A stretch of 64,000 bases of DNA, from positions 1-64,000 of the forward strand of contig JBEKXL010000008.1 of assembly GCA_049512075.1 (NCBI GenBank). Reading direction: 5' to 3'. Both the position numbers and the translations under genes were made by a program. Source of the stretch: Candidatus Bathyarchaeia archaeon. GTDB lineage: Archaea > Thermoproteota > Bathyarchaeia > Bathyarchaeales > Bathycorpusculaceae. Numbering within the stretch: position 1 is the first letter of the stretch; the number at the start of each line of letters is the position of its first letter. The notes beneath the pieces were generated by a model, which saw only the letters and a program-made list of their open reading frames with translations, ran no database searches and was not told the origin of the DNA. Below are positions 1-64,000 of this stretch, one piece after another.

Positions 1-64
1 CCCGGCCTCCATCTCCAAGGTTATCTCCACATTTTCGTAACACACGCTCAGTATAAAGGCTTAA

Positions 65-113
65 GTGGGGGAATTCACCGCCCGGGGCAAGCCCCGGGGT
101 TCTCTTCCCCCAC
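65..113. mobile_element. Probable IS200/IS605-family (tnpB-type) terminal hairpin; element would extend off the left edge
   Basis: Nested perfect inverted repeats: GTGGGGGAA(65-73)/TTCCCCCAC(105-113) and CCCGGGGC-AA-GCCCCGGG(81-98). Resembles IS605 subterminal hairpins. A TATA-like TTTATA and possible gene start on the minus strand point out of the window. Confidence 0.45.
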
Positions 114-220
114 ACCCTTGAAATAGACACACACAACGGAATTCTGCCCAACCCTCCGGGAATTATGACAAAAAAAAGGCGCGACGTTCCTCGCTGTCAA
201 ACGACAGCAAGGACGTTACG

Positions 221-418
221 TTACTGTTTCTTCGGTTTCTTCATGTAGGACCATGCTGCAACGATAATGCCGATCAATCCGATGATTCCAACCAGACCCC
301 AGAAGTACCATTTGTTGTCTGTGCTACCATAGATGTTCATGACGAATTTTTGCACTGCACCGAGTATTAGAGCTATGATGATCAGCACTATACCCAAAGC
401 AAGAATCCTCTTATCCAA
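221..418 (-). CDS. Small two-TM membrane protein
   Basis: Two hydrophobic segments and a basic tail; likely TTG start at 418 (MDKRILALG). Confidence 0.7.
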   Translation of the reverse strand: MDKRILALGIVLIIIALILGAVQKFVMNIYGSTDNKWYFWGLVGIIGLIGIIVAAWSYMKKPKKQ

Positions 419-688
419 ATTCTCTTGCCGCCTCCTTTCTAACACTTTACAGATAGGAATGTGGCTCGATGCTTAACCTATTTTAGCTTTTCCATCAAAT
501 GCCTGCGAAAAATCCACTGACGATTGAAACGCGGGTTTAATGAGCCCTGCACTCTCCTACGGTTCGAGAGTGCTTCTTCGACCCCAGTTTATTCTTGGAA
601 CAGGGAGGACACTGTTTTTTGGAAAAGCCGAGGTTGCGATACCTTATTAAAGACAAAGCTGAGGTTAGTTGATGCTGAGGGACAATTT

Positions 689-1918
689 GTGAAAGCGACG
701 CTGATTGACTGTTCCTTCGGCATACTTGCTTTCAACGAAGAAAACGAGCTTATCGAAAAAGTGCTGTTCCAGAAGGAACCTCAGGTGGCGGCCAAAGCCC
801 TTTTGGACATTGAAGCGGGCAAGATGGTTGACGCTGTTCAAAGCATCATGGACACCCTCAGGGACAAAGGCTACGACACCTTTGTCTTCGAGAACCCAAA
901 CCTGGCCAAAACCGTTGAAAAAAGATTCAACATTAGCGTTCAGGTTGACAAGCGTTCGCTGGCCGGAGAACTGGTTCATTCAAAAACTGAAGAAATCGCG
1001 ATAGAAACAGACTTCGTCAAGAACGCCAAGGACTTCGGTTTGTGGATGCACGATTTCATGGTGGAAACCACCAAGCTGCGGGTTAAGGGCGCCGTGGAGA
1101 AAAGAGATTTGGTCGTGGCTCAGGCCATCCAGACTCTCGACGAGTTGGACAAGACGATAAACATGCTCATGGCCCGCGTGAGAGAATGGTATGGGATACA
1201 CTTTCCTGAACTCGACAGGCTATTGGAGAAGCATGAGACTTACGCTCGCTTGGTCGTGGAACTAGGCAGCAAAGAGAATTTCACGGTTGAAAGGCTTGAA
1301 AAAGAACAAGTTCCGAAGGCGAAAGCTGAGGGAATTGCCAAAGTGGCTGAAAAATCTATGGGTGCAGATCTGAGGGACGCGGATCTGGCCCAGATTCAAG
1401 CCCTCTGCAAGGACGTGACTCACCTGTATCAGTTGAGGCAAAGCTTGGAGGGTTACCTTGACTCAACCATGGAGGAGGTCGCCCCCAACACGAAGTACAT
1501 GGTGGGTTCCCTTCTTGGAGCCCGTTTGATAGCAGTGGCTGGAGGTTTGACAAACCTTGCCAAAAGACCTGCAAGCACAATCCAGATACTAGGTGCCGAG
1601 AAAGCCCTGTTCCGTTCACTGAAAACCGGAACAAGGCCGCCAAAGCATGGGATGATCTTCCAGCACACGATGATACACGACGCGAAAAGATGGCAGAGAG
1701 GGAAAATTGCCAGGGCATTAGCGGGCAAGCTGGCTATAGCCACGAGAGTGGACGCCTTCGGAAGAAGGGAAATAGGGGCAGAACTGAAAGCCGGCCTCGA
1801 CAAGCGAATCGACGAAATCCACCAGAAATACGATCAGCCTCCGCCCATGCCAGTTGTGAAACCTAGGAGTGGAAAGCCTAGAAAGGACAAGTGGGGAAAG
1901 CATAGGCGTGAACGTTAA
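689..1918 (+). CDS. nop5: C/D box sRNP protein Nop5 (aNop56/58)
   Basis: REWYGIHFPEL, PASTIQILGAEKALFR and PPKHGMIFQH Nop-domain motifs; likely GTG start at 689; upstream of fibrillarin. Confidence 0.97.
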   Translation: MKATLIDCSFGILAFNEENELIEKVLFQKEPQVAAKALLDIEAGKMVDAVQSIMDTLRDKGYDTFVFENPNLAKTVEKRFNISVQVDKRSLAGELVHSKTEEIAIETDFVKNAKDFGLWMHDFMVETTKLRVKGAVEKRDLVVAQAIQTLDELDKTINMLMARVREWYGIHFPELDRLLEKHETYARLVVELGSKENFTVERLEKEQVPKAKAEGIAKVAEKSMGADLRDADLAQIQALCKDVTHLYQLRQSLEGYLDSTMEEVAPNTKYMVGSLLGARLIAVAGGLTNLAKRPASTIQILGAEKALFRSLKTGTRPPKHGMIFQHTMIHDAKRWQRGKIARALAGKLAIATRVDAFGRREIGAELKAGLDKRIDEIHQKYDQPPPMPVVKPRSGKPRKDKWGKHRRER

Positions 1919-2603
1919 GGTTAAGCCACATCCTCTTTTTCAAGCCGTATACCAAGTCATTCTTGAAGACGGTGCACAAAGACTCGCGACGAAGAACCTG
2001 TCCCCTGGAAGAAGTGTTTACGGAGAGAGGCTTGTCAAGTATGAACGCGTGGAGTATCGAGTTTGGGACGCGTTCAGAAGCAAACTCGCCGCCGCGATTC
2101 TGAAGGGTTTAGAAACGGTCCCAATAAAACCGGGGCACACAGTCCTCTATCTGGGGGCAGCTTCAGGCACAACGGCCAGCCACGTTTCAGACATAATAGG
2201 CGAAAAAGGCCATGTGTACTGTGTGGAGTTCGCCTCAAGATCGATGAGGGATCTAGTGGATAACGTGTGCAATTACAGGCTTAACATGTCGCCCATTCTC
2301 GAAGATGCACGTTTTCCAGAGAAATACGCGATGTTCCTCACCAGAAAGGTTGATGACATCTACTGCGACATAGCCCAGTCTGAGCAGGCAAAGGTCTTGG
2401 CAGACAACGCCGACCGGTTCCTCAAGAATTCAGGATGGATAATGCTGGCTGTGAAATCCCAAAGCATAGATGTGACGAAGGAGCCATCAGAGATCTACAA
2501 GCGCGAGGTCAAGGTGCTGGAAAAACGCGGTTTCCGCGCAGAACAGATCGTGCACCTAGAACCCTACGACAAGGCGCACGCGATGATAGTGGCTCAAGAC
2601 TGA
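1908..2603 (+). CDS. flpA: Fibrillarin-like rRNA/tRNA 2'-O-methyltransferase
   Basis: VYGE, EYRVWDAFRSKLAAAI, VLYLGAASGTTASHVSDI, LEPYDKAH motifs. Confidence 0.98.
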   Translation: MNVKVKPHPLFQAVYQVILEDGAQRLATKNLSPGRSVYGERLVKYERVEYRVWDAFRSKLAAAILKGLETVPIKPGHTVLYLGAASGTTASHVSDIIGEKGHVYCVEFASRSMRDLVDNVCNYRLNMSPILEDARFPEKYAMFLTRKVDDIYCDIAQSEQAKVLADNADRFLKNSGWIMLAVKSQSIDVTKEPSEIYKREVKVLEKRGFRAEQIVHLEPYDKAHAMIVAQD

Positions 2604-2849
2604 AGACAACCTGAGAAGCTAGCAAGCCCATATCCACTGCTGTTATGAAAGAGATTATCTTCAACACATTCTGGCAATCCTTGTTTTCCATTTTGCCCAC
2701 ATTCACGGTCTTGGCTTGTTGCATTTGATTCTGAAACGGCTCGGCAGCGTAATATATACACCCTGTGTTTAACCGCAGGAAATCTTCCAACGTGATACTC
2801 ATCATATAGTTTATATCCTTCACTGCGCTGGGTCTTTCGTGGCGATTCT

Positions 2850-3800
2850 ATGGCTTACTGGGGGAAAGAGAGCTTGACAGCCGCAGAATCCACACTCAGA
2901 GAAGCTGGGTTTGTTGTTTCCGAACCTTGTCGTTCGCGGCCGAGCTGCTTCGACCTTGTAGCCCGAAAAGGTGAATCCGTCGTTTTCATGAGAGTTCAAC
3001 CCGACATCGGAAGCTTGTCAACAAGTGATTCAACAGAGTTGAAAGCAATATCTGAAAGCTTCTCAGCGCCTTGCCTTTTGATAGGCGAGGAAGCGCGTGA
3101 AAAACCGCTGCAAGACGACACGGTCTACACGAGACATGACATTCTGGCCGTCACTCCGAGAACCTTCGAGAACGTCGTGGTTCACAACATACGTCCACTG
3201 ATTCAAGCCAATCCAGGCGGCTACTACGTCGAGATCGACGGCGAGGCACTGAAGCAGAGAAGACAAGAGCTTGGATTGTCAGCCGGCGAAGTGGGTGAAA
3301 TGGTGAGCACGTCTCGAAGAACTATCTACGGATACGAGAGGGGTATGGCGAAAGCCTCAGTGGCGGCAGCTTATAACTTGATTTGGGCGCTGGGAATCCC
3401 CGTCGCAAAATCGGTGAACATTCTTGAGAAACCAGAGAATCAACGAAAATCATGCGTGCTGACAACAGCGAGGCTCATGCTCGCAAGGAACAGGATCCTC
3501 AACAAGCTTTTCGGAAGGTATGTCCACTATCATGTCACAGCCGTCAAGAGAGCACCATTCGATTTCGTAATAAGCGATCCCAAAAAGAGAATAAGGATAA
3601 TCGGAGGCATCGCAAGTAGAAAAGAACCGGAACTTGACACAAGGGTGGACGAAATACTGAGTGTCAGCAGAGTCACGCGGGCACGTCCAATACTCATAAC
3701 GGAGGGGCAGCAGCAACTGGAAAAAGACATCCCGTGCATCAGCAGCGAAGACGTTTCCAGAATCAAAAACCCCGAAGATCTGATTGCAAGCGTCAGATAA
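2850..3800 (+). CDS. Archaeal HTH transcriptional regulator (COG1395-like)
   Basis: RPSCFDLVAR N-terminus, PGGYYVEIDGE followed by Cro-type HTH (SRRTIYGYERG). Confidence 0.88.
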   Translation: MAYWGKESLTAAESTLREAGFVVSEPCRSRPSCFDLVARKGESVVFMRVQPDIGSLSTSDSTELKAISESFSAPCLLIGEEAREKPLQDDTVYTRHDILAVTPRTFENVVVHNIRPLIQANPGGYYVEIDGEALKQRRQELGLSAGEVGEMVSTSRRTIYGYERGMAKASVAAAYNLIWALGIPVAKSVNILEKPENQRKSCVLTTARLMLARNRILNKLFGRYVHYHVTAVKRAPFDFVISDPKKRIRIIGGIASRKEPELDTRVDEILSVSRVTRARPILITEGQQQLEKDIPCISSEDVSRIKNPEDLIASVR

Positions 3801-4455
3801 GCCTTTTCTGCTCAGAACCCTTCTGGTCTCGAACTCTCTTGGCCGGTTTCCACGATTTTCTCACAAAGTCCGGATACTCCTCCAGTTCTTCGCAGCACTC
3901 TTTCAGAAAGCTCATAGTTCTTGGATCCGAGGGGTACCCAGATCCAAAATCTCCCAAAGTCTTCCCCAGTTCTGCAATCTCCTTGTCTCTTTCCACCTTC
4001 GCAATTATCGAAGCCGCCGATACGGCAACGTAGTTTCTGTCAGCCTTGTGCTCCGAAACGATGTCAACCTTGTAAGACATGCACTCCAAAATGTGTTGCT
4101 TAAACCGCTCTTCCAAAACATCAGACGCGTCAACATAAGCCAGGTCCGGCCTGAGCGCCTCTATAACCCTGGCCATCGTCTGCGCCTCCAGATAATTCAG
4201 CTTGTGAAGTTTCCTGCCACTGTTAACCACGACATCGATTTCTCGTGGCGAAAGCTTCACCACATTGAATTTCACAGCAATCCTTCTAATTTCAACAGCA
4301 AGAATCTCACGTCTATGCGGCGACAGCAGCTTCGAATCCTTGACTCCCAATTCCTTGAGCTTCGGCAAATCCTCTTCTTTGACCAGAACTCCGGCGATAA
4401 CCAACGGCCCTATAACGGCGCCGCGCCCCGCGTCGTCCACACCGGCAACTAACAT
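3793..4455 (-). CDS. rnhB: Ribonuclease HII
   Basis: GVDDAGRGAVIGPLV, VKDSKLL, VSAASIIAKVERD, GSGYPSDP. Confidence 0.97.
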   Translation of the reverse strand: MLVAGVDDAGRGAVIGPLVIAGVLVKEEDLPKLKELGVKDSKLLSPHRREILAVEIRRIAVKFNVVKLSPREIDVVVNSGRKLHKLNYLEAQTMARVIEALRPDLAYVDASDVLEERFKQHILECMSYKVDIVSEHKADRNYVAVSAASIIAKVERDKEIAELGKTLGDFGSGYPSDPRTMSFLKECCEELEEYPDFVRKSWKPAKRVRDQKGSEQKRLI

Positions 4456-4508
4456 CCGAACCCTTCTCTTCTTTCAATGGCCTATCTGAACTTCAAAGTT
4501 ATAATGCT

Positions 4509-5066
4509 TTATTCTCCAGCAGTCCCAGAGAGGAAGGCAACAGCTTCTTTAAGCACTAGTACGGGCAAGTTCTCCCTGTTTTCCACGGTGACCAGATGTA
4601 CTTCAGCGTCGTCCCTTCCTTTTACTCTGTCTATCAGTGTATCCGCTGCCTTCCAATGGACGACGCCTACTAGCAGCTTCAGACTTTCAGCAGCCTTCAA
4701 GACAGCCTCCCTGAACTTCCTAGAATGAAGCTCCATCGGCCCGATTTCATCTATTACGATCACATCAGACCTCGTGACCGCACTCATTATCGCTTCCACG
4801 CCGATGGCTTCAAGATCTCCAACGTTCACCCGGTACCTCCCAACTTGTGGACCCTCCTTCTGAGCCACGTGCGCAAGCCAACCCTTTCTCCCCGTTTTCA
4901 GGTTCAGGATTTCGAACCCCACCCTATCACGTCCCACCCGAACCTCTCGACTCACCATGCCGCCCACATTGTAGCCCTTAGCCTTCAAAGATTCAACGAT
5001 TCTCAGCATAAGCGATGTCTTCCCCACCCCTGGACTGCCAGTTAACAGCAATACCCTCTTCCTCAA
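4509..5066 (-). CDS. Nucleoside-triphosphatase (THEP1/COG1618)
   Basis: TGSPGVGKTS Walker A, GRYRVN, VIDEIGPMEL. Confidence 0.93.
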   Translation of the reverse strand: MRKRVLLLTGSPGVGKTSLMLRIVESLKAKGYNVGGMVSREVRVGRDRVGFEILNLKTGRKGWLAHVAQKEGPQVGRYRVNVGDLEAIGVEAIMSAVTRSDVIVIDEIGPMELHSRKFREAVLKAAESLKLLVGVVHWKAADTLIDRVKGRDDAEVHLVTVENRENLPVLVLKEAVAFLSGTAGE

Positions 5067-5143
5067 CCGCCCGCTCTCCAACCAGAAGTCTAATATTGGC
5101 CTAAAAGGGTTTTTCATACCCTTGACCAGGAAACAATTGAATC

Positions 5144-6382
5144 ATGCACAACGAGGATTTGACGTCGGATTTTCCAACAGAAACAATCAAAGAAGGCAAC
5201 GTGAAGGCCCTTGTCCCGAAGCTTGAAGCCTTTGTAAGGCTACCCTCCGACTACGCGCCTTCAAAAGCCCCCGTTTTCTACAACCCAGTCATGGAATTGA
5301 ACCGTGACTTAGCGGTTCTGGCTCTGCAGGCCTATCAAAGAACAGTCAGCCATGAAATCGCCGTGTGTGAACCCCTGACCGCCTGCGGGCTTAGAGGCAT
5401 TCGTTTCGCAGTCGAAGTGGAAGGCGTCAAGAAGGTGGTAATGAACGACATAAGCGAAAAAGCCTTTCGTCTCGCCAGCTTCAACGTGCAATCAAACGGA
5501 GTGACCAGAAAGGCAACTGTGAAGCATGAGGAAGCAAACCTTCTTCTGAGCCGCTACAGCGCACCGTACAGGCGATTCGACGCAATGGACATTGATCCCT
5601 TCGGCTCCCCAGTGCGCTTCCTTGACTCTGCCCTCCGAGCCTTGCGGGACGGAGGCTTCATAGCCATGACAGCAACAGACATGGCACCATTGTGCGGAGT
5701 GCATCCAAGGGCATGCATGAGGAAGTACGGTGGAAAACCCTTGAGAACAGAATACTGCCACGAACTGGCCGTGAGACTCTTGGCCGGTTGCTTGGCCACA
5801 ACGGCAGCAAAGCAAGACATCGGCGTAAACGTGGTCTTCAGCCACCGAGCAGAACACTATGTCAGAACCTGTGCGACGACAAAATACGGCGCCAAAAACG
5901 CTGATGAAAGCCTCAAAAACATGGGATACGTGTTACACTGCTTCAAGTGTTTCCACAGAGAAAAAGAGAGCATGTTTGCAGTTCAACGTTCAGACAGATG
6001 CAGCGAATGCGGCTCAAAACTCAACATCGCCGGGCCACTGTGGCTTGGCAGACTGTTTGATTCGCGATTCGTTGAACTCATGGAAAACGAAGCCAACCAG
6101 CGAAAACTTGGGCTTGGGAGGAAAATACAGAGAATGCTTGCCATAATCAAAACTGAAGTCGAGGCACCAATTACTTATTACGTAGTGGACAAGTTGTGCG
6201 ACTCCTTGAACCTTCCTGTCCCACCAGTCAAAAAGGTGATTGAAGCCTTGACAAGAGAGGGCTTTCAAGCCTCTCCAACGCACTTCAGTTCACGCGGGAT
6301 AAGGTCAAATGCGCCTGCTTTCAAATTAAGAGAAATCCTGCCCAGCCTGGTAAAACAGAGCATCAAGCAGAATCGAGTTTGA
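5144..6382 (+). CDS. trm1: tRNA (guanine-26,N2)-dimethyltransferase
   Basis: VFYNPVMELNRD, GLRGIRFAVE, DIDPFGSP, TATDMAPLCG, GPLWLG, PTHFS. Confidence 0.97.
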   Translation: MHNEDLTSDFPTETIKEGNVKALVPKLEAFVRLPSDYAPSKAPVFYNPVMELNRDLAVLALQAYQRTVSHEIAVCEPLTACGLRGIRFAVEVEGVKKVVMNDISEKAFRLASFNVQSNGVTRKATVKHEEANLLLSRYSAPYRRFDAMDIDPFGSPVRFLDSALRALRDGGFIAMTATDMAPLCGVHPRACMRKYGGKPLRTEYCHELAVRLLAGCLATTAAKQDIGVNVVFSHRAEHYVRTCATTKYGAKNADESLKNMGYVLHCFKCFHREKESMFAVQRSDRCSECGSKLNIAGPLWLGRLFDSRFVELMENEANQRKLGLGRKIQRMLAIIKTEVEAPITYYVVDKLCDSLNLPVPPVKKVIEALTREGFQASPTHFSSRGIRSNAPAFKLREILPSLVKQSIKQNRV

Positions 6383-6481
6383 TCTTGACTTGACACATCT
6401 ATTTTCAGCGCGCGCTGCTAATTCAAGTATGTTGAAGCACCTTTTGCATCATAGCCTTTCAAAGTCGCTCCCCTTTTTCAC

Positions 6482-6587
6482 TTGTAATGTCAGATGTAAT
6501 CTGTATTGTTACAAACCATGAAGGAAAACAGGCTGGACTACCGTTCAGAGTGGACTCAGCCCTTTTATTTGTAATGTCAGATGTAAT
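6482..6587. repeat. 19-bp direct repeat TTGTAATGTCAGATGTAAT x2
   Basis: Exact copies at 6482-6500 and 6569-6587 in intergenic DNA. Confidence 0.85.
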
Positions 6588-6609
6588 TTTCAATGTAATA
6601 GTCAGGGAC

Positions 6610-6686
6610 TGTAGGTGGTTTTGCCCGTGGCACAAAGCCAGAATGGTGGGTTCGGGCAGGCTTACTTCGCCGTTGCCGTCTACGTC
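6610..6686 (-). pseudogene. Degenerate dockerin-repeat remnant
   Basis: Translates DVDGNGEVSLPEPTILALCHGQNH, alignable to DLNDDGKVSLSDLSILAKSYNQHY of the 43970-45133 protein. Confidence 0.5.
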
Positions 6687-6867
6687 GCGCGCGCTGACGC
6701 AGCAGAAAGCTTGCACTTTGCCGCTATCTGATTCATTGCCAAAGGTTAAATAGAAAAATGCTCATGTACGGTTCTAGAGGATTTAGGGAAAGGCAAGTTT
6801 TTCCTTTCTCCATTGCCTTTTCCCTCTATCCTTCTCTAGCGCGCGTGGAAGTCGATAGTGCGTGCGT

Positions 6868-7635
6868 TTATTCCATAATCTCGATGTCTTCAAGCTGTCC
6901 AAGATTCATAGCCTGAGCCGTCTTCACGATGCCGAAATCTATCTTCCTCGATGGCAGCAAAATCATCGCTTCTATCGAGTCTAGTCCTAATTCTCTAGTC
7001 CGGAGTGACCTTGCATGCCCGTCTAGGATGTAGCATTTTTCTTGGTAGCGAATGCAGACTATTGGTACTAATACCATCTTTATCGCCTCAATCTGCTTCT
7101 TTCCAACATGGGATTGTGTTGGCACCAGATCCTTAAGGTCAATCTTCTCTTTGCTGAGGTAGAATGGCACGTTATAGATAGCTTCATAATGCTCTACAAT
7201 TGACAGGATACGCTGCCAAGCCTTCAGAATAGGGTCTTCTATAGGGCTTATGTCTTTGATTCGAAGGTCTTCAAGTGGGTGCCTTGAAATTTCCCTGTAA
7301 CTCGTACCTTCAGGAAACCTCAACACGTACGCTTTCATGGTTCTATGCATGAGTTTTTTCAGTATGAATGCACGATGATGGCCATCCAAGACAAAATAGT
7401 CCCTGCCATTGTTCACAACTGTTATTGGTACGTCGTAATTCTCTTCGACAGTCTTCTTGAAGACCAAAGCAAGCTTGTCGTTCTCTAGAAAATCCTCTGT
7501 CGGATATACTCGTTCAAGAGGAATCTCCTCGAGATCGACGCATAGCTTGACTTGATAGATGATTTCTAGGCTCTTGACTATGCCGTTGACTCTTCTCGAA
7601 AGATCTTTCCAGTTTGCCAGTTCTATATCCCGCAT
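6868..7635 (-). CDS. Protein with two tandem ParB/sulfiredoxin-like domains
   Basis: PTE...VPITV...YFVLDGHHR and PTQ...VPIVC...YILDGHAR. Confidence 0.8.
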   Translation of the reverse strand: MRDIELANWKDLSRRVNGIVKSLEIIYQVKLCVDLEEIPLERVYPTEDFLENDKLALVFKKTVEENYDVPITVVNNGRDYFVLDGHHRAFILKKLMHRTMKAYVLRFPEGTSYREISRHPLEDLRIKDISPIEDPILKAWQRILSIVEHYEAIYNVPFYLSKEKIDLKDLVPTQSHVGKKQIEAIKMVLVPIVCIRYQEKCYILDGHARSLRTRELGLDSIEAMILLPSRKIDFGIVKTAQAMNLGQLEDIEIME

Positions 7636-7913
7636 TAATCCTACACATCTTCAAGCAGTCGCATCCTCTTATGTCTCTTGAACCTCTAATACTTTGTTCG
7701 CGCGCTAGATTATGCATAACGTCAACTGCGAGCATTCCTAAATCCATGATTTCTTCCTTCTCACGTTGATCTAGAGCAATGATGGACTGCAACCATATCT
7801 TGACCTTTTCGTCTGAAAAACGGCCAAGTGAACGAAAGAAGATCATGTGAGAGAAACTACCGTCCTAATTGGTAATTCATATTCCATCTTCATAAGCCAA
7901 TTAAATAGTCTGC

Positions 7914-8192
7914 GTGTTATTGACTCAAAATGGAGGAAGGTTGTTGAGGCAGAATATTTCGCCTAAACACAGAAAAGCACTTGCAAGCAAGATTGGCAAA
8001 GCCCTTAACGAAGACATCAGAATCCTCTCAAAGGAGATGCAGGAAATTCTCGTAGACGACTTGGTTACAGCTCTTTTCAGCAGACTGGATGTCCTAACCC
8101 ACGTGAAGGACGACCAAGCTAGACGTGGCCTAACGATACAATGTTCAAACGAAACTCTTGAAATGGTTCACGGTCATCCGAGACAAAGCTAA
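7914..8192 (+). CDS. Small hypothetical protein
   Basis: Amphipathic helical ORF; GGAGG RBS before a likely internal TTG start. Confidence 0.6.
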   Translation: MLLTQNGGRLLRQNISPKHRKALASKIGKALNEDIRILSKEMQEILVDDLVTALFSRLDVLTHVKDDQARRGLTIQCSNETLEMVHGHPRQS

Positions 8193-8560
8193 GTCTTTAG
8201 AAGAGAAGATCGTTCTCCTTTGCTGGACGCCATTTCAATAAACATGTTGCGGTCAAGTGCGTGTCTCTGAAGGATTAGGCGTTTCGACAAATATTGATAG
8301 CCGCATTCGCACTTGAATCCTGAGAACTCGTTCGAACGTGAGTCTATGATAGGCTCGACTCTTGAGAGCGGCACGCTGCATCTTGCTTGCTGTTTATGTA
8401 TTTTCCATAGTAAGACAAGTTCGTCCAGAGTCAAAGGCTGAGATCTCTTGGCGCGGGTTATAAGCCAGAAGCTGTACCCGCCAAAAACGAACCAGAAAAT
8501 CCACATCAGCACATCTAACATTTGCCCAGTCCACCGCCAGAGTACGCTGAAACTAACCAA
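8189..8560 (-). CDS. Membrane-anchored hypothetical protein with possible Zn site
   Basis: N-terminal TM helix; H..C and CECGY. Confidence 0.65.
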   Translation of the reverse strand: MVSFSVLWRWTGQMLDVLMWIFWFVFGGYSFWLITRAKRSQPLTLDELVLLWKIHKQQARCSVPLSRVEPIIDSRSNEFSGFKCECGYQYLSKRLILQRHALDRNMFIEMASSKGERSSLLKT

Positions 8561-8704
8561 ACCGCGATATTTAACACATGTGAAGCAAGAAAATGGATGA
8601 TCAATATCTAAATCGCATAGTCTTGGACGCCCTCTTCTAGAACGATTGCCTTGAACAATGCAACACAGCAGCGTATCTACAAAGGACCAACGTCCATGAA
8701 CATG

Positions 8705-9181
8705 CTAGATGTTCAGAGAGAGCGACACGTATCTACTCAAGCTCATTAGAGTAGTGCCAGAGGACACTGAAGGGGCAATCATGCCCAGAAAAGCGCCGAC
8801 CACCAGGCCGAATATCACAAACACTACTACAGCCAAAATGGCAATTGCAAGCCCTCCTAGCCACCCTGTCTTGAACGTATGTTTGTATACCCATATCCAA
8901 GCTAGGAACGCTAGGATATAGCCCAAGGTGCTCGCTGCTCCGCCAAGGATTCCTTCAAGAAAGAAGCCCACCCCAGTCAACACTATGAAATAGACTATCG
9001 GCCCCAGCACTGTTGCAGCCATGGCATCTCCTAACGTGGATCTTCCGCCAGTCACGATCTTTCCAGCAAGGTAAACCGGAATTGACACGATTATCCACAG
9101 TATAACAAGGCCTATTATGATCGCGAGCAGACTGAGCAGAGTGATTCCATTTGGAAATATACTTGCCGAAAGCGACATCAT
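8705..9181 (-). CDS. Four-TM membrane protein
   Basis: Multiple hydrophobic helices. Confidence 0.8.
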   Translation of the reverse strand: MMSLSASIFPNGITLLSLLAIIIGLVILWIIVSIPVYLAGKIVTGGRSTLGDAMAATVLGPIVYFIVLTGVGFFLEGILGGAASTLGYILAFLAWIWVYKHTFKTGWLGGLAIAILAVVVFVIFGLVVGAFLGMIAPSVSSGTTLMSLSRYVSLSLNI

Positions 9182-9476
9182 TTCACTCTGTTAATGCCGC
9201 TCTCATTTTATAGCTTTTATTCACAAAACATTCCGTTCAAGGTTGCGAACTTGCCTGTTGATTCGCATCTTCAGAAGACCCAAATTTCGTCAAACAGGAA
9301 AATTAGGTGCGGGATGAAACCTACGCGCGAACCGTCGGCAGCACATGAAACGTGAAGTCGTCCAAGAAGCAAAAGCGAACATAGAAACCCTGAAAAACAG
9401 TAGTTGTTGCCGAAAACGCAGTACATAAGTAACAGATCCCGCAATCTTTTACTAAAAACCATGCTGGGAAGCTGCT

Positions 9477-11174
9477 TTGAAGACTGAAAAAATCTTGGTG
9501 ACCTCTGCTTGGCCGTACGCGAACTACCTTCCCCACGTGGGCACGGTCATGCAATGTTTGTCTGCCGATGTTGTTGCAAGATACTACAGGTTGAAAGGCG
9601 AAGATGTGCTAATGGTGAGTGGGTCGGATGAGCACGGAACTCCAACTGAAGTTGAAGCTGTAAGGCTAGGCATCTCACCAAAGCAGTTGACCGACAAGAA
9701 CCATGCGAAGATAGTTGAATTGTTCGGGAAATGGGGTCTCTCTTTTGACAAGTACACGCGCACCGAAAACCCCGTGCACAAAGAGTTCGTGCAACAGCAC
9801 CTGATGAAAATCTACAACAGGGGTTACATTTTCACTCAGGAAACAGAAATGCTGTATTGTGAAAAGTGTGACCGCTTCCTGCCGGACAGATACGTTGAAG
9901 GAAAATGCCCATACTGCGGTTATGAAGGCGCACGCGGAGACCAGTGTGAAGCGTGCGGACGGTTACTCGAGACAACCCTCTTGATCGAACCTTACTGTGC
10001 AATCTGCGGAAGCAAACCCGTCAGAAGAAAAACCACTCACTGGTACTTTGATCTGCCAAAATTCTCAAACGAAATCAGCAAATACCTTAATGGCAACAAA
10101 CGTTTGCCAGACAACGCTAGAAACTTCAGCCTGAGCCTGGTGAAAGAAGGATTGAAACCCAGAGCGGTTACAAGAGACATCAGCTGGGGCATTGCAGCAC
10201 CGTTTCCAGGAGCCGAAAACAAGAGCATATACGTCTGGGTTGAAGCCGTCTTAGGGTACGTTTCGGCAACGATTGAATACTTCAAGAACAGCCATGAAAC
10301 AGAAAGATGGAAAGAGTACTGGTTTGACAAGAAATCCAAGACCTTATACTTCATCGGGAAAGACAACATTCCCTTCCACACTATAATCCTTCCAGCATTA
10401 CTCCTAGCATCAGGTGAAGATTACAACTTGCCATGGAACGTCTCCACAACGGAGTTCCTCCAGTTCAAGGGCAAAAAACTCTCCAAAAGCCACAGAATCG
10501 GCATATTTAGCGACGAGGCGCTGGAGCTTTTCCCCGCTGACTACTGGCGTTTCTACCTCATCGCCACGAGGCCCGAGACCAAAGACTCAAACTTTTCATG
10601 GGAGCTATTCATAGAAAAGGTCAACGGAGATCTGAACGACACTTTCGGCAACTTTATTCACCGAACACTGACGTTCATCAGCACGCAGTTCAACGGGGAA
10701 ATTCCCAGACTTGAAAAGCCCGATGAAGATGCTGAACAGACTCTCAATGCTCTGAAAGATAAAGTGGAGACAGTGGCCAACGAGATTGAGAATTGCAGGC
10801 TGCAATCTGCCGCAAACATCGTTATAGGCATCAGCCGCATCGGAAACCAGTACCTGAACGAGAAGGAACCATGGAAGCTCATAGAAGAGAACCGAAGCAA
10901 GGCCGCAAACATCTTCAACGTAGCGGCACAGATTGTCAAAGCCTTGGCAATAGTTTCGGCTCCCTTCATCCCGTTTGCCGCTGAAGAAATCTGGAAAACC
11001 CTTAACCTACCAGGAACCGTCCACGAGCAGGAATGGGATGAAGCTTTAAGGCCGGTGCCACCTGGGCACAAAATAGTCAAGCCGAAGCCTCTGTTCAAGA
11101 AGATAGATGTTGACGAGGAAGAGCTGGGAAAGAGACTAGAAAAGATCAGAGCGAACTTGGCAAAAGCTGCTTGA
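9477..11174 (+). CDS. metG: Methionine--tRNA ligase (no C-terminal tRNA-binding appendix)
   Basis: TSAWPYAN, PHVGT (HIGH-like), GSDEHGTP, Zn knuckles, GKDNIPFH, KLSKS. Confidence 0.97.
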   Translation: MKTEKILVTSAWPYANYLPHVGTVMQCLSADVVARYYRLKGEDVLMVSGSDEHGTPTEVEAVRLGISPKQLTDKNHAKIVELFGKWGLSFDKYTRTENPVHKEFVQQHLMKIYNRGYIFTQETEMLYCEKCDRFLPDRYVEGKCPYCGYEGARGDQCEACGRLLETTLLIEPYCAICGSKPVRRKTTHWYFDLPKFSNEISKYLNGNKRLPDNARNFSLSLVKEGLKPRAVTRDISWGIAAPFPGAENKSIYVWVEAVLGYVSATIEYFKNSHETERWKEYWFDKKSKTLYFIGKDNIPFHTIILPALLLASGEDYNLPWNVSTTEFLQFKGKKLSKSHRIGIFSDEALELFPADYWRFYLIATRPETKDSNFSWELFIEKVNGDLNDTFGNFIHRTLTFISTQFNGEIPRLEKPDEDAEQTLNALKDKVETVANEIENCRLQSAANIVIGISRIGNQYLNEKEPWKLIEENRSKAANIFNVAAQIVKALAIVSAPFIPFAAEEIWKTLNLPGTVHEQEWDEALRPVPPGHKIVKPKPLFKKIDVDEEELGKRLEKIRANLAKAA

Positions 11175-11195
11175 GGCAACATTGGACGTGAAATC

Positions 11196-11837
11196 TTGCA
11201 GTTAAAGATTGATATGCACGTGCACTCGTACTATTCGGTAGACTCGTTGATCACGCCTGAAGAGCTTATTTTCTACGCCAAAAAACGCGGTTTAGACGGA
11301 GTCGCAGTGACAGATCATGACAGGCTTGACGGCGCACTAAAAATAGCTGCCGAAACAGATTTCCTAGTTATCCCCGGAATTGAGGTTCGCAGTTCAGAAG
11401 GCCATGTCCTTGGACTCAATGTCAAGGAACCGGTCTCCGCAAAGCTGAGCGCAAGCGAGACTGTCAACAGAATTCATGATGCCGACGGCATTGCAGTGGC
11501 TTGCCACCCGATAGGCCTTTTCAAAGGAGGCTTGGGGAAGCGCACCAGCTCGAGCTTTGACGCTGTCGAGGTGATAAATTCTTCAGCAATCCCGTTCAGT
11601 TATGCCGTGAAGCAAAGCACGAAGATTGCCTCTCGTCTGAGAAAGCCGCGATTGGCTGGCAGTGACGCCCACTATGGTCCTGAAATCGGATGCGCTTACA
11701 CCGTCGTAAACGCCGAACCCGATGTGAATGACGTAGTCAAGGCGATATGCAAAGGTCTCTGTCAACCTTTCGGCAATTCAATACCTTTGACAATTAGGTT
11801 GAAAAGAATAATTGAGGTTAACAGAAGAAGGCTCTAG
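11196..11837 (+). CDS. PHP-domain metallohydrolase
   Basis: DMHVHS, AVTDHD, GIEV, HP, GSDAH motifs. Confidence 0.93.
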   Translation: MQLKIDMHVHSYYSVDSLITPEELIFYAKKRGLDGVAVTDHDRLDGALKIAAETDFLVIPGIEVRSSEGHVLGLNVKEPVSAKLSASETVNRIHDADGIAVACHPIGLFKGGLGKRTSSSFDAVEVINSSAIPFSYAVKQSTKIASRLRKPRLAGSDAHYGPEIGCAYTVVNAEPDVNDVVKAICKGLCQPFGNSIPLTIRLKRIIEVNRRRL

Positions 11838-11858
11838 ATCTTCTGCTTGAAGGAACTG

Positions 11859-12965
11859 CTAACTTTTTTCCATTTGGTAAAGGCCCAGGTCTAGATTCGA
11901 TGGTTTTTCGGGTTCTGCGTAAGGTTCCAAGTTGAAGAGCTGAGGCGCTATTGTGCCGAAGCCACTCAGTATATGAGGAGAGTTCACCCCAGTCATAACC
12001 AGAGTTACTCTTAGCTTGCCGTTCTGCTTTGGATTCACCCTTGCCCCCCAAATCACCATGGCACTACAGTCCATCATCTCGGTCACTATTTCACCAACAC
12101 GGTTTGCCTCTTCGATTGTCATCTGATCGTCACCAGTGACGTGCACCAGGGCTCCCGTGGCTCCTGCATAGTCGACATCTAACAACGGTGTCCTCAGAGC
12201 ATTGCGCACCGCCTCCTCTGCCCTGTTCGGTGCATCAGATTCGCCGACTCCAACGACGGCCACCCCTCCACGGCTGACTATGGTCTTGAAGTCCGCAAAG
12301 TCTAGATTAATCAAGCTCGGAGTTGAAATTGTCTCAACGATGCCCTTGATCATGTTTGCCAGGACTTGATCCGCGACTCTGAACGCTTCGCTTATCGGTA
12401 GCTGCGGCACGAGTTGCATCAACTTGTTGTTATCAATAACCACAACCGTATCGCACCTTCTTCGCATCTCGCTCAGAGCAACTGCCGCGCACTCCTTCCT
12501 GCCTTTCTCAATTCGAAACGGCGTGGTTACAACGCCGACGGTGATCGCTCCCTTCCGCCTGGCCATGTCAGCGATGACCGGCGCCGCACCCGTCCCCGTT
12601 CCACCGCCCAAACCGGCTGTTATGAACGCTATGTCGACGCTTGAAAGCATATCTTCGACACGATTCTTAGACTCCTCGATTGCCTCCTTGCCAAGCTTCG
12701 GATCGCCACCGGCGCCCAGTCCCTTAGTGAGTTTCTCGCCTATCAGCACCTTTTGATTCGCCTTCGAGACGTTCAGATGAAGAGCGTCGGTGTTTATTGC
12801 AATGCACTCCGCACACGCTATGCCCGCCTCCATCAACCGTGTCACGGTGTTGTTTCCCGCCCCGCCGACACCGATAACCACTATTCGACAGCAACCAGGC
12901 TGTCTAATTCCTCCATTTCCAGTAAAATGCCAGCTGTATTTCAGAGCGTTTTCAGCCGGGTGCAT
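11859..12965 (-). CDS. ftsZ: Cell division protein FtsZ
   Basis: GVGGAGNN, AINTD, GLGGGTGTGAAP, INLDFADF T7 loop; ATG at 12965 follows the upstream RHH stop. Confidence 0.97.
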   Translation of the reverse strand: MHPAENALKYSWHFTGNGGIRQPGCCRIVVIGVGGAGNNTVTRLMEAGIACAECIAINTDALHLNVSKANQKVLIGEKLTKGLGAGGDPKLGKEAIEESKNRVEDMLSSVDIAFITAGLGGGTGTGAAPVIADMARRKGAITVGVVTTPFRIEKGRKECAAVALSEMRRRCDTVVVIDNNKLMQLVPQLPISEAFRVADQVLANMIKGIVETISTPSLINLDFADFKTIVSRGGVAVVGVGESDAPNRAEEAVRNALRTPLLDVDYAGATGALVHVTGDDQMTIEEANRVGEIVTEMMDCSAMVIWGARVNPKQNGKLRVTLVMTGVNSPHILSGFGTIAPQLFNLEPYAEPEKPSNLDLGLYQMEKS

Positions 12966-12966
12966 T

Positions 12967-13122
12967 CTAGCCAACTCGGTTCCTCCTCCAAAGCTCATCG
13001 TTGATCAGGTCACGGATAGCTACCCGAATTGCCTCCGCCCTATTCGGGTAAAACCTTTCATCTACAAGCTGATCTAATGCCTTAAGGTACGTCTCAGGCA
13101 CATATAGAGTGATTAGCTTCAA
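12967..13122 (-). CDS. Ribbon-helix-helix regulator, CdrS-like
   Basis: MKLITLYVPETYLKALDQLV...YPNRAEAIRVAIRDLI; stop 1 nt before the ftsZ start; GGAGG RBS. Confidence 0.88.
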   Translation of the reverse strand: MKLITLYVPETYLKALDQLVDERFYPNRAEAIRVAIRDLINDELWRRNRVG

Positions 13123-13180
13123 CTCATCTCCCTCCAAGGCACGATGAAAAGCTATTTTTGAGCTTATACTTCTGTGTAAC

Positions 13181-13206
13181 ATGTGGCAAATATGTGGCAA
13201 ATATGT
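13181..13206. promoter_or_regulatory. Tandem ATGTGGCAAAT repeat upstream of the RHH-ftsZ operon (candidate operator)
   Basis: ATGTGGCAAAT x2 plus ATGT, 11-bp period. Confidence 0.45.
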
Positions 13207-13327
13207 CAAGCCAAACCTTTTTAAAGCTTGCCCACTTTCCATTTCAGATTTCTGTAAATTCCTTCAGGCCCTAACCTTTATGTTTTTATTTCTTGTTAAA
13301 GCATTTAACGTATCGTGATGGGAGAAG

Positions 13328-14617
13328 ATGCGCGTTCTCGTAAAGAGTTTCGGGTGCTCAACAAACTTGGCTGACGGAGCCGTTCTGGAAGGCTGTTTAG
13401 CACAAGCTGGGTACGAACTAGCTGGTTCAATTGCGTCTGCGGACGTGATTGTTCTGAACACTTGCGCGGTTAAGGGACCCACTGAGAATCGCATGATTGA
13501 GATTTCCAAGCGGGTTCCCCGGAAAAAAAAGTTGATTGTCACCGGTTGCTTGCCCTTAGTCAATTTTGAAAGATTGCAAAAAGAGGTGCCGTTCAGTGGG
13601 GTTGTAGGTCCAGCGGCGGGCGAAAGAATTGTTGAAATCGTGAAGCGTGTTTCAACCGGTGAGACAGTCATTGCCCTTGAAAATGCTGCCGACGGTTTGC
13701 CCAACCTTAGTCTTCCCCGAGTGCAGTCAAGTTCTGTGACAAGCATTGTTCCCATAAACTATGGCTGCTTGGGCTCATGCGCTTATTGCTGTGTAGTTTT
13801 TGCCAGAGGGCGTTTGAGAAGCTATGATGTCCTGGACATCGTGGAAAGGGTTAGGGAAGACTTGGACTCTGGGCTGCGGGAGTTCTGGATTACTTCGCAA
13901 GACACTGCGTGCTATGGCAGGGACAAAAGAACTAACTTGGCCGCTTTGCTTCAGGCCTTATGCGGCATTGATGGGAATTTCAGGGTTCGAGTAGGCATGA
14001 TGACTCCTAACAATGTCTTGGACATTATGGAGGAGTCGGTCCAAGCGTTTCAGGATGAAAGAATTTTCAAGTTCATTCATCTGCCGGTGCAAAGCGGTGA
14101 CGATGACGTTTTGAAGCGCATGCGACGATTCTACTGTGTTAACGACTTCAAAAGAGTGGTTGAAGCCTTCAGAGCAAGCTTCCCAGAGGTGACCTTGGCC
14201 ACGGACGTGATTTGCGGTTTTCCAAGTGAAACCGAAGAGGCTTTCCAAAGGACTTTGCGGTTGATGGAAGAGGTTAGACCTGACGTGGTGAATGTCTCAA
14301 AGTTCTTCGCGAGACCGAAGACTGCTGCGGCTAAAATGCAAAAGGATGCTGTCCCCTGGTCAGAAATCAAACGCAGAAGCATCATGGCAAGCGCATTGGC
14401 CAAGAAGCTTTCGCTTGAGAATAATCGACGTTGGGTAGGCTGGACTGGTGAAATACTTATAGACGAAGTTGGGAAGGTTCCTGGTTCTTGGGTTGGTCGA
14501 AATTTTGCCTACAAACCAGTTGCGGTTAAGACCACTTCCAAGCTAATCGGCAAGTTCGTGCCTGTTGAAATCATAAAAGCCTTTCCAACATATCTCCTAA
14601 GTACCATCATTCAATAA
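13328..14617 (+). CDS. tRNA t6A37 methylthiotransferase (MtaB/CDKAL1-type radical SAM)
   Basis: UPF0004 domain (SFGCSTN, NTCAVK), CLGSCAYC, HLPVQSG, C-terminal TRAM. Confidence 0.93.
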   Translation: MRVLVKSFGCSTNLADGAVLEGCLAQAGYELAGSIASADVIVLNTCAVKGPTENRMIEISKRVPRKKKLIVTGCLPLVNFERLQKEVPFSGVVGPAAGERIVEIVKRVSTGETVIALENAADGLPNLSLPRVQSSSVTSIVPINYGCLGSCAYCCVVFARGRLRSYDVLDIVERVREDLDSGLREFWITSQDTACYGRDKRTNLAALLQALCGIDGNFRVRVGMMTPNNVLDIMEESVQAFQDERIFKFIHLPVQSGDDDVLKRMRRFYCVNDFKRVVEAFRASFPEVTLATDVICGFPSETEEAFQRTLRLMEEVRPDVVNVSKFFARPKTAAAKMQKDAVPWSEIKRRSIMASALAKKLSLENNRRWVGWTGEILIDEVGKVPGSWVGRNFAYKPVAVKTTSKLIGKFVPVEIIKAFPTYLLSTIIQ

Positions 14618-14654
14618 GTTATTTATGATAAAATGTCCCTAATACTTCTGGAGG

Positions 14655-14924
14655 TTGAAATGTTTGGGCGAAGAAGAGCTTGTTGAAGTTGGACGGATAA
14701 CGCATTTTTTTTCGAAAATTGACGTCGCGGTGATTGAGCTTAAAGCTGCACTGAGCGTAGGTGACACCATAGCCATTAAGGGTCCAACAACGGATTTTGA
14801 GCAGCGAGTTGATTCCATGCAGATTGAGCACAAGAATGTTCAGAGAGCTGAACCGGGACAGAGCATAGGCCTGAAAGTGTTGCAACGCGTCAGAGAGACA
14901 GATGTTGTGTTCAAGAAAACGTAG
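14655..14924 (+). CDS. Translation elongation factor-like / U32 C-terminal beta-barrel protein
   Basis: VGRITHFFSKIDVAV...GPTTDFEQRVDSMQI...GLKV. Confidence 0.85.
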   Translation: MKCLGEEELVEVGRITHFFSKIDVAVIELKAALSVGDTIAIKGPTTDFEQRVDSMQIEHKNVQRAEPGQSIGLKVLQRVRETDVVFKKT

Positions 14925-15373
14925 CCTCCTCTCCTTTTTTGGAATTCCATATCTTTTTGAAGCGCGCGCTTTTCGGCCCAGGCCCGGGTGTCTCTGAGTT
15001 TCCAGATGGCCTCCTGATTTCAGTTTCCGCCGCTCTTTCTCTCACGGCAGTCGTAGCCAAGAAACTCTCATCCCCAAAAAAAGGTTCTTGCCGCGCTATC
15101 TGTCATGCTGCTTAGAAGAAAGTTCTAAAAAGGTTCTTAACGCTGAACCCTTGTCTGAACGCTTCGCATCCTCATCTTTCTCTCAGTCTGACTAATAATC
15201 GCTAATTTCGGGCAGAGCAAGAGTCATCTAATTTTCAACTTCAAGTTTGATGTCCAAAAATATTCTGTTCGCGCGGTCGAGAGCGATGTCTCCGAAATTT
15301 CCTTATTCTACTCCGCACGCGTTCGCAATGCAGTGGAAAAACTCGACATCTGACCCAGGGCGTGATTGAGGGT

Positions 15374-16423
15374 CTACTGTGGTCTTCGTAACGTGCGCAT
15401 CCTCGGTTTGCGAGCAACTAGGGCAAGCGCCGAGAGGGCTAGCAAGGCCATGTAAAGCGGGAAGGGACTTGCTGGCTTATCTGCAGTCTGCAGAACGAAT
15501 GAGTAGCCTCCGACAGGTTGGATAACGTTTCCCACCCGGAAGTTGACCACACCCGAATAGACTTGTTGGTCCAGTTCCACGGTCGAGTAAGCAGTCCAGA
15601 CTCCCAGGCTGAAGTTAAGTTGGGGCACTTTGAAGCTTATAGAGGCTATCCCATTTTGATCTGTGGAGGACTCACCGAGAGTAACGGTGTTATTGAGCGG
15701 GTCTACAACCTGAAAGGCGACCAGCTTGTTTGGGACGGGATCTCCGTTGAAAGTTACACGAGAATATAAGATAACTGTGTCACCTAGCGCGAACGTATTC
15801 TTGTTAGCATACAGGCTCAGGAGGCCAGGTCCGGGGTCGGGTCCAACTGAGTTCCAGAAACATATCGCGCCGACACTGTCGCATAGGATGGACATTCCCG
15901 AAGAACCCAGCAAGGTGACTTGGCTAAAAGCTATTGTGCTTAGAATGCACGAGGTTGATGCCTTAACCACCTTGAAACTAACGCGGACCAGAGTTCCGTT
16001 GCCGCTCAGTGGAGCTTGCGAACTTGCAAGCGACACGTTGACTTTCAGAAATCCAAGGGATCCGACTGCTTGGTATTGGAAACTCGACTTAGGAGGTGGG
16101 GGAAAGAATGATTGTTGAAGGATTTGGGAAAAGCTCAGGAAGGAAGAATTGTAGATGATTGTAAATCTGACAGCTTTCAAGTTTTGCGCGTTGGTGATGT
16201 CTACGGAAAAGTTGTAGTCCTCACCGATTCCTTGAGCAACGTAAATCGGGGGCGCAATACTAATATTTACGGTTGTCTGCCCCGCAGTAGCCAAATTTGA
16301 GCTGCCAATCAATCCGAAAAAAGACGGGAGCAAGACCGCAAAAAGCAGGGGGAAAAACTTGCGTAGCAAGCCTCTCAAAAGCCATGAAGGTCGTATCGCT
16401 CGGACAGTCCTACGTGTCAACAT
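15374..16423 (-). CDS. Membrane-anchored cohesin-domain surface protein
   Basis: Signal peptide; cohesin-like (FSVDITNAQNL..FTIIYNSSFL..LSGNGTLVRVSFKV); Ig/MG2-like domain; C-terminal PVGG, TM helix and basic tail. Confidence 0.8.
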   Translation of the reverse strand: MLTRRTVRAIRPSWLLRGLLRKFFPLLFAVLLPSFFGLIGSSNLATAGQTTVNISIAPPIYVAQGIGEDYNFSVDITNAQNLKAVRFTIIYNSSFLSFSQILQQSFFPPPPKSSFQYQAVGSLGFLKVNVSLASSQAPLSGNGTLVRVSFKVVKASTSCILSTIAFSQVTLLGSSGMSILCDSVGAICFWNSVGPDPGPGLLSLYANKNTFALGDTVILYSRVTFNGDPVPNKLVAFQVVDPLNNTVTLGESSTDQNGIASISFKVPQLNFSLGVWTAYSTVELDQQVYSGVVNFRVGNVIQPVGGYSFVLQTADKPASPFPLYMALLALSALALVARKPRMRTLRRPQ

Positions 16424-16657
16424 GATCTATCTGATCCTCAGGTCTTTCACGCTCTCTGCACGAGAACCGTGGAACAGATGTTGCGAGTGACTATTCTCAA
16501 ACATATCCTGGGTTCGTCCACCTGATATTAAGCAGGAAAACCGGAGCAATAAACATTCTGGAATATTCCTCTATTCAGCAGTGGACGCAATAAAGGTGTA
16601 AAAAAGGGCGCGCCGTCGAAGCCTAAAATGCTTTAGCACATATAAAAGAAAGAATGC

Positions 16658-16867
16658 GTGGTGTATCGAATGGTTGAGTTGAAAGCACTTGATGATGCTA
16701 TCTTTGACTTGTACTGTCGTCTGGGCAGTGTCGCCGACCATGAAAAAGAGTTGTTCATTTCTTCGGGACGAAACGTCAGAAAGGCTCTCGGCGAGATAGG
16801 TGAGTTGCGAGCGAGGGTGCGAAGCGTGAAGCGCGCGCAAATAGAACCTTTCTATTTCGCAAGGTGA
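16658..16867 (+). CDS. Small hypothetical protein
   Basis: Coiled-coil-like 65-69 aa ORF after a TATA-like element. Confidence 0.45.
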   Translation: MVYRMVELKALDDAIFDLYCRLGSVADHEKELFISSGRNVRKALGEIGELRARVRSVKRAQIEPFYFAR

Positions 16868-17173
16868 AAGCAAGGTTCGCCACGATGGAAAAAGGCGAGT
16901 TTTGAAGGATAAAAACAGTTTGTCAATACAGCATTCTTGAGAAATGGAGAGAGACCAAGGTTAAAGTGAAGCCTATACACTCTTCTTTTTCAAAACTCTT
17001 CTAATGAGCCTATGAGTATAATCATGTTAATATTCTAGCTAATATGTGCGCTGAGTGTTGTTGCTTTTGCCTTCGATGAACAGCTTTGACGTTTCAGCCA
17101 GGCTCGTTCCTCAGCAACTCCTTCTTTGCGAAAAAAGAAAAAGGGGGTTGCGCGGGAGAAATGACATCGTATT

Positions 17174-17500
17174 TCAATGGACTCGGGAGATAATGTAATC
17201 GTTCACAGTTTGAAGAAACGACTCTTCTAGTTCTATGCCGTAATGTTCTGCTAGAACGAAGATTATGTAAAGCAGATCTGAGAGTTCAGTGGCCAGCATC
17301 TCCTTTGTTTTGGGTTTTTCAGGCGGCTTGAACCCTTCAAGCCCTTTAACCACGGCGGCGACCTCTCCAGCTTCTTCCAACAGGTCAGTAACCATTACGA
17401 ACGGTGTCCATGTCCTACTCCGCTCAGGGTCGAGCTTGTCGTTGATTTTCCTAAAATTCTTCCAACAGAGATGCTGAGCATCGCGCAAAGTCACAGACAT
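17174..17500 (-). CDS. MazG-like nucleotide pyrophosphohydrolase
   Basis: LLEEAGEVA...ELSDLLY motif; GGTGA RBS before ATG at 17500. Confidence 0.9.
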   Translation of the reverse strand: MSVTLRDAQHLCWKNFRKINDKLDPERSRTWTPFVMVTDLLEEAGEVAAVVKGLEGFKPPEKPKTKEMLATELSDLLYIIFVLAEHYGIELEESFLQTVNDYIISRVH

Positions 17501-17560
17501 ACGAATCACCCGCGGAGATTTGTGGGACTGGTCTAATAATGGTTTTCCAGACATGAATTC

Positions 17561-18685
17561 TCAGGGGATTATCTCGCAGCCATTATATTTCATATATTCA
17601 AAATCCTCTATTCGAACTTTCTCTCTTTTGATTAGTTCTTCTATCCTAGGCATTTGCTCACGGACAGCTTGTATCAAGTTCCTCACAGTATCACAGACGT
17701 GAGAATACGCCTCTTGGCTCCAACGTTTGGTAAGGGTCGCGTACAAGCATCTGCCCCCACACAGATTGAGTGCGCCGCATTGTGTGCATGGTTCGCCAAC
17801 GTCAATTTTCTTCAGTTTCAAAGGATCTGCATTACTGATGTGACCGAGATAGTAGTCTTTCATTCCCCACATCGTTGGACAGGGAATTATATATCCGTCT
17901 GTCTGGATGGCATAGTTGATCCATCCTCCACCGCAACGGAGAAGATTCTTGTCTTCTTTGTGAAGAAAGGAATGGGCCACGCCGAGGATTGGGTAAAGCC
18001 GAAGGACGATGCCCTCGTTTTCCATCGTGTCAACCCAGAACTTGACAAGTCTAGCAACTCCAGGGTTGTAACACTCACGGCTCCATCGTTCGAAGTCCCT
18101 TCGCGCAAAATCATTCTTCCAAAAACCCGCATTCAACTGCCAATGAATGGAAGAAAATGAAAAATCTCCGTTGTTCAAAAGCCATGTGACTTGCGCATAT
18201 ATGTCAGTTTGCTCCATAACCGTCATTCTGGCAATCAACTCGCCCTTGAAACCGTTTTGCCGTATCAATTTCAAGTTGCGGAAGACTTTTTGGAAAGTCC
18301 CTGTTCCTCGATAGTGGTCTGTTAGTGCTTCATCTCCATCTACAGAAACAAGTATCGTGTGGAAACGATTAACGTACGTTGGTTTCAGATTATCAAGTAG
18401 CAAACCATTTGTCTGAATCATGAAATGCTTGACCCTGACCTTGTCCATAATTCTCCTTATTTCTTCAGTACACAGCAAGGGCTCTCCACCATAGAAAGTC
18501 AAGACGCAGTCATTGTCCTGTTCACAGAAATTCCTGAGCAAATCAATGTCGTAGCCCATCTTCTTGGGCAACGCGTAATCAACATCATAACCTGAGAAAT
18601 CCTCATCCATATCGTCCAATGCTTCGCCAAAGCAGTATCGGCACTGTGAATTGCATTCGGTGGTAAGTATCACATGAAAGAACAT
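17561..18685 (-). CDS. Radical SAM/SPASM protein (TIGR04084/AF0577-like)
   Basis: CNSQCRYC, FYGGEPLL, QTNG; SPASM CGGG..PCP..CxxCxxxxxCGGRC; ends NGCEIIP. Confidence 0.9.
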   Translation of the reverse strand: MFFHVILTTECNSQCRYCFGEALDDMDEDFSGYDVDYALPKKMGYDIDLLRNFCEQDNDCVLTFYGGEPLLCTEEIRRIMDKVRVKHFMIQTNGLLLDNLKPTYVNRFHTILVSVDGDEALTDHYRGTGTFQKVFRNLKLIRQNGFKGELIARMTVMEQTDIYAQVTWLLNNGDFSFSSIHWQLNAGFWKNDFARRDFERWSRECYNPGVARLVKFWVDTMENEGIVLRLYPILGVAHSFLHKEDKNLLRCGGGWINYAIQTDGYIIPCPTMWGMKDYYLGHISNADPLKLKKIDVGEPCTQCGALNLCGGRCLYATLTKRWSQEAYSHVCDTVRNLIQAVREQMPRIEELIKREKVRIEDFEYMKYNGCEIIP

Positions 18686-18716
18686 GTTTCCCAATTGGAA
18701 GTAAGAATTCCCGCTC

Positions 18717-19949
18717 TTAAGCGTATTTTTCCTTGGTCTTCTTAGCCTTCTCAATATATCCCTTAAGCTCTCTTTCCTTAAGGTTCTTTTCAGGCAAGGT
18801 TTCAGGCGCGTACAGCAGAGGCAAAATTGCCAAGAACAAGAAGAGACTCGCCACAGAAAAAACGGCGGTGACAGAAACTGAAGCGACAATGTCAGGACCT
18901 ACAAGTTTTTGTAGGAGATTGGAAAAAAGGAGAGGAATACCACCGAGAGCATAGTATTTTTTGCTCGAGTTTTCATAGGCCAGATCTCCCCATAATGTCA
19001 TGAAGAACACCACTCCTAGCATACCCCAAGCAATTCCATCCACTACGGTGTAGAAGGACCAGCCAATAAATGACAGCGAAAAAATGCCCAACACGGCATA
19101 CCCCAGGCCCAGCATTATGAAACCAGAAATAACCACCACTTTTCGACCGACAGTATCACACAGGACACCACCTACAAGGGCAAAAACAGCAGTAAAGATG
19201 GTTTCGATTGTGGCAGATGCATTAACAAAACTCTCTCCAAAATGGCTGTTGAGAATCGGAACGCTCAAGTAATTTACAAGAGCAAACATAATCCATGCAG
19301 AAAAATACAGGAAAAAAGAACGCTTTCGAATTATGGTCATGTAGGAGGACGTTTTTTTAACGGCAGACCTTTCAACTGGGTTAAGCAGAATGAATACAAT
19401 CAATCCAACAAACCTCAACGCTCCCAAAGTGCCAAATTGCGTTCGGTAGTCCAAGGGCTCAATAATCATCGCCGAAATGAAAATGCCAACAAAAATAGCA
19501 AAGAATACAATAGCGCTCACACGACCTCTATTCTCTACAGCCGTGCCTTCAGTCAAATATTCCATGCTAGCTGGCATACCAAAACCCAAAGTGGCGCCCC
19601 AGAGAAAAGCCACAAAACCAACCCAAAAAAAGTTCCCCATGTCGATTGCCAAAGGTATCATGGAAGCCACCGCGCCAGAGGCCATCCAAATCTCTAAGAA
19701 ACGAAGGTTTGCCGTTCCTCTGGGAAAGAAGGCTCCTATTAGGGCAGCTGTTGCAGTAGCAGCAGCGTTAATGACCAGAATCAAGAGATTTTCGTAATAA
19801 CCTATACCTGATGCGATCTTACTTAACACAGTGGATGATATAAAAAACCAGATTAGCCCACCAGAGACAAGAACTATTAGTGAAGAAAGGTTTTTCCCAC
19901 TTAACCCTAGATTTGATCGAAAGACTCGACTCAACGTGGTCAATGGCAT
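18717..19949 (-). CDS. MFS transporter
   Basis: About 12 TM helices, ENRGRVS, GVLCDTVGRK motif A, APETLPE. Confidence 0.9.
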   Translation of the reverse strand: MPLTTLSRVFRSNLGLSGKNLSSLIVLVSGGLIWFFISSTVLSKIASGIGYYENLLILVINAAATATAALIGAFFPRGTANLRFLEIWMASGAVASMIPLAIDMGNFFWVGFVAFLWGATLGFGMPASMEYLTEGTAVENRGRVSAIVFFAIFVGIFISAMIIEPLDYRTQFGTLGALRFVGLIVFILLNPVERSAVKKTSSYMTIIRKRSFFLYFSAWIMFALVNYLSVPILNSHFGESFVNASATIETIFTAVFALVGGVLCDTVGRKVVVISGFIMLGLGYAVLGIFSLSFIGWSFYTVVDGIAWGMLGVVFFMTLWGDLAYENSSKKYYALGGIPLLFSNLLQKLVGPDIVASVSVTAVFSVASLFLFLAILPLLYAPETLPEKNLKERELKGYIEKAKKTKEKYA

Positions 19950-20021
19950 CGTTAGAGCCTATATATTACTATTACAGATAAAACCTTTGGCAAAGTCATT
20001 CTCTGCTGTTGCTCTGCAGAA

Positions 20022-20037
20022 CAGAAATGTTTTTAAA
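20022..20037 (+). promoter_or_regulatory. BRE/TATA promoter of the small peptide gene
   Basis: CAGAAA-TG-TTTTTAAA, about 25 bp upstream of a leader with tandem GGTGA RBS motifs. Confidence 0.6.
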
Positions 20038-20080
20038 GTAATAGTGTAGAACACATATACAGGTGAGAAAGGTGAAAAAT

Positions 20081-20122
20081 GTGAGACGCAAACCTATTAG
20101 AATTTTTGGTTGGGGCAGATAG
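20081..20122 (+). CDS. Putative precursor peptide MRRKPIRIFGWGR (ComX-like; in-frame alternative GTG starts at 20063 and 20072)
   Basis: GTG AGA CGC AAA CCT ATT AGA ATT TTT GGT TGG GGC AGA TAG; GGTGA 5 nt upstream; Trp third from the C-terminus; converges on the prenyltransferase gene. Confidence 0.65.
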   Translation: MRRKPIRIFGWGR

Positions 20123-20124
20123 AC

Positions 20125-21156
20125 TCATTCCTGTCCTATTTTTATGTCCTCGTAGATTGGATCTAGCAAGTGGCTCAATAATTGCGCTGCTTTCCTCTCT
20201 TTAAGAATCTTCAAACTTGATAGAGCCGTCTTCTTCAGTTCATCCATATACTTCTTCAGTTCTTTGATCCCTTCACTGCGTGAAATAATGTTCACTATTT
20301 TTCGCGAATCGCTGTCCGATAATTTCCTTTTCTTAAGTATTGATAAAACTTCATTCTTAACGTTCATGTCTCTGAAAGCAAAGAGCAAAGGTAGTGGGAG
20401 GCATTCCTTTTCCTTCCTGTTCTGTAGTTCTTCAGGTTCATAAATGTCTATGAATTCATCGCGTATCATTGTGAGCACGCATAAAAGTCTTCCGAAAATT
20501 CCTAGCGCGTCCTCTTCTGCTTTGCTGCCCCCGCCAACAATTGCTCCTATTCTAGCATGCATTTCCGAACATCCCGATTTTTGCGTGACTATTTTCATCA
20601 AGTCTTCTGGCACTAAATTGAAGTTACCTCTTAGGTTAACTTCACTTGCAACGCCTGTTCCAACTTCAAACAAGGCTTCTTTCACCATGTCAGCTATCTC
20701 TTGTCTTTCTTCGACACGAAAATGCAGGATGGCCTCATTCAAATGCATCAAACCCTCGTAGAAAAGAACGTCTCCAGCAAGTATTGCCATATCTTGTCCA
20801 TATTTGCCATAGAGAGTAGGCTTGCCTGCTTTCGTTCCTTGTTTGTCAATGACATCATCGTGTACGTCCATTGCTCCTCTTAGCAATACCAGTGATGCGC
20901 CAAGCCGTAATGTCTTGTCTGGTTTTCCTTTGACTGCTTTGCAAGCCAATGCCATCAAGCCCGGATATTCCACGTCAAGCCACACTTCTTGTACAAAGTA
21001 ATCTAGTGCTTCGCGAACGTTGCGATTCTCAATGTCTTCTTCAAGTATGATTTTCTGTGCCACTTTGAATGCTGGCTTGCCATATCTGCAAAGCAAACGG
21101 TGCACTTGTTGAGCTGTAAGCAGGGCTTTCATTGTGCGTTTCGTCTCGCACTGCAT
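20125..21156 (-). CDS. Divergent polyprenyl-synthetase-family protein (ComQ-like prenyltransferase candidate)
   Basis: FARM HDDVID and AILAGD are present; GKRxRP and RRG are absent; second motif degenerate (IRDEFID). Confidence 0.85.
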   Translation of the reverse strand: MQCETKRTMKALLTAQQVHRLLCRYGKPAFKVAQKIILEEDIENRNVREALDYFVQEVWLDVEYPGLMALACKAVKGKPDKTLRLGASLVLLRGAMDVHDDVIDKQGTKAGKPTLYGKYGQDMAILAGDVLFYEGLMHLNEAILHFRVEERQEIADMVKEALFEVGTGVASEVNLRGNFNLVPEDLMKIVTQKSGCSEMHARIGAIVGGGSKAEEDALGIFGRLLCVLTMIRDEFIDIYEPEELQNRKEKECLPLPLLFAFRDMNVKNEVLSILKKRKLSDSDSRKIVNIISRSEGIKELKKYMDELKKTALSSLKILKERKAAQLLSHLLDPIYEDIKIGQE

Positions 21157-21405
21157 GATTCTGTCATATAAGTACTACATGTTTAAAAGTTCTTAGCTCA
21201 TCGCATATTTCGCTATTCGTATCTACCAATACTTGCACCTTGTTTCACGCACTTAGCGCGCGCGCTAAAGCGTATAGCAACAACACTCCTGAAAAGTGCA
21301 GTCGAATACATTCAGAAAAAAAAGGAACAAGGCAGTTTTGCACGTTAATTCAACGCGCGCGCAAAGAAACGGAATGCTCCCGTTTGGATCATGGTTTTAT
21401 AGGTG

Positions 21406-22398
21406 TCAGAGATCCTCAAGAGTCGAAGACGCGAAGCTTAGCAGTTGATCTCTCAAGGTCTTGTTTCTTACCGTAGACGTTACACCCACGGCTTCAGCGG
21501 CGAGTTCTTCCATATGTTTCTTTAGTTTTCCCGCGTTCTTGGCCTCGAACACCGCGTCAACAAGAGCATCCACGTCCCTGTCTGCATTCTCTTTTGCCAG
21601 CAGCTTTTCAATCTTTTTCTTTGATTCCGCATCTTGCATGGCGTACAGAATTGGAATGGGCAAGTATTCGCTCGTGACCCGATGATTCAGTTCCTCGACA
21701 TCGAAAACATCTACGAACTCTTCTCGCAGAATAGCTAATGTTCCCAGAATTCTCCCATACCTGGCCAATGTTTCAACTTCTTCATGTGTCCCCCCACCGA
21801 TTATGGCTCCGATTCGCATGTCTCCTTCGATGCTCGCTGCCTTCATTTTCACAATTTCCAGATACTCCTCCAATGGGGCATCAGCTTTGTTCTTCAAGCT
21901 CAGCTCCAACGCGTGTGCGTTGCCGAATTCATACAGTGATTGTTTGATGGTTTCGAAAACTTTTGCCCTCTCCTGATGTGACTCTCCTAGTGATTTTCCA
22001 AAGAGCGTGAATCCTTCTATTAAGAAGGCGTTTCCTAGAAGAAGTGCTATTTCTTCTCCGAACTTGCCAAGAACTGTAGGTTCGCCATGCTTCAGTTCTG
22101 ATTTGTCGATTATGTCATCATGTATATCAAAAGCTGCAGCTATCATGGCCAGTGCGGCCTGAAATGGAATTGCTACCTGCGGGTCTCCGCGAACCGCTTC
22201 AAATGCCACGGCAAAGAGCCCTGGATGTGTAACATCGTTCCAGCGTGAAACATAATATTCCAGTGCATCACGCAGTTTCCTGTATTGGATATTTTCCGAG
22301 AGAATTGTTCTCTTGGCGAATTCCAATCCGTTTTTGCTTTTTTTCGCGAGTTCTGTCAAAACTATTTCGGATTGCTTTCTGGCTTTGCTACGGCTCAT
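21406..22398 (-). CDS. Second divergent polyprenyl-synthetase-family protein
   Basis: FARM HDDIID, ALLLGN; RRG replaced by KHG; second motif LREEFVD. Confidence 0.85.
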   Translation of the reverse strand: MSRSKARKQSEIVLTELAKKSKNGLEFAKRTILSENIQYRKLRDALEYYVSRWNDVTHPGLFAVAFEAVRGDPQVAIPFQAALAMIAAAFDIHDDIIDKSELKHGEPTVLGKFGEEIALLLGNAFLIEGFTLFGKSLGESHQERAKVFETIKQSLYEFGNAHALELSLKNKADAPLEEYLEIVKMKAASIEGDMRIGAIIGGGTHEEVETLARYGRILGTLAILREEFVDVFDVEELNHRVTSEYLPIPILYAMQDAESKKKIEKLLAKENADRDVDALVDAVFEAKNAGKLKKHMEELAAEAVGVTSTVRNKTLRDQLLSFASSTLEDL

Positions 22399-22463
22399 GA
22401 TTTATTACATTGCTTGCTCGTTCTATTTAAAAAGTGGCTGCCGCATGTGTACACATACTTGGC

Positions 22464-22832
22464 TTATTCCAAGTCTCGTCCTTGTATCTGCTCTTCCAGT
22501 ATTGTATTGTAAGTCCTGAGGTATTGTTCGCCTTTTCTTGTTATTGTGTACACTTTTCTCGTTCTTCCGCCGTGTTGTTGTTTTTGGCTTGTAAGGAAGC
22601 TTTCACGCTCCAAGGCATTAAGTAACGGGTAGAGTGCTCCATGTCTGAGTTTTACGCCGAATTTTGTTTCTGCCTGTTTCTTTATCAAGTAGCCCCACAT
22701 TGGCTGGGTCCGGATGAGTCTTAGCATTTGGATGTCGAGCAGGTTTCTGGTGATGCGTTGTACAAGTTCCTGTTTGTAGGCTTCTGCCAATTCTTTCACG
22801 TTCTTGTTATGTCCTATTCTGTACTGGTTCAT
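22464..22832 (-). CDS. PadR-family transcriptional regulator
   Basis: PMWGYLI, GALYPLLNALE, RTRKVYTITRKG. Confidence 0.92.
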   Translation of the reverse strand: MNQYRIGHNKNVKELAEAYKQELVQRITRNLLDIQMLRLIRTQPMWGYLIKKQAETKFGVKLRHGALYPLLNALERESFLTSQKQQHGGRTRKVYTITRKGEQYLRTYNTILEEQIQGRDLE

Positions 22833-22874
22833 GTTTCGGCTTATTAGAGTTACGTTGGAAGTGGAGGTTTCAAT

Positions 22875-22920
22875 ATGTTTTCTTATGTTTTCTTATGCTT
22901 TCTTATGCTTTCTTATGTCT
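22875..22920. repeat. 10-bp tandem repeat TCTTATGYTT x4 between divergent PadR genes
   Basis: tcttatgttt tcttatgctt tcttatgctt tcttatgtct at 22881-22920, preceded by a partial unit. Confidence 0.9.
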
Positions 22921-22970
22921 GATGTAAGCATGAACCTTTATAGGGTAGTTTAGGGTTTATAGAGACTCAA

Positions 22971-23025
22971 GATATGTCATACCGAGGACATATCGTATCC
23001 ACGTCCAACAAACAAACTGTTGGAC
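22971..23025. promoter_or_regulatory. Two inverted repeats, candidate PadR operators
   Basis: GATATGTC-N8-GACATATC (22971-22994) and GTCCAACA-N7-TGTTGGAC (23003-23025). Confidence 0.6.
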
Positions 23026-23053
23026 AAATAAACACAAAAGAAGGAACAACACG

Positions 23054-23470
23054 ATGATGAACAACACAAAAGAAGTTCAGGCCAAACTGATGAAAGGCCT
23101 GCTGGACCTGATAATACTCCAATTCCTAAACGAACAGCCCGTGCACGGCTACCAGATAATCACAAAAATCCGAAAAACCTTCGGAGTCTACTTCGGCCCA
23201 AGCACCATCTATCCTCTTCTGGGAACACTGGAGAAAAAGAGGTTCGTGAAAAGCGAATGGGACATGAGCACTGAAAGACCGAGAAAAGTTTACAAACTGA
23301 CCACTGAAGGCCAGAACCTGCTGAACTTCACAGAAGACTCGCTCAACTTCATTTGCAGAAAAATAGGCACACCCGGAGTATCCAAGAACGACATGCCAGA
23401 AGCGACCATTCAACACTCAGCACTTCGCCCCTTCCTGAGAAAACTCGAAGAACCGAAACCAATAATGTAG
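23054..23470 (+). CDS. PadR-family transcriptional regulator
   Basis: KGLLDLIIL, PVHGYQII, STIYPLL, RPRKVYKLTTEG. Confidence 0.94.
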   Translation: MMNNTKEVQAKLMKGLLDLIILQFLNEQPVHGYQIITKIRKTFGVYFGPSTIYPLLGTLEKKRFVKSEWDMSTERPRKVYKLTTEGQNLLNFTEDSLNFICRKIGTPGVSKNDMPEATIQHSALRPFLRKLEEPKPIM

Positions 23471-23641
23471 AGTCCCACCCCCCACTCTTTTGATCACCCC
23501 ACAGAATGAAAGGCCCAACAAGCTTGGAGTCGTTAAAAGCGGAGACGACGCAATTCGCGAACAATCCAACCTTACCCATAAGTCATCTTCAGCCCAAACC
23601 GAAGCAATAACGTCGGCTTCGCCAAGATGACAATACATCCC

Positions 23642-25027
23642 CTAACTTCTTAGTCGATCTACCACTTGACTTCTGATCTTGGTCAACCTGTTGCTCAGTT
23701 CAACAGGGTAAGAAGATGGATCTCTCAGTCTTTTGTACTTCTCTGGAAGCTCTGAAAGATTCTCCAAAGTTGCCTCTCTTATCTCTTGAAGCCTTGGCAT
23801 TTCACAGGTTATCTGGCCATCTTTCATGACCTTCCTCAAAAGACGCTCTCCCTCAATCTCTTCATCCTCCAAACCGATTATGTCCTTGACACATTTTCTG
23901 TTCTCGTCTCTCTGCCTAAAGATTTGTTTCTTTCCTGGCAACGTCACTTTGCCCTTACTCAATTTCATCGTAGGAACGAAATTCCCTTCTTCAACTTTCC
24001 CCGACAATTTGTACACAACGTCTACGTAGGGCCTATCCAAGGACGTACTCATCCTCGTTCCGACGCCGAAAGCATCAATTTTCGCTCCCTCTTTCACCAG
24101 TTCCTCAATGACGTACTCATCCAGGTCGCCGCTTGCAAATATCTTAACATAATCCAAGCCGCGGTCGTCCAGAACCCGTCTCACCTTCTGACTTATGCTC
24201 AGCAGGTCTCCACTGTCCAGCCTGACGGCGTTTAGCCTGTAACCTTTCTTCTCTAATTCCTTCGCAATGATGGCCGCATTTTCTGCACCTTTCAAATCGT
24301 CGTAGGTGTCTATCAAGAAAGTGGAAGTCTGAGGAAAGGTTTTAGCAAAGGCTCTGAACGAGTCTACCTCCTTGTCGAAGAACATTACGTAGGAATGCGC
24401 CATGGTCCCGAACAAGGGGATACCGTATTTCATACCGGCTAGCACGTTGGAAGTTCCTTCGGCCCCTGCCAGGTAACTGCATCTCGCAGCTTTCATCCCG
24501 GCATCTGTTCCCTGTGTTCTTCTCAAGCCGAACTCTATCACGGATCTGCCCTTCGCCGCACGGACAACCCTTGAAGCTTTGGTGGCAATCATAGTTTGAA
24601 GGTTCACCGTGTTTAGAATGAAGGTTTCAACAAGCTGAGCCTCTATTATCGGCGCAGTCACCCTGATTAAGGGCTCTTCAGGAAAAACTATTGTTCCTTC
24701 AGGAACCGACCACACTTCCCCAGTGAACTTGAAGTCCTTCAGATACTCCAGGAACCCCTCGCTTAGTCTCTTCTCTCTCAGGTAGCTGATGTGTTCCTCA
24801 CTGAATTTCACGTTTTCGAGGAAAAGCAACACTTGTTCTAGCCCAGCGAAGATGAAGTAGGATCTGTTCGGCGGCAACTTTCTTATGAACAGGTCGAAGG
24901 TTGCAGTTTCGTTTCTTCCGTTTTCAAAATAGCTGGCACACATTGTCAGCTCGTAAAAATCAGTTAAAAGGCTCATGTTTGCTTCGTCGACAAAGTCAAA
25001 CTGCGGTTTTTTCATCTGTCCAGCCAC
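23642..25027 (-). CDS. pncB: Nicotinate phosphoribosyltransferase
   Basis: LLTDFYELTM, EFGLRR, GTMAHS, LIDTYD, VRLDSGD, FGVGT. Confidence 0.96.
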   Translation of the reverse strand: MAGQMKKPQFDFVDEANMSLLTDFYELTMCASYFENGRNETATFDLFIRKLPPNRSYFIFAGLEQVLLFLENVKFSEEHISYLREKRLSEGFLEYLKDFKFTGEVWSVPEGTIVFPEEPLIRVTAPIIEAQLVETFILNTVNLQTMIATKASRVVRAAKGRSVIEFGLRRTQGTDAGMKAARCSYLAGAEGTSNVLAGMKYGIPLFGTMAHSYVMFFDKEVDSFRAFAKTFPQTSTFLIDTYDDLKGAENAAIIAKELEKKGYRLNAVRLDSGDLLSISQKVRRVLDDRGLDYVKIFASGDLDEYVIEELVKEGAKIDAFGVGTRMSTSLDRPYVDVVYKLSGKVEEGNFVPTMKLSKGKVTLPGKKQIFRQRDENRKCVKDIIGLEDEEIEGERLLRKVMKDGQITCEMPRLQEIREATLENLSELPEKYKRLRDPSSYPVELSNRLTKIRSQVVDRLRS

Positions 25028-25175
25028 AGAACACTATTACCCGTTGGTTTTAAGAATGTTTACGTTCTCTTTTTTCGAAGATTTGATTGTCTACTTTAAC
25101 CTATCTCTCTCCAAGTTTTGCGAAGCACCTTTCCAGCAAACGCTTATCTGCCTTCCCTGCGGCTTTCCATCTTGA

Positions 25176-25925
25176 TTGAGGAAGCTGCGCATGTCTATTT
25201 TGTCGATTAACAGGCTCAGACGCCTTTCCCTCGGTTTTCCCACGTTAGACGATTTTTTCCAAGGGTTTGAGCGTGGAGACTTTGTTGTCATGCGCGGCAA
25301 CGCGGCTTCATTCATGTCCTTCGTCTTATCGGTGCAAACTCAGCTTCCGATTGAACGTGGCGGCCTGTCGTCTCGGACTGTTTTCGTGGATGGCGGCAAC
25401 ATGTTTAGTCCATATTCGGTTGCGGAAATTGCACGCGAACGCGGTGTAGACTCTAAGACTGCCTTGGAAAAGGTTTACGTGTCAAGGGCTTTCACCGCAC
25501 ACCAGCTTTCGTCGCTTGTCTTAGAAAAACTGTGTCTTGTTCTGCGAAAAACCCGGGCGCGTCTGCTAATCGTCTCAGACATTTCATCCTTATTTTTGGA
25601 TCGCGACGTGCCCAAAGCTGAGGCCGAAGAACTTTTCATTAAAACCTGCTCCAAACTGTCTGAGATTGCATCTGAAAAACAGGCGATTGCCGTTGTCACC
25701 TATCTTCCAAGAAAGCGATCTAGAATGGAATTGTTTTTTGAAGCCGTTCTGTTCGGAAAGTCCACTGTCTTAATCAGGTTAAGAAGGAAGGGTCAGATTT
25801 TCACTTTTTCCTTAGAAGATCATCCCCGCATCAAGCCCTTCATCTGGAATTTTACGATAGAGCAAGCCCCCTTAAACTGCGTTCATGGAGGTGCAGGTTT
25901 TGGGAAGGACCGTTCCATCCTATAG
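25176..25925 (+). CDS. Inactivated RadA/RecA-like protein (PolB2-associated)
   Basis: GFPTLDDF, VFVDGGNMF, SRAFTAHQL; Walker A lysine absent. Confidence 0.82.
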   Translation: MRKLRMSILSINRLRRLSLGFPTLDDFFQGFERGDFVVMRGNAASFMSFVLSVQTQLPIERGGLSSRTVFVDGGNMFSPYSVAEIARERGVDSKTALEKVYVSRAFTAHQLSSLVLEKLCLVLRKTRARLLIVSDISSLFLDRDVPKAEAEELFIKTCSKLSEIASEKQAIAVVTYLPRKRSRMELFFEAVLFGKSTVLIRLRRKGQIFTFSLEDHPRIKPFIWNFTIEQAPLNCVHGGAGFGKDRSIL

Positions 25926-26169
25926 ACAAGCGTTGGAAGCCGAGATTGCCAGTTGGGAAGGGTTTCGAAGGGCCTTGCGAGACAGAGATCTGGAAGCTTT
26001 CGATGAAATGATGAACGCGTGCAGGATGCACGCGTCGGCTGGCAGCATGGCGACCAGGCCTATACTCATCGAGGCAATGTTCATGACTGTTTTGTTAAGC
26101 CAGCAGAAGAGGCTCATGGAGATAGCGGAAAACCTTGAGCGACTGGAAAAAAAGCTTCATCAAACTTAA
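25885..26169 (+). CDS. Small PolB2-associated protein (arCOG07300-like)
   Basis: GRTVPSYR...W.GFRRALR..D..AFD; located between the radA-like gene and polB2. Confidence 0.8.
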   Translation: MEVQVLGRTVPSYRQALEAEIASWEGFRRALRDRDLEAFDEMMNACRMHASAGSMATRPILIEAMFMTVLLSQQKRLMEIAENLERLEKKLHQT

Positions 26170-28435
26170 CCCCGTTCGAGGTTGGCTGTTTGACGTTTAT
26201 CCTTCAGGCCCAGATGAGGTGGTAGTGTGGCTTATTGCAGAAAACGGAGAAAGAGTTAGACTCGTTGACAAGTTCGCATCAAAAATCTACGTTTCTGGAA
26301 ATCCCCTAGCTCTTAAACGTCTAACAGAAAAAGTCACATCAGCAAGTTCGGTTGCTGATTGGCGTTTTGTTGAAAAAACCGCGGATTTCATGGAAACTTC
26401 CAAGCAGAGAGTCTTGGAGATCAGCATCAGCGACTACACAAGAGCAGCAAGTTTTGCACGAGAGCTGCACAACTTCGGCGCGGGTAAGGAGTTCCGCTTC
26501 TACAACGTTGATGTCCCGGTCTCGCAGGCGTACCTGTATGACAAGGATGTCTTTCCATTGGCGCACGTGTTGGTTATTGACTCCGGAAAAAGGCTGTACT
26601 ATGAAATGCTTGACTCGGTTGAAAGCGTTGACTATCATGTTCCACCCTTACGTTTTTTGTGGCTCAGAGCGAGCGTGAAGAAAGAAGGCGTTTCGCCCAA
26701 GCTGACTGACAAGATAGACAGCATATCGTTGGAATCTGGCGATAGAACGCTTGTAATTGAAAGAGGAAGCGAAGCGGAGAAGATTCTGGAGCTGGTCAAA
26801 ACTGTCAAGGAGGACGACCCAGACATAATTTTTACCGAAGGCGGAGACTCATTTCTCTTTCCTTACCTAGCCCACAGGGCCTTTGTAAACAGTGTCCTAA
26901 ACAGTTTTATCTTGAGCAGAGACGACGTTCCCCTGAAAGCCAGCAAAGGGCAGGGAACAACGTTCTTTTCTTATGGACGAGTCTATCACAAAGCACCCAT
27001 GCAAAAACTCGTCGGCCGAGTTCACATCGACGTAAACAACACGTTCATCTACACCGCCTGCGGTTTAGAGGGGCTGATTGAGGCTTCAAGAACGTGCAGA
27101 GTCCCCCTTCATCGAGCTGCAAGAGCGTCTATCGGAACCATAATGTCCTCCCTGCAGCTTTACACCGCGTGGAGAGACGGCATTCTCATTCCTTGGAAGA
27201 AAAACGAGCCAGAGTCCTTCAAAACCGCATGGGAACTGCTCGTCGCAGACCGCGGCGGCTTCATTTTCGAACCTAAACTCGGCTTTCACACAGACGTCGT
27301 GGAAGTTGACTTCACCTCCATGTTTCCAATGCTGATGCTGACGCGGAACATTTCGGCCGAAACCGTTCTGTGCAAATGCTGCCCAAACTCCAAGAACAGA
27401 GTTCCAGAACTCGGGTACAACATCTGCGAGAAAAGAACGGGCATCGTGCCCAAAACATTGGAGCTGCTCTTGAAGAAACGTTTGAAATACAAGAGTCTGA
27501 TAAAGGAAGTGAAAGACGAAGGCTTAAGAAAAATCTATAACAAGAGGCAGACAGCCCTCAAATGGGTCTTAGTCACCTGTTTCGGCTATTTAGGCTACAG
27601 AAATGCACGGTTCGGAAAGGTTGACGCCCACATCGCAGTGTGCGCTTTTGCACGTGATTCACTGTTGAAAACTGCCAGGCTAGCCGAGCAACATGGCTTC
27701 GAAGTCATCCATGGAATCGTGGATTCCCTTTGGCTTAAAAAACCAAACGTTTCTCCGCGAGAGGTTGCAGAGTTCTGCGGCAAAGCTTCAGAGGCCATCC
27801 GCGTTCCCTTAGGTGTCGAAGGAAAATATCGATGGATTGTTTTTCTCCCATCGAAGGTTTTGAAAGGTGTCCCAGTTCTAAACCGGTACTATGGAGTGTT
27901 TGAAAACGGCGAAATCAAACTGAGAGGAGTGGAAGCTAGACGCGGAGACACGCCCTTCTTCATCGCCAAGGCCCAGATGGAAATGATCAAGACACTCGCA
28001 GGAGCCAACAGCTTGGAAAGTTTCAAGGAGAGAATTCCAGAGGCCTTGGAAGTTTTAGGAAACTATGCTGGCAAGCTGGTTGAAGGCAAAGTTGATGTGC
28101 CAGAACTGCTGATTGCCAAAAGGCTTTCAAAGTCTCTCGCTCGCTATAGCCACGACGTTTTCCAAGCCATCGCCGCCAAACAGTTGAAAAGGGCCGGTTT
28201 CGAAGTGCACGCGGGGCAGACGGTTCAGTACGTGGTAACCAACGCTAAATCCAGATGGATTAACGAGAGAGTTACCGCTGCCCAGCTGCTAAAGTCTAAT
28301 ACGCGTTATGATGCAAAGGAATACGTGAAGATGCTGTTTTCTGCCGGTGAAACTCTACTCGGAGTGTTCGGGTACACGGCAAGCAAGATTCAGACCGAAG
28401 CCGTTTGCCGAGAAAAACAGATTGCACTGTCATGA
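26135..28435 (+). CDS. Family B DNA polymerase, PolB2 group
   Basis: DRGG, DFTSMFP, KWVLVTCFGYLGY, HGIVDSLW (in place of YGDTDS); degenerate exonuclease motifs. Confidence 0.92.
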   Translation: MSDWKKSFIKLNPVRGWLFDVYPSGPDEVVVWLIAENGERVRLVDKFASKIYVSGNPLALKRLTEKVTSASSVADWRFVEKTADFMETSKQRVLEISISDYTRAASFARELHNFGAGKEFRFYNVDVPVSQAYLYDKDVFPLAHVLVIDSGKRLYYEMLDSVESVDYHVPPLRFLWLRASVKKEGVSPKLTDKIDSISLESGDRTLVIERGSEAEKILELVKTVKEDDPDIIFTEGGDSFLFPYLAHRAFVNSVLNSFILSRDDVPLKASKGQGTTFFSYGRVYHKAPMQKLVGRVHIDVNNTFIYTACGLEGLIEASRTCRVPLHRAARASIGTIMSSLQLYTAWRDGILIPWKKNEPESFKTAWELLVADRGGFIFEPKLGFHTDVVEVDFTSMFPMLMLTRNISAETVLCKCCPNSKNRVPELGYNICEKRTGIVPKTLELLLKKRLKYKSLIKEVKDEGLRKIYNKRQTALKWVLVTCFGYLGYRNARFGKVDAHIAVCAFARDSLLKTARLAEQHGFEVIHGIVDSLWLKKPNVSPREVAEFCGKASEAIRVPLGVEGKYRWIVFLPSKVLKGVPVLNRYYGVFENGEIKLRGVEARRGDTPFFIAKAQMEMIKTLAGANSLESFKERIPEALEVLGNYAGKLVEGKVDVPELLIAKRLSKSLARYSHDVFQAIAAKQLKRAGFEVHAGQTVQYVVTNAKSRWINERVTAAQLLKSNTRYDAKEYVKMLFSAGETLLGVFGYTASKIQTEAVCREKQIALS

Positions 28436-28627
28436 AGATGAACCTACAACAACTAATCGCGTCAGCCAAACCAGCCGCTCAAAATCCAATTCCTCTACTT
28501 CTTTTTCTTGAAAAACAATTGACGGAATATTCCAACTTCATTAAAGGGAGAGAATCACCTATGGTTTAGGTTTTGTCCAGCATGGAATTCTCATCGCAGT
28601 GGCATGCTGATCCTTCCGACTTGCGTT

Positions 28628-29185
28628 CTATTTTGCTATCATGACTTCAGTTGCCTTTACAATTACTTCTGCTTGGTCGCCAACCTTTATGCCCAAGTCT
28701 TCCGCCGCTTCCTTTGAAATCATGGCTGTCACGGTGGCTGGCACCGTTATCTCGACTTTGACTTTTGCCATCAAGCCATCCTTCTCGACATGAGTGACCT
28801 TTCCCTTCAATCGGTTTCTGGCGCTGATCTTCAATCTTTTCACCTCCGTCGTACTTTCCTCACCCAGAACCTCGCCCAAGTATGCTGCCAAACGCTCGTA
28901 CTCACTCAGCAGGCTCTTCCCCAGGTCGCTGAGTTCGGCCCCACCGCCTCCTGACTTTCCGCCTCTGAAAGTTATTACAACAGTTTCACCGACTGTCTTT
29001 TCGATCTTCTGCAAGTAGTTCCAAACGTAGCGATAGGACATGCCTAATTTTTCGGCAGCCATTGAGATAGATTTTTCCTTTCCTATTTGCTCGAGAATCT
29101 CGGCTCCGCCCTTGCCTAGTAAGGGTCTTCCATTTTCTTCTATCCAGATTTTGAACGAGAACCTGTGTTCCTTTTGGGCAAGCAT
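28628..29185 (-). CDS. ModE-like molybdate/tungstate regulator (wHTH plus TOBE)
   Basis: SISMAAEKLGMSYRYVW, RGGKSGGGAEL, ISARNRLKG...VKATEVMI. Confidence 0.92.
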   Translation of the reverse strand: MLAQKEHRFSFKIWIEENGRPLLGKGGAEILEQIGKEKSISMAAEKLGMSYRYVWNYLQKIEKTVGETVVITFRGGKSGGGGAELSDLGKSLLSEYERLAAYLGEVLGEESTTEVKRLKISARNRLKGKVTHVEKDGLMAKVKVEITVPATVTAMISKEAAEDLGIKVGDQAEVIVKATEVMIAK

Positions 29186-29370
29186 TCTGGTTTTCTATTA
29201 TTGCACCACGTTTATAAGTCCTACTTTGGAAAAACCCCCACCTAAACTGGCGACGATGACCCTGATCAAGAGTTCGCATCAGGCACATCCCGTTATCTTA
29301 ACCGCAACTGCGTCGAAAGCAACGATCGCACTTTAGCGCGCGCGCTCTCCATAATGCTTATTAGCTTAGT

Positions 29371-29394
29371 CGATATGAATTCAAAAACATAACG
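29371..29394. promoter_or_regulatory. ModE-box-like operator
   Basis: CGATAT-N12-ATAACG just downstream of a TATA-like element and 10 bp before tupA. Confidence 0.6.
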
Positions 29395-29404
29395 GTGAAA
29401 AAGA

Positions 29405-30388
29405 ATGAAAGCATGGCAAAAAATCTTAATTGCTGCCGTAATAGCGACAGTCGTAGTGATCGTGGGAACCATAGCTTACTTGGATTTCTCCCCGACACCA
29501 CGCCTGTACATATCCACGACCACGAGCCTCTACGACACTGGATTACTCGACCAAATAAAAACGCAATATGAAGCAACTCACAAGGTTAGCATCTACTTCA
29601 ATCCACAGGGAACAGGTGTCGCTCTCGCGGATGCTGCAGCCGGAGAGGCGGACTTAGTTCTAGTTCACGCACCGTCATCGGAATATCCTTACCTTGCAAA
29701 TGGCACCTTAGTCTGCAGAAAAATCATCGCTTGGAACTACTTCACCATAGTTGGACCCAGCTCCGACCCGGCCAAAATCACTGGCAAAAACGCTACTGAA
29801 GCATTGAAAAGCATACTAGCATATGGAAGAAGCCGAGCAGGCATTATAGTTTGGGTTTCGAGAAATGATGCCTCCGGCACGTACACGAAAGAGGTAAGCC
29901 TCTGGAAATCAGCAGGCTACAATTGGACGACAATATCAAGAGAATCGTGGTTTACGAGCACAGGGCAAGGCATGGGCGCAACGTTGCAAGTGGCTGACGA
30001 AAAAAGTGCATACACGCTGTCAGATTTAGGAACTTACCTTGAGTATTCACGTGGCGGCACGATCTCTTCAGCAGCGCTAATAAAAGGCCCTGATTATTCC
30101 CTGCTTAACGTCTACAGCGTTTACGCAGTGAACCCACAGAAAGTCAGCAACGTCAGCTTCAGCCAAGCCATAACCTTCATAAAATGGCTTGTTTCAGACG
30201 CAGGCCAACAAGTGATCAACAACTATGGCACAGGCAATTATTCGCAACCCCTATTCTATGGCGCAGTTCAACCCCTCAAGAACAACAGTCCGCAGCGCGA
30301 CGCGTCTTGGATAAAGCAATACGCCTTCTTCAACGGCACAGAATGTCCAACGCAATACCAGGATGACCATCCAGAGCTCTATCCTTAG
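29405..30388 (+). CDS. tupA: Tungstate ABC transporter substrate-binding protein
   Basis: STTTSLYDTGLL, GTGVAL, VHAP, SRNDASGT, GQGMG, LLNVYS. Confidence 0.92.
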   Translation: MKAWQKILIAAVIATVVVIVGTIAYLDFSPTPRLYISTTTSLYDTGLLDQIKTQYEATHKVSIYFNPQGTGVALADAAAGEADLVLVHAPSSEYPYLANGTLVCRKIIAWNYFTIVGPSSDPAKITGKNATEALKSILAYGRSRAGIIVWVSRNDASGTYTKEVSLWKSAGYNWTTISRESWFTSTGQGMGATLQVADEKSAYTLSDLGTYLEYSRGGTISSAALIKGPDYSLLNVYSVYAVNPQKVSNVSFSQAITFIKWLVSDAGQQVINNYGTGNYSQPLFYGAVQPLKNNSPQRDASWIKQYAFFNGTECPTQYQDDHPELYP

Positions 30389-30400
30389 AGGCAAGAATGA

Positions 30401-31123
30401 ATGAACCAGATATTAGAGGGCATAATGAAAGCTTTCCAACTGATCTTTTCTGGCGATCCAACCCTCTATGGCATCGTTTTCCGCTCCCTTCTTTTTTCTG
30501 GAGTTGCAGCAATTCTCGCCGTGCTCTGGGCAACGCCAATTGCGATGCTATTGGGCTTGAAGAATTTTCCTGGCAAGTCTATAATTAAAGGTTTTTTCAC
30601 GGCTTTAATCGGCATCCCCACCGTGGCTTTAGGCCTATTTCTTTGGTTGATTCTTTCAAAGGAAACTGGACCGTTGGGATTTTTGGGATTGCTTTATTCT
30701 CCCGGAGCGATCATTTTGGGCGAAGCATTACTTGTGACACCTCTGATTGTCAGCATTGCCACAAATGCCATCGAAGCTGTCGATCCCGAAATGATCAATC
30801 TAGCTAAGACTTTAGGTGCTTCGGAGTCCCAGGCTTCGATCGCCGTTTTGAAGGAAGCGATCAACGGGATCGTTTTTTCGAACATTGCCGGTTTCAACCG
30901 CGCGATTGCAGAGTTGGGAGTTGCCCTGATGGTGGGCGGCAATCTTGCAGGTTTAACTGATGTCTTGACGACGGACATTTCGTCTGACACGGCACGCGGC
31001 GACTTCCCCACGGCCATTGCCCTCGCCATAATTCTGCTCGCAATAGTTTTTGGCATAAATTTAATAATAGTTATCGCCAGAAACCCGCGGGTGCTCCTCA
31101 CCCTCGGCAGGATGCCCCAATAA
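30401..31123 (+). CDS. tupB: Tungstate ABC transporter permease
   Basis: GIPTVALGL, GPLG, RAIAELGVALMVGGN. Confidence 0.92.
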   Translation: MNQILEGIMKAFQLIFSGDPTLYGIVFRSLLFSGVAAILAVLWATPIAMLLGLKNFPGKSIIKGFFTALIGIPTVALGLFLWLILSKETGPLGFLGLLYSPGAIILGEALLVTPLIVSIATNAIEAVDPEMINLAKTLGASESQASIAVLKEAINGIVFSNIAGFNRAIAELGVALMVGGNLAGLTDVLTTDISSDTARGDFPTAIALAIILLAIVFGINLIIVIARNPRVLLTLGRMPQ

Positions 31124-31158
31124 AGCCTCAATGAATTATATGGGTCAGAGGCCGAGAA

Positions 31159-32220
31159 ATGACGGTGCTTGCAGAGTTAAAAAGCCTGACGCAATGCTTC
31201 GGCAATAGGGTTGTGTTGGACAATGTCACCCTGCAAATTCAGCAAGGCGAAATACTAGCATTGCTCGGGCCTAACGGGTCTGGAAAAACCACTCTCTTGA
31301 AAGTTCTCGCTTTTCTTTTAAAACCTAAAAGCGGAGAAATCAGATTTCAAGGCGAAATAGTCACGGATAAGAATTCAGAGAGAATGCGGCTGCAGAGTGG
31401 ATTGGTGTTTCAGAGAACAGTGCTCTTCAGCACTTCTGTGTTTAACAATGTTGCTTACGGTTTGAAAATGCGAAAAACACCGAAATCCGTGATTAACGAA
31501 GAAGTTAGGAAAGCACTGAAACTCGTGAAGTTGGAAGGCTTCGAGAAGCGTTCGGCTAAGAAACTTTCAGGTGGAGAACAGCAAAGAGTGGCGTTAGCCA
31601 GGGCGTTGGTCTTGAAAAACAGGCTCCTTCTTCTAGATGAACCCACTGCAAACCTAGATCCAAAGAACGCTTCGATCATTGAGGAGATCATCCTCACAGT
31701 TAGTCGCGAACTGAAAACCACGATTGTCATGGCTACACACAACATGTTCGAGGCCAAGACTATACCTCACCGGGTTGCGTTGATAAATAATGGAAGAATA
31801 ACCGAAGTTGGAGCAACATCAGATATTTTCACCAAGCTTTCGAGAAATTTGGCGAGTTTTGCGGCGGTTGAAAATACTTTTCTCGGGACTGCGCGAATAA
31901 CAGAAGCTGGCACAACGATTGTGGATGTTGGTAATGATGTGCAGATTGAGGCGGCTTTTGCGAAGCAAGGCGAAACTTCCGTCTTCATAAGTCCTCAGGA
32001 CATAATTCTCTCAAAAAAGCCCTTCGAATCCAGCGCCAGAAACGTGCTCATGGGCAGAATAAATCAGATTTCGGACATAGGTTCGCTTGTTAAGCTGACT
32101 GTTGACGTGGGAAAGCCGTTTACAGTTCAAATAACCAAACGGTCTTTTGGCGAGATGTCCCTCAATCTAGGGGCAGAAGTTTTCATCATCTTTAAAGCGT
32201 CAAGCGTACAGGAAATTTAG
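31159..32220 (+). CDS. tupC: Tungstate ABC transporter ATPase with TOBE domain
   Basis: GPNGSGKT, LSGGEQQR, LDEPTANLD, SSARN...FKAS. Confidence 0.92.
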   Translation: MTVLAELKSLTQCFGNRVVLDNVTLQIQQGEILALLGPNGSGKTTLLKVLAFLLKPKSGEIRFQGEIVTDKNSERMRLQSGLVFQRTVLFSTSVFNNVAYGLKMRKTPKSVINEEVRKALKLVKLEGFEKRSAKKLSGGEQQRVALARALVLKNRLLLLDEPTANLDPKNASIIEEIILTVSRELKTTIVMATHNMFEAKTIPHRVALINNGRITEVGATSDIFTKLSRNLASFAAVENTFLGTARITEAGTTIVDVGNDVQIEAAFAKQGETSVFISPQDIILSKKPFESSARNVLMGRINQISDIGSLVKLTVDVGKPFTVQITKRSFGEMSLNLGAEVFIIFKASSVQEI

Positions 32221-32323
32221 ATAGCGCCTTTTCTTTCTTCTGACAGCTCATACAATAGCACGCGGTGGGGCGTTGCCAAATTCAGACAAAAATGGGTTTT
32301 AATTAGTGTTTGTTTTTTTTGGC

Positions 32324-32685
32324 GTGAATTCGGATGCTTTTGACGGGAGAATAGTCAACGTTTTCGAGAGCAAGAAGCTGGTCCATTACGCTCGCTGAGT
32401 TGGTTAAGGACATGGGGTTCGCCCGTTCAACGGTGGTCATCCATCAGGAGCGGCTTGGAACGGAAGGACTCCTGTTGAACTAAAAAAGCAGAGGGCGTCT
32501 AAGGCCCAGATCCCTGTACCGCCTTACAGGCACTCCCACGCCTAAAGGAGCCTCATCACCCAGTATCGTTGCCCGAAGTCTCGAAGCTCAGAAAGGCCAG
32601 CAGACACGAGAAGGTGGCCTATTGCAAACTCGCAAAGAACGCGTACGCAGCCCAAAACTGCCAGCTAACCATAAAACCAAAATAA
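32324..32685 (+). pseudogene. Frameshifted winged-helix protein gene
   Basis: Pieces DAFDGRIVNVF / TLAELVKDMGFARSTVVIHQERL..GLL*..GRLRPRSLYRL / SKLRKASRHEKVAYCK..NCQL; two frameshifts and a stop. Confidence 0.6.
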
Positions 32686-32773
32686 AATGTTTTTGCCTGA
32701 ACTTAGCAACAAGCTGGCGCGCAAAACCCGCTAGATCACGTTTGTGAACAAGTCAAAATCCAGCCGACTTCTA

Positions 32774-32995
32774 CTAGACTGCCTTTCTCTCCTCAGCTAA
32801 CTCATACAATATTACAAGAGCCTCACCCAATGAAATCTTTAGCCTAGACGCCAAGTCCGTAGGCGTTGTCTCAGGTTTTTCGGAAAGAATAATTAGTCTT
32901 GTGTAGGCCTTGTGATTCGGGTACATAACCAGTGAGTGAACCGTCACAACCAATATAGGCCACAGCGTCTCCTTCACACAATCTTCAATGTTCAT
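32774..32995 (-). CDS. Small hypothetical protein with HTH-like C-terminus
   Basis: TPTDLASRLKISLGEALVILYEL. Confidence 0.7.
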   Translation of the reverse strand: MNIEDCVKETLWPILVVTVHSLVMYPNHKAYTRLIILSEKPETTPTDLASRLKISLGEALVILYELAEERKAV

Positions 32996-33214
32996 AGCAC
33001 ATCAACAACGATTTACGTCGGAAGAGAAATATTCGGTTTGCCCTTCAAACATGCATGGTGAAGCAGTTATGAATTGCGTACAGAAAAAAGTCATGCCTTC
33101 TTTCCTTGCCTCACTCACGCTTGGCGAGGCCCTTCAGCGCATTGTTACCACAAAGTATATCTCGGCAGGAAAGTGATTAGAGCCTTCAAATTCATGAGGT
33201 TTAAGTGAGAATCG

Positions 33215-33931
33215 ATGACCATAAAGGCCGTAATCTTCGATTTGGATGGGACCATTACAGCCTTCAACCTCGATTACATGACGCTAAGGTCGGAAGTCAG
33301 AGGCTTCCTCATAAGAACTGGCGTGCCGGCATCGGTTCTATTCGTGAATGAGAGCATATTCGACATGCTTAACAAGACTGAGATTTTCATGAAGAACAGC
33401 GGCAAATCAACGAGAACCCTTGAGAAGGTGCGCAATGAAGCTTTGGCCATAGCTGAAAGACACGAGTTGGAAGCCGCAAAGACCACGTGTCTGCTTCCAA
33501 ACGTGCTCGAAACGCTGAAGATCTTGAAGGAAATGGGTTTGAAAATCGGCCTGTGCACTGTCAACAGTGAAAAATCCGCGAGCTACATCCTGAAAAGGTT
33601 TGGAGTCGCCGGTTTCTTTGATGCGGTAATTCCACGCAACAAGGTCAAACGTGTTAAGCCGAGCGGTGAGCATCTGGAGGCGGTCTTGAAAGCTTTGAAA
33701 GTCAGTCCGAAAGAAGCGTTGCTTGTCGGAGACGCAACACGCGACATGGAATGTGCCAAAGAGTTGAAGGTCATGGCCGTGGGCTTGTCAACGGGGGTTT
33801 CCACCCAAAAAGAGCTGATGAACGCTGGAGCAAACTATCTTGTCACGTCAATCGCGGATCTGCCCAGCTTGGTAGAAACCGCCAAGCTGGACGCGAAACA
33901 AAACCGGAAAAGGCGTGCAGGCCTAAAATGA
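33215..33931 (+). CDS. HAD-family hydrolase (phosphoglycolate phosphatase-like)
   Basis: FDLDGT, KP, LVGD...D motifs. Confidence 0.93.
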   Translation: MTIKAVIFDLDGTITAFNLDYMTLRSEVRGFLIRTGVPASVLFVNESIFDMLNKTEIFMKNSGKSTRTLEKVRNEALAIAERHELEAAKTTCLLPNVLETLKILKEMGLKIGLCTVNSEKSASYILKRFGVAGFFDAVIPRNKVKRVKPSGEHLEAVLKALKVSPKEALLVGDATRDMECAKELKVMAVGLSTGVSTQKELMNAGANYLVTSIADLPSLVETAKLDAKQNRKRRAGLK

Positions 33932-33933
33932 AG

Positions 33934-34335
33934 TTAGGCTGGCTTAAAACAGTATCTCGGCCATTGTGGCCACGGTTGAGCCACCTGGCATGTTCCGAAG
34001 TCCATCTTCAGTTCCATTCCTATCTTGATTTGTTCCAGAGCCACCCATTTTATCATCCCTGGGATCCTTAGACCGTTTGCAAGCTGGACGATGCCCATTG
34101 CGTACGGTGCCATCGACTGGAATTGGGCTGGAGCAATGTGTATGACCGTGTAGGTTACCAGTTTTCCTCTCGACGGAATTTCAGTCCATTCAAAGTCTTT
34201 CGAATAGCAATTGTCGCACAGGGGTCTCGGCGGAAGATGCACCTTTCCGCACTTCGTGCACCGGCCTCCCAACAGTTTTCCCTGGTTGATGTGCTTATAG
34301 AACTGCTCTATCGTAAAAGGAGCCTGTTCGGACAT
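33934..34335 (-). CDS. DUF35 Zn-ribbon/OB-fold thiolase partner
   Basis: CTKCG..PPR..CDNC, TYTVIH, PY. Confidence 0.93.
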   Translation of the reverse strand: MSEQAPFTIEQFYKHINQGKLLGGRCTKCGKVHLPPRPLCDNCYSKDFEWTEIPSRGKLVTYTVIHIAPAQFQSMAPYAMGIVQLANGLRIPGMIKWVALEQIKIGMELKMDFGTCQVAQPWPQWPRYCFKPA

Positions 34336-34337
34336 TC

Positions 34338-35510
34338 TCAGGCTCTCCTGTAAATGTGAACGGTGGCAGTTGCACCAGAACCGCCCACGTTGTGAGTTAA
34401 ACCGATTTCTGCATCTTTGACCTGCCGCCTATCCGCTTGCCCGGTTAACTGCAAATATATCTCGTAGGCTTGGGCTGTGCCCGTGGCGCCAACAGGATGA
34501 CCCTTGGCCTTCAACCCGCCACTCGTGTTCACAGGTATTCTTCCGCCCAGCTTCGTCTCTCCCCTCTCAATCAAACTCCCGCCTTGACCTGGCCCGCAAA
34601 AGGCAAGGTCCTCATAGGCTATCAATTCGGCTATCGTGAAACAGTCGTGGACTTCCGCCACGTCAATATCGCTTGAGCCAACTTGAGCCATTTCATAGGC
34701 TTTCTCAGCAGCCACTTTCGCAGCCGTAACGGACGTTAGACTCTTCCTTTCGTACAGTCCTATAGTGTCACCGGCCTGACCGCTACCAACAATGTCGATC
34801 GGCGTATCAGTGAATTTTCTGGCCAGTTCCGGCGTGGTCAATATTAAGCAGCTGGCTCCGTCGGTGATGAGAGAGCAGTCGTACAGTTTGAGAGGCCACG
34901 CAACTACGCGCGAGGATAGAGCAGCTTCCAGTGTTATTTCTTTCTGCATGTGAGCCTTTGGGTTTAGGCTTCCGTGATAATGGTTCTTCACGGCAATCAT
35001 GGCAAGATGCCGTTCCGTCGTCCCGTACTCGTGCATGTGTGCAGTAGCCATCAATGCATACAAGCCTGGAAAAGTCATGCCGTTCCACTGTTCGAACGGA
35101 TAGTCCGAAGCCATAGCAAGATACTCTGTCACTTCCGCCGTAGGCCGGTGCGTCATCTTCTCAACACCTCCGACCATTACAACGTCGCTGAGGCCCGAAC
35201 GAACAGCGCAAATCGCGGCTCTCAAGGCTGCACCAGAGGAGGCACACGCTGCTTCCGTCCTCGTAGCGGGCACATGCCCCAACCCTATCCAGTCTGCCAC
35301 AGTAGCGCCCGTGTGTCCCTGATGCTCATACGATTCGCCCATGTGGCCCACGTAGAGGGCTTGAATATCCTTCTTAGGATCTAGTTTCGGACAACGGTCA
35401 AAGGCTTCTTTGGCTGCTTCCGCAAAAATCTCCCTTGCGTAGAGTCCTTCAAGCTTTCCGAACTTTGAAAGACCAACAGAAACTATCGAGACCAACGGTT
35501 TGCCGTTCAA
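34338..35510 (-). CDS. Archaeal thiolase (acetyl-CoA C-acyltransferase)
   Basis: EAACASS catalytic Cys, GVEKM, EVHDCFT, GHPVGATG, HNVGG. Confidence 0.95.
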   Translation of the reverse strand: MNGKPLVSIVSVGLSKFGKLEGLYAREIFAEAAKEAFDRCPKLDPKKDIQALYVGHMGESYEHQGHTGATVADWIGLGHVPATRTEAACASSGAALRAAICAVRSGLSDVVMVGGVEKMTHRPTAEVTEYLAMASDYPFEQWNGMTFPGLYALMATAHMHEYGTTERHLAMIAVKNHYHGSLNPKAHMQKEITLEAALSSRVVAWPLKLYDCSLITDGASCLILTTPELARKFTDTPIDIVGSGQAGDTIGLYERKSLTSVTAAKVAAEKAYEMAQVGSSDIDVAEVHDCFTIAELIAYEDLAFCGPGQGGSLIERGETKLGGRIPVNTSGGLKAKGHPVGATGTAQAYEIYLQLTGQADRRQVKDAEIGLTHNVGGSGATATVHIYRRA

Positions 35511-35666
35511 GAAGCATCTCCCAACATTGACACTGTCCACGTGGAAAACTGATTAAAGCCAAAACGCGTATTTAAGTTTCTTCAGCCACTTTCAGTCTTT
35601 CTCTTGGAAGAAAGCTCTACAGAACCTAAGAAACTGGGGTTTTCAAGTGAAAAAAGGATGTGGGGA

Positions 35667-36356
35667 TTATTTCTTCTCGCCATAGGTCTTTTTAACCCAC
35701 GCTCGTGTTTTTTCCATGTCTTCTCTGAAGCGTTTCAGTTCGTCTGGTGTTCTCTTCGGGGCTACCGATTCTTCTGCTGGTGTTGCGAATACGTCTAGCA
35801 GGTCTCCTTTGGGCTGTTTGGACATGTTTATGTTGACTTTGAGGCCTATGTTCACTTTTTCAGGGTCTACTTCTCGCATGGTCATGGGCAGACAGGTGTT
35901 TGTGCCGTCGATTCTTACCATTGCCCCTACTAGGGGTTGAAGATGTGCCATCGAGGGCCAAGCGATTGCCATAACCGTGTACGAGTGGACCTCTCCCTTC
36001 TTCGGAAGCTCGATCCACTTCGTTTCTTCCAGTCTGCATTTCGGGTTGAAGCAGTGTGCTCTTGGCGGGCAATATACTAATCCGCATTTTGGACACTTTG
36101 TTCCGTACAGCTTCCCTTCCAAGATTCCTATGAAGAACTGTGACACTTTACCGTAGCTGTGGTTAAACAGGCTTCCATGCGGTCTGTGGACGATTAAGAA
36201 CTTCTCAGGTGCCAAACTGTTCAGCGTCGGTCCGTCATTCATCTCTATTATTTTCCAGCCTTCAGGTGTCCACCCGCCTTTCCGTTCCCATTCTTCCCAG
36301 TGTTTCTCATCGATTTTCTTTTCCTTCAGCAATCTCTCTGGTCCTGGCTGCTTCAT
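35667..36356 (-). CDS. Extended DUF35 Zn-ribbon/OB-fold protein
   Basis: HSYG, CPKCG.VYCPPRAHC...C. Confidence 0.88.
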   Translation of the reverse strand: MKQPGPERLLKEKKIDEKHWEEWERKGGWTPEGWKIIEMNDGPTLNSLAPEKFLIVHRPHGSLFNHSYGKVSQFFIGILEGKLYGTKCPKCGLVYCPPRAHCFNPKCRLEETKWIELPKKGEVHSYTVMAIAWPSMAHLQPLVGAMVRIDGTNTCLPMTMREVDPEKVNIGLKVNINMSKQPKGDLLDVFATPAEESVAPKRTPDELKRFREDMEKTRAWVKKTYGEKK

Positions 36357-36361
36357 CTCTT

Positions 36362-37654
36362 CTACACCTCCAAGACTACGGCGCCTGCCTGGCATCCTGT
36401 GCCGCCGTGCCCGTGGATGAAGGCCTTCTTCGGGTTGCTCAGCTGTCTACCTGGTGCGCCCCACTTCTTTCCTATTTGGTTGCCGAGTTGCCAGTAGCTG
36501 TCGACGACTTGGGCGATTGACGTTGAGCCTACAGCGTGCCCCTGCGCCGTTAGCGCTCCGCTGAGTTGACAAGGAAGCTCTCCACTGGGCTTGATTATAC
36601 CCTCGCGAACCATATTCTTGCCCTCGCCTCTCTTGCAGAAATCAAAATCCTCCAACCCGGCCAGTACTACTCCTGCGTAGGGGTCGAAGATTTCGACGAA
36701 GCTGATTTCCTTCCGCGGGTTCTCGATTCCAGCGTCTTTGTAAGCCATTCTTGCAGACACTCTTAGAGAGCCAAAATTGAGCAGATCTGGATAGGGTGAC
36801 ATCGGTTTTGGAACGGTCTTCGGCCAAATCTTTTCATCTTCCGGGTACATGCCTTTCCACGCGGGGTTGTCCGGGCGGTCCCCGACCCTCATAGTATCGC
36901 TCCCGAAGCCTACGCCAGTTATCCAAATGGGGTCGTCAGTAAGTTTCTTCGTCATTTCCTCGTTCGCCAACAACAGTGCAGAGGCCCCTTCACTCGTCAT
37001 TGCACATTCATAGTTGCGGTATGGCCAAGATATCAAACGTGACTTGTACACGTCGTCCACCGTGATCTTTGTGAAACCATGCTGAGCGGGCCATTGCGCA
37101 TAAGGGTTGGCGAGGGAGTTGTTGTGGCACATGGCGGACACTTCAGCGAGGTCTTCTTCCCTATCTCCGTACACGTGCATCCGCCTTGCTTCCATGGTTG
37201 CGTAGAAAGCGTTGTACGTGAAGCCCGAAACGAAATCCCAGTCTGTGTCTCCAGCTATTGCTATTGCCTCGTTGACCTTTTGGATTGGCAGCTCATTCAT
37301 TTTTTCCCAGCCGACCACGAGAACCACCGGGAACATGCCTGAACGCACCCACAAAGCCGCGTTTATTATGGCGTCTATCGGAGTTGCTCCTCCCGACTCG
37401 ACCCTGTACGAAGGAACGCCGCTCAAACCCAGGTAGTCGTTGATTATCCAGTGCATGCACTGCTGTTGTTCGAGAATGTCGCTGAAATATGAGTAGCAAC
37501 ACGCGTAACCTTTCTTCAAGAAATCGCCGAGTTCCAGCTCTGGAACGTCGTCAAGTATCATTTTGACTGCTTCTGCGCACATTTCTTCTTGCAAGGTATG
37601 CCTAGGAAGGTCAAATCGTGAAATGCTGCCTGCGACTATTCCGACTTTTTTCAA
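36362..37654 (-). CDS. Thiolase-fold protein lacking the catalytic Cys
   Basis: VESGGATP in place of EAACAS; EIFDPY in place of EVHDCF; GHAVGST retained. Confidence 0.88.
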   Translation of the reverse strand: MKKVGIVAGSISRFDLPRHTLQEEMCAEAVKMILDDVPELELGDFLKKGYACCYSYFSDILEQQQCMHWIINDYLGLSGVPSYRVESGGATPIDAIINAALWVRSGMFPVVLVVGWEKMNELPIQKVNEAIAIAGDTDWDFVSGFTYNAFYATMEARRMHVYGDREEDLAEVSAMCHNNSLANPYAQWPAQHGFTKITVDDVYKSRLISWPYRNYECAMTSEGASALLLANEEMTKKLTDDPIWITGVGFGSDTMRVGDRPDNPAWKGMYPEDEKIWPKTVPKPMSPYPDLLNFGSLRVSARMAYKDAGIENPRKEISFVEIFDPYAGVVLAGLEDFDFCKRGEGKNMVREGIIKPSGELPCQLSGALTAQGHAVGSTSIAQVVDSYWQLGNQIGKKWGAPGRQLSNPKKAFIHGHGGTGCQAGAVVLEV

Positions 37655-38199
37655 TTTTCCACCTCAAATTTCGAAGATGTAGTTAGTGAATTTCAAGAAC
37701 TATAAGACATTTGCGATGGGCAAGCGTATTTTTCGTATGTGTCCCCAATAACGGTGCCATCGGTGTTTTGAAGGTGCACCACACGTACTCGCCAAGAATA
37801 GCAAATCGAACTAATATTTCAAACCTCAAAGCGGGCGTTTCTACATAGGTTACCAAAGTCAAAACTCGAGCAATGACACAGGGATTTTCTCCTGCGTCAC
37901 TATCAAACCGTCTATGATCCTGATACCTTAAGACACAACGGTGCACTATTCAAGGTTCTGCACTTTCCGGTATGTGTGCGCGCAGGGACCCTACCCGGAG
38001 TCTACTACATGATCCAAATATAACTCAACATTGAGCACGCACCTTGCTGTTCGTTCTACGCGAGCTGTAGTGTTCTTGACTAGAAACTGTGATTCTTGCG
38101 ATATGTTACACGTTGCGTTCGTAAGAAAACGGCGTATGATGGACTTGGCGCATGCATGACAGTCATCCTTTTATAATTTGTTCTGGCTTCGTATCTTAT

Positions 38200-39318
38200 G
38201 TGCAAATCATACAATTGTCAACGGCCCTTCCCCGCAATGAATACTCAACCAAAAAGCTGATGGAAGAGTTTCCGTGCAAACTTCCTGAACCCGTTGTGCA
38301 AAACGTGCTTAACCTTGGAGTCTCAAAACGTTATCTGATCAGCCAATCAGCACTAACGACAGAACCAGAAACGGTAATGGACGAAACCAGCCTCATTAAC
38401 CTGTGCTCCGAGGCCTGTCGAAAAGCCATTCAAGGAGCCGATCTCTGTTTCAGAGACATAGACTATCTCATCACTGCCTATGACGCGAACCCTTTCCTGA
38501 GCCCCGGCCTCAGTCAGCTACTGGTGCCGCAGTTAGGCCTAGATTCTTTTGTTAGACATGTTAACGCGCAGGGAATAGCCAGCACAGCTTTTACGAAAAC
38601 ATTACAGCTCGCGGAAGACTACCTTGCTGCACGCCCGAAAGACAATGTACTCATTTGCATCTCAGGAGTGAGCTCATACTGGTTCCAAAACCAGGTGCGA
38701 GGTCTAAAAGACGTGATGGAAATCGGAAAGATTGGTCTGATTCACGACAGCAGGAGAAAACAAATGGAACTGAGGAAGTGGGTGGCCACGATGCAGTTTT
38801 TCCTGTTCGGAGACGGCGTGGCCGCTGCGGTCGTGTCGAACAAGAGTCAGGGCTTGAAGGTTGACAAGATTGTCGAAGTGACGAATATCGATTCAAAGGA
38901 CTATCTGGCTGGCTATTCTAGACTCTCTTTCTTAAATGAACCGTTCAAGTTCGGCTTTCACTCACATCTTGGCAAGGAAATTCCAGACTTGGGAGTCAAG
39001 TACACAGGTCTGGCGCTTGACAGATTGTTTGCAAAAGAAACAAAGAACAGAATGAAAGCTGCGAAGAAGTGGGCAGTTCACACGGGTAGCGAAAAGATAC
39101 TTGACGCTCTGGCTGAACACCACGGCGCTGAGAAAGAAAAACTCAGAGAGTCGCACGAAGTTCTCAGAGGAAATGGCAACCTGGCGGGAGCAAGCCTACC
39201 CTTCATTCTTGACAAGATAGCCTCGACGAACAAGTTGTCAAGGGGCGACACCATACTTATGCTTGGATACGGGTGGGGATTCTCGGCGTCGGCAGGCCTA
39301 TTGGAATTTTGGAGTTGA
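38200..39318 (+). CDS. Type III polyketide synthase / KAS III-like condensing enzyme (Cys-to-Ser at the active site)
   Basis: FLFGDG, WAVHTGS, GNLAGAS, GYGWGFS; GIAST at the position of the G-x-G/A-C motif. Confidence 0.85.
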   Translation: MQIIQLSTALPRNEYSTKKLMEEFPCKLPEPVVQNVLNLGVSKRYLISQSALTTEPETVMDETSLINLCSEACRKAIQGADLCFRDIDYLITAYDANPFLSPGLSQLLVPQLGLDSFVRHVNAQGIASTAFTKTLQLAEDYLAARPKDNVLICISGVSSYWFQNQVRGLKDVMEIGKIGLIHDSRRKQMELRKWVATMQFFLFGDGVAAAVVSNKSQGLKVDKIVEVTNIDSKDYLAGYSRLSFLNEPFKFGFHSHLGKEIPDLGVKYTGLALDRLFAKETKNRMKAAKKWAVHTGSEKILDALAEHHGAEKEKLRESHEVLRGNGNLAGASLPFILDKIASTNKLSRGDTILMLGYGWGFSASAGLLEFWS

Positions 39319-39460
39319 AGATTTTCCCAGAAGCCCGGCTCATTCGACCCCCGACCGATTGTTCTCATGCGTTTTGAACCGATAGTAAAATATCTTTCTA
39401 GGTCAATGATGATAGTAACTCAAAGCAGCACATAGTCATTATTGGGGGCAGAACACTGCG

Positions 39461-41143
39461 ATGTTTGACAAGAAAAAAATCGATGAATTGAAGAAGGAAC
39501 GCGAACGTTGGGAACAGACAACGTTGCCAAACTGGATCAGACAATCCAGCGAAAGGAAAAACGAATTCCGTAGCAGCTCCAACATGCCCATTAAACGGTT
39601 GTACACGCCCGAAGACGTCAAAGACCTGGACTATTTACAGGACCTAGGCTTCCCCGGGGAGTATCCTTTCCTTCGTGGTGTGCACGCTACGATGTACCGT
39701 GGCCGTTTTTGGACGATGCGGCAGTTCTCAGGGTTTGGAACAGCAGAACAGACGAACAAGCGTTTCAAATACCTCCTCAAAGAAGGCGAGACGGGCTTGA
39801 GCATTGCCTTTGACTATCCGACGATAATGGGCTACGATTCGGACCATCCCATGGGAAAAGGCGAAGTCGGCATATGTGGAGTTGCAATTTCGTCATTGAA
39901 AGACATGCAAGTTCTGCTGAATGGAATTCCACTTGACAAAGTCACCACGTCCATGACAATAAACGGACCCGCAGCCATGCTGCTGGCCATGTACGTTGCG
40001 GTAGGCGACAAGCAAGGCATATCAAGAGAAAAACTCGGTGGAACAACACAAAACGACAATCTGAAAGAGTACTTCGCTCAGAAGCTGTGCATATACCCGC
40101 CAAAATCCTCCGTGAAACTCACAACGGACATCATAGAGTACTGCGCGCGAAACTTGCAAAGGTGGAATCCCATAAGCATAAGTGGATATCACATCAGAGA
40201 AGCAGGCGCAAACGCCGTGCAAGAACTCGCATTCACCATTTACGATGGAATAACATACGTGGAATCCACTCTGCAGAGGGGACTGAAAGTTGATGAATTT
40301 GCCCACCGATTGTCATTCTTCTTCGCCTCGCACAACGACTTTTTCGAAGAACTGGCCAAGTTCAGAGCTGCCCGAAGACTTTGGGCAAAGCTCATGAAAG
40401 AACGTTTTCACGCCAAGAACCCAAGATCAATGTGGATGCGCATGCACGTTCAAACTTCCGGATGCACGCTCACGGCACAGCAACCCTTAAACAATATTAC
40501 TCGCACGACGATTCAGGCCTTGGCAGCAGTTCTAGGAGGAACACAATCATTGCACACGAATTCATTCGACGAAGCCTTAGCGCTGCCCGGCGAAGAAGCC
40601 GTCAGAGTTGCACTGAGAACACAGCAGATAATAGCCCATGAGAGCGGAGCAACAAACACGATAGACCCGTTAGCAGGTTCATACTACGTTGAAGCTTTAA
40701 CAAACGAAATGGAAGAAAAAGCCACGGAGTACATTCAAAAATTAGATGATATGGGCGGAGCAATGGTCGCCATAGAAAAAGGGTTCTTCCAAAAGGAAAT
40801 AGCCGACAGCTCCTACAAGTACCAGAAAGAAATAGACGAGAGGAAACGGACAATAGTCGGCGTAAACAACTACCAAATCGAGAAAGAAGAATATCCGATA
40901 AAGCTTTTGAGGGTAGACCCCAAGGTCGAAAAAGAACAAGTCGCCAACCTTCAGAACGTAAGAAAAACGAGAGATAACAGGAAGGCTGAAGAAATGCTTG
41001 ACAAGCTTGAGCTTTCAGCAGAAAAAGATGAAAACCTTATGCCTGCAATAATTGAAGCAGTCAAAGCCTATGCGACCCTTGGCGAAATCTGCAGCGTGCT
41101 GCGGAAAGTTTATGGAGAATACAAGGAGCTAATTGTAATTTGA
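39461..41143 (+). CDS. Methylmalonyl-CoA mutase, substrate-binding subunit
   Basis: PGEYPFLRG, WTMRQFSG, SMTIN, ISISGYHIREAG, QSLHTNSFDEA. Confidence 0.96.
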   Translation: MFDKKKIDELKKERERWEQTTLPNWIRQSSERKNEFRSSSNMPIKRLYTPEDVKDLDYLQDLGFPGEYPFLRGVHATMYRGRFWTMRQFSGFGTAEQTNKRFKYLLKEGETGLSIAFDYPTIMGYDSDHPMGKGEVGICGVAISSLKDMQVLLNGIPLDKVTTSMTINGPAAMLLAMYVAVGDKQGISREKLGGTTQNDNLKEYFAQKLCIYPPKSSVKLTTDIIEYCARNLQRWNPISISGYHIREAGANAVQELAFTIYDGITYVESTLQRGLKVDEFAHRLSFFFASHNDFFEELAKFRAARRLWAKLMKERFHAKNPRSMWMRMHVQTSGCTLTAQQPLNNITRTTIQALAAVLGGTQSLHTNSFDEALALPGEEAVRVALRTQQIIAHESGATNTIDPLAGSYYVEALTNEMEEKATEYIQKLDDMGGAMVAIEKGFFQKEIADSSYKYQKEIDERKRTIVGVNNYQIEKEEYPIKLLRVDPKVEKEQVANLQNVRKTRDNRKAEEMLDKLELSAEKDENLMPAIIEAVKAYATLGEICSVLRKVYGEYKELIVI

Positions 41144-41155
41144 AGAGGCGGAAAA

Positions 41156-41563
41156 ATGGAAGATGCAAGAAAGATTAGGGTTCTAATCGCGAAACCGGGC
41201 CTTGACAGTCACGACAGAGGCGCCAAAGTTGTTGCGAGAGCCCTCAGAGACGCTGGCATGGAGGTGATTTACACGGGTCTCAGACAGACCCCGGAACAGA
41301 TCGCTGAAACTGCCCTACAGGAAGACGTGGATGTTATAGGCCTGAGCATTCTTTCAGGTGCCCACAAGACTCTCTTCCCGAGAATAATGGAGCTCTTGAA
41401 AAAACAAGGGTTAACAGACGTGATGGTGTTCGCTGGAGGAATAATCCCCGAAGAAGACGTGTCTGAGATGAAAAAGCTGGGAATAAAGGAAATCTTTGGG
41501 CCAGGAACCACGACCGAAGAGATAATACGGTACGTGGTGGACAACCTCCCGAAAAGAGACTAA
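41156..41563 (+). CDS. Methylmalonyl-CoA mutase, cobalamin-binding subunit
   Basis: [22 protein letters not shown]. Confidence 0.96.
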
Positions 41564-41582
41564 TCTCCTACGATGTGCAGAA

Positions 41583-42545
41583 GTGTTGACCAAAACTGAA
41601 GAAATCGCAGAAGGTGTTCTAAAAGGAGATCGCAGAAGCATAGCAAAAGCGATAACAATCATTGAAAACAGCATGCCTGGAGCGCAAGAACTGATTGCCC
41701 AGATTTTTCCTCACACGGGAAAAGCTCATGTCATAGGGTTGACCGGGGCGGGCGGGGCTGGAAAAAGCACGCTCATCGAGAAAATCGTCCGCGAGTACAG
41801 ACGAAAGGGCAAAACGGTGGGCGTCATCGCCGTAGATCCCACGAGTCCGTTCACTGGGGGGGCATTCTTAGGCGACAGGATTCGCATGCAGGAATTAAGC
41901 ACTGACGAGGGCGTTTACATAAGAAGCATGGCAACCCGCAACTACGCGGGCGGAATATCGAAAGCAACAAAAGACGCTGCCAAGATACTGGACGCAGCTG
42001 GAAAGGACGTAGTGATAGTCGAAACTGCCGGCGCCGGTCAATCTGAAGTTGAGATTGTCAAGGTGGCCCAAACAATAGTTGTCATGCACGCCCCAGGACT
42101 GGGAGACGAGATACAAGCGATAAAAGCGGGAATAATGGAGATAGCCGACATATTCGTGGTGAACAAGGCTGACCGAGAAAACGCAAACATGACCACGGTA
42201 GACATCCAAGCGATGCTCCAGATGAGCAACAAGAAAGGCGGATGGAAGCCCCCCGTGCTGAAAACAGTGGCGCTCACCGGCGAAGGCGTCCCAGAACTCA
42301 TCGAAAAACTGGAAGAACACAGATGCTTCCTTGAAGGCGACACAGAATGCAAGGAAAACCTGTTGAAAACCAAAGCTGAAGCTGAACTACAAGAGGCCAT
42401 AAAGGAAAGAATATCCAGAGCACTAATAGACCAACTTAAGAGAGAAGGAAAACTCGACGAACTTCTACGCGAAATCGTTGAGAAGAAGATAGATCCAGCT
42501 TCCGCAGCTGAAAAACTCGTCAAGAAAGCGATTAATGATGCCTAA
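41583..42545 (+). CDS. meaB: Methylmalonyl-CoA mutase-associated GTPase
   Basis: GAGGAGKST, VDPTSPFTGGAFLGDRIRM, NKAD. Confidence 0.96.
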   Translation: MLTKTEEIAEGVLKGDRRSIAKAITIIENSMPGAQELIAQIFPHTGKAHVIGLTGAGGAGKSTLIEKIVREYRRKGKTVGVIAVDPTSPFTGGAFLGDRIRMQELSTDEGVYIRSMATRNYAGGISKATKDAAKILDAAGKDVVIVETAGAGQSEVEIVKVAQTIVVMHAPGLGDEIQAIKAGIMEIADIFVVNKADRENANMTTVDIQAMLQMSNKKGGWKPPVLKTVALTGEGVPELIEKLEEHRCFLEGDTECKENLLKTKAEAELQEAIKERISRALIDQLKREGKLDELLREIVEKKIDPASAAEKLVKKAINDA

Positions 42546-43068
42546 GCTTGAGAAAGGACTCGTCCAAGTTTACACTGGAAACGGGAAAGGCAAAACGTCG
42601 GCGGCCTTGGGTCTTGCGCTCAGAGCAATAGGCAGAGGGCTTAAGGTCTACGTGATTCAGTTCATCAAGGGCGGGTTCGACTACGGCGAACTCCATGTAG
42701 TGGGCGGACTTCCAAACATCACTTTGAAAGCTTTCGGAAGAGGTAAGTTCATAACGGCGAAGCCACCTGAAAAAGAAGACGTCAAACTTGCTGAAGAAGC
42801 ACTCAGACTGGCAGAAGAAATCATTGAAAGCAGGGAATACGACATTGTTGTCCTAGACGAAATCAATGTTGCCCTAGACTTGAAACTCATAAAAATTCAA
42901 GAAGTCGTGGAAATGATAAAGAAGAAACCCGAGAACGTTGAGATTGTTCTGACCGGGCGCAACGCGCCTAGAGAGATAATCGACCTTGCAGACCTTGTGA
43001 CAGAGTTGAAGGAGATTAAGCATCCGTTCAGTAAGGGTTTCCAAGCTCGAAAAGGAATTGAATACTAG
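42535..43068 (+). CDS. cobO: Cob(I)alamin adenosyltransferase (CobO/BtuR)
   Basis: YTGNGKGKTSAA, QFIKG, LDEIN, LTGR, KHPF..G..ARKGIEY. Confidence 0.95.
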   Translation: MMPKLEKGLVQVYTGNGKGKTSAALGLALRAIGRGLKVYVIQFIKGGFDYGELHVVGGLPNITLKAFGRGKFITAKPPEKEDVKLAEEALRLAEEIIESREYDIVVLDEINVALDLKLIKIQEVVEMIKKKPENVEIVLTGRNAPREIIDLADLVTELKEIKHPFSKGFQARKGIEY

Positions 43069-43351
43069 GTTTTGCTACGACAAGACGCTTTGACTTAGAT
43101 AGTTCTTCACGGCATTATCTCTTTTTTTCGCAGGCAAGCGGGTAAATCTCCTTTGCTACGTATTCAAGGTACCGCTCTTTCTCTGTTAGATTGAAGATTG
43201 TGACCGAAGCATCTCGTGTTATGCCCACCACGTAGCCGTATTCTTTCGATCTTGCAACTACGCACCACAGGTCTCCGTGTTTACCGTAGTCCTCGAAGAG
43301 TGGAGTGTTTATCAGGTCTGCGCGCGCGCTAAACAGAGGTGTATATATCAG

Positions 43352-43534
43352 TTGGAAAATCGAGAAATGTTCAAGGCCACTTGCGCTGAGTGTGGAAAAT
43401 CATGCGAACTCCCCTTTAAGCCGGATGGTACTAGACCGGTGTTTTGTCGAGAGTGTTATTCGAAGCGCCGACATGTCGGACGTGGTTTAAGGCATTTTGC
43501 GGACCAGAAAGACGCCGCTTGGGCTCATCCATGA
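43352..43534 (+). CDS. CxxC-x17-CxxC domain protein
   Basis: REMFKATCAECG..CELPFKP...PVFCRECY. Confidence 0.85.
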   Translation: MENREMFKATCAECGKSCELPFKPDGTRPVFCRECYSKRRHVGRGLRHFADQKDAAWAHP

Positions 43535-43969
43535 GACATGCCAAAAACAAGTTTTTCAGTGCAACTTTAACAGCGCGCGCTCATCTAGAACTATCTTCCA
43601 CAAGCTATATTTGCGCTGTACTGAGTATCAATATTGAAGGAGAGGGAGAAGGGATAGAGGGAAAGGGCAACTGGGAAAGGAGAAAGGATAGAAAAATGTG
43701 CCCTTCCCCTCAACCTTCTGCAATATTCTTTGCAGTTGCTACTTAAAACCTTGTCGGCGCACGCGTTATAAAAAGAAGAACCCACACGCGCTATGAACTC
43801 ACGAACACATAATGCTCGCTCATAACGAGCAGGCTGTGAAGCGCGCGCTACTGTAACTTTATTTTCTATGAAAGATTGTTACACAAATTTAATATGTGAA
43901 AACAACTTAACAGTCTCTGAAAGCCAGAAAGCGCTGAGTTATACATTCGAACGGGAGAAAGGAAATGGA

Positions 43970-45133
43970 ATGAAAACAGTGAAGATTAGGCTTCTGTTCA
44001 TGATATTCATGACTCTTGTTTCTCTTCTAGCAGCATCAATTATCATTAAGACAACACACGCACAGACAAATCCAGTGTACTTAAGCATGGAACTGGTGGC
44101 GACTCCGCCTTTGCAGGATCTTGACGCAAGCGCCAACGTGTTGGAAACGCCGTCCACGCCGACACCCATAGGTCAAAATTTCACGGTTGAAATACACCTG
44201 AGAGGGGCAACCGTCTCCAACATCCCGAATGGGCTTTTTGCAGTTGAGGTCAATTTCAACTTTAGCAACATTTTGTCGTACGCGATTCCAACAGATTTCA
44301 CAAATTACCTAGGACAGCCCGGCGGAGTGCTGAACCCGCCGCTATTTACCGGCACTACGTATGGTGACTTCTACAATTCGTCTGGCGGAGGCGTTGTGGG
44401 ATATGAAGGACTGGGGATAACCGATGTTGGAGGGTGGAACGCTGCTGACGGTCTAGTGGCGACGATAACTTTTCATATAATAAAACAGCCTCAAGGCAGT
44501 CGCGGCGAACCCACAGTACACCTCAGTTTGGAGTGTGTATCGGATTTGGTCACGTTAATACAGACGTACGGCGGGGGAATCGGTCCAATAAGGACGATGG
44601 ACTGGGTCGCTCTGTCAGTGATTCACGGTGCTGTTCAGGGCAGCTTGACGATTGATGCTCTTGACAAGACTGTTGTCGTCATCGGTCAAACCGCCAACGT
44701 AACCGTTCTAGTTGCAAACTATGGAAGCTTCGATGCGACCTTCAACGTCACAGCCTATGCTAACGCAACCTCAATTGCATCAGAAAACGTCACACTTGTG
44801 AGCGGAGCCTCCACGGTCATAACCTTCAGCTGGAATACTTATGGCAATGTGTACGGCAACTACTACGTAAACGCATCCGCATACCCAGTCCTAGGCGGAA
44901 CAAACATGGCAAACATCACTTGGCAAGACCCATGGATCATTGTGACGGGTAAAGGCGACATCAACGGAGACTTCAAAGTTGGCCTTTCCGACCTATCCAT
45001 GCTGGCAAAGGCCTACAATTCAACGCCGGACAGGCCCAACTGGAACCCCAACGCGGACCTAAACGATGACGGCAAAGTCAGCCTCTCAGACCTATCCATA
45101 CTAGCAAAAAGCTACAATCAACACTACCCCTAA
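43970..45133 (+). CDS. Secreted protein: cohesin-like, CARDB and C-terminal dockerin domains
   Basis: Signal peptide; GQNFTVEIHL...ATITFHI; CARDB-like ANVTVLVANYG..FSWNT; GDINGDFKVGLSDL...DLNDDGKVSLSDLSILAKSY. Confidence 0.85.
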   Translation: MKTVKIRLLFMIFMTLVSLLAASIIIKTTHAQTNPVYLSMELVATPPLQDLDASANVLETPSTPTPIGQNFTVEIHLRGATVSNIPNGLFAVEVNFNFSNILSYAIPTDFTNYLGQPGGVLNPPLFTGTTYGDFYNSSGGGVVGYEGLGITDVGGWNAADGLVATITFHIIKQPQGSRGEPTVHLSLECVSDLVTLIQTYGGGIGPIRTMDWVALSVIHGAVQGSLTIDALDKTVVVIGQTANVTVLVANYGSFDATFNVTAYANATSIASENVTLVSGASTVITFSWNTYGNVYGNYYVNASAYPVLGGTNMANITWQDPWIIVTGKGDINGDFKVGLSDLSMLAKAYNSTPDRPNWNPNADLNDDGKVSLSDLSILAKSYNQHYP

Positions 45134-45280
45134 CCCTTTTCCTAATTCACAAAAATCTTTAATCAGCACAGCTTTCATGTCTTTGGAAGTTTGACTTCTG
45201 TTTTGTTGATAAAGAAGAAAAAAGATGACGTAGGTCAGCCTATCAGGTACACGCTGACCGAAAGCGTGCGCGCTATAATG

Positions 45281-45451
45281 ATGGTTAGAAGTTACATACT
45301 CACAAAACATGAAAGACAAATTCTTGAAAGAGCCCTAGAAACAGGAGACAAACTTGACGGCTACGCCGTCTTAACTCATCATCTGCGTCGAGCTCAGAAA
45401 CAACTCAAGGCAGATCTTGATTTAATCCAAAAAGCTGTCAAAACTGAATGA
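45281..45451 (+). CDS. Small hypothetical protein
   Basis: 56-aa helical ORF MVRSYILTKHERQILE. Confidence 0.55.
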   Translation: MVRSYILTKHERQILERALETGDKLDGYAVLTHHLRRAQKQLKADLDLIQKAVKTE

Positions 45452-45553
45452 CATATTTACTATCTAATTGCGTAGACTATAGCAGTTTTCTCCCAAATTG
45501 CTTTAATAAGAGATTTTGGCCTCTATTAGTGCTACCTAGAGGCAAAAACATCA

Positions 45554-47506
45554 ATGCTGATCCAAGAGGTCATCCTTGAAAACTTCATGTCGTACGAGTA
45601 TGCGAGGGTACCGTTTAGGTCTGGCGTGAATGTTATTTGCGGACCGAACGGTTCGGGAAAATCGTCGCTGTTACTCGCAATTTCCGTAGCCCTTGGACAG
45701 TCTTACACAGAGCGTTCCAGAAAACTCAGTGACCTGATACGCTGGAACAAGGAACAAGCTCGTGTTACTCTGATTTTGGACAATAGCAGGGCAGGCAAGA
45801 ACAGGCCTGTGCCGAAATTCAATAAGGACCAGATTTTTCTCACAAGGGTCCTGCGTCGTGACGGCAACTACTGGTTTGAACTTGAAAACCGAGCGGTCAC
45901 AAAAAACGATGTTGAGAGGCTTCTCGGCAAATTAGGCGTTGACCCGGACAACATACTCATCATCATGCATCAGAACATGGTTGAACAGTTCACGGTGCTT
46001 TCCATACAGGAAAAACTGCGCATAGTCGAAGCAGCCGTTGGGCTTGAGCCTTACCGTGAAAACGTGCTGCAAGCCCAGAGAAAGCTAACCCGCATACTGA
46101 GTCAAGAGGACTCCATGGGCAAGCTTCTGGAGTCAGCTGAGCAGACGCTCAACTACTGGAGAGAACAATACGATAGGTACCAAGAAAAGAAGCAATTGCA
46201 GACGAAGAGAAGGTTTCTCGAAAGGGAGCTTGCCTGGGCAGAAGTGGCAAGAAGAGAGGAAACGCTCAGACAGTTGGAAGCCAACAGAAAGAAGGAACAT
46301 GAAACTCTAATCCAAATAGAAGAAGAGGAAAAATCGGTCAAGGGTAATCTGCAGGACCAACAGGACGAAAGTGGAAAACTGAGAAATGGTTGGAAGGTAC
46401 TCATTGATGAACGGTTGAGCTTGGAACGTGAAAGAGCCACAAACGCGTCAACAATCTCGCTATGCGAACAACTGCAGAAGGAAACTGCTATGATATATTC
46501 CCTCGTCGAGAACCAGTCCGTCAAAGCAGACCCGTTGACCAGAGAAAACTCACAGTTTAAACTCCTAAGAACCGGATACGTGAAAGATCTAATACAGAAC
46601 TCCAATGAGCAACTGTCAAAGCTAGACGTCCAGATAAACGGGAACGAAACAAGAACTCGGGAACTAGAAGAGATGGTCGAAAAAGTCAACAGCCAAGTCT
46701 TGGAAATTCGGATCAAACTGGCTTTATTGCAATATCGCATGGAAACGGCAAAGACTAATTTGAAAGAACTGGAGAGATCACTTTCGGATGCGCGGGTACG
46801 AGCTGAAGAATCAACGAAGAAAGCGGAGCAAGCCGGCGCCAGAATTGCCGCAATAAAAGATGTCGGAGAAATTCTGGACGAGATAAGGGTAACCGAAGGA
46901 CACCTGGCTGCACTATCTGACGTTTCGGAAGACGTAGAGCGCATGTACGAATCTTACTCAAAACTCTACTTGGAATTGAAGGAGAAAGCCCAGCTTGTTG
47001 CCGAAAACCGCGAAAAGACTTTGGAAGAAGTGAAGACAAGGATGCAGTCTTGGCGAACCGTCATACATAACCTTCTGGACCGCGTCAATCTCGAATACCA
47101 AAAGATCCTAGTTCAAACACAAGCCGTGGGCGAGGTCAGGCTTGCCAACGAGAACGACATAGAAGGAGCCGGCCTGGAAATACTGGTAGGTTTCAAAGGA
47201 GGCAAACCAGTTCCGCTTGACTCCTACACCCAAAGCGGCGGGGAGAGAACAACTGCCACGATGAGTTTCCTTCTGGCCTTGCAGCAGCATGTCCGCTCAC
47301 CTTTCCGTGCCGTTGATGAATACGACATTCACATGGATCCAAAGAACCGGGAGCTGATTGCCCAGATCCTTATCTCCGCGGTGAACGACTCAAGCGCTCA
47401 ATACCTCATTATAACACCCAGTCAAATAACATTCGCAAAGGAATATGTGAACATAGTCACCGTGCAGAACATCGATGGTAAATCAGTAATCCGAGGGGTG
47501 GTTTGA
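45554..47506 (+). CDS. Short Smc5/6-like SMC ATPase
   Basis: ENFMSY, GPNGSGKSS, coiled coil, QSGGER, SPFRAVDEYDIHMD. Confidence 0.9.
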   Translation: MLIQEVILENFMSYEYARVPFRSGVNVICGPNGSGKSSLLLAISVALGQSYTERSRKLSDLIRWNKEQARVTLILDNSRAGKNRPVPKFNKDQIFLTRVLRRDGNYWFELENRAVTKNDVERLLGKLGVDPDNILIIMHQNMVEQFTVLSIQEKLRIVEAAVGLEPYRENVLQAQRKLTRILSQEDSMGKLLESAEQTLNYWREQYDRYQEKKQLQTKRRFLERELAWAEVARREETLRQLEANRKKEHETLIQIEEEEKSVKGNLQDQQDESGKLRNGWKVLIDERLSLERERATNASTISLCEQLQKETAMIYSLVENQSVKADPLTRENSQFKLLRTGYVKDLIQNSNEQLSKLDVQINGNETRTRELEEMVEKVNSQVLEIRIKLALLQYRMETAKTNLKELERSLSDARVRAEESTKKAEQAGARIAAIKDVGEILDEIRVTEGHLAALSDVSEDVERMYESYSKLYLELKEKAQLVAENREKTLEEVKTRMQSWRTVIHNLLDRVNLEYQKILVQTQAVGEVRLANENDIEGAGLEILVGFKGGKPVPLDSYTQSGGERTTATMSFLLALQQHVRSPFRAVDEYDIHMDPKNRELIAQILISAVNDSSAQYLIITPSQITFAKEYVNIVTVQNIDGKSVIRGVV

Positions 47507-48327
47507 TGCTTCCCGAGAGAGAACAAAAAAAACTCGGCAGGGAGAAGCTTCAGCGTATAATTGAAACATGCAAGTCCATTGAAGGACGCTCGCTTGACCC
47601 GTTCCTGATAGACGTTAAGGATAACATAGACACAGTGAAAAAATACTTTCCAGAATGGAAGATTCCAGAAGACCTGTGTTTAGACGCTGAAACAATACAT
47701 CAACTGGCGTCCGTCATAAAGCTTCAAAGCGAATGGGTCAAACACCGCTCAACGACACTCTACACAGACCCGTTTCTATTGGATGAAAAAATCAGACGAA
47801 TAGAAAAGGTGGACATTGTCAGGACCTTCGTTAAGGTCTGGCATCCAATAGTCGAGTTGGAGCAGGTCTCGATTCAGAGTCTGGCAGAAGCATTGAGATA
47901 TTGGGAAAGCTTGGTTCCGCTAAATGAAAGATGGAATGAAATGGCGCCGACAGAAGTCGGGTCAGGCACTGCAACCAGGGAAGAGCTTGTCAATCAGAGA
48001 ATCTTGCGTGACGAGACCTTTTCCCAAGAATTGGAAGATTTTTGGCGAGAACTGAAGAGTCAAGTTGCGAAGAATGGTGAAAACGGGAAGATTCGATACC
48101 AGAGTTTCGTCTATGCGGAGACGTACAAAGAAACCGTGAACAGAGCCTTCATGACGAGCTTTCTGGTTACCTACGGTTACGCAACCTTGGAAATTCATCC
48201 GTTGGAAGAAGAAATGTTCATAGTGCCTTATGAAAAACCGGCAGTCAAGACCGGCGGCAAACAATTGGTGTCGATTCCTATAGCCCTGACTGCGGAAGAT
48301 TGGGAGAAATGGAAGAGGGGTGAATAG
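47503..48327 (+). CDS. Putative kleisin (ScpA/Nse4-like) partner of the SMC
   Basis: Overlaps the smc stop; LDPFLIDV N-terminus and C-terminal wHTH-like segment; call rests largely on context. Confidence 0.6.
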   Translation: MMLPEREQKKLGREKLQRIIETCKSIEGRSLDPFLIDVKDNIDTVKKYFPEWKIPEDLCLDAETIHQLASVIKLQSEWVKHRSTTLYTDPFLLDEKIRRIEKVDIVRTFVKVWHPIVELEQVSIQSLAEALRYWESLVPLNERWNEMAPTEVGSGTATREELVNQRILRDETFSQELEDFWRELKSQVAKNGENGKIRYQSFVYAETYKETVNRAFMTSFLVTYGYATLEIHPLEEEMFIVPYEKPAVKTGGKQLVSIPIALTAEDWEKWKRGE

Positions 48328-48889
48328 AGTGAGCAAGAGGAAAGCTTACTATGCGAGTAAGCTCAAACGAGCCACCCACATGCTGTTTTACAAGAGGCAC
48401 AAGAAACCTGGAGTCAAGGGTTGGGAGCTTCGGAAGACGATAGGCTCAGATTACCCGAAAGTTCTGAAAATAATGGACGACTTCTTGAAACCGCTCGACC
48501 TGCAAGTCAAAACTGTCTTCGAAGAAGAAAAGCAGGTTGAAAAACCCACTCAGGAACAGTTGGACAAAGCCAGATTCCTCATAGAATTGCGAGGGGAATT
48601 GGCACCTAAAGAAGCTAAGATGATAGGCTGGCGAATAGACGACCTTGCAGGACTGGCGATTGCTATCTCCTACATAATATCCAAGAAAGGAAAATCCCCG
48701 AGAAAGGAAGTTGACGAACTACTGCGGGAAAAACTTCCTGGATGGAAAGTCGGCATCAACATTGACAGATATGTCAGATACGGGTATCTAGCCCAAGACG
48801 AAAACGAACAACTGTACCTGGACTGGAGAACACGTGCAGAGGTAGATCAAAAAGCGCTTGTGGATCTGCTTCTCAGAGCCGAATCGTAG
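48320..48889 (+). CDS. Putative kite (tandem winged-helix, ScpB/Nse1-3-like) subunit
   Basis: Overlaps the preceding gene; two WH-like segments ending YLDWRTRAEVD; call rests largely on context. Confidence 0.55.
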   Translation: MNRVSKRKAYYASKLKRATHMLFYKRHKKPGVKGWELRKTIGSDYPKVLKIMDDFLKPLDLQVKTVFEEEKQVEKPTQEQLDKARFLIELRGELAPKEAKMIGWRIDDLAGLAIAISYIISKKGKSPRKEVDELLREKLPGWKVGINIDRYVRYGYLAQDENEQLYLDWRTRAEVDQKALVDLLLRAES

Positions 48890-48900
48890 CTTGCTGCTCT

Positions 48901-49080
48901 CTATTTTCTTATCCGGTGGTACAAGGAAGCTAAAGCGGCTATGACGACTACGGCGGCGAGTATGAGCAGTGGACTGCCCAGGAACTGTGCGGCAAAGGTC
49001 TCATTCGCAGCGTGAACAACTTCGGCCAAAGCAAGCATCATAAAGAGCGAACACAAGGCTGGTACTGCAGCATGTTTCAT
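48901..49080 (-). CDS. Small membrane protein (59 aa, not in the ORF track)
   Basis: MKHAAVPALCSLFMMLALAEVVHAANETFAAQFLGSPLLILAAVVVIAALASLYHRIRK; starts 19 bp after the nusA stop. Confidence 0.65.
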   Translation of the reverse strand: MKHAAVPALCSLFMMLALAEVVHAANETFAAQFLGSPLLILAAVVVIAALASLYHRIRK

Positions 49081-49099
49081 GGTATAACCTTCTGGGAAT

Positions 49100-49537
49100 C
49101 TATGTTATGCTGACGTTTTGTATTTGGAAGTATCTCTTCATCAGGAATCGCAAGCGCTCGGCGTTTCGGCCGTTCTTTCCTATGGCTACGCCTTTGTCCT
49201 TGGGGTTTACGGCCACAACCGCGATGGTTTTGCCATCAGGTCTTTCGGTGAGGCGAACTTCTTGGACCAAAGCTGGTTTCAAAGCGTTCTTGATGAACTG
49301 TGCGGGTTCTTCCGCATACTCGATTATTTCGTGTTTCTTCCCCGTCATCCTCTCTAGAGTGTGAATGTTTCTTCCGCCTCTTCCAATTGCAACTCCGACT
49401 TGGCCTTGCCCAACAACGTAGAGCACGCGTCCCTGCTCTTCATCGATTATGCAGTCTTTGACACTCGCGCTGGTTATGCTTTCAAAAAGCGCGATGTAAC
49501 GCATTTCGGTGCTCGTGAACTTTATTCCGCTAGTCAT
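49100..49537 (-). CDS. nusA: Archaeal NusA
   Basis: Two KH domains (AIGRGGRNI, AIGKNGRN). Confidence 0.96.
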   Translation of the reverse strand: MTSGIKFTSTEMRYIALFESITSASVKDCIIDEEQGRVLYVVGQGQVGVAIGRGGRNIHTLERMTGKKHEIIEYAEEPAQFIKNALKPALVQEVRLTERPDGKTIAVVAVNPKDKGVAIGKNGRNAERLRFLMKRYFQIQNVSIT

Positions 49538-49869
49538 TCGTTTCCTCCGTTGGGTTCCTCGGCTTCAGTGGTCTCCGTTAGCTTGAGGATTTCTGAGTCG
49601 CCTGGCTCTCTTATACTTAACGCTGAGACGCTGAAGGGCTTACCGCACACAGCGGCCAGGTCCAAGGATGTACCCTTGTAGATTATCAAAGGAACCTTCG
49701 AGAGTTTTGAATAGTACTCTATGTCTCCTCGAACATTTTTTGGACAGTTTGCGGCTAGGATTATCAGTTTAGCTTTACCTGTTTGAGCGTTTTGCACTGC
49801 GGAGCTTGCTCCGAGAGACACCTTGCCAGTTTTTACCGCCGTGGAAATTGCCTTGTCTACGTCTATCAT
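49534..49869 (-). CDS. rpl30e: 50S ribosomal protein L30e
   Basis: AVKTGKVSLG, AKLIILAANCP, CGKPF, PGDSEI. Confidence 0.97.
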   Translation of the reverse strand: MIDVDKAISTAVKTGKVSLGASSAVQNAQTGKAKLIILAANCPKNVRGDIEYYSKLSKVPLIIYKGTSLDLAAVCGKPFSVSALSIREPGDSEILKLTETTEAEEPNGGNE

Positions 49870-52800
49870 TTCTTCTTCTCCTTTTTCTCGAATGTCGACA
49901 TGAACAGCTCAACCAACCCTGTGCCAATCGGTATTGACTGGCCGACTATTACGTTTTCGGTCACTCCCGCCAGAGGGTCGCTTTCACCCTTAACGGCTGC
50001 TTCAACGATGTTTGGAACCGTGATTTCAAATGCGGCTCTGGCCAAGACACTTGATTTCTTTCCGCTTATCCCGTGTCTGCCTATCTGTTGCACCTCGCCA
50101 GTGGACGTCATCATGTCTGCAACGAGCATCACGTGCCGGTTGTCCACGTCTAATCCTTGTTCTTCCAGGACGCCTTTAGCTTCGTGAACCAAAGCGTTCC
50201 TGGAAGCTTCAATCCCGATGGTCTTGGCGATTTCATGCACGTTGTTCGTCGTCGTCCTTGAAGTGTCTACGCCGGGAACTTCCAGAACCTTGGGCAGGTT
50301 TGAGCCGTCGGTGTTGATGACCCATTCTCCATGTTCCTCGCTGACGAGTACGCGTTTTATGCCGGGCACTCCTTTAACGTGGAACACAGAGACTTTGCCG
50401 AGCAGTTTCCTGATTGTTTCGACCTTCTTGGGCTGTATGAGTATGCTGTTTCCCTTTGCCTTCGTCGTGGCGTTGGGTATTTGCAGTCTGTCCTTCAGCT
50501 CCTGCATCGTTATCGCACGATCATCCATCATGATCTTGTTAGGTTCAATCACTATCTCGTCATGCACTGGATCTATGTATACTGCTTCAGCCACGTTTTC
50601 CAGCGTAGTATAGATTATGTCGCGGGCAATCCTAACTGCAGCGTCTCGGCTCTTTCTGTATTCTGGACTTAGGTAAATCGTCATTACAGGCGTTGACGGA
50701 ATTCTTCTAGCGTCAACTATTTCAATCAGTCTTGGCAAACCCAGAGTCACGTTCTGCTCCTTGACTCCGGCGTAGTGGAATGTCCTCAGCGTCATCTGAG
50801 TTCCTGGTTCGCCGATTGACTGTGCAGCGACGATGCCCACAGCCTCACCTGGCTCCATCAGAGCGCGCTTGTAGCGGTCGACAGTCAACCTGATTGCTTT
50901 CTCAACGCTTGCCGTGCTCAGTTTGTACTTGGTCAGGTTCTGCTTGAGCTCATCCTTGAGAATAGGCGTGAGTTGCTCTTCAACTTTCTCCAACTCTTTT
51001 CTGATGAATTCAGCGGATGCCGGTTTTCCTTTCTCCTTGGCGATTCTGATTTGGTCAACCAGACGGGTTACGTTCACCGCTTTGCCATGGTCGCTCTTGG
51101 CCGGGTCAACGCCATCTTCCCCGTATTGGAATTGAATTATGTCGCCTGTTGAGTTTCTCACTGTCGCATCGTATTCCAAACGTATGTGCTCAAGCGCGTT
51201 GATGAGTCTTCTTTGCATGTAACCGCTCTGCTGAGTTCTGACGGCTGTGTCCACCAAACCTTCTCTTCCGCCCATAGCGTGGAAGAAAAACTCGATGACA
51301 TCGAGACCGTGCTGATATGACGAGTAAACGAAGCCCCTCGCCTTTGGACGTTGATCTCCTGCCTGAAAATGCGGCAAAGCACGATCGACGTATCCTCGCA
51401 GAATTCGTTTTCCACGTACCGCCTGCTGTCCGACGCACGCGCTTATCTGACCGATGTTCAGGCTGGAACCCCTTGCACCTGTCCGCGTCATTACTATGCC
51501 CGAGTTGTCCAAAGTGAAGTCCTCATCTGCTATTTTGCCGGATTCGTCTCTTGCTTTTGCCAGCTCGTTCATCACGTATATCTCGAAAGAGTCTTCGATT
51601 GTTTGGCCTGGAAGCCTCGGTAGCGTGCCTCTGCGATAGCTCTCAATCAATTCCTCTATTCTCTTCTCGATCCTTTCCATAGTTTTCGCTATTCTGTCCT
51701 CAGCCTTCTGGGAAAGCACCAGCTCGTCGTATGAATAGGTGAAACCTCGCATTGATATGAATACCTTCAACATTCGGGTTATCTTGTTAAGAAACTCTCT
51801 TCCAGCTTCGGTTCCATAATCCTTTATTATCCTATGGAATAGACTTTCAGATTGCTCAGCCCCTATTGAACGCCTGTCTATGACCCCACTCACTAGTTCA
51901 CCGTTCCTCACGACCACGTAGGCATCGTACTCACATTCTTCTTCCAAGCATTTTGCGCATCCTTGGCAGATGTTTGCTTTCAGAATGTAGTTCATGTCCT
52001 TGGGTAGGAACAGGCTGAAAATCTGTTTTCCGCTCCAAAGTGGTTGAGGCGTCTTGACTTTTGGTTCTGGCATTGGACCTTCGTATTTCGCTGACAGCAA
52101 CAGCTTGTTGACTTCGTTTCGTGTCACGTAGTTTGATTTTCTCGTGAACAGGTACGCGGAAGTTATGAAATCTCTTATCGCACCTATTATTGGACCTCCG
52201 AACCTGGGTGACAGAATCTGGTCCTGAACTTGCATTAGCAGAAGTGCCTCTGTTCTTGCTTCCTCGCTTTGCGGTACGTGCAGGTTCATTTCGTCTCCGT
52301 CGAAGTCCGCGTTGTACGGTGGGCAGACGCACAGATGCAGACGGAACGTCTTGTAGGGTAGTACGCGCACGTAATGGGCCATTATTGACATGCGGTGGAG
52401 TGAAGGTTGACGGTTGAAAATGGCGGTGTCACCATTTCTAAGATGTCTTTCTACAACGAAGCCAAGTTCAATGGCCTCAGCGATCTTTTCCCTGTCGACC
52501 ACGAACTCAAGCCTTATCCGTTTGCCGTCTGGCCTGATTATGTAAAGGGCGCCGGGGTACTTTTCAGGCCCGTTGGCGACGAGTTTCCGCATCTCTTCAA
52601 TGTTCCATTCAGTAACCTTCTGTGGAACGGACAAACGCATGGCAACTTCCAGCGGGACACCAACTTCATTTATGTCGAGGTTCGGATCAGGAGAAACCAC
52701 TGTCCGAGCTGAGAAATCCACTCTTTTTCCCGAAAGGTTGCTCCTGAACCTTCCTTCCTTTCCCTTCAGTCTCTGTGAGAGAGTCTTTAGTGCTCGTCCA

Positions 52801-53687
52801 GAACGGTGTCTCGCCGGCGGTATTCCCGAGGCTTCGTTGTTGAAGTAGGTTGTCACATGGTACTGCAAGAGCTCTGATAGATCTTGGATTATGAGCGTTG
52901 GAGCACCTGCATCCATGTTTTCCTTCAGTCTCTGATTGATTCGAATTATGTCTACAAGTTTGTGCGTCAGGTCGTCCTCTGAACGGATGCCTGATTCCAG
53001 CGTTATTGATGGGCGAACGTAGACGGGAGGAACTGGCAGAACTTGCAGAACCATCCATTCCGGCCTAGCAGTTTCGGGATTGAAGCCCAAGAGCTGAAGA
53101 TCCTCGTTGGGTATACGCTCCATTCTCTCCCGCACCATGCTTGGAGTCAATGATTCTGAACCGCTTTCTGGGATTTGCTCGCTGAACTTCGTGGGCTTCT
53201 CGAAAGTTATCTTGAGCTGCACACCCGCGCAGTGAGGACATTGCTTCCTCTTTGTCTCTTGCATAATCGTTTTGTAAACCTCATCCGGAACCAGACCCAG
53301 AAGTTCCCGAGTTTTTTCAATCCTTACTTGAACTTTCTTGATGGTTTCATCAGGAAGCAGGATGCGCCCGCAGTTTCGACAAGTGGACTTGAGGAGATCG
53401 AATATTATCTTGGTGAATTCTATGTGTATTATCGGAACCGCGAGTTCTATGTGGCCGAAATGGCCGGGACAGCGAATCGCCGTGTTGCCGCACGTCTTAC
53501 ATCTCTGTCTTGGCTCGAGGGTTCCAAGTCTTCCGTCCATCAGTCCAGCCGTGATTGGCGCACCGTCTTCGTCGTAAGTGTCAGGTGTTTGAATCTCCAC
53601 GACTGAAAGCTTGCGCACGTCTTGAGGCGAAAACATGCCGAAGTTGATCTCGTCTACGACCTTTTGGATTATTTCTTCAACAGCCAT
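49866..53687 (-). CDS. rpo1: RNA polymerase largest subunit, A'+A'' fused (Rpo1)
   Basis: CPGHFGHIEL, NADFDGDEMN, EPGTQMTLRTFH in a single 1273-aa ORF. Confidence 0.98.
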   Translation of the reverse strand: MAVEEIIQKVVDEINFGMFSPQDVRKLSVVEIQTPDTYDEDGAPITAGLMDGRLGTLEPRQRCKTCGNTAIRCPGHFGHIELAVPIIHIEFTKIIFDLLKSTCRNCGRILLPDETIKKVQVRIEKTRELLGLVPDEVYKTIMQETKRKQCPHCAGVQLKITFEKPTKFSEQIPESGSESLTPSMVRERMERIPNEDLQLLGFNPETARPEWMVLQVLPVPPVYVRPSITLESGIRSEDDLTHKLVDIIRINQRLKENMDAGAPTLIIQDLSELLQYHVTTYFNNEASGIPPARHRSGRALKTLSQRLKGKEGRFRSNLSGKRVDFSARTVVSPDPNLDINEVGVPLEVAMRLSVPQKVTEWNIEEMRKLVANGPEKYPGALYIIRPDGKRIRLEFVVDREKIAEAIELGFVVERHLRNGDTAIFNRQPSLHRMSIMAHYVRVLPYKTFRLHLCVCPPYNADFDGDEMNLHVPQSEEARTEALLLMQVQDQILSPRFGGPIIGAIRDFITSAYLFTRKSNYVTRNEVNKLLLSAKYEGPMPEPKVKTPQPLWSGKQIFSLFLPKDMNYILKANICQGCAKCLEEECEYDAYVVVRNGELVSGVIDRRSIGAEQSESLFHRIIKDYGTEAGREFLNKITRMLKVFISMRGFTYSYDELVLSQKAEDRIAKTMERIEKRIEELIESYRRGTLPRLPGQTIEDSFEIYVMNELAKARDESGKIADEDFTLDNSGIVMTRTGARGSSLNIGQISACVGQQAVRGKRILRGYVDRALPHFQAGDQRPKARGFVYSSYQHGLDVIEFFFHAMGGREGLVDTAVRTQQSGYMQRRLINALEHIRLEYDATVRNSTGDIIQFQYGEDGVDPAKSDHGKAVNVTRLVDQIRIAKEKGKPASAEFIRKELEKVEEQLTPILKDELKQNLTKYKLSTASVEKAIRLTVDRYKRALMEPGEAVGIVAAQSIGEPGTQMTLRTFHYAGVKEQNVTLGLPRLIEIVDARRIPSTPVMTIYLSPEYRKSRDAAVRIARDIIYTTLENVAEAVYIDPVHDEIVIEPNKIMMDDRAITMQELKDRLQIPNATTKAKGNSILIQPKKVETIRKLLGKVSVFHVKGVPGIKRVLVSEEHGEWVINTDGSNLPKVLEVPGVDTSRTTTNNVHEIAKTIGIEASRNALVHEAKGVLEEQGLDVDNRHVMLVADMMTSTGEVQQIGRHGISGKKSSVLARAAFEITVPNIVEAAVKGESDPLAGVTENVIVGQSIPIGTGLVELFMSTFEKKEKKK

Positions 53688-53688
53688 T

Positions 53689-56600
53689 TTACGCTTTCTC
53701 CTTGAGCTTCAGTTTGGGCGATATGCAAAGGCTCATCAACTCTTGCAGCAGAAGCTTGAACGCGTACGAGACCACCACTGGAGAAATTTTCGATTTATCT
53801 TCGCAGAGTTTGCACACGTACTTTCTCTGTTTCATGTCGTAATAGGCTATGTGCCCGCAGCTTTCGCATATGTAAAGAGTGTACTTGTCCGATTCCTCCA
53901 GCAGTCTGTCCCTCAGAAGCATAGCGGCTCCGTGACCGATAAGACAGTCGCGTTCCATTTCACCGAACCTTAGACCTCCGCCTCTAGCTCTTCCCTCCGT
54001 GGGCTGCCTTGTCAGCATCTGAACCTGCCCTCTGGCCCTTGCATGAATCTTGTCGGCAACCATGTGATGCAGCTTCTGGTAATGTATTACTCCGACGTAA
54101 ATGTCCGCAACGAACTTTTCGCCTGTTACGCCGCTGTAGAAGACTTCGGCGCCAGTGTTGCTGTAGCCCAGCTTGACGAGTTCTTTTCTGAGTGCGTCGG
54201 GCGTTTCATTCGAGAAGGGAGTTCCGTCGACGGGGCTGCCTCTCATGGATGCCACCTTTCCAGCGAGCGATTCAATGAACTGGCCAACGGTCATCCTTGA
54301 GGGGATAGCGTGCGGGTTGACTATTATGTCCGGAACTATGCCATCCTCCGTGAATGGCATGTCTTCCTGAGGAACTATCAAGCCGATGACACCTTTCTGT
54401 CCGTGTCGAGAAGCAAACTTGTCGCCCAGCTCTGGAACACGTTGGTCACGGACTCTCACCTTGACCAGCTTGCTCCCTTCTCCTGATGCCGTTATGAATA
54501 TAGCGTCAACGATACCCGTTTCTGAAGGACGCATGTCCACCGAAGTGTCGCGCATAGAAGGACCTTTAACCTCGAATTCCTTGTATTCTTCAAGAAACCT
54601 AGGCGGGCTAATTCTGCCGATGAGGACGTCGCCGCCTGCCACTGCTGACTCGAGACCTATTATTCCGTCCGGTTCGAGGAGTCGGTAGTACTGTTCACCC
54701 CTGTATCCACGTGTTCCAGCTTCTGGCAACGTGAACTTGTCCTTCAACCCGCCCAGGTACTGGCGGCACTCGGCCTCATAAATGCGGAAGAAGGTTGAGC
54801 GTCCCAAACCTCTCTCTATCGAGGCTTTGTTGAACACCAATGCGTCTTCCATGTTGTACCCTTCATACGACAGAACAGCCACAACACAGTTCTGGCCGGA
54901 CGGCCGGAGCTTGTAGCCCATCGTCTCCATCAGAGCCGTCTCGGCTAGGGGCAGTTGCGGATAGTGTAGAATGTGTGAACGCGAGTCCACGCGTTGCTGA
55001 AAGTTTGTCGCGTAAACTCCTAGGGCTTGCTTTGCCATTGCGGCTTGGTAGGAATTGCGTGGTGATTGGTTGTGTTCTGCGTAGGGGATGGTTGAGGCAC
55101 AAATGCCGAGAATCGTGTACATTGCAATTTCCATGTGTGTGTGTGCAGGGGTTAGCTCTTCAGGGCCTAAGGCGATGTAGGCGTTTTCCTCTTCCTCAGC
55201 GTCTATGTACTCTATTATGCCGTTTTTGATTAGATCTTCCCATGCCCATTCGCCGGAAGCTATCTTTTCGACGTGCTCGGGTCGGAGTTTGGGAACGCCG
55301 TTTTCAACTATTATGAGAGGCCGTCTGACCCTTCCTTCGTCACAGTTTACATACAGTTCCTCTCTTTCGCCCTGGGCTTTTGTGAAATAAGCCACGTTGA
55401 CTTCGGTCGATATTTCTCCCCTTCTCCTCCGTTCAACGAGTTCCCGAGCTAATTCGGCGGGTGAGCTGAAATATCCAATTATGTCTCCGTCAACGAAGAC
55501 TTTTGAACCGGAGAGTCTTAAGGTTTCATCTGCCTCTGGTACCGCCTGAGTGCCAGAACTGAACAGCAGTTGCTTTATCTTATCGGGGTTTATGCCCACC
55601 GAGATAGTCGCGCACAATGCTAGATTCTTGACTAGGCCACAGTTTGAGCCTTCAGGCGTCTCGTTGGGGCACAAGCGACCCCAGTGGGTTGCGTGCAGGT
55701 CTCTTGCCTCGAAGTTCGGTTGACTTCTGCTCAACGGTGACTGCAGCCTGCGCAGGTGGCTCAGAGTGGAAATGTGGTTCGTCCTATCCAAGAGTTGAGT
55801 TATGCCAACTCTTCCTCTTCCCCAGTTTCCCGTTGCAAGCGAGTGTTGAAATCTTTCAGAAATTATTCCTGGGCGCACAGCCGCTGAAACAGTTATTATC
55901 GGCCCCTTCACGCCGATGCGTTCGAGCTGATATTTGATGTCGCGCGTGAGGTTTCTGAAGGCCACCCTGAAAAGGTCTGCGAGCAAAGGCCCTGCAAGCC
56001 TCAGTCGCTTGTTCTTGAAGTGGTCCTTGTCATCAGTTTTTCGCCTTTCAAGCTGCAGTTCAATTGCTCTGCACGCCATCTCGCTCAAGAACAAGGCCTT
56101 GTCTCTTCTGCTCTGGTCTGTCCTGCCTATATGCGGCAGAAAGTTTTTGTCTATTGCGGTTGCAGCTTTCTGGACACGGTATTCTTCCACTTGCCCGTGT
56201 GCCACACGATTCCCTATGAACAGGATCGCGTCTTTTGCGGTGTCCACTCCTAAGGCTTTTTCGTAGGAAGGCTCCAAAGGGGTCTGTACATCCTTGTCCA
56301 GAGAAATTGATTCTGCGATCTCTTTGTCTGATTCCAGTCCCAGGGCACGCATCAACACGACGAACGGGATTTCCGAGGGTACTCCTGGAATTGAAACGTA
56401 TATCGCCCCGTCGGACTTTATCTTCAATTCAATCCTTGCCCTGAAACCCACCGTTGTTGAGAATATCTTTGATTGATATACCGGCGTTGTACCTTTTTCG
56501 TCAATGTCCACGATTATGCGGTTCGGCGCCAGATCTTCCATGGCTACTATCACGCGTTCGGAACCGTTAACCACGAAGTAGCCGCCTGGGTCATCGGGAT

Positions 56601-57054
56601 CTTCTCCGCATGCTATCAGTTCTTCTCTTGAAAGTTGAGACAAGAAGCACAGTTTCGACTTGAGCATTACAGGAATGTTTCCGATATAGACGAGTTCAGT
56701 GTCTTGTTCCCTGCCGTCTATGACAGGGGTCATTTCGAGGGCTACGGGCGCGGCGTAGGTCAGATTTCGCAGTCTTGCCTCCATTGGGTAGATTTCATGT
56801 TTTGTGCCGTCTACTTCTGTCGCGTACGGTCCAGTTATTCTGGTCTGAGGGTCTATGATCCAAATCTGGCCCAGCTTGACCTTGTAGGGGCTCTCGGGAA
56901 CTTCTATCGGGATTTCGCCTATTTCGTCGATGACTTCTTGAAGGCCACGGTCGATAAACTCATTATAAGAGTCCAGATGTTGGCGAACCAGGCCTTTGTC
57001 CTTGAAGAAGGCGTTCAAGAGTAAGTGTGTGTCTTCTTTCGATACTTCAACCAT
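53689..57054 (-). CDS. rpo2: RNA polymerase subunit B (Rpo2, unsplit)
   Basis: ETPEGSNCGL, GDKFASRHGQKG, GGLRFGEMERD. Confidence 0.98.
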   Translation of the reverse strand: MVEVSKEDTHLLLNAFFKDKGLVRQHLDSYNEFIDRGLQEVIDEIGEIPIEVPESPYKVKLGQIWIIDPQTRITGPYATEVDGTKHEIYPMEARLRNLTYAAPVALEMTPVIDGREQDTELVYIGNIPVMLKSKLCFLSQLSREELIACGEDPDDPGGYFVVNGSERVIVAMEDLAPNRIIVDIDEKGTTPVYQSKIFSTTVGFRARIELKIKSDGAIYVSIPGVPSEIPFVVLMRALGLESDKEIAESISLDKDVQTPLEPSYEKALGVDTAKDAILFIGNRVAHGQVEEYRVQKAATAIDKNFLPHIGRTDQSRRDKALFLSEMACRAIELQLERRKTDDKDHFKNKRLRLAGPLLADLFRVAFRNLTRDIKYQLERIGVKGPIITVSAAVRPGIISERFQHSLATGNWGRGRVGITQLLDRTNHISTLSHLRRLQSPLSRSQPNFEARDLHATHWGRLCPNETPEGSNCGLVKNLALCATISVGINPDKIKQLLFSSGTQAVPEADETLRLSGSKVFVDGDIIGYFSSPAELARELVERRRRGEISTEVNVAYFTKAQGEREELYVNCDEGRVRRPLIIVENGVPKLRPEHVEKIASGEWAWEDLIKNGIIEYIDAEEEENAYIALGPEELTPAHTHMEIAMYTILGICASTIPYAEHNQSPRNSYQAAMAKQALGVYATNFQQRVDSRSHILHYPQLPLAETALMETMGYKLRPSGQNCVVAVLSYEGYNMEDALVFNKASIERGLGRSTFFRIYEAECRQYLGGLKDKFTLPEAGTRGYRGEQYYRLLEPDGIIGLESAVAGGDVLIGRISPPRFLEEYKEFEVKGPSMRDTSVDMRPSETGIVDAIFITASGEGSKLVKVRVRDQRVPELGDKFASRHGQKGVIGLIVPQEDMPFTEDGIVPDIIVNPHAIPSRMTVGQFIESLAGKVASMRGSPVDGTPFSNETPDALRKELVKLGYSNTGAEVFYSGVTGEKFVADIYVGVIHYQKLHHMVADKIHARARGQVQMLTRQPTEGRARGGGLRFGEMERDCLIGHGAAMLLRDRLLEESDKYTLYICESCGHIAYYDMKQRKYVCKLCEDKSKISPVVVSYAFKLLLQELMSLCISPKLKLKEKA

Positions 57055-57272
57055 TTTTAACCATCTCCCGCAACTTCACGTCGGGTATGAATGAACGAGA
57101 TCGTTTCGATGCGGGTTTCCTCAAATTCTTGATTTCCTCCAACTGTTGGGTCATTCCGACTTGAAAAATGGTCACCAATATTTAAGGAGCTAGAAACGTA
57201 ACTTATATGCTGTCTAATAAACTTTTTGTACTTTGTGACGCGTTTCAGTTTGTTCTGTCGGACTGGAAAATC

Positions 57273-57689
57273 ATGGAGACCAATACGAAAAGCATTAGTC
57301 GCCCGCAACACAAGTCATTATGGGAGTTCAAGTTGGAACAGAGATTCAAGGCGACAATCGTGTTGTTAATTCTGAACGGGAAAGTTGAAAAGGCATTGGA
57401 AATTCTCGCCAAAAAACACGGTGTCAGAGTTCCAATCATAGAAGTCGGTCTGCCTAAGAGGAATAAGAGGAAGGCACTGGGATGCTACAACGGCAAGAAG
57501 AGGACGATTTCAGTTCTGAACAGTGACACGTTGAAAGATCCATTCGTAATTCTGCACGAGTTTTACCATCACCTCAGGACGACCGGCGATGCAAAACACC
57601 GGGGAACTGAGAAGTACGCAAATACCTTTGCAAAGGAGTACATAGAGGCGTACAGGTCCATGGCAATTCAAGAAACGGGAAATGATTAA
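57273..57689 (+). CDS. HExxH zincin-like hypothetical protein
   Basis: LGCY...ILHEFYHHL...EKYANTFA. Confidence 0.75.
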   Translation: METNTKSISRPQHKSLWEFKLEQRFKATIVLLILNGKVEKALEILAKKHGVRVPIIEVGLPKRNKRKALGCYNGKKRTISVLNSDTLKDPFVILHEFYHHLRTTGDAKHRGTEKYANTFAKEYIEAYRSMAIQETGND

Positions 57690-57718
57690 TAAGAAAGAGT
57701 AGAAAGTCTCTACTGTGC

Positions 57719-57839
57719 GCAGCGGTAACCAAGCCAGGTCAAAGGTGAAGGACTCAAGATCGGTTTTCTTGGCCTGAAATAGCCCCTATGAGCCATCCTT
57801 TCCCGTAGGGGTTCGCCGGTTCAAATCCGGCCCGCTGCA
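57719..57839 (+). tRNA. tRNA-Leu(CAA) with a 36-nt intron at 37/38 (57759-57794)
   Basis: Acceptor GCAGCGG/CCGCTGC, anticodon arm AAGGA-CTCAAG|A-TCCTT, variable arm CCCGTAGGG, T arm GCCGG-TTCAAAT-CCGGC. Confidence 0.95.
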
Positions 57840-57945
57840 CCTTTTAAGCCAGAATCAAGGTTATTTTGACCAAATAGCCCCTCTAGTCCACCTATTTTTG
57901 TTCTTGGGAAAGTCAACCCTCACTTTTGAGGAGGCTCTAACATTT

Positions 57946-59082
57946 TTAGCAAAGCACTCGTTGACGCTTATCCTTCAGCAGTCTTTTTGTCAACGCAATT
58001 GAAGCGAGCGTCATACTAGGCAGAAGGACGAAGTAAAGGGTCAGTGGATATTCTGGAATCGTCCATTCAACTCCAGTCCATCGCATTATTATTCCGTGCC
58101 CACCAACTATCCAACCTTCGTTGGCATCAACCATGAACACTGAATTAAGAGCAACTGGGCTGGTTGCAGGATTGTTAGGCCAGGTCCATTTGGTGCCATT
58201 CCAATGAGCGACTGGACCTGAAGAATTAACGACCCAAATAGTACCTGTTATGCCCACAATCCAGCCGTCGCTGGGATTCAAAAAGAATACTGACGAATAA
58301 TCACATGTACATGCAACCCCAGCTTTGCCTGTCCATTGAGTACCATCCCACTGAAAGGCAGTTCCCAAATCGCCTACCGCCCACCCATAATCAGTACTAA
58401 GCATACAAACGGATCTAAACGCCGCGGGAGTTGACGAGTTGGGAAATTCACTCCACACTCTCCATTCGATGCCATTCCAATGAATCATTGTTCCCCCGGC
58501 ACCAACTGCCCATCCATCCGTGGAATTCACCATTGCCACGGAAAGAAGATCATCGCCAACCGTTGGAGTCGCAGTTACGTTGATCCAGTTTGAACCAGTC
58601 CAATGGATAATCGTCTCGTTCCATTGCTGTCTACCTTGGACGATGTTCGCAAAAGAATTTCCAACGGCCCATCCATCATCCGCATTTATCATGAAGACAG
58701 AATTCAAGTCAGCGTTCGTTGGACCCGGCATTGGGTTCCAGCTTGTTCCGTTCCATTCAAGTATCAGGCCACTTTGTCCCACAGCCCATCCTTCGCTATC
58801 ATTGAAGAAAAACACTGAATTCAGATCTAGCAATGTTGAACTAGCCACGTTTGACCACTGCACTCCATTCCAATGAATAACCGTCCCACCTGCGCCTACT
58901 GCCCATCCGTCACTCGCATTAATCATAAACACAGAATATAAATCGTTAAGCGTCGGACTGCTCCAATCCAAGATCGCAGGTTGGTCTGACCTCGATAGGG
59001 GCAAAATTGCGCTAAGCAAGGCAAACGCGACCATCACAATAAGAACAGCCTTCAAGGGTGAACACGACAAACACATCACCAT
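57946..59082 (-). CDS. Secreted beta-propeller repeat protein with PEF-CTERM-like anchor
   Basis: About 7 repeats L.SVFM....GWAVG..G.I..W.G..W; C-terminal IPEYP, TM helix and basic tail. Confidence 0.85.
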   Translation of the reverse strand: MVMCLSCSPLKAVLIVMVAFALLSAILPLSRSDQPAILDWSSPTLNDLYSVFMINASDGWAVGAGGTVIHWNGVQWSNVASSTLLDLNSVFFFNDSEGWAVGQSGLILEWNGTSWNPMPGPTNADLNSVFMINADDGWAVGNSFANIVQGRQQWNETIIHWTGSNWINVTATPTVGDDLLSVAMVNSTDGWAVGAGGTMIHWNGIEWRVWSEFPNSSTPAAFRSVCMLSTDYGWAVGDLGTAFQWDGTQWTGKAGVACTCDYSSVFFLNPSDGWIVGITGTIWVVNSSGPVAHWNGTKWTWPNNPATSPVALNSVFMVDANEGWIVGGHGIIMRWTGVEWTIPEYPLTLYFVLLPSMTLASIALTKRLLKDKRQRVLC

Positions 59083-59859
59083 GGGACTTGCTACATGATG
59101 AACGAAGAGTATTTATCTCTTATTAATCTGATTCCTAGCTTCGAATTGTTTGAATAGATTCCCCCTCCCAAATCTTCATGAAAAGCCACATACTCGCGAT
59201 ATCCTCTTGAATAGTAAGCCCCAGTGTTTTCGTCTTCCAGAGATGTTGAAATTGAAGAGAAGGTCTAATTTCATTTACACAGAAATTCTTTCCAATCAAT
59301 TATTATTGGTCGACCAAAATCTACCAAGCAGTTCGGATGACTTCAAAACCGCTATCGTGGAATGCTTTCGATTTACAAGTCGAGTCTTTTAGTTTGCATA
59401 TTCTACCTTCTTTCGGAGCCGGAAGATTTCCATTTATCTAATTATCGATGCTATTAATCGTCGGACAGTCAAGTCAGATTGAACTTCTTGATTTTCGCAA
59501 TTACCAGTAGTCCTCTGTCTGAAAGAAGAAGCGATCATGGTTTCATACCTCACCCAAGAAATGTCTCCACGACCCTCCGAAAATCTATTTCCTTCCCAAG
59601 AAAGTGATTCAAGAAGAGTGTGGGAAGAGATAACTGAAAGCAAGAAAACTGGCAATATCTCATCACTTTCACTCACCTCTCTGTTTCACAAACACTTCCC
59701 GTTTCTTATATGCGCAAACAAGCAAACTGCAGTTGCTGATGAAGCAGATAAACTGACTGCATCATCAGCTAGCCGGGGGTATTCCCTCGGAGGTGCGTCA
59801 CCACCGAGTCCTAAGGGAAGGACAAGAAGAGAACAAGAAAATCATAAGGAAGAAGTGAG

Positions 59860-61551
59860 ATGAAAAAACACTTTAGCATCATAATGTGCCTATTGTTCAT
59901 TCTTTCGTTGATTGCGACCAATTCACAGATTCTAGCAACAAAAAGAGTCCTAGCTAGTGATAATTACTGGTCACCGCTTTCCAATTGGTTTAATTACACC
60001 GGGCCAATGGATGCCATGCCACTTGAATGTCTTGCCCTTTCTCCAAACGCTCCGGTCACAGGTGCGCTGAGCCCTGCGCAAATTCAGCAGGCATATAACC
60101 TTTCGTCTTCAGGTGGCCAAGGCACAATTGCGATTGTCGATCCGTACGATGACCCAACCATAATGAATGACGCAAATGTGTTCTGCAGTCAATATAACCT
60201 TCCCAATCTAACAAGCAGCAACTTCAATGTAGTGAAGCAAACGGGAGGGATAACGACTGACGCAAACTGGACACTGGAAACATCGCTTGATGTCGAATGG
60301 GCTCATGCAATGGCCCCAAATGCCAAGATACTGCTGGTTGAGGCACTTAACGAGAGTGAAGTATTGTATGCAGTGGACTATGCACGAGATCAACCGGATG
60401 TCATAGCCGTATCAATGAGCTGGGGTTTCCTTGAGGCAGACTGGGCACCTTCCGTTGATTTTGTGTTTCAACCAGGGCCTTTTGGCAACCCATCCTGCTG
60501 CTTCTTTGCTGCTGCTGGGGACGAACGTGAAAACGTGTCGTACCCCGCAAGTTCGCCAAGTGTGGTCGGCGTTGGCGGAACTACACTGACCTTTGAAAAC
60601 GGACAATTCTCCTCGGAAACTGTTTGGAACACCACGACGATCTACGGAACAGGCGGCGGGATAAGCAAATTCTTCAATGAACCCTCTTTCCAATCGTCAT
60701 ATGGCGTGCCAAATGCAAATGGAAAACGTTGCGTACCTGATGTTTCCTTTGATGCCGGTTCCAGTGTAAGTGTATACGACAGCAGCTATTCCGAAGACAA
60801 CAATTGGCAAAGTGTAATTGGGACAAGCCTTGGCACTGCGTGTTGGGCAGCGATATACTCGAGAAGTCTGACAGCTTCAAATGGACGTCTCTATCAAAAC
60901 GCAGAAATATTATCAATATACCAAACCAAGTTTCGAGATATCACCAGCGGAGGCAACGGACTTTACAACGCAACTACAGCTTACGACAAGGTAACTGGTC
61001 TGGGCAGTCCACTCACGACGACCTACAATGTACCAATCTTCGCTATGAAAACATTGACAGACGGGAAATTTTACAATCCAAACCAGACAGTTCCATACTT
61101 TAAGGTAGAGGAATGGTTTACAGACAACAGCTCCGCCGGAGACCAGGGTGGAAACACAACCTCGGGATATCCATTCGGATTTCCAGACGGCAAGGTCGGC
61201 CTTACGGATCTCACCATGCTAGCAAAGGCGTACGGTTTTTCTGAAGGCGGATACAAAGACCCCACTCACCATTGGAACTATCAAATAGACATAAACAACG
61301 ATGGAAAAGTGAGTCTAAGTGACTTGTCAATCCTTGCCAAAGACTATACTTCAAGTTCGAAATACAATTGGTATACCATGGACCCGGAACATATATCGAT
61401 AAACTTCACCATCACTGGCAATTCTCAACCGGTCACTGGAACTCTGGACAGCAACGGATTCGCCGCGATCCCAGCGAACTGCACGGGCTGGCTCGTCTTT
61501 AAAAACGACACGAACACCGCGGTCGGAGCTTTCCTGACGTTCTGGGGATGA
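59860..61551 (+). CDS. Secreted S53 (sedolisin) peptidase with dockerin domain
   Basis: ETSLDVEWAHAMAP, AAAGD, GTSLG, DITSG..YDKVTGLGSP; DGKVGLTDLTMLAKAY...DINNDGKVSLSDLSILAKDY. Confidence 0.92.
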   Translation: MKKHFSIIMCLLFILSLIATNSQILATKRVLASDNYWSPLSNWFNYTGPMDAMPLECLALSPNAPVTGALSPAQIQQAYNLSSSGGQGTIAIVDPYDDPTIMNDANVFCSQYNLPNLTSSNFNVVKQTGGITTDANWTLETSLDVEWAHAMAPNAKILLVEALNESEVLYAVDYARDQPDVIAVSMSWGFLEADWAPSVDFVFQPGPFGNPSCCFFAAAGDERENVSYPASSPSVVGVGGTTLTFENGQFSSETVWNTTTIYGTGGGISKFFNEPSFQSSYGVPNANGKRCVPDVSFDAGSSVSVYDSSYSEDNNWQSVIGTSLGTACWAAIYSRSLTASNGRLYQNAEILSIYQTKFRDITSGGNGLYNATTAYDKVTGLGSPLTTTYNVPIFAMKTLTDGKFYNPNQTVPYFKVEEWFTDNSSAGDQGGNTTSGYPFGFPDGKVGLTDLTMLAKAYGFSEGGYKDPTHHWNYQIDINNDGKVSLSDLSILAKDYTSSSKYNWYTMDPEHISINFTITGNSQPVTGTLDSNGFAAIPANCTGWLVFKNDTNTAVGAFLTFWG

Positions 61552-61572
61552 AGGACGAACGAGTGTGAAACC

Positions 61573-62619
61573 ATGAACAAGCTGAAAACGTTTTTGATAA
61601 TAGCTCTACTGGCCTCAACGATGGCGCTTTACGCTTCGAAGAAGGCAGCCGCAGATGTCTGCACGACACTAAGTGTTAGTCCTTCTCAGCAGGATTCTTG
61701 GATGTACTGGGGGAGCGGCAGCGGAAACGGCACCGTCTATGAGATTAGCGTTGACGTAGTAATATCGAACGTTACAGACATGGCCGGATGGCAGTTTGGA
61801 CTGTACTGGAACAACAATTACCTGAACTGCGACAGCGTCACCATCCAAAACCCCACCACATGGAACGAAACCATCAACGTCGACGTCAGCAACGGTATCG
61901 ACAACTCGTACAACTCGACAAACGGGTACTTTGGCTACGCCAACGCTGCAGCACAGCCCTGCCCCGACTTCAATGGCACCTTAACCATTGCAACTCTAAC
62001 CTTCCATCAACTGACAAACGTCTCAGCTACAACTCCGCTGAACATTGACATTGTCGACACCGAATTAGTGGACGGCAACTTTAACGACATCGCCTTCTCG
62101 TCCACGGACGGCTCCGTCGTAATGCACACTGGCGTGAAATCGACTTCTGTATCCATAACTGGGAACGGAAGCACGATACAACTCGACCCCTATCCTGGGA
62201 GTTGGAGTAACTGGCAGTGCTGCCAATCAAGTGACTCTGACACAAGCTACGTCATGTCCAGTGAGGAAGATAACAACCCTTACAATGACCTGTACGTTGC
62301 CAACTGTTCTTGGATACCAGCAGCCGCAACCAACACCACCGTGACGGTCCACATCTTGGTCAGATCTACTTCGACATCGCACAAAGCCATTTGTCGTCCA
62401 TACGTAAATGCAACTTCGCGCGGAAGCCAACTCGGAAGCTCATGCAACCCTGGCACAACGTACCAGGACTACTCATCCAGCTTTTCAATCACGCAAAGTG
62501 ACGGCTCAGGATTGCAAATAGGCGTCCAAATCACGTCTGGCCGCTACAGCCTCTACGGCATATACTACTACTGTCCAGGATACTGCACACAAGTCTACGC
62601 AGTCATAACATGGAGCTAG
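61573..62619 (+). CDS. Secreted cohesin-domain protein with Cys-rich C-terminal domain
   Basis: Signal peptide; ISVDVVISNVTDMAGWQFGLYWN...FNGTLTIATLTFH...STDGSV; 21 bp after the S53 gene. Confidence 0.82.
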   Translation: MNKLKTFLIIALLASTMALYASKKAAADVCTTLSVSPSQQDSWMYWGSGSGNGTVYEISVDVVISNVTDMAGWQFGLYWNNNYLNCDSVTIQNPTTWNETINVDVSNGIDNSYNSTNGYFGYANAAAQPCPDFNGTLTIATLTFHQLTNVSATTPLNIDIVDTELVDGNFNDIAFSSTDGSVVMHTGVKSTSVSITGNGSTIQLDPYPGSWSNWQCCQSSDSDTSYVMSSEEDNNPYNDLYVANCSWIPAAATNTTVTVHILVRSTSTSHKAICRPYVNATSRGSQLGSSCNPGTTYQDYSSSFSITQSDGSGLQIGVQITSGRYSLYGIYYYCPGYCTQVYAVITWS

Positions 62620-62975
62620 ACTGTAGCAATCCTGCGACAATTCAAAGACACCTCGCGCATGTGAGAACAGCAGAAATGCAAACTCCCCCCTTTTTCTTTG
62701 TCAAAAGAAGACTCCGATTTTTCTTATCTCAGACCAGGTAAAACTGAAGATGAAGCGTTTTTAAACACGATTCGGGCCATTTGCAATGTTTGATTCAATT
62801 AATATTTGTGCAATTATAGGTCCTCTGACGAATTCCGTTTGGGCTTCTTTTCTCAAGATAAGCTTTCTGAAGAAAGAATGTGAGATTTGCCTTTTCCAAT
62901 TATTCAAGAATTCCTTCACGTTGCTCTCCTGAAACAGAGCTCTAACTAATTTAGATATATCTGCACTAGAAGAGG

Positions 62976-63299
62976 TCATAATTCGGTTTGTTTCGGCTCA
63001 TGGTTAGAGGCCGCAGTGTAAGTATCATTTTCGAGCTGATGTAAGGCTTTCAATAATGACCGCGTTTTCGAACTTTCCGTTCGCAACCTAACCATCTTTA
63101 AGTATCCGTAAGGTGTAATAGTGACAATACCTTCACGTTCCAATATCTGGAGATTACGCTGAACCTGATTGTAGGTACTGTTCATCATTCTGACCAAGTT
63201 GGTGACGTGAGTCTCGTTGACTTTCGAAAGAGTCAGAATTATCTTTTGTCTGCAAGAAGAAGCTATGATCTGATGCAAAGTCAACACAAATACCGACAT
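62976..63299 (-). CDS. ArsR-like winged-helix protein
   Basis: SSCRQKIILTL..THVTNLVRMMNSTYNQVQRNLQILEREGIV. Confidence 0.8.
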   Translation of the reverse strand: MSVFVLTLHQIIASSCRQKIILTLSKVNETHVTNLVRMMNSTYNQVQRNLQILEREGIVTITPYGYLKMVRLRTESSKTRSLLKALHQLENDTYTAASNHEPKQTEL

Positions 63300-63436
63300 T
63301 TCAGACTACTCTCAGATAAGTCTTATAAACAGAAGGAAAAGCTTAGTAGGGGAGAGAGATAAGTGAAAGCTGTCATTCTTTTTCAACAAAAACATGTCAA
63401 TTGTGAATGGACGGTTTAAACGACGGCATCAAGCTA

Positions 63437-63449
63437 GCCCGCTGCACCA
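63437..63449 (+). repeat. Copy of the tRNA-Leu 3' end (candidate att site)
   Basis: GCCCGCTGCACC is identical to 57830-57841 and is followed by A (CCA). Confidence 0.6.
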
Positions 63450-64000
63450 AACCATTTTCAGATGATAAAATAAAATTCTTACAACAAGGAATGGCCAGTT
63501 TCGGTCAACAAACCGAAAAACAAATTCTGCGTGATTGGCCACGTCCTGGACGTCTGAGTTTCCAGATGTATCAGATGCTCTGGTGTATTCTAGTCGAACG
63601 CTTAGTAGAGAAGCCTTATATTACGATTCACGACATAGTGCTTCTATAGGACAGGCGATGGGAAAAATGAGAAAGAAAGCAGAAGTGGAAGCTGACTGCG
63701 GAAAGCAAAACTCCAAGTTTGAACCACCCGGCGAAGATATTGTCTTGTGCGAAATTCTGATAAACAGAAGGCAGATATAGCGCATAGATGATTGACCACC
63801 TCCCCAAAATCATTCATCCAGACAATGGACTCTGGACAAACCTCGTTTTCAATGAACCTTCGTATTAACTTAACGACCCACATGTCGGGGTTTCCAGTGA
63901 ACTGGTCAGAGCGTTTGCATCTTCGATCCAATTGTTGAACACTCGTTCCGAGTGGGAAATGGAAAAAGGTAGATTTGCGGGTAAATGCATATATCTCTCC

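What the first reader, a model, noticed from the sequence alone, without database searches (positions are those of the whole stretch)
17174..23470. Candidate archaeal ComQ/ComX-like prenylated-peptide (RiPP or quorum-sensing) locus
Seen: an unannotated micro-ORF (20081-20122, MRRKPIRIFGWGR) with its own BRE/TATA and GGTGA RBS lies between an MFS transporter and two divergent polyprenyl-synthase homologues. These are flanked by two divergent PadR genes, and a radical SAM/SPASM gene and mazG follow the MFS gene. Known: Bacillus ComQ is a trans-isoprenyl diphosphate synthase homologue with an intact first Asp-rich motif and a pseudo second motif; it prenylates a Trp 3-4 residues from the C-terminus of ComX. 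Inference: this peptide's Trp (third from the end) is prenylated, the product is exported by the MFS, and PadR proteins control the locus in place of ComP/ComA. I know of no described archaeal equivalent. Caveat: ComX precursors are considerably longer than this ORF.
Basis: partly seen in the sequence, partly recalled or inferred. Interest (0 to 1): 0.92.

Follow-up and report, generated by a model that had tools for sequence, protein, structure and literature searches.

The report
Hidden peptide gene beside archaeal prenyltransferase
A real but unannotated 13-codon gene sits between a remodelled isoprenoid-synthase-like enzyme and a membrane transporter in these archaea, and the three are swapped as one unit between close relatives, which makes them a strong candidate for a lipid-tagged, strain-specific secreted peptide.

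Summary
The micro-ORF at 20081-20122 (+) is a conserved gene. An equivalent antisense ORF (12-22 aa) follows the polyprenyl-synthase-like (PS) gene in 20 of 20 loci first examined and in 87 of 99 under a relaxed rule. A strict rule gave 56 of 80, against 1 of 80 on the sense strand and 1 of 80 in shuffles. Arg and Pro of the core use all their synonymous codons. A Shine-Dalgarno-like word precedes 63 of 76 starts.

What is conserved is a basic N-terminus, Pro-x-Arg and a 3-8 residue hydrophobic tail. Trp is not universal. It occurs in 29 of 29 tails in the PS_A clade but only 4 of 27 in the PS_B clade.

PS, peptide and MFS form a cassette that is decoupled from its conserved flanks: PS-MFS identity correlates at 0.72, PS-rSAM at 0.17. 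Against a same-genus relative, DNA identity falls from 92-99% to about 60% or nothing between about 18700 and 22555.

The enzymes keep the donor motifs but lack the IPP-site motif, and they do not carry ComQ's pseudo-SARM. The rSAM gene is not an obligate partner.

The chemistry is untested. This scan found the same system before on other DNA (e1-5724214).

The parts
20081..20122 (+). Micro-gene of 13 codons plus TAG with a GTG start: basic N-terminus, Pro-Ile-Arg core, six-residue tail with Trp third from the end.
   Evidence: sequence. (conserved antisense ORF after the PS stop). (synonymous codon use, SD-like word, ATG in 73 of 76 relatives).
19950..20080 (.). Divergent control region for the micro-gene and MFS. 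TATA-like 20030-20038; palindrome GTGTAGAACAC 20044-20054; ATATACAG 20055-20062 (inferred start region); SD GGTGA 20062-20066 and 20071-20075; degenerate second palindrome 20015-20023; a second TATA-like element for MFS (minus strand) at 19975-19988.
   Evidence: The layout is conserved across loci. TGT-N3-ACA occurs in 71 of 73 distinct intergenic regions, against 3.9 in shuffles.
20125..21156 (-). PS_A, an IPPS-fold enzyme tail-to-tail with the micro-gene. First Asp-rich motif DDVID at 20845-20859; second region DEFID at 20446-20460; the region-I IPP-site motif is replaced (residues 57-66, 20959-20988).
   Evidence: AF2 model pLDDT 95.3. Foldseek top matches are GGPP and long-chain synthases and the indole prenyltransferase Ord1.
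21406..22398 (-). PS_B, a paralogue (33% identical to PS_A in alignment A2; 35%) of the clade whose peptides mostly lack Trp. The gene is intact, but its own micro-gene has decayed.
21349..21402 (+). Decayed second micro-ORF next to PS_B. It has the same position (3 nt from the PS_B stop) and frame as in relatives. It has no start codon after the upstream stop, and the core Arg is replaced by Trp.
   Evidence: local alignment to the micro-ORF region of L039, L052 and L055 beats the best of 100 shuffles; translation.
18717..19949 (-). MFS transporter (410 aa), transcribed divergently from the micro-gene. The body is hypervariable. The C-terminal tail (18720-18809) is conserved.
22464..22832 (-). 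PadR1. The N-terminal winged helix is conserved. The C-terminal helix (about 22467-22583) lies inside the variable island.
23054..23470 (+). PadR2, conserved (90-96% identity within the genus) and divergent from PadR1. The intergenic region 22833-23053 holds TGT-N3-ACA (23018-23026) and an ATGT...ACAT palindrome (22971-22994).
17561..18685 (-). rSAM/SPASM of family TIGR04084, 31 nt after MFS. It belongs to the conserved flank, not the cassette.
18700..22555 (.). Variable island holding the MFS, micro-gene, PS_A, PS_B and the PadR1 C-terminus. Its approximate borders are set by the drop in DNA identity to a same-genus relative.
   Evidence: Loose contig ends at 18737 and 22546 in run X2.

Best explanation
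The locus is a three-gene cassette: a micro-gene for a 13-aa peptide, one or two IPPS-fold enzymes, and an MFS transporter. It sits between conserved PadR regulators and a conserved rSAM gene.

Shown:
- The micro-gene is conserved at the protein level across Bathyarchaeia and in a second class of the same phylum.
- It has conserved promoter-like and SD-like signals.
- PS, peptide type and MFS are inherited together and are exchanged between close relatives.
- The enzymes keep the first Asp-rich motif, an acidic second motif and a conserved Lys and Arg, but lack the basic region-I motif and have an acidic C-terminus.

Inferred:
- The enzyme binds an allylic prenyl diphosphate as donor and transfers it to the peptide instead of to IPP. 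In the PS_A clade the acceptor is probably the tail Trp. In Trp-less clades it must be some other atom.
- The basic N-terminus with Pro-x-Arg serves as the recognition or processing element.
- The MFS exports the product.
- PadR proteins gate the divergent promoter through the TGT-N3-ACA palindromes, and the variable C-terminal helix of PadR1 senses the cassette's product.
- The product is a strain-specific signal or an antagonistic peptide.
For: Coding:
- Antisense micro-ORF in 20 of 20 loci, 56 of 80 under a strict rule against 1 of 80 and 1 of 80 in controls, and 87 of 99 under a relaxed rule.
- In 76 distinct sequences Arg uses AGA 26, CGA 19, AGG 9, CGT 8, CGG 7, CGC 5, and Pro uses all four codons.
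- Third-position entropy is 1.5-1.8, against 0.18-0.72 at second positions.
- ATG starts 73 of 76. An SD-like word precedes 63 of 76, against 19.6 in shuffles.

Second class:
- 9 of 9 loci of family f24 carry a related micro-ORF abutting the PS stop. Four of them carry it in tandem duplicate.

Cassette:
- Spearman PS-MFS 0.72, PS-rSAM 0.17, MFS-rSAM 0.19 over 1128 pairs of 48 loci.
- 43 of 71 pairs with rSAM at 75% or more have PS under 45%.
- Sharp identity drop.
- Peptide type follows the PS clade.

Enzyme:
- motifs; fold.
- The own genome has a separate canonical synthase at 205.5 bits.

Precedent:
- IPPS-fold enzymes that prenylate peptides or indole exist: ComQ, StheQ, PalQ, Ord1 (passages read).

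Regulation:
-.
Against: - There is no evidence of transcription or translation; no RNA run was listed.
- No chemistry was tested.
- The second motif is not of the ComQ/StheQ/Ord1 type.
- 37 of 76 tails lack Trp and 12 of 76 lack any aromatic residue, so no single side-chain acceptor fits all.
- PS_B is intact although its own micro-ORF has decayed, so the enzyme may not depend on a cognate peptide.
- PS homologues of families f39 and f46 (0 of 5 loci) and extra paralogues in G307, G190 and G224 (0 of 5 loci) show no such micro-ORF.
- Peptide-PS covariation could be mere linkage.
- At 12-22 aa the peptide is far shorter than ComX-type precursors.
- The motif used to call the ORFs makes the residue counts at the motif circular. 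The codon diversity is not circular.
Confidence: 0.45

Rival explanations
1. The enzyme makes or transfers a prenyl group onto a small molecule (or acts as a terpene-synthase-like enzyme), and the MFS exports that product. The micro-peptide is an accessory or regulatory small protein, for instance a modulator of the transporter or of a PadR, and not a substrate.
For: PS_B stays intact without its own micro-ORF. PS homologues without a micro-ORF exist. The acidic second motif resembles metal-binding class I enzymes more than ComQ. PadR regulators typically answer to small hydrophobic ligands (recalled).
Against: The micro-ORF abuts the PS stop, usually within 0-4 nt, across two classes. Its type tracks the PS clade. 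The tail is hypervariable, which fits a specificity determinant more than a housekeeping regulator.
Confidence: 0.28
2. The peptide is the substrate of the neighbouring rSAM/SPASM enzyme (a cross-linked RiPP), with the PS-like enzyme secondary.
For: The rSAM follows MFS by about 30 nt in 15 of 19 relatives' loci. It scores weakly against peptide-maturase models such as PapB, 99 bits against a cut-off of 340. The tails are rich in aromatic residues.
Against: The rSAM is 55-90% identical among relatives while the cassette is about 38% identical. It lies on another contig or far away in G021, G026, G040, G031 and G025. It is present in genomes with no PS match (G027, G029, G033, G034, G037) and not found in G030, G032 and G024, which have PS. 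It is absent from the f24 loci. It starts directly with the CxxxCxxC motif, so there is no N-terminal recognition domain.
Confidence: 0.1
3. The micro-ORF is not translated. Its conservation reflects a DNA or RNA element such as the PS terminator (T-rich on the sense strand) or an antisense RNA.
For: The Lys-rich N-terminus corresponds to T-runs on the sense strand just after the PS stop, where an archaeal terminator is expected. There is no expression data.
Against: All six Arg codons and all four Pro codons are used at conserved residues. Variation is dominated by the third position. ATG, stop and SD-like word are conserved. The sense-strand and shuffle controls gave 1 of 80 each.
Confidence: 0.05
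4. The locus is a strict ComQ/ComX homologue: a ComQ-family enzyme that prenylates a conserved Trp of a pheromone precursor.
For: The first Asp-rich motif is kept and an adjacent peptide has Trp third from the end. Trp occurs in 29 of 29 tails of the PS_A clade.
Against: The pseudo-SARM signature NDxxx/GDxxx is not present. Trp is absent from 37 of 76 peptides. There is no leader-length precursor and no ComP/ComA-type genes in the locus.
Confidence: 0.05

Closest known systems
ComQ/ComX of Bacillus subtilis and StheQ/StheX of Sphaerobacter thermophilus (IPPS-fold peptide Trp prenyltransferases with an adjacent precursor gene)
   Same: An IPPS-fold enzyme with an intact first Asp-rich motif sits next to a small peptide gene with Trp near the C-terminus (in the PS_A clade). 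The enzyme-peptide module is polymorphic next to conserved flanks; that the com locus behaves this way is recalled, not read here.
   Different: The system is archaeal. The peptide is 12-22 aa, not 55-70 aa. The second motif is [DE][ED]xxD, not NDxxx. Trp is absent from about half of the peptides. Pro-x-Arg is the invariant feature. The partners are an MFS and PadR proteins, not a histidine kinase and response regulator. The genes are convergent and abut at their stops.
PalQ/PalX of Paenibacillus alvei and Ord1 of Streptomyces (all-alpha prenyltransferases acting on a C-terminal Trp or on indole)
   Same: They share the fold superfamily and a non-IPP acceptor. Ord1 chains appear among the sequence and fold matches.
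   Different: Those enzymes lack an acidic second motif and have no micro-gene, MFS or PadR context (passages read).
Microcin C (mccABC): a 7-codon precursor gene, a modifying enzyme and an MFS exporter (recalled)
   Same: A tiny unannotated precursor gene, one tailoring enzyme and an MFS pump form a mobile, variable cassette.
   Different: The tailoring enzyme there is an adenylyltransferase, not an IPPS-fold protein. No such enzyme is in this locus.
Short hydrophobic peptide / Rgg and ComS systems of streptococci (recalled)
   Same: A precursor of about 17-25 aa with a basic N-terminus and a hydrophobic or Trp-rich C-terminal pheromone part, encoded by an unannotated ORF divergent from a neighbour and sensed by a cytoplasmic regulator.
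   Different: Those peptides are unmodified, the regulators belong to the RRNPP family, and import is by Opp.

Membership tests
ComQ-family Trp prenyltransferase | First Asp-rich motif DDxxD | tested here: met
   DDVID in PS_A and DDIID in PS_B. D100, D101 and D104 are invariant in 85 sequences.
ComQ-family Trp prenyltransferase | Pseudo-SARM NDxxx or GDxxx, with the first residue not acidic (PMC5331326 passage; StheQ preprint passage) | tested here: not met
   The region reads DEFID in PS_A and EEFVD in PS_B. The family consensus is R-[DE]-[ED]-F-[IV]-D, with the last Asp invariant.
ComQ-family Trp prenyltransferase | Adjacent precursor with a conserved Trp near the C-terminus | tested here: inconclusive
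   Trp occurs in 29 of 29 called tails of the PS_A clade, 4 of 27 in the PS_B clade and 40 of 78 overall.
ComQ-family Trp prenyltransferase | Prenyl transfer to peptide Trp | not testable with these tools
   This needs an enzyme assay.
Chain-elongating trans-isoprenyl diphosphate synthase (PF00348) | Pfam model over its cut-off, and the fold | tested here: met
   77 and 90 bits against a cut-off of 27. Model pLDDT 95.3 with GGPPS 1wy0 as top fold match, TM 0.78.
Chain-elongating trans-isoprenyl diphosphate synthase (PF00348) | Region-I basic motif GGKRxRP and the RRG after the first motif. Their role in IPP binding is recalled. | tested here: not met
   The own-genome canonical enzyme has RGGKRWRP and RRG. 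This family has W-x-D-x-x-H-P-G, and K-H-G or K-A-G.
Chain-elongating trans-isoprenyl diphosphate synthase (PF00348) | Equivalog-level match to a named synthase | tested here: not met
   The best NCBIfam match is IdsA at 106-110 bits against a cut-off of 468.
TIGR04084 (AF0577-type rSAM/SPASM) | Model score over its cut-off | tested here: met
   313 bits against a cut-off of 225.
PadR transcription regulators | PF03551 over its cut-off | tested here: met
   65 and 69 bits against a cut-off of 27.
RiPP biosynthetic cluster (general) | Precursor gene next to a tailoring enzyme, plus an export gene | tested here: met
RiPP biosynthetic cluster (general) | Post-translational modification of the precursor | not testable with these tools
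   This needs mass spectrometry.
CPBP / Rce1-like intramembrane protease (membrane protein upstream of PS in f24 loci, not in the window) | Motifs EExxxR, FxxxH and HxxxN in order (recalled definition); Pfam PF02517; fold | tested here: inconclusive
   The motifs are present in 8 of 8 homologues. There is no Pfam hit even at E 10. hhalign against the own genome's PF02517 protein gives probability 1.5%. The best relevant fold row is entry 6u0o chain A at Z 5.5.

The most novel reading that the evidence does not exclude
These cassettes are archaeal pherotype loci. Each strain makes its own prenylated micro-peptide, exports it through the cognate MFS and senses it through the variable C-terminal helix of PadR1. 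That would be the first peptide-based, strain-specific cell-cell signalling system in Archaea. In the Trp-less clades it would need a prenyl acceptor not yet known for this enzyme fold, possibly the invariant Arg.
Probability: 0.2. Interest if true: 0.92.

Novelty: new variant of a known kind. Interest (0 to 1): 0.8.

Why it matters
No ribosomal prenylated peptide and no peptide pheromone system turned up for Archaea in my searches. The StheQ preprint's main text does not contain the word archaea.

This locus gives a concrete, widely distributed candidate. Of 226 relatives found among species-representative genomes, the 80 best loci came nearly all from Bathyarchaeia records, and a second class of the phylum also carries it. 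The peptide is small enough to synthesise and the enzymes are soluble, so the chemistry is directly testable.

The cassette swapping between otherwise near-identical genomes points to social or antagonistic interactions in uncultured sediment and peat archaea. The finding also shows that genes of 12-22 codons can be recovered by comparing loci, even though gene callers miss them.

Tried and rejected
Expression: the look-up of sequencing runs listed no RNA holder, so transcription could not be examined.

Binding: complex prediction of PS_A with the conserved MFS C-terminal tail (residues 378-410) gave no support (score 0.16 against a mark of 0.32). This is no evidence either way. The peptide itself was not sent, because the tool asks for chains of 30 residues or more.

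Literature: searches for AF0577/TIGR04084 returned only unrelated accession-like hits. The other searches were ComQ + archaea + prenylation + RiPP, Bathyarchaeia + radical SAM + precursor peptide + polyprenyl, and archaea + small ORF + quorum sensing + peptide + PadR. I read only the listings of these, and they showed no archaeal counterpart. Supplements were not opened; the ComQ, StheQ and PalQ alignments in supplementary figures could refine the motif comparison.

Atlas search: it returned only clusters named 'polyprenyl synthetase family protein'.

Sigma-70 and terminator scan: nothing found, and the scan does not suit archaeal promoters.

CPBP reading of the f24 membrane protein: no Pfam hit, Foldseek nothing at E 0.001 or better, VIA-align best Z 5.9, hhalign probability 1.5%. 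Only the three short motifs speak for it.

AmoA search in f24 and f39 genomes: no hits, but nothing rang in the controls either, so it says nothing.

Strict motif rule: it missed 24 of 80 loci. By eye most of these carry variants, with Met, Thr or Lys in the core or one residue fewer. The relaxed rule still misses 12 of 99, and its call in L100 looks false. L100 was dropped before the codon counts. L010 (2.9 kb) was fetched but not analysed. Loci L032-L050 and L051-L130 partly come from the same genomes; duplicates were removed by identical sequence but not in the 87 of 99 count.

Read laying used contigs only. The extra depth on the flanks in X2, and the loose ends at 18737 and 22546, fit a co-occurring relative with another cassette, but contigs cannot prove it.

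Full report
**What is in the window**

- mazG lies at 17174-17554(-).
- The radical SAM/SPASM gene belongs to family TIGR04084 (313 bits, cut-off 225). Its real start is most likely 18685, because relatives are about 374 aa.
- The MFS transporter lies at 18717-19949(-).
- Two PF00348 genes follow: PS_A at 20125-21156(-) with 77 bits, and PS_B at 21406-22398(-) with 90 bits.
- Two divergent PadR genes lie at 22464-22832(-) and 23054-23470(+).
- The own genome holds a third, canonical polyprenyl synthase on another contig at 205.5 bits, so the two here are extra.
- The micro-ORF at 20081-20122(+) reads as stated: GTG start, 13 codons, TAG. Its stop is 2 nt from the PS_A stop. It is convergent with PS_A and divergent from MFS.

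**Is the micro-ORF a gene?**

I fetched the PS neighbourhood from 19 related genomes and found the same layout. The layout is PadR2, then divergently PadR1 and PS, then MFS, then rSAM.
- PS and MFS were adjacent in 19 of 19 loci.
- The rSAM followed MFS in 15 of 19.
- The PadR pair was present in 13 of 19.

In all 19, and in the window, a short ORF lies on the strand opposite to PS, usually ending 0-4 nt from the PS stop.

A scan of species-representative genomes with a PS alignment found 226 relatives. The best 80 loci came almost all from Bathyarchaeia MAG records.
- A strict rule found the ORF in 56 of 80. The rule required an ATG-type start, at least two Lys/Arg, [PV][IVPA]R and a tail of at most 9 residues. 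The sense strand gave 1 of 80 and shuffled sequence 1 of 80.
- Most of the 24 misses carry variants of the core.
- A relaxed rule finds it in 87 of 99 loci, one of them probably false.

Among 76 distinct micro-ORF sequences:
- The conserved Arg is written with all six codons: AGA 26, CGA 19, AGG 9, CGT 8, CGG 7, CGC 5.
- The Pro is written with all four codons.
- Variation sits at third positions.
- 73 start with ATG.
- 63 have a Shine-Dalgarno-like word 4-16 nt upstream, against 19.6 in shuffles (maximum 29).

This is protein-level conservation. A terminator or antisense RNA would not give this pattern.

**What is conserved in the peptide**

The length is 12-22 aa. The N-terminus is rich in Lys and Arg. 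The core is [K/V]-Pro-[Val/Ile/Met]-Arg, rarely Lys. The tail is 3-8 residues and mostly hydrophobic or aromatic.

Trp is in 39 of 76 tails, and any of Phe, Trp or Tyr in 64 of 76. A FastTree of 93 PS proteins shows that the peptide type follows the enzyme clade.
- In the well-supported 33-row clade that holds PS_A, all 29 called peptides have Trp.
- In the 32-row clade that holds PS_B, 4 of 27 have Trp and 17 of 27 have Pro in the tail.

**A second micro-ORF, decayed**

Next to PS_B, at 21349-21402(+), lies the remnant of that clade's own micro-ORF. It aligns with the micro-ORF of three relatives better than any of 100 shuffles, and it ends 3 nt from the PS_B stop. It has no start codon after the upstream stop, and Trp replaces the core Arg. 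The window therefore carries an intact PS_B without a working peptide gene of its own, plus PS_A with an intact one. Two tandem PS genes with a single micro-ORF also occur in G030 and G295.

**A cassette decoupled from its flanks**

Against same-genus relatives, amino-acid identities are as follows.

| Gene | Identity |
|---|---|
| NAPRT | 86-95% |
| PadR2 | 90-96% |
| PadR1 | 73-86% |
| rSAM | 70-90% |
| mazG | about 87% |
| PS_B | 49-58% |
| MFS | 39-44% |

Along the DNA alignment with L044, identity is 92-99% in most 150-base bins of the flanks; a few bins are lower, 75-86%. It falls to 59-75% from about 22555, which is inside the C-terminal part of PadR1, and stays there through PS_B. It is undetectable from 21605 to 19186. 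It is weak in the 3' part of MFS and returns to 83-96% at the rSAM start.

Other pairs repeat the pattern.

| Pair | rSAM | PS | MFS |
|---|---|---|---|
| L066/L086 (PadR2 90%) | 89% | 38% | 40% |
| L063/L104 | 85% | 36% | 38% |
| L070/L105 | 82% | 33% | 39% |
| L074/L126 | 81% | 36% | 38% |
| L092/L129 | 80% | 34% | 43% |

Over 1128 pairs of 48 loci, PS and MFS identities correlate at 0.72, while PS-rSAM is 0.17 and MFS-rSAM 0.19. The pairs are not independent.

In PadR1 the winged-helix part is conserved and the C-terminal helix diverges. PadR2 is conserved throughout.

Contigs of run X2 add extra depth of about 250-290 on the flanks only, with loose ends at 18737 and 22546. That fits a co-occurring relative with a different cassette, but contigs cannot prove it.

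**The enzyme**

Both paralogues and 83 relatives keep H-D-D-x-x-D and an invariant Thr, Gly, Glu, Asp (the last residue of the second motif) and Arg. The second motif reads [DE][ED]xxD.

Where the genome's canonical synthase has RGGKRWRP and RRG, this family has W-x-D-x-x-H-P-G and K-H/A-G. It also has a six-residue deletion where the canonical enzyme has a Lys/Gly-rich loop, and most members end in an acidic L-E-D-L. From recalled knowledge of farnesyl diphosphate synthases, the lost basic residues bind the diphosphate of IPP, and the retained ones bind the allylic donor. I infer a donor site that is kept and an acceptor site that is rebuilt.

The AF2 model is confident (pLDDT 95.3). It matches GGPP and long-chain synthases, and also the indole prenyltransferase Ord1.

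Passages read show that ComQ, StheQ, PalQ and Ord1 are IPPS-superfamily enzymes that prenylate Trp or indole. They also show that ComQ-type enzymes need a non-acidic first residue in the pseudo-SARM. That feature is not met here.

**Regulatory region**

Between the micro-gene and MFS the layout is conserved. On the micro-gene side it reads: an SD-like word, ATATAC(AG), a GTGT-N3-ACAC palindrome, then a TATA-like CTTAAG or TTTAAA element. Beyond that lie a second TGT-N3-ACA palindrome followed by ATACAG, and a further TTTTAT element before MFS.

TGT-N3-ACA is found in 71 of 73 distinct regions (3.9 in shuffles) and in 24 of 37 PadR2-PadR1 intergenic regions (2.4 in shuffles). In the window it lies at 20044-20054 and 23018-23026. 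A shared operator for one of the PadR proteins is the simplest reading. This is an inference.

**Beyond Bathyarchaeia**

A profile search of 301 genomes of the phylum found strong matches in other families, including 17 of 25 genomes of f24.

In 9 of 9 f24 loci a related micro-ORF abuts the PS stop, and in four it is duplicated in tandem. It is less basic, has the same Pro-[Val/Ile]-Arg core (Met-Ile-Arg in one locus, L134), and is then followed by a hydrophobic residue and Trp. An MFS follows in 7 of the 9 (L131-L135, L137, L143). No PadR or rSAM was detected.

Upstream lies a membrane protein with EExxxR, FxxxH and HxxxN motifs in 8 of 8 homologues. That recalls CAAX-type (Rce1-like) proteases, but Pfam, hhalign and fold searches do not confirm it.

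Five loci of f39 and f46, and five extra PS paralogues in Bathyarchaeia, show no such micro-ORF.

**The rSAM and mazG**

The rSAM is much more conserved than the cassette. It is present in genomes without a PS match, missing from some genomes that have PS, and elsewhere in the genome in others. It belongs to the flank. mazG and NAPRT are neighbours only in close relatives.

**Verdict**

The best reading (0.45) is a peptide that the PS-like enzyme prenylates and the MFS exports, under PadR control, serving as a strain-specific signal or weapon.

The main rival (0.28) is a small-molecule terpenoid product with the peptide as an accessory. The counter-evidence is real:
- PS_B survives without its peptide gene.
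- Some homologues lack a micro-ORF.
- The tails have no common acceptor residue.
- Nothing is known about expression or chemistry.

Membership in the ComQ family is not supported. The resemblance lies in architecture and probable mechanism.

An earlier follow-up of this scan reached a similar view on another genome (e1-5724214, seen after my own analysis).
- the clade-restricted Trp;
- the Pro-x-Arg core;
- the second class of the phylum;
- the decayed second micro-ORF;
- the decoupling of the rSAM;
- the shared palindrome;
- the variable PadR1 helix.

Noticed in passing
window 18720-18809 (-), last 30 residues of the MFS: The MFS body is only about 38% identical among relatives, but its cytoplasmic C-terminal tail is highly conserved (P-E-T-L-P-E-K, then a charged helix ending in K-Y-A/Y), and a similar tail occurs in the other class, f24. 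Some relatives insert a 40-70 residue acidic linker before the same ending. A partner for this tail is unknown.
   Followed up: partly
window 22870-22925 (+), PadR1-PadR2 intergenic region: There are four tandem copies of a roughly 10-nt unit (TTCTTATG[CT]T). Related GCATA-type repeats occur at the same place in relatives' intergenic regions. An ATGT...ACAT palindrome lies at 22971-22994.
   Followed up: no
G001 (same genus), contig C15 28506-32092: The PS and rSAM matches of this genome are full of in-frame stops: 4 in PS and 12 in rSAM. The locus looks degraded there, or that contig is of poor quality.
   Followed up: no
L131, L132, L136, L137 (family f24, another class of the phylum): The micro-ORF is duplicated in tandem about 85 nt apart, and both copies are identical or nearly so.
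   Followed up: partly
L132 5200-6171 (+) and homologues in 8 f24 loci: A membrane protein directly upstream of PS carries EExxxR, FxxxH and HxxxN in order, like CAAX-type proteases. No statistical support came from Pfam, hhalign or fold search.
   Followed up: yes
L047 (G004) 9926-10760 and 12729-12896: This same-genus relative has an 834-nt PS-MFS spacer, against about 130-200 nt elsewhere, and an extra 56-residue rSAM fragment before the full rSAM gene. This suggests an insertion or rearrangement in the cassette.
   Followed up: no
window 16000-25000 in run X2: Extra contig depth of about 250-290 covers only the conserved flanks (parts of mazG, rSAM, PadR1/PadR2 and NAPRT), with many base differences and loose ends at 18737 and 22546. 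A more abundant relative in the same sample seems to share the flanks but not the cassette.
   Followed up: partly
window 17561-18889 (-): The 442-codon ORF listed for the rSAM overlaps the MFS 3' end. The overlap comes from the open frame alone, because relatives start at the Met just before the CxxxCxxC motif.
   Followed up: yes

Follow-up and report, generated by a model that had tools for sequence, protein, structure and literature searches.

In a 64,000-nucleotide stretch of DNA from a Candidatus Bathyarchaeia archaeon (hereafter the window), the forward-strand segment 20072-20122 is almost certainly a genuine translated micro-gene for the 16-residue peptide MKNVRRKPIRIFGWGR, with a TATA box, an initiator and a GGTGA ribosome-binding site of its own. 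Comparison with related sequences also makes it very probable that this short open reading frame (sORF) is a member of a previously unannotated family of 12-20-codon genes, which has been detected in Bathyarchaeia, Methanomethylicia and Hadesarchaea. The family has a recurrent layout: the sORF is convergent with the 3' end of a polyprenyl-synthase-like gene and divergent from a gene for an MFS transporter. No account of this micro-gene family or of its cassette emerged from literature searches. The features of the locus are as follows.

17561-18685, minus strand: gene for a radical SAM/SPASM protein of the TIGR04084 family (313 bits; cut-off 225), 31 nt beyond the end of the MFS gene
18717-19949, minus strand: MFS transporter gene (PF07690, 59.3 bits), divergent from the sORF
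19977-19987, minus strand: TATA region AAGGTTTTATC in the promoter of the divergent MFS gene, some 30 nt ahead of the ATG at 19949
20015-20023, plus strand: second operator-like copy TGCAGAACA, between the two divergent TATA boxes
20022-20037, plus strand: sORF promoter as indicated by conservation, BRE-like CAGAAATG followed by TATA box TTTTTAAA
20045-20053, plus strand: operator-like TGTAGAACA (TGT-N3-ACA), past the TATA box and ahead of the presumed transcription start
20057-20062, plus strand: initiator-like ATACAG, presumed transcription start of the sORF
20062-20066, plus strand: Shine-Dalgarno sequence GGTGA, 5 nt ahead of the sORF start
20072-20122, plus strand: the sORF; GTG start, 16 codons, TAG stop
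20075-20079, minus strand: T5 run, likely terminator of the synthase mRNA, on the strand opposite sORF codons 2-3
20139-20143, plus strand: T5 run, possible archaeal terminator of the sORF, 17 nt past its stop and inside the 3' coding end of the synthase gene
20125-21156, minus strand: polyprenyl-synthase-like gene of the trans-IDS superfamily (synA; PF00348, 77 bits), convergent with the sORF
21406-22398, minus strand: tandem paralogue of the same subfamily (synB; PF00348, 90 bits)
22464-22832, minus strand: PadR-family regulator (PF03551, 65 bits), directly upstream of synB
23054-23470, plus strand: second, divergent PadR-family regulator (PF03551, 69 bits)

Position, start and expression signals

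The sORF lies in a gap of 175 bp (19950-20124) between the MFS_1 and polyprenyl_synt genes, and its stop (20120-20122) is located 2 bp from that of the synthase (20125-20127, minus strand), as the first-pass annotation, made from the window alone, had described. The BRE/TATA element of that annotation corresponds to CAGAAATG at 20022-20029 and TTTTTAAA at 20030-20037, and the two GGTGA motifs that it placed 5 nt ahead of in-frame GTG codons are both present in the window (20062-20066 before GTG 20072, and 20071-20075 before GTG 20081); the GTG at 20063 is likewise in frame. In an alignment of relatives, the codon at 20072 is occupied by a start codon in all ten distinct close versions (GTG in six, TTG in two, ATG in two), and this conservation fixes the start of the sORF at 20072. 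Starts at the other two positions were rejected, the codon at 20063 being GCG in locus L032 and that at 20081 being GTA, ACA or ATG in other versions, with an unconserved GGTGA before it. The gene thus stood, but the proposed product of 13-19 residues gave way to one of 16, counted from GTG 20072. The peptide is highly basic and has W-G-R at its C-terminus, in addition to an R-x3-W motif.

GGTGA is a genuine Shine-Dalgarno sequence in the organism of the window: it is found at positions -16 to -4 of 63/1594 first ATGs of long ORFs, as opposed to 4/1594 in a control window, and the 3' end of the 16S rRNA, GGATCACCTCC, is complementary to it. Mean pairwise identity at 20062-20068 reaches 0.95, GGCGA being found only in L032, and judging from the aligned sequences only the first of the two motifs appears functional. 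The earlier claim of complete expression signals consequently applies to the first GGTGA, the TATA box and the initiator, all conserved, and not to the second GGTGA. The TATA segment displays 0.85 mean identity among close versions, with CTTTTAAG or CTTATAAG at the equivalent place in distant loci. In standard archaeal promoter geometry, transcription starts approximately 25 nt downstream of the TATA box; the initiator-like element TATACAGG is invariant in 13/14 aligned rows, reads GATACAGG in L031, and is also seen in distant loci. Considered on its own, the arrangement of a GGTGA, a start codon 4-8 nt further on and an ORF of 12-30 codons is common, with 334 cases in the genome, only seven of which have a TATA-like hexamer at a distance of 20-60 nt before the start.

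The operator-like site TGTAGAACA is kept, in the form TGT(A/T)(G/C)AACA, at loci both close and distant; among them are Hadesarchaea locus L164 and the loci L117 and L119, which are outside the window's order. It could serve to bind a regulator. In relatives, too, a further site of the TGTTCAACA type precedes the TATA box. PadR operators follow a palindromic consensus of the ATGT-N8-ACAT type; TGT-N3-ACA is present twice in the window and is extended in relatives to ATGTG-N5-CACAT, i.e. ATGT-N7-ACAT, and the operator-like site is also found in lineages with no PadR gene found in the flank. A second pair of TGTTCTACAG sites was seen at approximately 318.6 kb of contig C1 of the genome, in a gene-poor region for which no link was found.

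Conservation is a property of the spacer as a whole (mean identity 0.68-0.96 by segment), its most conserved block being the MFS TATA region (0.96), in which GATAAAAC is seen again in distant loci. After the sORF, five or more consecutive T residues are kept in 6/10 distinct close versions, which may reflect merely the codons of the synthase.

Evidence for coding and extent of the family

Fifteen close loci were found in metagenomes, two of which end before the spacer; in the 13 that were compared the frame is intact (13/13), and it is open in all ten distinct close versions. The frameshifts or stops in orthologous regions that had been named as evidence against a gene were not found. Stop codons vary among relatives (TAG, TAA, TGA), indels among close versions comprise whole codons only, and residues M1, P8 and W14 are invariant in the ten distinct versions. 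Extra states number 17, 12 and 23 at the first, second and third codon positions, and the pN/pS of close versions is 0.42-0.45, as compared to 0.25 for the synthase C-terminus, in line with the synonymous bias that had been proposed as a check on orthologous spacers. Switching of start codons, the use of three stop codons, whole-codon indels and the third-position excess together argue for a coding sequence. A second set of data comes from a Methanomethylicia-type group (seven loci outside the window's order and nine named loci, the latter comprising eight Methanomethylicia and one ‘uncultured Nitrososphaerota’ record), where 21 sORF copies are present in 16/16 loci as 12 distinct DNA versions, with pS of 0.73, pN of 0.17 and pN/pS of 0.23. 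What upholds the suggestion of a hidden gene is that close and distant relatives alike conserve its frame, its start and its stop, together with the Shine-Dalgarno sequence, the TATA box and the initiator.

Other readings of the same DNA were also considered. The two alternative frames of the plus strand run into stops in 10/10 (+1) and 9/10 (+2) versions, and those of the reverse strand are for the most part free of stops (in 8, 9 and 5 of 10 versions); a 31-residue reverse-strand ORF (20033-20128), whose ATGA overlaps the synthase stop, has no conserved start and was rejected as an antisense shadow. A structured RNA was rejected as well: RNAalifold yields three pairs, a consensus of -0.11 kcal/mol and no compensatory pairs, and the single-sequence fold is weaker than that of shuffled sequences (z +1.27). 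Rfam gave no match inside the gap, and a sub-threshold snoRNA match outside it. In an RNA library of a related strain (metatranscriptome, one run), a contig spans the synthase gene together with the larger part of the sORF, in data that are strand-blind, show no transcript ends and may include DNA carry-over; it stretches from the synthase 3' end to approximately 20075-20079, could represent the synthase 3' UTR and is not counted as support for the gene.

A convergent micro-ORF is located between the synthase-like and MFS genes in 53/75 named species loci, whereas control placements of the same scan gave 2, 1 and 2 of 75. At the level of the order, a fixed-pattern scan was positive in 25/33 loci, against a genome base rate of 38 matches per 2.73 Mb, and outside the window's order an sORF was present at each of the loci with an MFS match (7/7). 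The position-based scans were employed since a narrow peptide profile (A1), run against 201 genomes of the order, retrieved only G000 and G069 below an E-value of 1e-3. A K/R-rich pattern gave 0/12 outside the order, a false negative; visual inspection and a new pattern found the sORFs. At the family level the module is present in 11/16, 5/5, 0/6, 0/2 and 16/25, a patchy distribution that suggests an accessory rather than a housekeeping role.

The family core consists of P-[VI]-R and a short aromatic tail, with 3-7 residues after the Arg. A Trp is present within the last eight residues in 34/53 of the family matches at named species loci, and in most members 0-3 residues separate it from the C-terminus. 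The conservation of the Trp codon, on which the first-pass annotation had placed weight, thus holds in part: Trp is invariant in the clade of the window and also occurs in Methanomethylicia and Hadesarchaea, but one Bathyarchaeia subclade, with a synthase that resembles the second paralogue of the window, has lost it (e.g., the tails of L011 and L017). In agreement with this, 14/15 synA-like loci with a pattern match have the Trp, as opposed to 3/10 synB-like ones. W-G-R, W-S-R or W-R-R is found in 9/10 close versions and R-x3-W in 8/10, both variable in distant members. Methanosuratincola and its relatives carry two tandem sORF copies, each with its own Shine-Dalgarno sequence; cultured Methanosuratincola with both copies are represented by records CP186953.1 and CP130488.1. 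The distance between the sORF and synthase stops varies from 2 to 24 nt among loci.

Genes of the cassette and their likeness to known systems

Adjacent to the sORF, synA encodes a protein far under every NCBIfam equivalog cut-off and is 35% identical to synB. Its FARM is HDDVID, and HDD[IV][IV]D is found in 44/49 aligned synthases (window and fetched loci), L005, L007, L107, L109 and L099 departing from it at one position. The SARM, RDEFID in synA and REEFVD in synB, has the acidic family form LR[DE][DE]xxD; the pseudo-SARM N-D-x-x-x was absent from the aligned synthases, as was a conserved Gln before the SARM, the canonical F-Q position being occupied by T-M in synA, A-I in synB and similar residues in relatives. 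A PDB sequence search with synA retrieved chain-elongating synthases along with the indole prenyltransferase entries 9v4g and 9v4j, all of them distant, with no discrimination between the two.

The MFS protein exhibits weak NCBIfam similarity to the exporters EntS and BcbE, and its gene is downstream of the synthase in 66/80 named loci. The radical SAM gene is adjacent in 45/80 named loci, none of which is from Methanomethylicia; it is missing or distant in G030, G040 and all Methanomethylicia loci. TIGR04084 genes are widespread in Thermoproteota without the cluster, with neither MFS nor synthase gene in any of the 30 best loci, and sORF-like genes beside TIGR04084 genes of other Thermoproteota were dismissed as background (2 in 119 kb). 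Comparison with 45 homologues places the true radical SAM start at ATG 18685, and the 68-residue N-terminal extension of the ORF is closed in most of them; an apparent 173-nt overlap with the MFS gene, considered as an N-terminal recognition domain, was therefore rejected as an artefact of a long TTG-started ORF. No RiPP recognition element is fused to the radical SAM protein, whose gene starts at the CxxxCxxC region, and no PqqD-like Pfam match was obtained; the next-best family matches are peptide maturases. PadR genes are present in 18-19/80 named loci. The synthase, sORF and MFS sequences diverge fast, with 30-60% identity, whereas the flanks are slower in most loci (PadR 57-96%, radical SAM 63-73%). 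The PadR protein adjoining synB is 44-86% identical in relatives, a conservation far above that of the synthase or MFS protein, and the second PadR reaches 95.7% in a genome of the same genus where the synthase is 32-55% identical. No protease gene was seen among the neighbours.

The closest parallels are systems in which a peptide is prenylated on Trp. The genes comQ and comX are co-directional, unlike the convergent pair described here, and comQXP is a polymorphic cassette. ComQ/ComX (Bacillus), PalQ/PalX (Paenibacillus) and StheQ/StheX (Sphaerobacter) resemble the present system in that an isoprenoid-synthase-fold enzyme with a FARM (DDxxD) is encoded beside a short peptide gene, and in that enzyme and peptide diverge fast. 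The Trp of ComX168, PalX (core DNVRRFFW) and StheX is 0-3 residues from the C-terminus (PMC10853753; bioRxiv 10.64898/2026.08.29.745113; PMC13290415); in the window it is likewise near the C-terminus (W14 of 16), which does not apply to the synB-type subclade. The differences concern the archaeal hosts, the length of the peptide (12-20 residues versus 55-73) and the enzyme: known Trp-prenylating enzymes have the pseudo-SARM N-D-x-x-x in place of DDxxD (bioRxiv 10.64898/2026.08.29.745113) and, shortly before the SARM, a conserved Gln by which the indole is recognised (PMC13290415), whereas the archaeal synthases have an acidic SARM with neither the pseudo-SARM N nor the upstream Gln. Moreover, the cassette has no adjacent histidine kinase, and is accompanied by an MFS gene in most named loci and by PadR genes in a minority of them.

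A second group of systems is that of the radical SAM cyclophane RiPPs, whose motifs comprise three to five residues. Cross-linking of W-x-R/K motifs by radical SAM enzymes is documented, and a precursor family with a single WxR/K motif has been reported, with six archaeal enzymes in cluster C11 (PMC11851443). Like WprA/WprB (W-P-R), WgkA/WgkB (W-G-K) and streptide (K-x3-W), the peptide of the window carries candidate motifs, W-G-R and R-x3-W, and a radical SAM/SPASM gene is located two genes away. The enzyme here belongs to TIGR04084, for which kinship with WprB would be conjectural, and unlike the cyclophane systems the cassette has no RRE domain or partner, the motif is variable across the family, and Methanomethylicia loci have no radical SAM gene.

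Stand-alone genes of such a size have precedents. Both mccA (microcin C; seven codons, accompanied by an MFS exporter) and pqqA (approximately 23 codons) are tiny genes that have their own ribosome-binding sites within modification or export clusters, and are usually missed by gene callers; the sORF resembles them in all of these respects of layout, but the modifying enzymes are unrelated. The 23-residue sP26 of Methanosarcina mazei is an archaeal small protein that modulates an enzyme and is not known to be encoded beside its target. The sORF product is similarly an archaeal microprotein of fewer than 25 residues linked to one enzyme, but unlike sP26 it is encoded in a conserved cassette beside that enzyme, with a link to a transporter.

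Possible roles of the peptide

The role that is tentatively favoured here, as a possibility somewhat short of probable, is that the peptide acts in trans as the precursor or substrate of a small modification-and-export pathway. The basic N-terminus and the invariant P-[VI]-R would constitute the part that is recognised and processed, and the short aromatic tail (IFGWGR in the window) would be modified at or near Trp14. The change could be a prenylation, catalysed by the adjacent synthase-like enzyme much as ComQ, PalQ and StheQ prenylate their peptides; a further candidate in Bathyarchaeia is the radical SAM/SPASM enzyme encoded downstream, with the W-G-R triplet as one conceivable target. The MFS protein would export the product. 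A repressor that recognises the two TGT-N3-ACA sites on either side of the sORF TATA box would control the peptide gene jointly with the divergent MFS operon; in Bathyarchaeia, the pair of tightly linked PadR proteins are candidates for this function.

The conserved leader with its variable tail lends support to a precursor, and fits the division into leader and core proposed in the first-pass annotation, a reading that is unproven. The tandem copies in Methanosuratincola and relatives point in the same direction, tandem duplication being typical of precursor genes, and the membership of the enzyme in the trans-IDS superfamily is consistent with a role in modification, although the canonical F-Q before the SARM is replaced. 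In addition, the fast divergence of synthase, sORF and MFS between slow PadR and radical SAM flanks resembles the comQXP cassette. The substrate role is weakened by the acidic SARM and the missing N-D and Gln, by the Trp-less tails of the Bathyarchaeia subclade, by the lack of a protease gene among the neighbours and by a peptide gene that is convergent with that of the enzyme. A contribution by the radical SAM enzyme, suggested by its peptide-maturase matches and by the known cross-linking of W-x-R/K motifs, is made less plausible by a gene that is facultative, devoid of a recognition domain and widespread without the cluster. A bolder version, which is unlikely, would see the cassette as an archaeal counterpart of ComQXP, where a new trans-IDS-like branch lipidates the Trp near the C-terminus, the MFS protein exports the lipopeptide and the operator, with PadR in Bathyarchaeia, closes a sensing loop.

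Alternatively, although this is somewhat unlikely, the product could be an unmodified microprotein that functions as a tiny regulatory subunit, binding and tuning the adjacent synthase-like enzyme or the MFS protein. The strict synteny with both genes would be explained equally well by this role and by that of substrate, and the correspondence between tail type and synthase clade speaks for a binding partner, albeit through few independent events. Methanomethylicia-type peptides, at the pN/pS given above, are conserved over their full length, more in the manner of a partner than of a hypervariable core, and an enzyme that keeps both acidic motifs may be an ordinary prenyl-diphosphate enzyme. 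Against this stand the composition of the peptide, 12-20 highly basic residues with no hydrophobic helix for a membrane partner, and the tandem duplicates and dedicated repressible promoter, which suggest bulk, switchable production; the tail also diverges faster than the enzyme, the window and L021 being 93% identical in the synthase and 63% in the peptide.

It is improbable that the sORF is a cis-acting regulatory element, whose translation or stalling would control the antisense reach of its own transcript into the synthase gene with no function in trans. With stops 2-24 nt apart the two transcripts must overlap, and the T-run of each lies within the other gene. Polybasic stretches slow ribosomes, so that slowing on this polybasic peptide is conceivable, and several tails end in Pro or Trp, that of L017 in I-R-A-G-P, as in the SecM arrest motif. 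However, in contrast to leader and arrest peptides of the TnaC/SecM type, the sORF has no co-directional downstream gene to control, the plus strand holding only the antisense of the two synthases until an ORF of at least 90 residues at 23054. Tandem identical copies with their own Shine-Dalgarno sequences are hard to explain for an attenuator, and conservation is strongest in the N-terminal and middle parts, at no fixed distance from the stop.

Very unlikely is an unmodified cationic Arg/Trp peptide with antimicrobial or signalling activity, exported by the MFS protein, for which the synthase and radical SAM genes would be unrelated neighbours. Short cationic membrane-active peptides are indeed rich in Arg/Lys with Trp, as this one is, and the frequent adjacency of the MFS gene and the patchy, accessory distribution would suit such a function; but it is with the 3' end of the synthase that the gene is most tightly and most widely linked, also at loci where no MFS gene was found in the flank, and the gene persists in the Trp-less subclade. 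Lastly, the notion that there is no gene, and that the spacer is conserved as promoter, terminator and operator DNA of the flanking genes or as a non-coding RNA, draws on the conservation of the whole spacer, its promoter- and terminator-like elements for the neighbours and the mostly open reverse frames, and is already disfavoured, to the point of being hardly credible, by the start switching, the three stops, the whole-codon indels, the third-position excess, pN/pS values of 0.23-0.45 in two independent clades, a Shine-Dalgarno sequence at a fixed distance from the start, reverse frames with no conserved start and no conserved RNA structure.

Standard annotation does not see genes as short as 12-20 codons. 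The sORF keeps a constant position in a cassette of five to six genes, is conserved in at least three classes of archaea and has promoter, operator and ribosome-binding signals of unusual clarity. It provides a candidate peptide substrate or partner for a branch of prenyl-synthase-like enzymes that is orphan and evolves fast, and for the MFS protein that accompanies it. If the cassette does function as a counterpart of ComQXP, it would be the first case in archaea of a ribosomal lipopeptide signal or of quorum sensing by peptides, with a synthase/peptide/transporter segment that diversifies into ‘pherotypes’ between near-identical flanks. More generally, the precursor role favoured here offers a testable route to a modified peptide of ribosomal origin, or to a peptide signal, that would be the first from Bathyarchaeia and Methanomethylicia, and the tandem copies in cultured Methanosuratincola make peptidomics feasible.

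A plus-strand micro-gene in the transporter-synthase gap

The gap between the genes of an MFS transporter and of a polyprenyl synthase-like protein (synA) spans 175 bp in the window (19950-20124), and since both flanking genes lie on the minus strand, the plus-strand small open reading frame within it (sORF) converges on the synthase gene and diverges from that of the transporter. The first-pass annotation had placed here a hidden gene of 13-19 aa with complete expression signals, and all the elements it listed (BRE/TATA, the GGTGA pair, the GTGs and the TAG) are found at their positions.

Features of the gap and its flanks
17174-17554, minus: MazG-like nucleotide pyrophosphohydrolase gene, next after the radical SAM gene, which has the same orientation
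18717-19949, minus: MFS transporter gene (PF07690)
19977-87: GATAAAACCTT, TATA region when read on the minus strand, some 30 nt upstream of the ATG of the MFS gene; identity 0.96
20015-23, plus: TGCAGAACA, second copy of the TGTAGAACA-type site (spacer alignment)
20022-29, plus: CAGAAATG (window sequence)
20030-37, plus: TTTTTAAA (window sequence), sORF TATA box; identity 0.85 in the close-relative alignment
20045-53, plus: TGTAGAACA, among the best-conserved spacer blocks
20057-62, plus: ATACAG, also among the best-conserved blocks
20062-66, plus: first GGTGA, Shine-Dalgarno sequence of the sORF; identity 0.95
20071-75, plus: second GGTGA
20063, 20072 and 20081, plus: in-frame GTGs
20075-79, minus: T5 run of the synthase, inside the sORF
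20120-22, plus: sORF stop TAG, 2 bp from the synthase stop
20125-21156, minus: synA (polyprenyl_synt, PF00348)
20139-43, plus: T5 run of the sORF, inside the synthase gene
21157-21405: spacer between the tandem synthase paralogues, 249 bp
21406-22398, minus: synB, tandem paralogue of synA
22464-22832, minus, and 23054-23470, plus: divergent PadR genes

GGTGA is a true ribosome-binding site in this organism, where it complements the 3' end of the 16S rRNA and precedes 63 of 1594 long ORFs (control window: 4 of 1594). The succession of GGTGA, start and 12-30-codon ORF occurs 334 times genome-wide, so that the pattern by itself is not rare; a TATA-like hexamer also lies upstream in only 7 of these cases.

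Metagenome contigs scanned with the synthase protein yielded 15 close loci (72-93% protein identity), 13 of which reach the spacer. The existence of the gene is borne out by this set: the frame is unbroken in all 13 loci, start and stop codons are interchanged among the 10 distinct versions, the window's included (GTG in six, TTG in two and ATG in two at 20072; TAG, TAA or TGA at the end), and the three length differences are each in whole codons. Two starts preceded by GGTGA had been claimed; that at 20072 is a start codon in every version, whereas the codon at 20081 is a non-start in most and the claim for it falls. At 20063, one close locus reads GCG. It is from this comparison that the limits 20072-20122 (plus) and the product MKNVRRKPIRIFGWGR follow. 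Extra states at codon positions 1, 2 and 3 number 17, 12 and 23, the third being the most variable, and pN/pS is 0.42-0.45 (synthase C-terminus: 0.25); residues M1, P8 and W14 are invariant, and K2, K7, R10 and R16 almost so. The remaining two plus-strand frames are interrupted by stops, no conserved start was found in the reverse-strand frames, though these are often open, and the gap yielded neither a conserved RNA structure nor an Rfam match.

The sORF is a selectively maintained, translated-looking micro-gene with a dedicated promoter flanked by operator-like sites. Archaeal promoter geometry presumably places its predicted transcript start near 20058. Each T5 run lies inside the opposite gene, so that the sORF and synthase mRNAs should overlap; one RNA-library contig from a related strain, which gives neither strand nor ends, extends over the 3' end of the synthase gene and the greater part of the sORF. 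The 9-mer TGTTCTACAG occurs 31 times in the genome versus about 21 expected. Two exact copies lie 38 nt apart on genome contig C1 (~318600-318646), in a gene-poor stretch beside a small zinc-ribbon-like ORF, and are possibly a further site for the same putative regulator.

Distribution among archaea

The sORF is a new micro-gene, widely conserved in archaea; a search of full texts, with supplementary tables outside its scope (notably Table S7 of PMC11851443, on archaeal WxR/K precursors), found neither gene family nor cassette described. In genomes representing the species of this order, where the synthase is merely 30-60% identical, the synthase-gap-MFS order is retained, and the gaps hold a convergent micro-ORF after the identical layout of TATA, operator-like TGT-N3-ACA, ATACAG and Shine-Dalgarno sequence, with products such as MQNRKRPKPIRSRGWL (locus L003) and MAKKPVRIAGWR (L015). 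At loci with synB-like synthases the micro-ORF is present without Trp (MKKAKKRKVPVRYIIP, L011; MAKRVKKVPIRAGP, L017). Of 33 order-level loci, 25 have the micro-ORF by a fixed pattern whose base rate, measured on the genome of the window, is 38 hits per 2.73 Mb; for two of the 33 there is no sequence, and three further members can be made out by eye. Outside the order the pattern matched 0 of 12 loci, yet on inspection all 7 of the loci there that have an MFS match proved to carry a sister version (M-K-x-Y-[NS]-P-T-x-[VI]-R-x-W...), some of them as a tandem pair. A broader pattern, at the expected place and strand, matched 53 of 75 named loci (2, 1 and 2 of 75 at three control positions), with Trp within the last eight residues in 34 of the 53; named and unnamed locus sets probably overlap, and their counts are not additive.

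Carriers in the named-genome scan belong to Bathyarchaeia, Methanomethylicia (Methanomethylicus and Methanosuratincola among them, and the complete genomes CP186953.1 and CP130488.1; MKNYNPTPVRLWVPG in L185) and one Hadesarchaea MAG, whose form MKPVLRHSPVRIWMSPYG (L164) has operator-like site, initiator and Shine-Dalgarno sequence as in the window. The Methanomethylicia-type group comprises 21 copies at 16/16 loci in 12 distinct DNA versions, with pS 0.73, pN 0.17 and pN/pS 0.23. Tandem pairs, nearly or fully identical and ~65-85 nt apart, occur in Methanomethylicia loci; tandem copies lie at L185:3418-3546, L194:3418-3547, L176:3484-3590, L180:3492-3623, L110 and L113, and a Shine-Dalgarno-like motif precedes each copy with a readable flank, the distal L180 copy lying at the locus end with its flank unreadable. 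A conserved 30-codon ORF ~95 nt from the synthase stop, containing A-R-K-x-I-A-P-V-R-x-L-F-K-F, is present at two Methanomassiliicoccaceae loci (L190, L195) and may represent a longer relative lacking Trp; no micro-ORF was seen at two further Methanomassiliicoccales loci, one in a Methanomassiliicoccaceae MAG and the other in a MAG assigned to the order alone.

The synthases and their neighbours

Within the trans-IDS superfamily, synA and synB belong to a branch of their own. Their scores fall far short of all NCBIfam equivalog cut-offs, and they are as distant from chain-elongating synthases in the PDB as from an indole prenyltransferase, and carry HDDxxD as FARM and LR[DE][DE]xxD as SARM, the two acidic motifs, with the canonical F-Q replaced. 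A Trp-plus-P-x-R/K-P pattern search found no sORF in their spacer (21157-21405). Genomes G030 and G057 also have tandem paralogues and one sORF, after the distal paralogue. An archaeal-type synthase on a contig in a bacterial MAG (L188, titled Candidatus Sulfotelmatobacter sp.) probably reflects a binning error.

The radical SAM/SPASM gene downstream of the MFS gene matches TIGR04084 (313 bits; cut-off 225), and its runner-up family matches are peptide maturases. Its longest ORF (17561-18889, minus, TTG 18889, 442 aa), with a 173-nt MFS overlap, was rejected by comparison of 45 homologues, which puts the true start at ATG 18685 (374 aa, 31 nt past the MFS stop), so that no extra N-terminal domain exists; at other loci, tblastn matches to the 'extension' come from the MFS 3' end read in another frame. 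The gene follows MFS in 45 of 80 named loci (mostly 63-73% identity, two at 38% and 59%), none of them from Methanomethylicia. TIGR04084 exceeds its cut-off in 130 of 301 genomes and is widespread in Thermoproteota without the cassette, neither MFS nor synthase adjoining it in any of the 30 best loci, and in two Bathyarchaeia genomes that have the cassette, the radical SAM gene is missing or lies 200 kb off. The MazG-like gene was found in none of the 140 relatives' loci searched, whose flanks seldom extend much beyond the radical SAM gene.

The PadR pair flanks the synthase in many Bathyarchaeia loci (44-96% identity). These neighbour comparisons leave synthase-like gene, sORF and MFS as the stable core, which evolves far faster than the PadR and radical SAM frame and is patchily distributed. 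In a same-genus genome (L016), identities reach 86% and 96% for the two PadRs, against 32-55% for the adjacent synthase and 39% for the MFS, so that synthase, sORF and MFS form a hypervariable stretch between conserved flanks.

Possible roles of the peptide

The sORF is locked to one enzyme family, usually together with a transporter, and we infer that its peptide acts in trans with the synthase-like and transporter proteins. The reading ranked first, though tentative and drawn by analogy, is that the peptide is a precursor or substrate: recognition or processing would depend on the basic N-terminus and P-[VI]-R, modification would fall on the Trp of the short aromatic tail or close to it, and the MFS protein would export the product. 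In ComQ/ComX, PalQ/PalX and StheQ/StheX, as described in PMC10853753, bioRxiv 10.64898/2026.08.29.745113 and PMC13290415, an isoprenoid-synthase-fold enzyme prenylates a neighbouring peptide's Trp, 0-3 residues from the C-terminus; W-x-R/K cross-linking by radical SAM enzymes is also known (PMC11851443). However, the synthase here has neither the pseudo-SARM N-D nor the Gln before the SARM that define the known peptide prenyltransferases. Also against a substrate, Trp is missing in one subclade, the cassette shows neither recognition domain nor protease, and not every cassette includes a radical SAM gene.

A somewhat unlikely alternative is that the peptide stays unmodified and serves as a microprotein subunit or regulator. 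A cis-acting ORF whose translation would govern antisense read-through would suit the expected mRNA overlap, and is improbable. Still less probable is a plain cationic peptide, exported, for which basic residues and transporter would speak, and the tie to one enzyme family would not. That there is no gene at all is very improbable, with the frame intact in every close locus. The sORF may found a line of peptide prenylation or signalling in archaea.
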